Source: a virus (taxonomy: Duplodnaviria; Heunggongvirae; Uroviricota; Caudoviricetes). From it: a stretch of 5,114 nt of DNA. Below are positions 1 to 5,114 of the stretch, in pieces. The position numbers and the translations under genes are program-made. The stretch is taken from IMG/VR virus record IMGVR_UViG_2778261276_000007, one strand, 5' to 3'. Positions within the stretch are counted from its first letter, which is position 1. Each line of letters starts with the position of its first letter. The notes under the pieces were generated by a model that made no database searches, was not told the DNA's origin, and was given only the letters and a program-made list of their open reading frames with translations.

Positions 1-1
1 A

Positions 2-1282
2 TTAATTTTTCATTGCTTCGTTATGGGGCATGGTTGGGGCAAACTCGCTTAACTGTGTATTTAACAAAGCTACCTGTGCATTATTGTTTTCAGACATCCA
101 TTTTCCGTATACCTGAAATACCATTTGCGCATCTGCATGGCCCATCTGGTTTGCTATAAATGCCGGGTTAGCACCAGCTGTCAGCGACCAGCAGGCATAA
201 GTATGTCTCGACTGATATGATTTTCGATGGCGGAGTCCGGCACGTTTTATCGCTGCGTCCCACATCTGCCTTATTGAGTCAACGGTAAAATGGTCACCAT
301 AATTTTTTACTCTCGCTGACACTTCAGGTTGAAAAACAAAGGTGCATTTATGTTTTTCTGTTCTGCCATACTCTCTGAGGTGAACATCAATGATATGCTC
401 TTTGCTCAGTCTCGTTAATGTCATCTGACTCCGGAGAGCGTCGATTGCTGGCTTAATAAGATGAATGACCCGATTGGTTCCCGCCTGTGTTTTTGGTACC
501 GTGAAACGGTCTTTTGCTAAATTTCTCCTGATCATCATTGTTCCATTTTTCAGATCTATGTCCTCCCATCCAAGTGCACACAGCTCACCAGGGCGAACGC
601 CAGTATAAACAGAAACACACCATAAATTTTTGGCTTGCTGATTTCTGCACGCATCGATAAGACGGATGAATTCCTCCCGCGAAAGAGGATCCGGAATGGT
701 TCTTGATTCCTTTAATGGCGAGATCCCCTTAAACGGGTTATCTGCCAGGTAACCGTTATCAACACCAAACTGGAACACGGCGTTAAGATTTGTCATGTAA
801 TTATTTACAGTTACAGCCGATCTCCCTGGTTGTGTAACAATATAGTTACTTTTGGGGATCTGGTATCCAGTCAGTAGCTCTTTACGAACCTCCAGTAATT
901 TTTCTTTATTAATCGATGAGGCAAGATTTTTTTCACCGATTATGCTCAGGATATTTTTGATGACGGCACGGTATGTGTTGAGTGATGTTTTTGCGACTTC
1001 AGTTTCTTTCAGTGCCAGAAATTTTTCAGCCAGTTCTTTTATGGTTAAATCTTGTCGAGTCTCACCAAATTTTTCCAGATTGCGTGAGGAGGGAAACTGT
1101 TTTGCATAGTCGAAAACACCAGTTTTTATTGCGTAACAAACAGAGGCGCGTAGCTCACCTGCAACGCGCCTGTTTTTTGCTGTGTCAGGAACCCCCAGGT
1201 TTTCCCTGACTCTTACGCCTTTATAAACAAACCAGATACGTAATTTCCCTCCATGGTTTTCCACGCCTGTCGGATATTTCAT
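2..1282 (-). CDS. Prophage tyrosine-type site-specific integrase, about 426 aa from the ATG at 1282 (ORF is open to an ATG at 1297)
   Basis: 431-codon minus-strand ORF with stop TAA at 2-4. N-terminus MKYPTGVENHGGKLRIWFVYKGVRVRENLG resembles the arm-binding N-domain of prophage integrases. C-terminal region carries the catalytic-box-like segment VRPGE...PKTQAGTNRVIHL...SRHTYACW...GHADAQMVFQVY (Arg, Lys, Arg-His, His, Tyr). The ATG at 1282 has a purine-rich SD-like AGAGAAG 5 nt upstream; the ATG at 1297 has none. Confidence 0.92.
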   Translation of the reverse strand: MKYPTGVENHGGKLRIWFVYKGVRVRENLGVPDTAKNRRVAGELRASVCYAIKTGVFDYAKQFPSSRNLEKFGETRQDLTIKELAEKFLALKETEVAKTSLNTYRAVIKNILSIIGEKNLASSINKEKLLEVRKELLTGYQIPKSNYIVTQPGRSAVTVNNYMTNLNAVFQFGVDNGYLADNPFKGISPLKESRTIPDPLSREEFIRLIDACRNQQAKNLWCVSVYTGVRPGELCALGWEDIDLKNGTMMIRRNLAKDRFTVPKTQAGTNRVIHLIKPAIDALRSQMTLTRLSKEHIIDVHLREYGRTEKHKCTFVFQPEVSARVKNYGDHFTVDSIRQMWDAAIKRAGLRHRKSYQSRHTYACWSLTAGANPAFIANQMGHADAQMVFQVYGKWMSENNNAQVALLNTQLSEFAPTMPHNEAMKN

Positions 1283-1316
1283 TTCAACTTCTCTCATTAG
1301 TTAGTGTGGCTTTTAG

Positions 1317-1568
1317 TCAAGTAAGATGACGTCTTGGTCTTGCTGATGCCTGGCGCTCAATCCAGCGATCAATTTCTTCCAGGTTGTAAAAGCATGGACT
1401 GTTATCCCATGGCATACCGTCATGAGCGACATGCTTATATTCCCTTCCTTCCATAAACGATTTTTCCCGGGCCTTTTTTAACGTACCTTTTTTTATTCCT
1501 TTCAGCGCAATTAACTGCTCTTCGGATACCCATTTGCCGGGAGAGACAATCATGATTACTTCGCTCAT
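1317..1568 (-). CDS. Excisionase / Xis-like small DNA-binding protein (83 aa)
   Basis: Small ORF immediately upstream of int on the same strand, 19 bp gap. Contains a GREY motif (MEGREYKHVAHDG) comparable to lambda Xis KDGREYLFHES. Basic, with a Lys-rich segment (KGIKKGTLKKAREK). Position and size are typical of xis. Confidence 0.75.
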   Translation of the reverse strand: MSEVIMIVSPGKWVSEEQLIALKGIKKGTLKKAREKSFMEGREYKHVAHDGMPWDNSPCFYNLEEIDRWIERQASARPRRHLT

Positions 1569-1597
1569 CGATTTCTTTATCTCTTACATCAGACGAG

Positions 1598-1629
1598 CGC
1601 CGGTTGCAGAATACCAGTCACAACCGGCG
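1598..1629 (-). other. GC-rich perfect 9-bp inverted repeat (CGCCGGTTG / CAACCGGCG, 14-nt loop) in the exonuclease-xis intergenic region; possible RNA stem-loop
   Basis: Seen directly: arms at 1598-1606 and 1621-1629. Lies between the exonuclease stop (1641) and the xis start (1568). No U-tract follows on the minus-strand transcript, so it is not a canonical intrinsic terminator. Confidence 0.4.
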
Positions 1630-1640
1630 ACAGTTGAACA

Positions 1641-4112
1641 TTAAGAATCAGCCTGACTCGGGATCAGTTTTTGCCAGATAACTGAAACGTATTTTGCCAG
1701 GTAACGGGCGTCATCAAGTGCATTATGGCGCTCACCTTCGAATGGAATAGCCGTTCTGGCATCGAAGTCTATGGCTTTCCCCAGCTCAACGATTGTGCGT
1801 ACATCGCGATCGTTGTAGTAACGCCACGGGCAGGGGATCCCCTGCCGTTCGTATGAACGGCGCAAAATCGTGTTGTCGAAGTTGGCTCCATTTCCCCAAA
1901 CCTGAACAAAAAATTCACCGGAGTTTTCGTCGATAAATTCTCGCAATTGTAACAGTGCATCATCTAACGGGATTTCATCGGTCATAATGGCAGATTGCGC
2001 TTCGCGTGATTGCTTAAGCCACCATTTAATGGTGTCCCGATCAATGACTCCGCCAGCAGTTTCCAGATCGATAGTCTTACTAAATTCCGGTCCCATATCT
2101 CCGGTTTGCGGATCGAAAAATATTGCACCTATTGAGATGATCGGGGCATCAGGATTTTTTCCCATGGTTTCAAGGTCGATCATTAGATGGTCACACGTCC
2201 TGCTGGTGGATGTGATTTCGTGATGACCGTTCACCTTAATTGGGTGATCTGCCGTCTCGCCAGTTTCATTATCGCTATTGTGATGCTGATTGCCGCCAGT
2301 GTTCTCCTTGTGTGGATGTTCAGCGCCTTCCATTTCCTCCGGATCATCTTCCTGAACTTCAACCTGATACTCTTCATCGAATGTTTCTTGGTATGTTGCG
2401 TCGCCCATCACCGCGCCACAATCAGGGCAGTTGCCGCCGCCGGTCTGACCGCAGGCGGTGCAGACTTTTTCCACTTCCTGTTGCGCTACTGGTTCAGGCT
2501 GTTTCGTTTCTGGCTCGTTTTGTAACGCATTTGGACTGTTTTGTTCCGCTTTTTGGTAGTTCCGTTCCGATTCATGCTGGTTCTGGTTCACAGAATCGCG
2601 GGTCTGGAGCCCCTTAACCCATTTCGGATCATTCGGGTCACTAATCCCTTCAACAAATTCACCACGTGATGCAGCAAGCAACTTATCGGCGTCAGGCTGG
2701 CTGATATTGGCTGCCTGCATAATTTTGTTTACTTCGTCAGCGGTAACTTTTATCGGCTCTGGTTGTTCTGAATCTTCAGCGGTATCTACATTTTGCGGTA
2801 AGCCCGTGTATGTGCCATTTTTTCGGGCAAAATATTCTTCTTTTGTGATTTCAGTGGCGCCAGCAGCCAGTGCCTTATCCAGACCAGAGAGTTTGTTTGC
2901 GCGACCGTATTTTTCTCCGTCCTTATCTGCGAAGAGGAAATAGAACGGCCCCTCACGCTCTACAGATGGTTCAGCTTCCGGCGCGGTTTCATTTTTTGGG
3001 ATATCAGATACCTCAGTTTCCACTGCATCAGTTTGTGTTTCTGATGACTGGAGAACATCAACAGTGCCCAGGTCTGTTTCTTCATTCTCAAACACGCCCT
3101 TTGTCGTCAGGTATTCGCAGATATATTTGTTCAGTGCTACGGGATCTTTGTGAATGTCGATCGGACGCTCACGGACAAGGCCAAAAATAGTTTGGCGGTC
3201 GTAGCGAAGGGCATCAGGCTGTTTGCGCATTGATGCCGAGATACGCTTCCAGTCTTCGCGGTCGTTGTCGATAACTTCTTTTTTTGCCCAGCGATGGATG
3301 CTGCCGTCAATGTTTCCGGCATCCACATCACTAGGCCAGAGAGCGTAGGCCAGTTCGTCATCCAGTGTTTTCCATGTCTGCTTGTATTCGCGATGAATGG
3401 CAGCAATGACCGGGCTGATTTTTCCTGTTGAATTTTCAGTGTACTGTTGATTGGCTCTGGCGCGGGCGAGATCAACAACAGACGTGTATTTTCCGGTTTC
3501 CTTGCGTTCACCTTCGCGACGTTTTTTCCAGATGCGCATCTCTGCCTGAATTTCGGGCCATTTAGCACCAGGAATACATTTATGCTTAACCCACCCAATG
3601 GCGTGCAACTTAAGCTCCGGATACATGGCGTTAACTTCTGGCATTTTCATCAACGCTTCAACGATATGTCCGTCGAATGTTGCCATGTCTTCCTGCAACA
3701 ATTCCTGTGCGCTAATAACCATATCAACGGTGATGTTTTCACATGTGTCGAACTTAACCATGACAGCGTTCTGTACTTCAGGGGCCAGCTTGTCAAAAGT
3801 GACGTTCATCGGATCGGATTCAGTCTCAACCGGGACAAAAGAAGCAGACTCCTCATCCCAGCGGTTTTCCTGCATATATTCAGCATCCCATGAATCGAGG
3901 GCAGGGCGGGGTATGCCAGGTTTATCCTCGCAGACAATAAATTTATAAGCGCAGTCCTGAGCAGCCGGATAATGTTCCAGGAATTGCCAGTGAAATTTTG
4001 CTCGAGCACGGCGTTCGTCGCCAGCTTCAATGGCTGTGGCTACAGCCACAGCGCCTTCTTCCCTTGTTGCCAGTTCGTCAGGAATAGCGGCGCAAATAAA
4101 GACTTTACTCAT
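1641..4112 (-). CDS. Large prophage early-region protein (823 aa) with C-terminal DnaQ-like DEDDh 3'-5' exonuclease domain; of the type often annotated exodeoxyribonuclease VIII-like; N-terminus resembles K-12 Qin YdfE
   Basis: Minus-strand ORF open from 4148 (TTG) but first ATGs are at 4127 and 4112; the ATG at 4112 (MSKVFICAAIPDE...) has SD-like GAGGT 8 nt upstream. Stop TAA at 1641-1643. C-terminal 180 aa (about 1644-2183) carries exonuclease motifs MIDLETMG (Exo I), WGNGANFDNTIL (Exo II) and HNALDDARYLAKY (Exo III). A CxxC-x9-CxxC zinc-ribbon-like element (CTACGQTGGGNCPDCG, about 2415-2462) and acidic/His-rich linkers precede it. Confidence 0.85.
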   Translation of the reverse strand: MSKVFICAAIPDELATREEGAVAVATAIEAGDERRARAKFHWQFLEHYPAAQDCAYKFIVCEDKPGIPRPALDSWDAEYMQENRWDEESASFVPVETESDPMNVTFDKLAPEVQNAVMVKFDTCENITVDMVISAQELLQEDMATFDGHIVEALMKMPEVNAMYPELKLHAIGWVKHKCIPGAKWPEIQAEMRIWKKRREGERKETGKYTSVVDLARARANQQYTENSTGKISPVIAAIHREYKQTWKTLDDELAYALWPSDVDAGNIDGSIHRWAKKEVIDNDREDWKRISASMRKQPDALRYDRQTIFGLVRERPIDIHKDPVALNKYICEYLTTKGVFENEETDLGTVDVLQSSETQTDAVETEVSDIPKNETAPEAEPSVEREGPFYFLFADKDGEKYGRANKLSGLDKALAAGATEITKEEYFARKNGTYTGLPQNVDTAEDSEQPEPIKVTADEVNKIMQAANISQPDADKLLAASRGEFVEGISDPNDPKWVKGLQTRDSVNQNQHESERNYQKAEQNSPNALQNEPETKQPEPVAQQEVEKVCTACGQTGGGNCPDCGAVMGDATYQETFDEEYQVEVQEDDPEEMEGAEHPHKENTGGNQHHNSDNETGETADHPIKVNGHHEITSTSRTCDHLMIDLETMGKNPDAPIISIGAIFFDPQTGDMGPEFSKTIDLETAGGVIDRDTIKWWLKQSREAQSAIMTDEIPLDDALLQLREFIDENSGEFFVQVWGNGANFDNTILRRSYERQGIPCPWRYYNDRDVRTIVELGKAIDFDARTAIPFEGERHNALDDARYLAKYVSVIWQKLIPSQADS

Positions 4113-4204
4113 TTGTTTTAACCTCATGACAGATTTAAGGATGAACAAATCCCTGCCATTGCTGGCATATAAGAATGAAACCGGATATTTATTACGGAAC
4201 TGTT

Positions 4205-4396
4205 TTAAAGACCTGCCGGGATTTCGATATTATCCTGGTGAATAACTTTATCGACCGGGTAACAGTTACCGGGAATTTTCTGTTCGGTTGCTGCAGTCAT
4301 ACACTCCTGCATTGTCCTGTGAACACTGACTGCAATATCAACTGGCTCTCCGGAAACAAGAAAAACTGTCAGAACAAGCACAAATGCTGAATTCAT
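4205..4396 (-). CDS. ydfD: YdfD-like small membrane/lysis peptide (63 aa) with hydrophobic N-terminus
   Basis: ATG at 4396-4394 preceded by SD-like AAGGA 8 nt upstream; stop TAA at 4205-4207. Product MNSAFVLVLTVFLVSGEPVDIAVSV... has an N-terminal hydrophobic helix followed by a two-Cys polar tail. Sequence and length match my recollection of Qin prophage YdfD; the longer ORF-track start at 4450 lacks a well-spaced RBS and would overlap dicB. Confidence 0.7.
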   Translation of the reverse strand: MNSAFVLVLTVFLVSGEPVDIAVSVHRTMQECMTAATEQKIPGNCYPVDKVIHQDNIEIPAGL

Positions 4397-4581
4397 TGTG
4401 CACATCCTTTTGGCATCAGACGTAAACGAGCCAGCATTGAAACAATGCATATTTTATTTAATAGCTCCCGTTCTTGTTTTCTCTTGTTAATGGCATCTTC
4501 AGTAAATACTGGGTTACTGATAGTGACACCAATTTCAAAACAACCTTCAGACGTATTAACGTTTGGTAATAACGTTTTCAT
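4393..4581 (-). CDS. dicB: DicB-like cell division inhibitor (62 aa)
   Basis: ORF MKTLLPNVNTSEGCFEIGVTISNPVFTEDAINKRKQERELLNKICIVSMLARLRLMPKGCAQ matches my recollection of Qin prophage DicB (62 aa). Strong SD GAGGA 7 nt upstream of the ATG at 4581. Stop TGA (4395-4393) overlaps the ydfD ATG as ATGA. Confidence 0.78.
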   Translation of the reverse strand: MKTLLPNVNTSEGCFEIGVTISNPVFTEDAINKRKQERELLNKICIVSMLARLRLMPKGCAQ

Positions 4582-4617
4582 TATCGCGTCCTCAACAATG
4601 AATTTTGTGATGCAGTG

Positions 4618-4657
4618 CCTGGTGCCTCCAGGTGACGTTAACCAGTTAACAATTAAC
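4618..4657 (-). promoter_or_regulatory. dicB leader region with palindromic/repeated motifs (CCTGG-N5-CCAGG; GTTAAC-CA-GTTAAC-AATTAAC); candidate operator or RNA-processing structure
   Basis: Seen directly 25-75 nt upstream of the dicB start codon. Function is inferred only. Confidence 0.3.
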
Positions 4658-4839
4658 GCCGGATATGTGCTGTGGCAGCCGCATGTTCTGGTTCGATAAG
4701 TCTGACGAACGGGCGATATTCAGCGATATCAGAAAAGAAGGATACACATTACGCAATGGGAGACGCTTGATTATCAGCCCTGACATTATCGCAGATTTTC
4801 GTGCATTATCATTTGCAGACGCATCTTTTTCGATGGTTG

Positions 4840-4880
4840 TGGATTTGCCCCTATATTTCCAGACATCTGTTATCACTTAA
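4840..4880. repeat. IS2 right terminal inverted repeat (IRR)
   Basis: Characteristic IS2 end sequence TGGATTTGCCCC...ATCACTTAA; the transposase stop codon (4851-4853) lies inside it. Confidence 0.8.
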
Positions 4881-5114
4881 CCCATTACAAGCCCGCTGCC
4901 GCAGATATTCCCGTGGCGAGCGATAACCCAGCGCACTATGCGGATGCCATTCGTTATAATGCTCGAACGCCTCTGCAAGGTTCTTTGCTGCCGTTAACCC
5001 GTCTGGTTTGGGCATGATACTGATGTAGTCACGCTTTATCGTTTTCACGAAGCTCTCTGCTATTCCGTTACTCTCCGGACTCCGCACCGCCGTGTTCTTC
5101 GGTTCAAGTCCCAA
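4851..5114 (-). CDS. insD: IS2 transposase orfB (InsD-like), C-terminal fragment; 5' part lies beyond the window edge
   Basis: Translation ...[76 protein letters not shown] is the conserved C-terminus of an IS3-family DDE transposase and matches the IS2 InsD end as I recall it. The ORF runs to the window edge; the first codon at 5114-5112 is TTG, not a genuine start. Confidence 0.88.

Follow-up and report, generated by a model that had tools for sequence, protein, structure and literature searches.

The DNA analyzed here, a stretch of 5,114 nt that we call the window, is filled from position 2 to 4581 by five uninterrupted minus-strand genes encoding an integrase (int), an excisionase (xis), an 823-aa nuclease, YdfD, and DicB; beyond dicB lie a deletion scar, an internal fragment of a methyltransferase gene, and one end of an IS2 element (Table 1). 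The five open frames described in an earlier note on this DNA were recovered at the positions it gave, both in the ORF list and by family matches, and each of the five proteins matched its expected Pfam family far above threshold. Open frames of 426 and 823 codons exclude chance by their length. Positions 1-4840 are, moreover, 100% identical to annotated genes of strains 1303, G4/9, and EC26. The 426-aa length of Int is counted from the RefSeq ATG, with a possible ORF start at 1297, and the nuclease ORF could reach upstream to a TTG at 4148. The earlier note claimed plausible ribosome-binding sites for all five genes; we found Shine-Dalgarno-like motifs before the nuclease gene (GAGG), ydfD (AAGGA), and dicB (GAGGA), and weaker ones before int and xis. 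The ydfD and dicB genes overlap by 4 nt; YdfD matched Pfam DUF1482 with 91 bits, and DicB matched its family over the full length (PF05358, 136.8 bits; NCBIfam NF049927, 132.8 bits against a cut-off of 100). Scanning for repeats and tRNAs returned nothing meaningful across the window. The earlier note, which covered positions 2-4581, had overlooked the deletion junction and the IS2 end.

Table 1. Features located in the window, with the evidence for each.
Feature	Position	Strand	Evidence
int, tyrosine integrase, 426 aa	2..1282	-	ORF; PF12167, PF00589
Segment of 2,184 bp missing from K-12 Qin	1162..3345		blastn; K-12 annotation IS2E, ydfE', intQ'
xis, excisionase, 83 aa	1317..1568	-	ORF; DUF1233; PHROG 539
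823-aa nuclease, full-length form of K-12 YdfE	1641..4112	-	ORF; PHROG 2082
Nuclease residues 642-813, predicted DEDDh (DnaQ-like, Rv2179c/T4 DexA-like) 3'-5' exonuclease domain	1674..2189	-	PF16473
Nuclease residues 262-627, central region common to the non-catalytic region of Rac RecE	2232..3329	-	BLASTP
Nuclease residues 1-256, the part surviving in K-12 as ydfE	3346..4112	-	100% nt identity
ydfD, 63-aa lysis protein	4205..4396	-	DUF1482; RefSeq 'lysis protein YdfD'
dicB, 62-aa cell division inhibitor	4393..4581	-	Pfam DicB; NF049927
Scar of a 3,839-bp deletion, GATA microhomology	4662..4665		Alignment to PhiR42_1
DNA methyltransferase gene, internal fragment	4666..4839	+	PHROG 11564, PHROG 954; PhiR42_1 alignment
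IS2 right end: terminal inverted repeat and C-terminal part of InsD	4840..5114	-	K-12 IS2E; Pfam rve_3

Both genes of the recombination pair, int and xis, are present in intact form. Int matched PF12167 over residues 4-67 (84 bits) and PF00589 over residues 201-392 (66 bits), both above cut-off, and differs by only 2-4 residues from the integrases of mEp460, Tritos, and PhiR42_1 (99.1-99.5% aa identity), while a full-length alignment to IntR of the Rac prophage gave 43% identity. Residues R230 and H382 aligned with R212 and H333 of lambda Int in an automatic alignment that was shifted near the first-His stretch; K264, R359, and Y392 were assigned as catalytic residues from motifs. The position of the first catalytic His is apparently occupied by Tyr356. 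We considered whether this residue marks a dead integrase and rejected the idea: because Rac IntR and the phage integrases, that of mEp460 among them, have the same Tyr, it is characteristic of the family rather than a lesion. Xis matched DUF1233 of Pfam with 108 bits as well as the PHROG 539 excisionase family, and the identical protein is encoded by mEp460, Tritos, and PhiR42_1. Judged from sequence, then, the coding sequences of the arm, including those of Int and Xis, look functional.

Only 1 nt of the window lies beyond the int stop codon, and the chromosomal flank and the att core are outside it. In every genome that we read, sequences 100% identical over positions 1-4840 adjoin rspB, and the remainder of the source prophage and its attL are inferred from these relatives. 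In the sister strain 1303, attL and attR are both present and jointly rebuild attB and attP exactly. The rebuilt attB is an intact ydfJ, found at 100% identity in many genomes, and at least 80% of attB was found at one place in 2,009 of 5,426 complete E. coli genomes. Empty ydfJ sites are common, which indicates that the element integrates and is missing from many strains. The attP rebuilt from strain 1303 aligns collinearly with that of mEp460 (99.4% over 1.5 kb). Int and Xis thus appear usable, as do the att sites observed in strain 1303.

The 823-aa protein consists of an N-terminal region, an acidic linker with a Cys4 motif, and a C-terminal DnaQ-like exonuclease domain. PHROG 2082 ('exonuclease') matched residues 1-822 of 823 with 1,824 bits, the precomputed Pfam matches are YdfE_N, YdfE_C, and Rv2179c-like, and the identical protein in strain 1303 is annotated 'exonuclease'. 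The C-terminal domain scored 222.9 bits against PF16473 (cut-off 27) and carries the Exo motifs DxE, D, and Hx4D as IDLET (645-649), NGANFD (741-746), and HNALDD (796-801). The solved structure nearest by sequence is PDB 8kel (E = 1.5e-6), which we take to be T4 DexA. The C-terminus is a DEDDh domain with a predicted 3'-5' exonuclease activity on DNA or RNA. Several records annotate the protein as RecE, a reading we rejected. In BLASTP, its centre resembles residues 278-592 of K-12 RecE (39% identity, E = 2e-61; far higher over residues ~475-620), but the similarity ends at RecE residue 592; the NCBIfam RecE equivalog model was matched at its positions 271-600 only, and the score of 281.6 bits falls below its cut-off of 1,269; and the C-terminus is Rv2179c-like. 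The 'exonuclease VIII' labels on this protein are thus wrong: it shares only the non-catalytic middle of RecE and joins this to a DnaQ-like 3'-5' exonuclease. Comparison of this lineage with mEp460 indicated that the nuclease is under purifying selection, with dN/dS of 0.09 over residues 1-330 and 0.14 over the exonuclease domain.

The earlier note had described the same arm as decayed in the Qin prophage of K-12, where intQ is a pseudogene, ydfE a short N-terminal piece of the large protein, and an IS2 remnant sits between them. Alignment to the K-12 Qin region bore this out on every point, with YdfE aligning to the start of the nuclease and int related to intQ. By blastn, window positions 3346-4665 are 100% identical at the nucleotide level to K-12 dicB-ydfD-ydfE, and positions 1-1161 are 98.9% identical to intQ (13 mismatches in 1,161 nt). 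The intervening segment, spanning int codons 1-40, xis, and nuclease residues 257-823, is missing from K-12, and a 706-bp IS2 remnant stands in its place. As a result, YdfE corresponds to residues 1-256 of the 823-aa protein, with IS2 entering at residue 257; intQ lacks its first 40 codons, and xis is absent. K-12 Qin is an independently damaged copy of the same arm, in which IS2 probably inserted into int before an adjacent deletion of ~2.2 kb ran back into the nuclease gene. The window documents precisely how the ydfE and intQ pseudogenes of K-12 arose.

In this respect K-12 is the exception, because an intact arm occurs widely in E. coli as well as in sequenced phages. Of the 5,426 complete genomes, 1,949 (36%) contained at least 80% of the window, and only 351 the K-12 junction. 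Over positions 1-4665, nucleotide identity is 99.7% to PhiR42_1 (PV340562), 99.1% to Tritos (OV696610), and 94.9% to mEp460_ev081 (LR597641).

Upstream of dicB the window departs from all of these. Similarity to K-12 and the phages breaks off at position 4665: positions 1-4665 correspond to 1064-5728 of PhiR42_1, and positions 4662-4852 to 9568-9756. Lost in the deletion were dicF, ydfC/B/A, dicA, dicC, a cII-like gene, gene O, a DUF977 gene, and the first 8 codons of the methyltransferase gene; the operon promoter dicBp would, judged by its position, have gone with them. The dicF region is absent from the window by blastn, and DicF gave no Rfam match there. An Rfam match to STnc100 at 4606-4757, which spans the scar, was rejected as chance (20.9 bits against a gathering threshold of 47, E = 0.2).

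The methyltransferase fragment is bounded 5' by the deletion and 3' by IS2, and alignment to PhiR42_1 indicated that the gene is interrupted at its VVLDPPH motif. The IS2 end, the sole one within the window, comprises 277 nt that match the right end of K-12 IS2E at 100% identity, with the terminal sequence GGGGCAAATCCA at the junction. Its transposase gene is oriented as the arm is, reading toward dicB. The junction between IS2 and the methyltransferase gene was found in none of the 5,426 complete E. coli genomes and not in a one-genome-per-species collection, no record was found for either of the two fusion ORFs that cross it, and IS2 was absent from this site in eight contexts of the exact 823-aa protein.

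We also considered how the arm might be transcribed. In K-12, dicBp is under repression by DicA, and ydfA-E belong to the operon (PMC10448788). Within the window, the counts of promoters and terminators were not above shuffled expectation (6 promoters found in the scan, 8 expected), and we therefore claim neither an IS2-derived nor an internal promoter. On the minus strand, positions 4785-4833 contain two weak matches resembling promoters, in a scan that overall was not above chance. Every relative that we examined, identical over 1-4840, carries a decayed prophage that lacks a repressor and has truncated capsid and terminase genes and several IS elements. Two genomes retain just these five genes of the prophage, intact and 100% identical to the window, after an IS1-associated deletion.

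These observations very probably place the window at the attachment-site-proximal end of the early-left operon of a Qin-type lambdoid prophage, inserted at ydfJ/rspB in a non-K-12 E. coli, as a coding-intact arm of a defective prophage. Gene integrity, the relation to K-12, the two junctions, and the att sites of strain 1303 are observed; we infer the operon logic, from the K-12 literature and phage maps, as well as the transcriptional silence and the order of events. In the intact phage, dicBp, repressed by the CI-like DicA, would drive ydfA-ydfB-ydfC-dicF-dicB-ydfD-nuclease-xis-int. Upon induction, DicB would block host cell division and YdfD would promote lysis; the 823-aa protein would act as a DnaQ-like 3'-5' exonuclease at the position of the lambda recombination genes, and recombination between attL and attR at the 11-bp core GAAATCCATAA would follow, carried out by Xis and Int. 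The 3.8-kb deletion took dicF, the replication gene, both regulators, and, by position, the promoter, and IS2, ~260 bp upstream of dicB, would have landed later. With promoter and regulators deleted, the arm is intact in its coding sequences but would no longer be transcribed natively; silence or weak read-through is its likeliest state. Recent damage is the probable reason why the five distal genes, 99-100% identical to their counterparts in sequenced phages, remain intact.

A defective element of this kind may still excise, with low-level Int and Xis produced by read-through from IS2 or from weak internal promoters and an occasional curing of the cryptic prophage. Recombinase, excisionase, and att substrates look intact, IS2 transcription is directed toward the arm, and there is precedent in K-12, where low-frequency excision is seen for seven of the nine cryptic prophages but not for Qin, owing to its inactive intQ (PMC3105296). 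Against this stand the lack of a promoter signal above chance, the ~3.3 kb of toxic or large genes between IS2 and xis, and an attL known from strain 1303 and not from the source strain, and we regard such excision as possible though somewhat unlikely.

Retention of the five genes alone in some strains weakens the argument from recency, as it could instead indicate selection. The arm might then be a domesticated module kept for host benefit, either through stress or phage tolerance conferred by DicB or through the nuclease, rather than being merely young. Its presence in over a third of complete E. coli genomes and the benefits of DicB reported for K-12 (PMC3105296) would fit. However, near-identity to the phage copies leaves too little time for visible decay, K-12 has lost most of the arm without known cost, and expression is doubtful with the promoter gone; we consider domestication improbable. 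A more elaborate version, in which host selection keeps the arm after the prophage is gone and the nearby IS2 might drive low-level transcription, making it a host-controlled stress or anti-phage, self-curing module, is more doubtful still. Of the earlier description of a functional-looking module, possibly excision-competent, the functional look stands, with coding sequences near-identical to those of phages; that the arm belongs to a functional, inducible, excision-competent Qin-like prophage is highly improbable, since despite Int and Xis essentially identical to those of sequenced phages, an att core with both flanks intact in strain 1303, and common empty ydfJ sites, a deletion right beside the arm has taken dicF, the operon promoter, the replication gene, the repressor, and the cro-like gene, IS2 interrupts the remainder, and the relatives have truncated structural genes and several IS elements.

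Beyond annotation, the significance of the locus is small. The arm is already known from many E. coli genomes and from sequenced phages, and its nuclease class was described in 2025. For studies of DicB and DicF, the window exemplifies natural strains that have retained dicB while losing dicF, dicA, and the promoter.

Compared with its nearest counterparts, the window shares with K-12 Qin the ydfJ/rspB site and DNA-identical dicB, ydfD, and first 256 nuclease codons. K-12 Qin keeps dicF, ydfABC, and dicA/dicC, all of which the lineage of the window has deleted, and its IS2 lies between ydfE' and intQ' rather than upstream of dicB. The Rac prophage likewise has a large nuclease gene at the same place in its early-left operon, with the RecE middle in common, an Int related at the 43% level, and a weakly similar excisionase, XisR. 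In RecE, however, the nuclease domain is 5'-3', whereas the catalytic domain of the window protein is of the DEDDh 3'-5' type, and, unlike in Rac, no gene for a recT-like annealing protein follows the nuclease.

Tritos, mEp460_ev081, and PhiR42_1 share with the window the order dicB-ydfD-823-aa nuclease-xis-int, followed by the same attP. Where the window has a scar and IS2, the immunity and replication region upstream is complete in these phage records and includes dicA/dicC-like immunity genes, and their structural genes are full-length; dicF, which the window lacks, is also found in Tritos and PhiR42_1. Tritos is the prototype of a lambdoid class with a nuclease but with neither an annealing protein nor an anti-RecBCD function, and DnaQ-like 3'-5' nucleases have been reported in lambdoid recombination modules, in work that did not establish the biochemical role of the nuclease (Genome Res 2025, PMC12315714). 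Tritos carries the same 823-aa gene with 9 residue differences, and the window is a prophage copy of this Tritos-type module.

The five-gene minus-strand arm dicB-ydfD-nuclease-xis-int is a common, annotated allele that is also present in sequenced phages and is already known; here the prophage that contains it is defective, its control region having been lost. The five open frames proposed in the earlier note at 2-4581 were borne out by ORF calls and family matches. Family profile searches identified arm-binding and catalytic phage integrase domains in the int product and an Rv2179c-like exonuclease domain at residues 642-813 of the 823-aa nuclease, each far over threshold, while the xis product was a DUF1233 excisionase, well past threshold. 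The ydfD and dicB products matched DUF1482 (YdfD) and DicB, both far over threshold, and PHROGs and NCBIfam concurred with these assignments. Plausible ribosome-binding sites had been proposed for all five genes: the motifs are good 5' of the nuclease gene, ydfD and dicB, but weaker 5' of int and xis.

Features of the arm and of the region upstream of dicB
Feature	Position	Strand	Description
int	2-1282	minus	open frame, 426 aa
xis	1317-1568	minus	open frame, 83 aa
823-aa protein (nuclease)	1641-4112	minus	open frame
ydfD	4205-4396	minus	open frame, 63 aa
dicB	4393-4581	minus	open frame, 62 aa
deletion scar	4662-4665		3,839 bp lost relative to PhiR42_1; GATA microhomology (4 bases) at joint
IS2 right end	4840-5114		transposase gene reads toward dicB; in methyltransferase remnant at VVLDPPH motif

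Using the K-12 MG1655 Qin region as the reference for alignment, we found the comparison with K-12 drawn from the sequence alone to be correct to the base. The two relationships on which it hung, K-12 YdfE as an N-terminal piece of the 823-aa protein and int as a relative of the intQ remnant, both held: window 3346-4665, spanning dicB, ydfD and ydfE codons 1-256, is 100% identical to K-12 across 1,320 nt, with the K-12 ydfE frame entering the IS2E remnant at residue 257, and window 1-1161 is 98.9% identical to K-12 intQ, the frame of which is open over the matched part but lacks the first 40 codons. The IS2 remnant said to lie between ydfE and intQ is there as well, as 706 bp in place of window 1162-3345 (2,184 bp), so that K-12 is missing the start of int, the entire xis and nuclease residues 257-823. 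The intact right terminus of the IS2E remnant abuts int. The simplest history for K-12 is insertion of IS2 into int and then deletion from within IS2 back into the nuclease gene, an order that we infer. The small K-12 gene between intQ and rspB, ynfP, appears to be a displaced N-terminal piece of ydfJ.

Strains 1303, G4/9 and EC26 are among several complete genomes that match window 1-4840 at 100% identity, and in these genomes the arm adjoins rspB, the same place as Qin in K-12. Counts were taken over 5,426 complete E. coli genomes: 1,949 have 80% or more of the window at one place, 351 have the K-12-type ydfE-IS2-intQ junction (mostly K-12 laboratory derivatives), and 2,009 have 80% or more of the reconstructed empty site, an intact ydfJ across GAAATCCATAA, many at full length and 100% identity. 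A survey of 189 strains had already described Qin as highly variable and as inserted in the 5' end of ydfJ (PMC6379469).

By tblastn, four phage records encode the 823-aa protein and the integrase with identities of at least 99%: PhiR42_1 (which originates from ECOR13), Tritos, mEp460_ev081 and HannyBb. In the three records examined, PhiR42_1, Tritos and mEp460, the order dicB-ydfD-nuclease-xis-int is followed by attP, and upstream of the arm they have an immunity region of the CI/Cro type as well as a replication gene; the structural genes are full-length in PhiR42_1, the only one of the three read from end to end. Over window 1-4665 the nucleotide identities are 99.7%, 99.1% and 94.9%, respectively; all three encode the same Xis as the window, with Int changed at 2-4 residues. 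Tritos is the prototype of a class of lambdoid recombination modules that have a nuclease and no annealing protein, as set out in a 2025 paper that also describes modules of this kind with DnaQ-like 3'-5' nucleases (PMC12315714). Given these phage records and this paper, the intact arm is therefore already on record, annotated and discussed. Divergence from mEp460 is mosaic: int and xis are near-identical (dS 0.004 and 0; window 1-1568), whereas dS is 0.2 in the nuclease gene (1641-4112), a pattern indicating that a recombination boundary separates xis from the nuclease gene. Two lineage-specific substitutions are Int Thr75 (window 1058-1060), which is Ala in PhiR42_1, Tritos and mEp460 and in K-12 intQ, and nuclease Leu805 (1698-1700), just past the HNALDDARY exonuclease motif, which is Gln in the three phages.

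Homology with K-12 and with the intact phages breaks off at window 4665. Window 4662-4852 picks up 3,839 bp further along PhiR42_1, within a DNA methyltransferase gene, and the stretch lost carries dicF, ydfC, ydfB, ydfA, dicA (a CI-like repressor), dicC (cro-like), a cII/YdaT-like gene, the replication gene O and a DUF977 gene; neither blastn nor Rfam found dicF in the window. In K-12 the entire operon is driven from dicBp, a promoter under DicA repression (PMC10448788); judged by its position, this promoter is lost in the deletion too, so that dicB no longer has its native promoter or its repressor. Only 4 of the 5,426 genomes have precisely this joint in one piece. The IS2 junction at 4840/4841 cuts the methyltransferase remnant about 260 bp upstream of dicB, and this insertion was found in none of the 5,426 genomes, nor in the other collections tried. 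The earlier note had missed both the scar and the IS2 insertion. Two weak promoter-like matches lie just downstream of IS2 (4785-4833, minus strand), in a scan of the window whose counts were not above chance.

In strain 1303, the capsid and terminase genes are truncated, IS3 and ISNCY elements are present, and no repressor was found in the prophage; the prophage of strain H2 is decayed in a similar way. The exact 823-aa protein was viewed in eight contexts, every one of them a cryptic element. In two of these, the E. coli loci L011 (9520-14112) and L013 (8767-14112), homology stops 12 bp upstream of dicB, at a putative IS1-associated deletion that has reduced the prophage to the five-gene arm; every gene of this arm is intact there and shares 100% identity with the window. 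In L013, an IS1 lies between the ydfJ fragment and dicB.

The suggestion of a functional-looking arm, possibly from an excision-competent prophage, stands in part: the genes are intact and the att substrates look sound, as judged in strain 1303, but the control region is lost. In that strain each end of the prophage carries an 11-bp att core, GAAATCCATAA (L003 8595-8605 and 37804-37814); joining the outer flanks gives an intact ydfJ, and joining the inner flanks gives an attP collinear with that of mEp460 (99.4% identity over 1.5 kb). The core falls inside ydfJ. Int R230 and H382 align with lambda Int R212 and H333, and the expected K, R and Y motifs are present; the first catalytic His position appears to be Tyr, which is common to Rac IntR and the integrases of the phages above and is therefore a family trait. 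What excision lacks is expression, the native promoter and regulators being gone. For this reason, and because the promoter scan did not exceed chance, a fully inducible prophage is rated very unlikely; excision might happen occasionally or be driven in trans. Qin of K-12 does not excise, which its authors blame on inactive intQ (PMC3105296).

Several records label the 823-aa protein as RecE ("exonuclease VIII"), an identification that we reject because the score against the RecE equivalog model is below the cut-off (281.6 bits vs 1,269) and a DEDDh domain, complete with its three Exo motifs, forms the catalytic end. The closest solved relative by sequence is PDB entry 8kel, which we take to be T4 DexA. 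No annealing-protein gene was found after the nuclease gene. PHROG 2082 covers the protein end to end, PHROG 5943 (257 positions) covers residues 1-257, a stretch as long as the YdfE fragment of K-12, and YdfE_N and YdfE_C are defined in newer Pfam releases. Values of dN/dS against mEp460 (0.09 in the N-terminal part, 0.14 in the exonuclease domain and 0.38 in the acidic linker) show that the first two are under purifying selection and that the linker is much freer. Residues 262-627 (window 2232-3329) align to RecE 278-592 with 39% identity overall, and identity is much higher over residues ~475-620, which include a CxxC...CxxC (Cys4) motif; this shared middle explains the frequent mislabel. 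In Rac RecE, the shared region is the non-catalytic one, and the nuclease domains differ in kind, DEDDh in the 823-aa protein and RecE-type in Rac RecE; the two proteins look as if different nuclease domains had been exchanged on a shared scaffold.

What the first reader, a model, noticed from the sequence alone, without database searches (positions are those of the whole stretch)
4205..4581. Translationally coupled dicB-ydfD pair (ATGA overlap) encoding two host-toxic small proteins
The dicB stop TGA (4395-4393) overlaps the ydfD start ATG (4396-4394), and each gene has its own SD. DicB is known to inhibit FtsZ-ring formation via MinC, and YdfD has been described as a lysis-inducing peptide with an N-terminal transmembrane helix whose toxicity depends on cell division. 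Tight coupling of a division inhibitor with a lysis peptide fits a built-in control over YdfD-mediated killing.
Basis: partly seen in the sequence, partly recalled or inferred. Interest (0 to 1): 0.5.

Follow-up and report, generated by a model that had tools for sequence, protein, structure and literature searches.

The report
Known dicB–ydfD prophage gene pair
This is the well-studied dicB–ydfD gene pair of the Qin cryptic prophage of E. coli, base-for-base identical to the K-12 copy; its four-base overlap and the division-inhibitor/lysis-protein relationship are already published, so the finding is correct but ordinary.

Summary
On the minus strand, dicB (4581..4393, 62 aa) ends in a TGA that shares three bases with the ydfD ATG (4396..4205, 63 aa), and each gene has a Shine-Dalgarno-like motif 7-8 nt upstream of its start. 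Window 3346-4665 is 100% identical to E. coli K-12 MG1655. The proteins match Pfam DicB (1.9e-40) and DUF1482/YdfD (3.9e-26), and the DNA is found in 4484 of 5426 complete E. coli genomes. The functional reading is already published: DicB blocks division through MinC, YdfD lyses dividing cells, and DicB or SulA co-expression prevents that lysis. True translational coupling has never been tested, and I found no conserved RNA structure that would enforce it.

Three things are new here:
- In 338 DUF1482 loci the start overlaps an upstream small ORF in 328, but outside Escherichia that partner is one of three families unrelated to DicB.
- This copy lacks dicF, dicA and dicBp and sits behind an IS2.
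- YdfD's "TM helix" is an 11-residue uncharged hydrophobic stretch, which AlphaFold2 models as a beta strand.

Verdict: already known, low interest.

The parts
4393..4581 (-). dicB, cell-division inhibitor, 62 aa (ATG 4581-4579, TGA 4395-4393)
   Evidence: ORF. Pfam PF05358 DicB 1.9e-40, full length. NCBIfam NF049927, 132.8 bits against a cut-off of 100. 100% DNA identity to K-12 MG1655 dicB, WP_000854559.1.
4205..4396 (-). ydfD, lysis protein of the DUF1482 family, 63 aa (ATG 4396-4394, TAA 4207-4205)
   Evidence: Pfam PF07358 DUF1482 3.9e-26. phrog_1092 6.8e-36. Annotated 'lysis protein YdfD', WP_001083297.1, in RefSeq. All eight family invariants (M1, L7, G16, C32, E38, Q39, C45, P47) are present.
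4393..4396 (-). ATGA stop/start overlap of dicB and ydfD
   Evidence: Read directly. The same 4-nt (ATGA/GTGA) or 1-nt (TGATG) overlap occurs in 328 of 338 DUF1482 loci.
4589..4593 (-). SD-like GAGGA, 7 nt upstream of the dicB ATG
   Evidence: Anti-SD duplex -5.9 kcal/mol.
4405..4409 (-). SD-like AAGGA inside the dicB codons for Lys58-Gly59, 8 nt upstream of the ydfD ATG
   Evidence: Anti-SD duplex -6.3 kcal/mol. The same AAAGGA (coding K-G) precedes the DUF1482 start in Klebsiella-type loci, where the partner protein is unrelated.
4618..4660 (-). Conserved two-hairpin dicB leader, equal to the 3' half of an STnc100-like element (sub-threshold Rfam RF02076)
   Evidence: cmscan 20.9 bits, model positions 25-154. 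Full-length matches of 34-39 bits in K-12, PPompW and a Klebsiella phage, all below the gathering score of 47. Three pairs carry compensatory changes between the Escherichia and Klebsiella versions.
4144..4167 (-). Weak terminator-like hairpin plus T-rich tail, 38 nt downstream of ydfD
   Evidence: Consensus scan only: 3 sites found against 1.1 expected. The position fits the 1,608-nt ydfABC-dicFB-ydfD transcript reported in PMC10448788. Not shown to function.
4683..4839 (+). 5' remnant of a class I SAM-dependent methyltransferase gene, divergent from dicB; it replaces the K-12 dicF/ydfABC/dicA region
   Evidence: 99.9% identical to E. coli 1303 (L001), where the gene is annotated. Identity to K-12 stops at 4665.
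4840..5114 (-). Right end of IS2 (C-terminus of the InsD transposase, reading toward dicB)
   Evidence: Pfam rve_3 1.5e-19. 100% identical to the IS2 copy in K-12 Qin. No complete E. coli genome in the collection has this junction.
1641..4112 (-). Intact 823-aa prophage exonuclease (K-12 ydfE is its truncated N-terminus)
   Evidence: RefSeq 'exonuclease' in L001. Pfam Rv2179c-like 3'-5' exoribonuclease domain 3e-66 at the C-terminus.
1317..1568 (-). Excisionase (DUF1233)
   Evidence: Pfam 1.6e-31; annotation in L001.
2..1282 (-). Tyrosine integrase (intact counterpart of K-12 intQ)
   Evidence: Pfam Arm-DNA-bind_2 and Phage_integrase; annotation in L001.

Best explanation
The region is the canonical dicB-ydfD pair at the distal end of the early-left operon of a Qin-type lambdoid cryptic prophage of Escherichia/Shigella. 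The gene order is dicB - ydfD - exonuclease - xis - int. The two small genes are co-transcribed. A ribosome terminating dicB at the TGA is already positioned on the ydfD ATG, and an AAGGA motif embedded in the last dicB codons can also recruit ribosomes directly. YdfD is therefore most likely made whenever DicB is made, at a roughly fixed ratio (inferred). DicB blocks Z-ring formation through MinC, and YdfD lyses only dividing cells, so operon expression yields filaments rather than lysis (published). In this copy the normal control region (dicA/dicC, dicBp, ydfABC, dicF) has been replaced by a methyltransferase remnant carrying an IS2. Any expression here would have to come from read-through or a minor promoter (inferred).
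For: Identity: Pfam DicB 1.9e-40 and DUF1482 3.9e-26, NCBIfam DicB, 100% DNA identity to K-12 over 3346-4665, and RefSeq names 'cell division inhibition protein DicB' and 'lysis protein YdfD'. Overlap and SD motifs. Conservation of the overlap: 253 loci with 4 nt and 75 with 1 nt, out of 338; the exceptions are single-base indels or nonsense mutations. Function from the literature: PMC8835842 (DicB or SulA prevents YdfD lysis; same operon with partial overlap; YdfD binds IspG); PMC11430063; PMC10448788 (1,608-nt ydfABC-dicFB-ydfD transcript); PMC6832061. Context. No DicF in the window, whereas DicF is found in K-12 and PPompW.
Against: Strict coupling, meaning ydfD translation that depends on dicB translation, is not shown anywhere. 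ydfD has a well-spaced SD of its own. The local fold is no more stable than shuffles (z = 0.29). Pairing of the SD/ATG is above shuffles only in the window sequence (0.78 against 0.60±0.10; 3 of 100 shuffles reach it) and not in nine other homologues. Protection by DicB is not specific, since SulA does the same (PMC8835842). Outside Escherichia the coupled upstream gene is not DicB.
Confidence: 0.9

Rival explanations
1. The ATGA overlap is simple gene packing, typical of phage early operons. ydfD is initiated independently from its own SD, and the overlap carries no regulatory meaning.
For: ydfD has an SD-like AAGGA at optimal spacing. No conserved occluding structure was found. Overlaps of 4 or 1 nt also occur in 4 of 29 other neighbouring gene pairs in the annotated phage loci. 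The upstream partner is interchangeable.
Against: The overlap is kept in 328 of 338 loci, at junctions with four unrelated partners and in two forms (ATGA/GTGA, TGATG). With a background of about 14%, that is more than packing alone predicts. These junctions may not all be independent events.
Confidence: 0.35
2. dicB-ydfD is a dedicated antidote/toxin-like two-gene module: DicB has evolved to gate YdfD killing, the 'built-in control' the first reader proposed.
For: Co-expression of DicB prevents YdfD lysis, and a working model to this effect is published (PMC8835842). Adjacency and overlap are conserved in 90 Escherichia-type loci.
Against: SulA protects equally, so the effect is a generic result of blocking division (PMC8835842). 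In Klebsiella-, Salmonella- and Citrobacter-type phages the coupled partner is one of three other families with no similarity to DicB (hhalign probability 0.1% for the one tested; no Pfam or NCBIfam DicB hit). DicB has independent roles, including ManYZ inhibition and phage exclusion (PMC6832061).
Confidence: 0.2
3. YdfD is not an N-terminally anchored membrane peptide. It is a small beta-beta-alpha-beta protein, cytoplasmic or exported through a cleavable signal-like N-terminus, with a Cys32-Cys45 pair. Its mechanism would then differ from the 'TM lysis peptide' picture.
For: The hydrophobic core is only 11 residues (positions 4-14). In 81 unique family members there is no K or R in residues 1-15, Gly16 is invariant and preceded by small or aliphatic residues (V-S-G|E, compatible with the -3/-1 rule), the stretch 16-30 is acidic, and two Cys are invariant. 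The best AlphaFold2 model (pLDDT 76) gives strands 4-12 and 18-26, a helix 29-38 and a strand 44-48.
Against: Only one of the five AF2 models is confident; the others score 46-57. AF2 ignores membranes. The Kyte-Doolittle 19-residue window reaches 2.0, above the usual TM threshold. Published work reports binding to cytoplasmic IspG and activity of an N-terminally truncated form (PMC8835842). No signal-peptide predictor was available.
Confidence: 0.25

Closest known systems
dicB-ydfD of the Qin cryptic prophage, E. coli K-12 MG1655 (b1575-b1576)
   Same: Identical nucleotide sequence from 84 nt upstream of dicB through ydfD and into the exonuclease gene (window 3346-4665). Same proteins (WP_000854559.1, WP_001083297.1), same ATGA junction, same downstream synteny.
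   Different: Upstream of 4665 the K-12 dicF, ydfABC, dicA and dicC are absent. They are replaced by a divergent methyltransferase remnant carrying an IS2. Downstream, the exonuclease, xis and int are intact here, whereas K-12 has ydfE/insD-7/intQ pseudogenes.
DUF1482 (PF07358, phrog_1092) genes of lambdoid phages of Klebsiella, Salmonella and Citrobacter
   Same: Same family, same position just upstream of the exonuclease/recombination genes, and the same stop/start overlap with a short upstream ORF.
   Different: The upstream partner is not DicB. It is a 37-41-aa 'xDFAR...LAQKG' protein (phrog_22279), a 66-aa protein (phrog_3722), or a 42-aa protein with no family. The last two overlap by 1 nt (TGATG).
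Kil-type division inhibitors of lambdoid early-left operons (lambda Kil, Rac KilR); from general knowledge, not tested here
   Same: A small host-toxic FtsZ-ring inhibitor encoded upstream of the recombination genes in the early-left operon and silenced by the prophage repressor.
   Different: No sequence relationship was tested or is claimed. DicB acts through MinC. None of these is known to be followed by a coupled lysis gene.
Single-gene lysis proteins that block cell-wall precursor synthesis (phiX174 E/MraY, Qbeta A2/MurA, phage M LysM/MurJ), as listed in PMC8835842
   Same: A small protein whose expression lyses growing or dividing cells by starving envelope synthesis. YdfD is reported to bind IspG of the MEP pathway.
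   Different: YdfD lies in the early operon of a tailed lambdoid prophage that has its own holin-endolysin cassette elsewhere, and it is not the phage's lysis gene. The inhibitory effect on IspG enzyme activity has not been measured (PMC8835842).

Membership tests
DicB (Pfam PF05358 / NCBIfam NF049927) | Full-length match to the family profile above the curated cut-off | tested here: met
   PF05358 136.8 bits against 27, residues 1-62 of 62. NF049927 132.8 bits against 100.
DicB (Pfam PF05358 / NCBIfam NF049927) | Identity to the experimentally characterised K-12 protein | tested here: met
   100% DNA identity over the gene. Same RefSeq protein, WP_000854559.1.
DicB (Pfam PF05358 / NCBIfam NF049927) | MinC-dependent inhibition of Z-ring formation | not testable with these tools
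   Literature only (PMC8835842, PMC6832061). It follows from sequence identity.
YdfD / DUF1482 (Pfam PF07358, phrog_1092) | Match to the family profile above the curated cut-off | tested here: met
   PF07358 91.1 bits against 25. phrog_1092 6.8e-36.
YdfD / DUF1482 (Pfam PF07358, phrog_1092) | Family-invariant residues (M1, L7, G16, C32, E38, Q39, C45, P47) | tested here: met
   Alignment of 81 unique members; all eight invariants are present in the window protein.
YdfD / DUF1482 (Pfam PF07358, phrog_1092) | N-terminal transmembrane helix | tested here: inconclusive
   Kyte-Doolittle 19-residue maximum 2.0, but the uninterrupted hydrophobic run is 11 residues. No flanking positive charge. AF2 models it as a beta strand, in one of five models only.
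YdfD / DUF1482 (Pfam PF07358, phrog_1092) | Division-dependent lysis on expression | not testable with these tools
   Literature only (Masuda 2016 as cited in PMC8835842, PMC11430063, PMC9782134).
Translationally coupled gene pair | Stop codon of the upstream gene overlaps or abuts the start codon of the downstream gene on one mRNA | tested here: met
   ATGA at 4396-4393. Co-transcription in K-12 is reported in PMC10448788.
Translationally coupled gene pair | Downstream initiation site sequestered in structure that upstream translation opens | tested here: inconclusive
   Window: pairing probability 0.78 against shuffles 0.60±0.10 (3 of 100 reach it). Nine other homologues are not different from shuffles. 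MFE z = 0.29.
Translationally coupled gene pair | Downstream translation depends on upstream translation | not testable with these tools
   Needs reporter fusions. No paper found that tests it.
dicBF operon of Qin (as in K-12) | DicF sRNA gene upstream of dicB | tested here: not met
   No DicF hit in the window. DicF scores 76.7 bits in K-12 and PPompW. Sequence upstream of 4665 is unrelated to K-12.
dicBF operon of Qin (as in K-12) | Synteny dicB - ydfD - exonuclease - xis - int next to rspB | tested here: met
   Window ORFs and Pfam. 99.9% identical to the E. coli 1303 locus that abuts rspB.
Toxin-antitoxin module | Antidote neutralises its cognate toxin specifically | not testable with these tools
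   The literature argues against it: the unrelated division inhibitor SulA also prevents YdfD lysis (PMC8835842).
Rfam RF02076 STnc100 (for the dicB leader) | Score at or above the gathering threshold (47 bits) | tested here: not met
   Window 20.9 bits, partial. K-12 34.4, PPompW 38.7, Klebsiella phage 36.1 bits, full length.

The most novel reading that the evidence does not exclude
DUF1482 (YdfD-type) lysis proteins of enterobacterial lambdoid phages may form a conserved two-gene cassette. In this reading the DUF1482 gene is always translationally coupled, by an ATGA, GTGA or TGATG junction, to an interchangeable upstream micro-ORF. DicB would be only one of at least four unrelated partners, and the other three (phrog_22279, phrog_3722 and a 42-aa orphan) would be undescribed division inhibitors or gatekeepers that keep the lysis protein harmless until division resumes.
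Probability: 0.15. Interest if true: 0.45.

Novelty: already known. Interest (0 to 1): 0.1.

Why it matters
For this window it matters little. The pair is a textbook K-12 locus, and the proposed experiments (express dicB, ydfD or both; score filamentation and lysis) have been published. Two small questions remain open. First, is YdfD synthesis really slaved to DicB translation? That would explain why inducing the operon gives filaments rather than lysis. Second, what do the unrelated micro-ORFs coupled to DUF1482 genes in Klebsiella and Salmonella phages do? If they are also division inhibitors, this would be a cheap route to new FtsZ-pathway inhibitors.

Tried and rejected
- Rfam scan for DicF in the window: absent. 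The only hit is a partial, sub-threshold STnc100 match.
- RNA structure enforcing coupling: the MFE is no better than shuffles, and SD/ATG sequestration is not conserved among homologues.
- Remote homology between DicB and the Klebsiella-type partner, prompted by the shared '...AQKG/PKG' C-terminus: hhalign probability 0.1%. The shared K-G is simply the AAAGGA Shine-Dalgarno motif of the downstream gene read as codons.
- Pfam, NCBIfam and PHROGs annotation of the three non-DicB partners: no function in any library.
- Solved structures of DicB or YdfD by sequence: none.
- Foldseek of the YdfD AlphaFold2 model against the PDB: no match with E < 2.
- The alternative 81-aa ydfD start (ATG 4450): rejected. 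Its only SD-like motif lies at least 14 nt away. The extension is outside the Pfam model. Homologues start at the position equivalent to 4396, and one of them uses GTG there.
- Source genome: no complete E. coli genome in the collection carries the IS2/methyltransferase junction.
- Masuda 2016 and Cam 1988 could not be read because they are not held. Their content is cited second-hand.
- Promoter and terminator scans: counts are within about two standard deviations of the shuffle expectation, so they are not used as evidence.

Full report

Yes. On the minus strand the dicB ORF runs from ATG 4581-4579 to TGA 4395-4393. The ydfD ORF runs from ATG 4396-4394 to TAA 4207-4205. The junction is CACA-ATGA-ATTC, a 4-nt overlap at exactly the coordinates given.

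The mechanical ORF list agrees for dicB (62 aa). It extends the ydfD frame to an upstream ATG at 4450 (81 aa). I reject that start for four reasons:
- Its only SD-like motif is too far away.
- The Pfam model begins at residue 4 of the 63-aa form.
- RefSeq annotates the 63-aa form.
- Distant homologues start at the equivalent position, and one of them uses GTG there.

Both genes have SD-like motifs at good spacing. GAGGA lies 7 nt before the dicB ATG (-5.9 kcal/mol against the anti-SD). AAGGA lies 8 nt before the ydfD ATG (-6.3 kcal/mol). Only about 7% of 20-mers in the window reach -6.

**2. What is it?**

The proteins match Pfam DicB (1.9e-40, full length) and DUF1482 (3.9e-26). DicB also passes the NCBIfam cut-off.

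A 701-nt query across the pair finds matches in 4484 of 5426 complete E. coli genomes. The features under the matches are annotated 'cell division inhibition protein DicB' and 'lysis protein YdfD'. Window 3346-4665 is 100% identical to K-12 MG1655, so these are the K-12 proteins.

The rest of the window is the distal arm of a Qin-type prophage:
- an intact 823-aa exonuclease (1641-4112; K-12 ydfE is its truncated N-terminus);
- an excisionase (1317-1568);
- a tyrosine integrase (2-1282).

Over positions 1-4839 the window is 99.9% identical to E. coli 1303, where this block abuts rspB.

**3. Context that differs from K-12**

Identity to K-12 stops at 4665, 84 nt upstream of dicB. K-12 has dicF, ydfABC and dicA/dicC at that position (DicF scores 76.7 bits). 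The window, like E. coli 1303, instead has the 5' remnant of a divergent class I SAM methyltransferase gene (plus strand, 4683-4839).

In the window that remnant is cut at 4839/4840 by the right end of an IS2, whose transposase reads toward dicB. No DicF is present. No complete E. coli genome in the collection has this IS2 junction.

So this copy of the pair is separated from its normal promoter (dicBp) and from its repressor gene. Whether it is expressed at all is unknown. Promoter-like matches just inside the remnant are no more frequent than in shuffles.

**4. How it most likely works**

The following is published:
- DicB recruits MinC to block Z rings.
- YdfD expression lyses cells.
- Lysis is prevented when division is blocked by DicB or SulA.
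- YdfD binds IspG in vitro and in FRET assays, and ispG overexpression rescues lysis.

These points come from PMC8835842 and PMC11430063. PMC10448788 reports a 1,608-nt ydfABC-dicFB-ydfD transcript. PMC6832061 and PMC9782134 were also read.

The following is inferred. A ribosome terminating at the dicB TGA sits on the ydfD ATG, and the AAGGA embedded in the Lys58-Gly59 codons can retain or recruit 30S subunits. YdfD would then be produced together with DicB at a fixed ratio, and the division block would mask its lytic activity.

The following is not shown: that ydfD translation depends on dicB translation. I looked for a structure that would make coupling obligatory.
- The 121-nt junction folds no better than shuffles (z = 0.29).
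- The SD/ATG pairing probability is elevated in the window sequence (0.78 against 0.60±0.10; 3 of 100 shuffles reach it).
- It is not elevated in nine other homologues.

**5. Family-wide view (the one thing I can add)**

I collected DUF1482 loci from GenBank phages, from one genome per species and from IMG/VR. That gave 338 loci and 81 unique full-length proteins, in seven populated clusters at 70% identity or above.

| Junction with the upstream small ORF | Loci |
|---|---|
| 4-nt overlap (ATGA or GTGA) | 253 |
| 1-nt overlap (TGATG) | 75 |
| No overlap | 10 |

The no-overlap loci I inspected (L004, L045, L073, L197, L207, L258) are single-base indels that fuse the two ORFs, or nonsense or frameshift variants.

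The upstream partner varies:

| Upstream partner | Lineage | Loci | Overlap |
|---|---|---|---|
| DicB (phrog_1251) | Escherichia | 90 | 4 nt (89 loci); 11 nt in the frameshifted Shigella L004 |
| 37-41-aa 'xDFAR...LAQKG' protein (phrog_22279) | Klebsiella-type | 167 | 4 nt (164 loci); 2-nt gap in 3 |
| 66-aa protein (phrog_3722) | Salmonella/Citrobacter-type | 44 | 1 nt |
| 42-aa orphan | not assigned | 31 | 1 nt |

None of the three non-DicB partners hits DicB or any Pfam or NCBIfam family. A profile-profile comparison of DicB with the Klebsiella-type partner is negative (probability 0.1%).

Other same-strand neighbours in the annotated loci overlap in only 4 of 29 cases. Retention of an overlap at four different junctions is therefore unlikely to be packing alone, although the junctions may not be fully independent.

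This cuts two ways. It supports selection for co-translation of DUF1482 with whatever precedes it. It weakens the idea that DicB specifically is YdfD's evolved antidote.

**6. The 'N-terminal TM helix'**

The uninterrupted hydrophobic run is 11 residues (AFVLVLTVFLV, positions 4-14). A 19-residue Kyte-Doolittle window reaches 2.0 only by including Glu17, Pro18 and Asp20.

Across the 81 family members:
- There is no Lys or Arg in residues 1-15.
- Gly16 is invariant.
- The next 15 residues are net acidic.
- Cys32 and Cys45 are invariant.

AlphaFold2 with a 41-sequence alignment gives one moderately confident model: pLDDT 76 and pTM 0.53, against 46-57 for the other four models. It has strands at 4-12 and 18-26, a helix at 29-38 and a strand at 44-48. 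The hydrophobic stretch is thus modelled as the first strand of a small sheet.

Foldseek finds nothing similar in the PDB, and no solved relatives exist. This is inconclusive, but it means the TM-helix statement should be treated as a prediction and not as a fact.

**7. Comparison with the known, and verdict**

The locus is the K-12 dicB-ydfD pair, identical in sequence. Novelty: already known. Interest is low.

The most novel reading that is still open is that DUF1482 proteins form a conserved coupled cassette with interchangeable micro-ORF partners, whose non-DicB members might be new division inhibitors. I give this about 15%.

Noticed in passing
window 4618-4660 (minus strand); also L002 3908-4117, L011 2133-2342, L206 1181-1389: The dicB 5' leader holds two conserved hairpins (GGCGTTAATT/GGTTAACGTC and CCTGG-AGGCA-CCAGG). 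These correspond to the 3' half of Rfam STnc100 (RF02076). The whole dicF-dicB spacer of K-12, PPompW and a Klebsiella phage matches the full model at 34-39 bits, below the gathering score of 47. Three stem pairs show compensatory changes between the Escherichia and Klebsiella versions, even though the downstream ORF differs. The window keeps only the part downstream of 4665.
   Followed up: partly
window 4840-5114 and 4683-4839: An IS2 right end, 100% identical to the IS2 in K-12 Qin, is inserted in a class I SAM methyltransferase remnant 260 nt upstream of dicB. Its transposase reads toward dicB. No complete E. coli genome in the collection has this junction. Read-through from IS2 could be the only source of dicB-ydfD transcription here.
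   Followed up: partly
L014/L015 2391-2504; L016 and L206-type loci; L012/L013 2301-2501; 31 IMG/VR loci: Outside Escherichia, DUF1482 genes are overlapped by three small ORF families of unknown function: 37-41 aa (phrog_22279), 66 aa (phrog_3722) and a 42-aa orphan beginning MVNQQQIREAQ. They sit at the position DicB occupies in Qin.
   Followed up: partly
L045 and L258 (IMG/VR); protein P0085 (108 aa): Single-base indels at the junction fuse the upstream partner in frame to the DUF1482 protein. P0085 carries both the PF05358 and PF07358 domains. The fusions are either natural or sequencing errors in homopolymer runs.
   Followed up: no
L004 (Shigella flexneri SFBU0723) around 2679-2790: The ATGA junction is intact, but the sequence downstream no longer translates to YdfD in the expected frame. 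The script picked a 34-aa out-of-frame ORF instead. ydfD is probably a frameshifted pseudogene, while dicB is intact.
   Followed up: no
L006 (JAGZPX010000007.1, 'MAG: Veillonella parvula'): A 22.9-kb contig binned as Veillonella carries a 95%-identical DicB plus YdfD and exonuclease sequence. It is almost certainly a mis-binned Escherichia prophage contig.
   Followed up: no
window 1641-4112 (minus strand): The intact 823-aa 'exonuclease' (often annotated exodeoxyribonuclease VIII) has a C-terminal Rv2179c-like DEDD 3'-5' exoribonuclease domain (3e-66), not a RecE-type nuclease domain. About 630 N-terminal residues have no Pfam match. K-12 ydfE is the truncated N-terminus of this protein.
   Followed up: no
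L001 3254-3425 (E. coli 1303, upstream part of the same prophage remnant): A full-length sok antitoxin RNA (Rfam 104 bits), and therefore a hok/sok locus, lies about 1.8 kb upstream of dicB in the closest relative of the window. It is outside the window itself.
   Followed up: no
window 4582-4686 compared with L002 3975-4084: In K-12 and most relatives the dicB frame stays open for 35 codons upstream of the ATG, back to a GTG (97-aa ORF). [quoted passage not shown] In the window the replaced upstream sequence removes that extension, so only the 62-aa ORF remains.
   Followed up: partly
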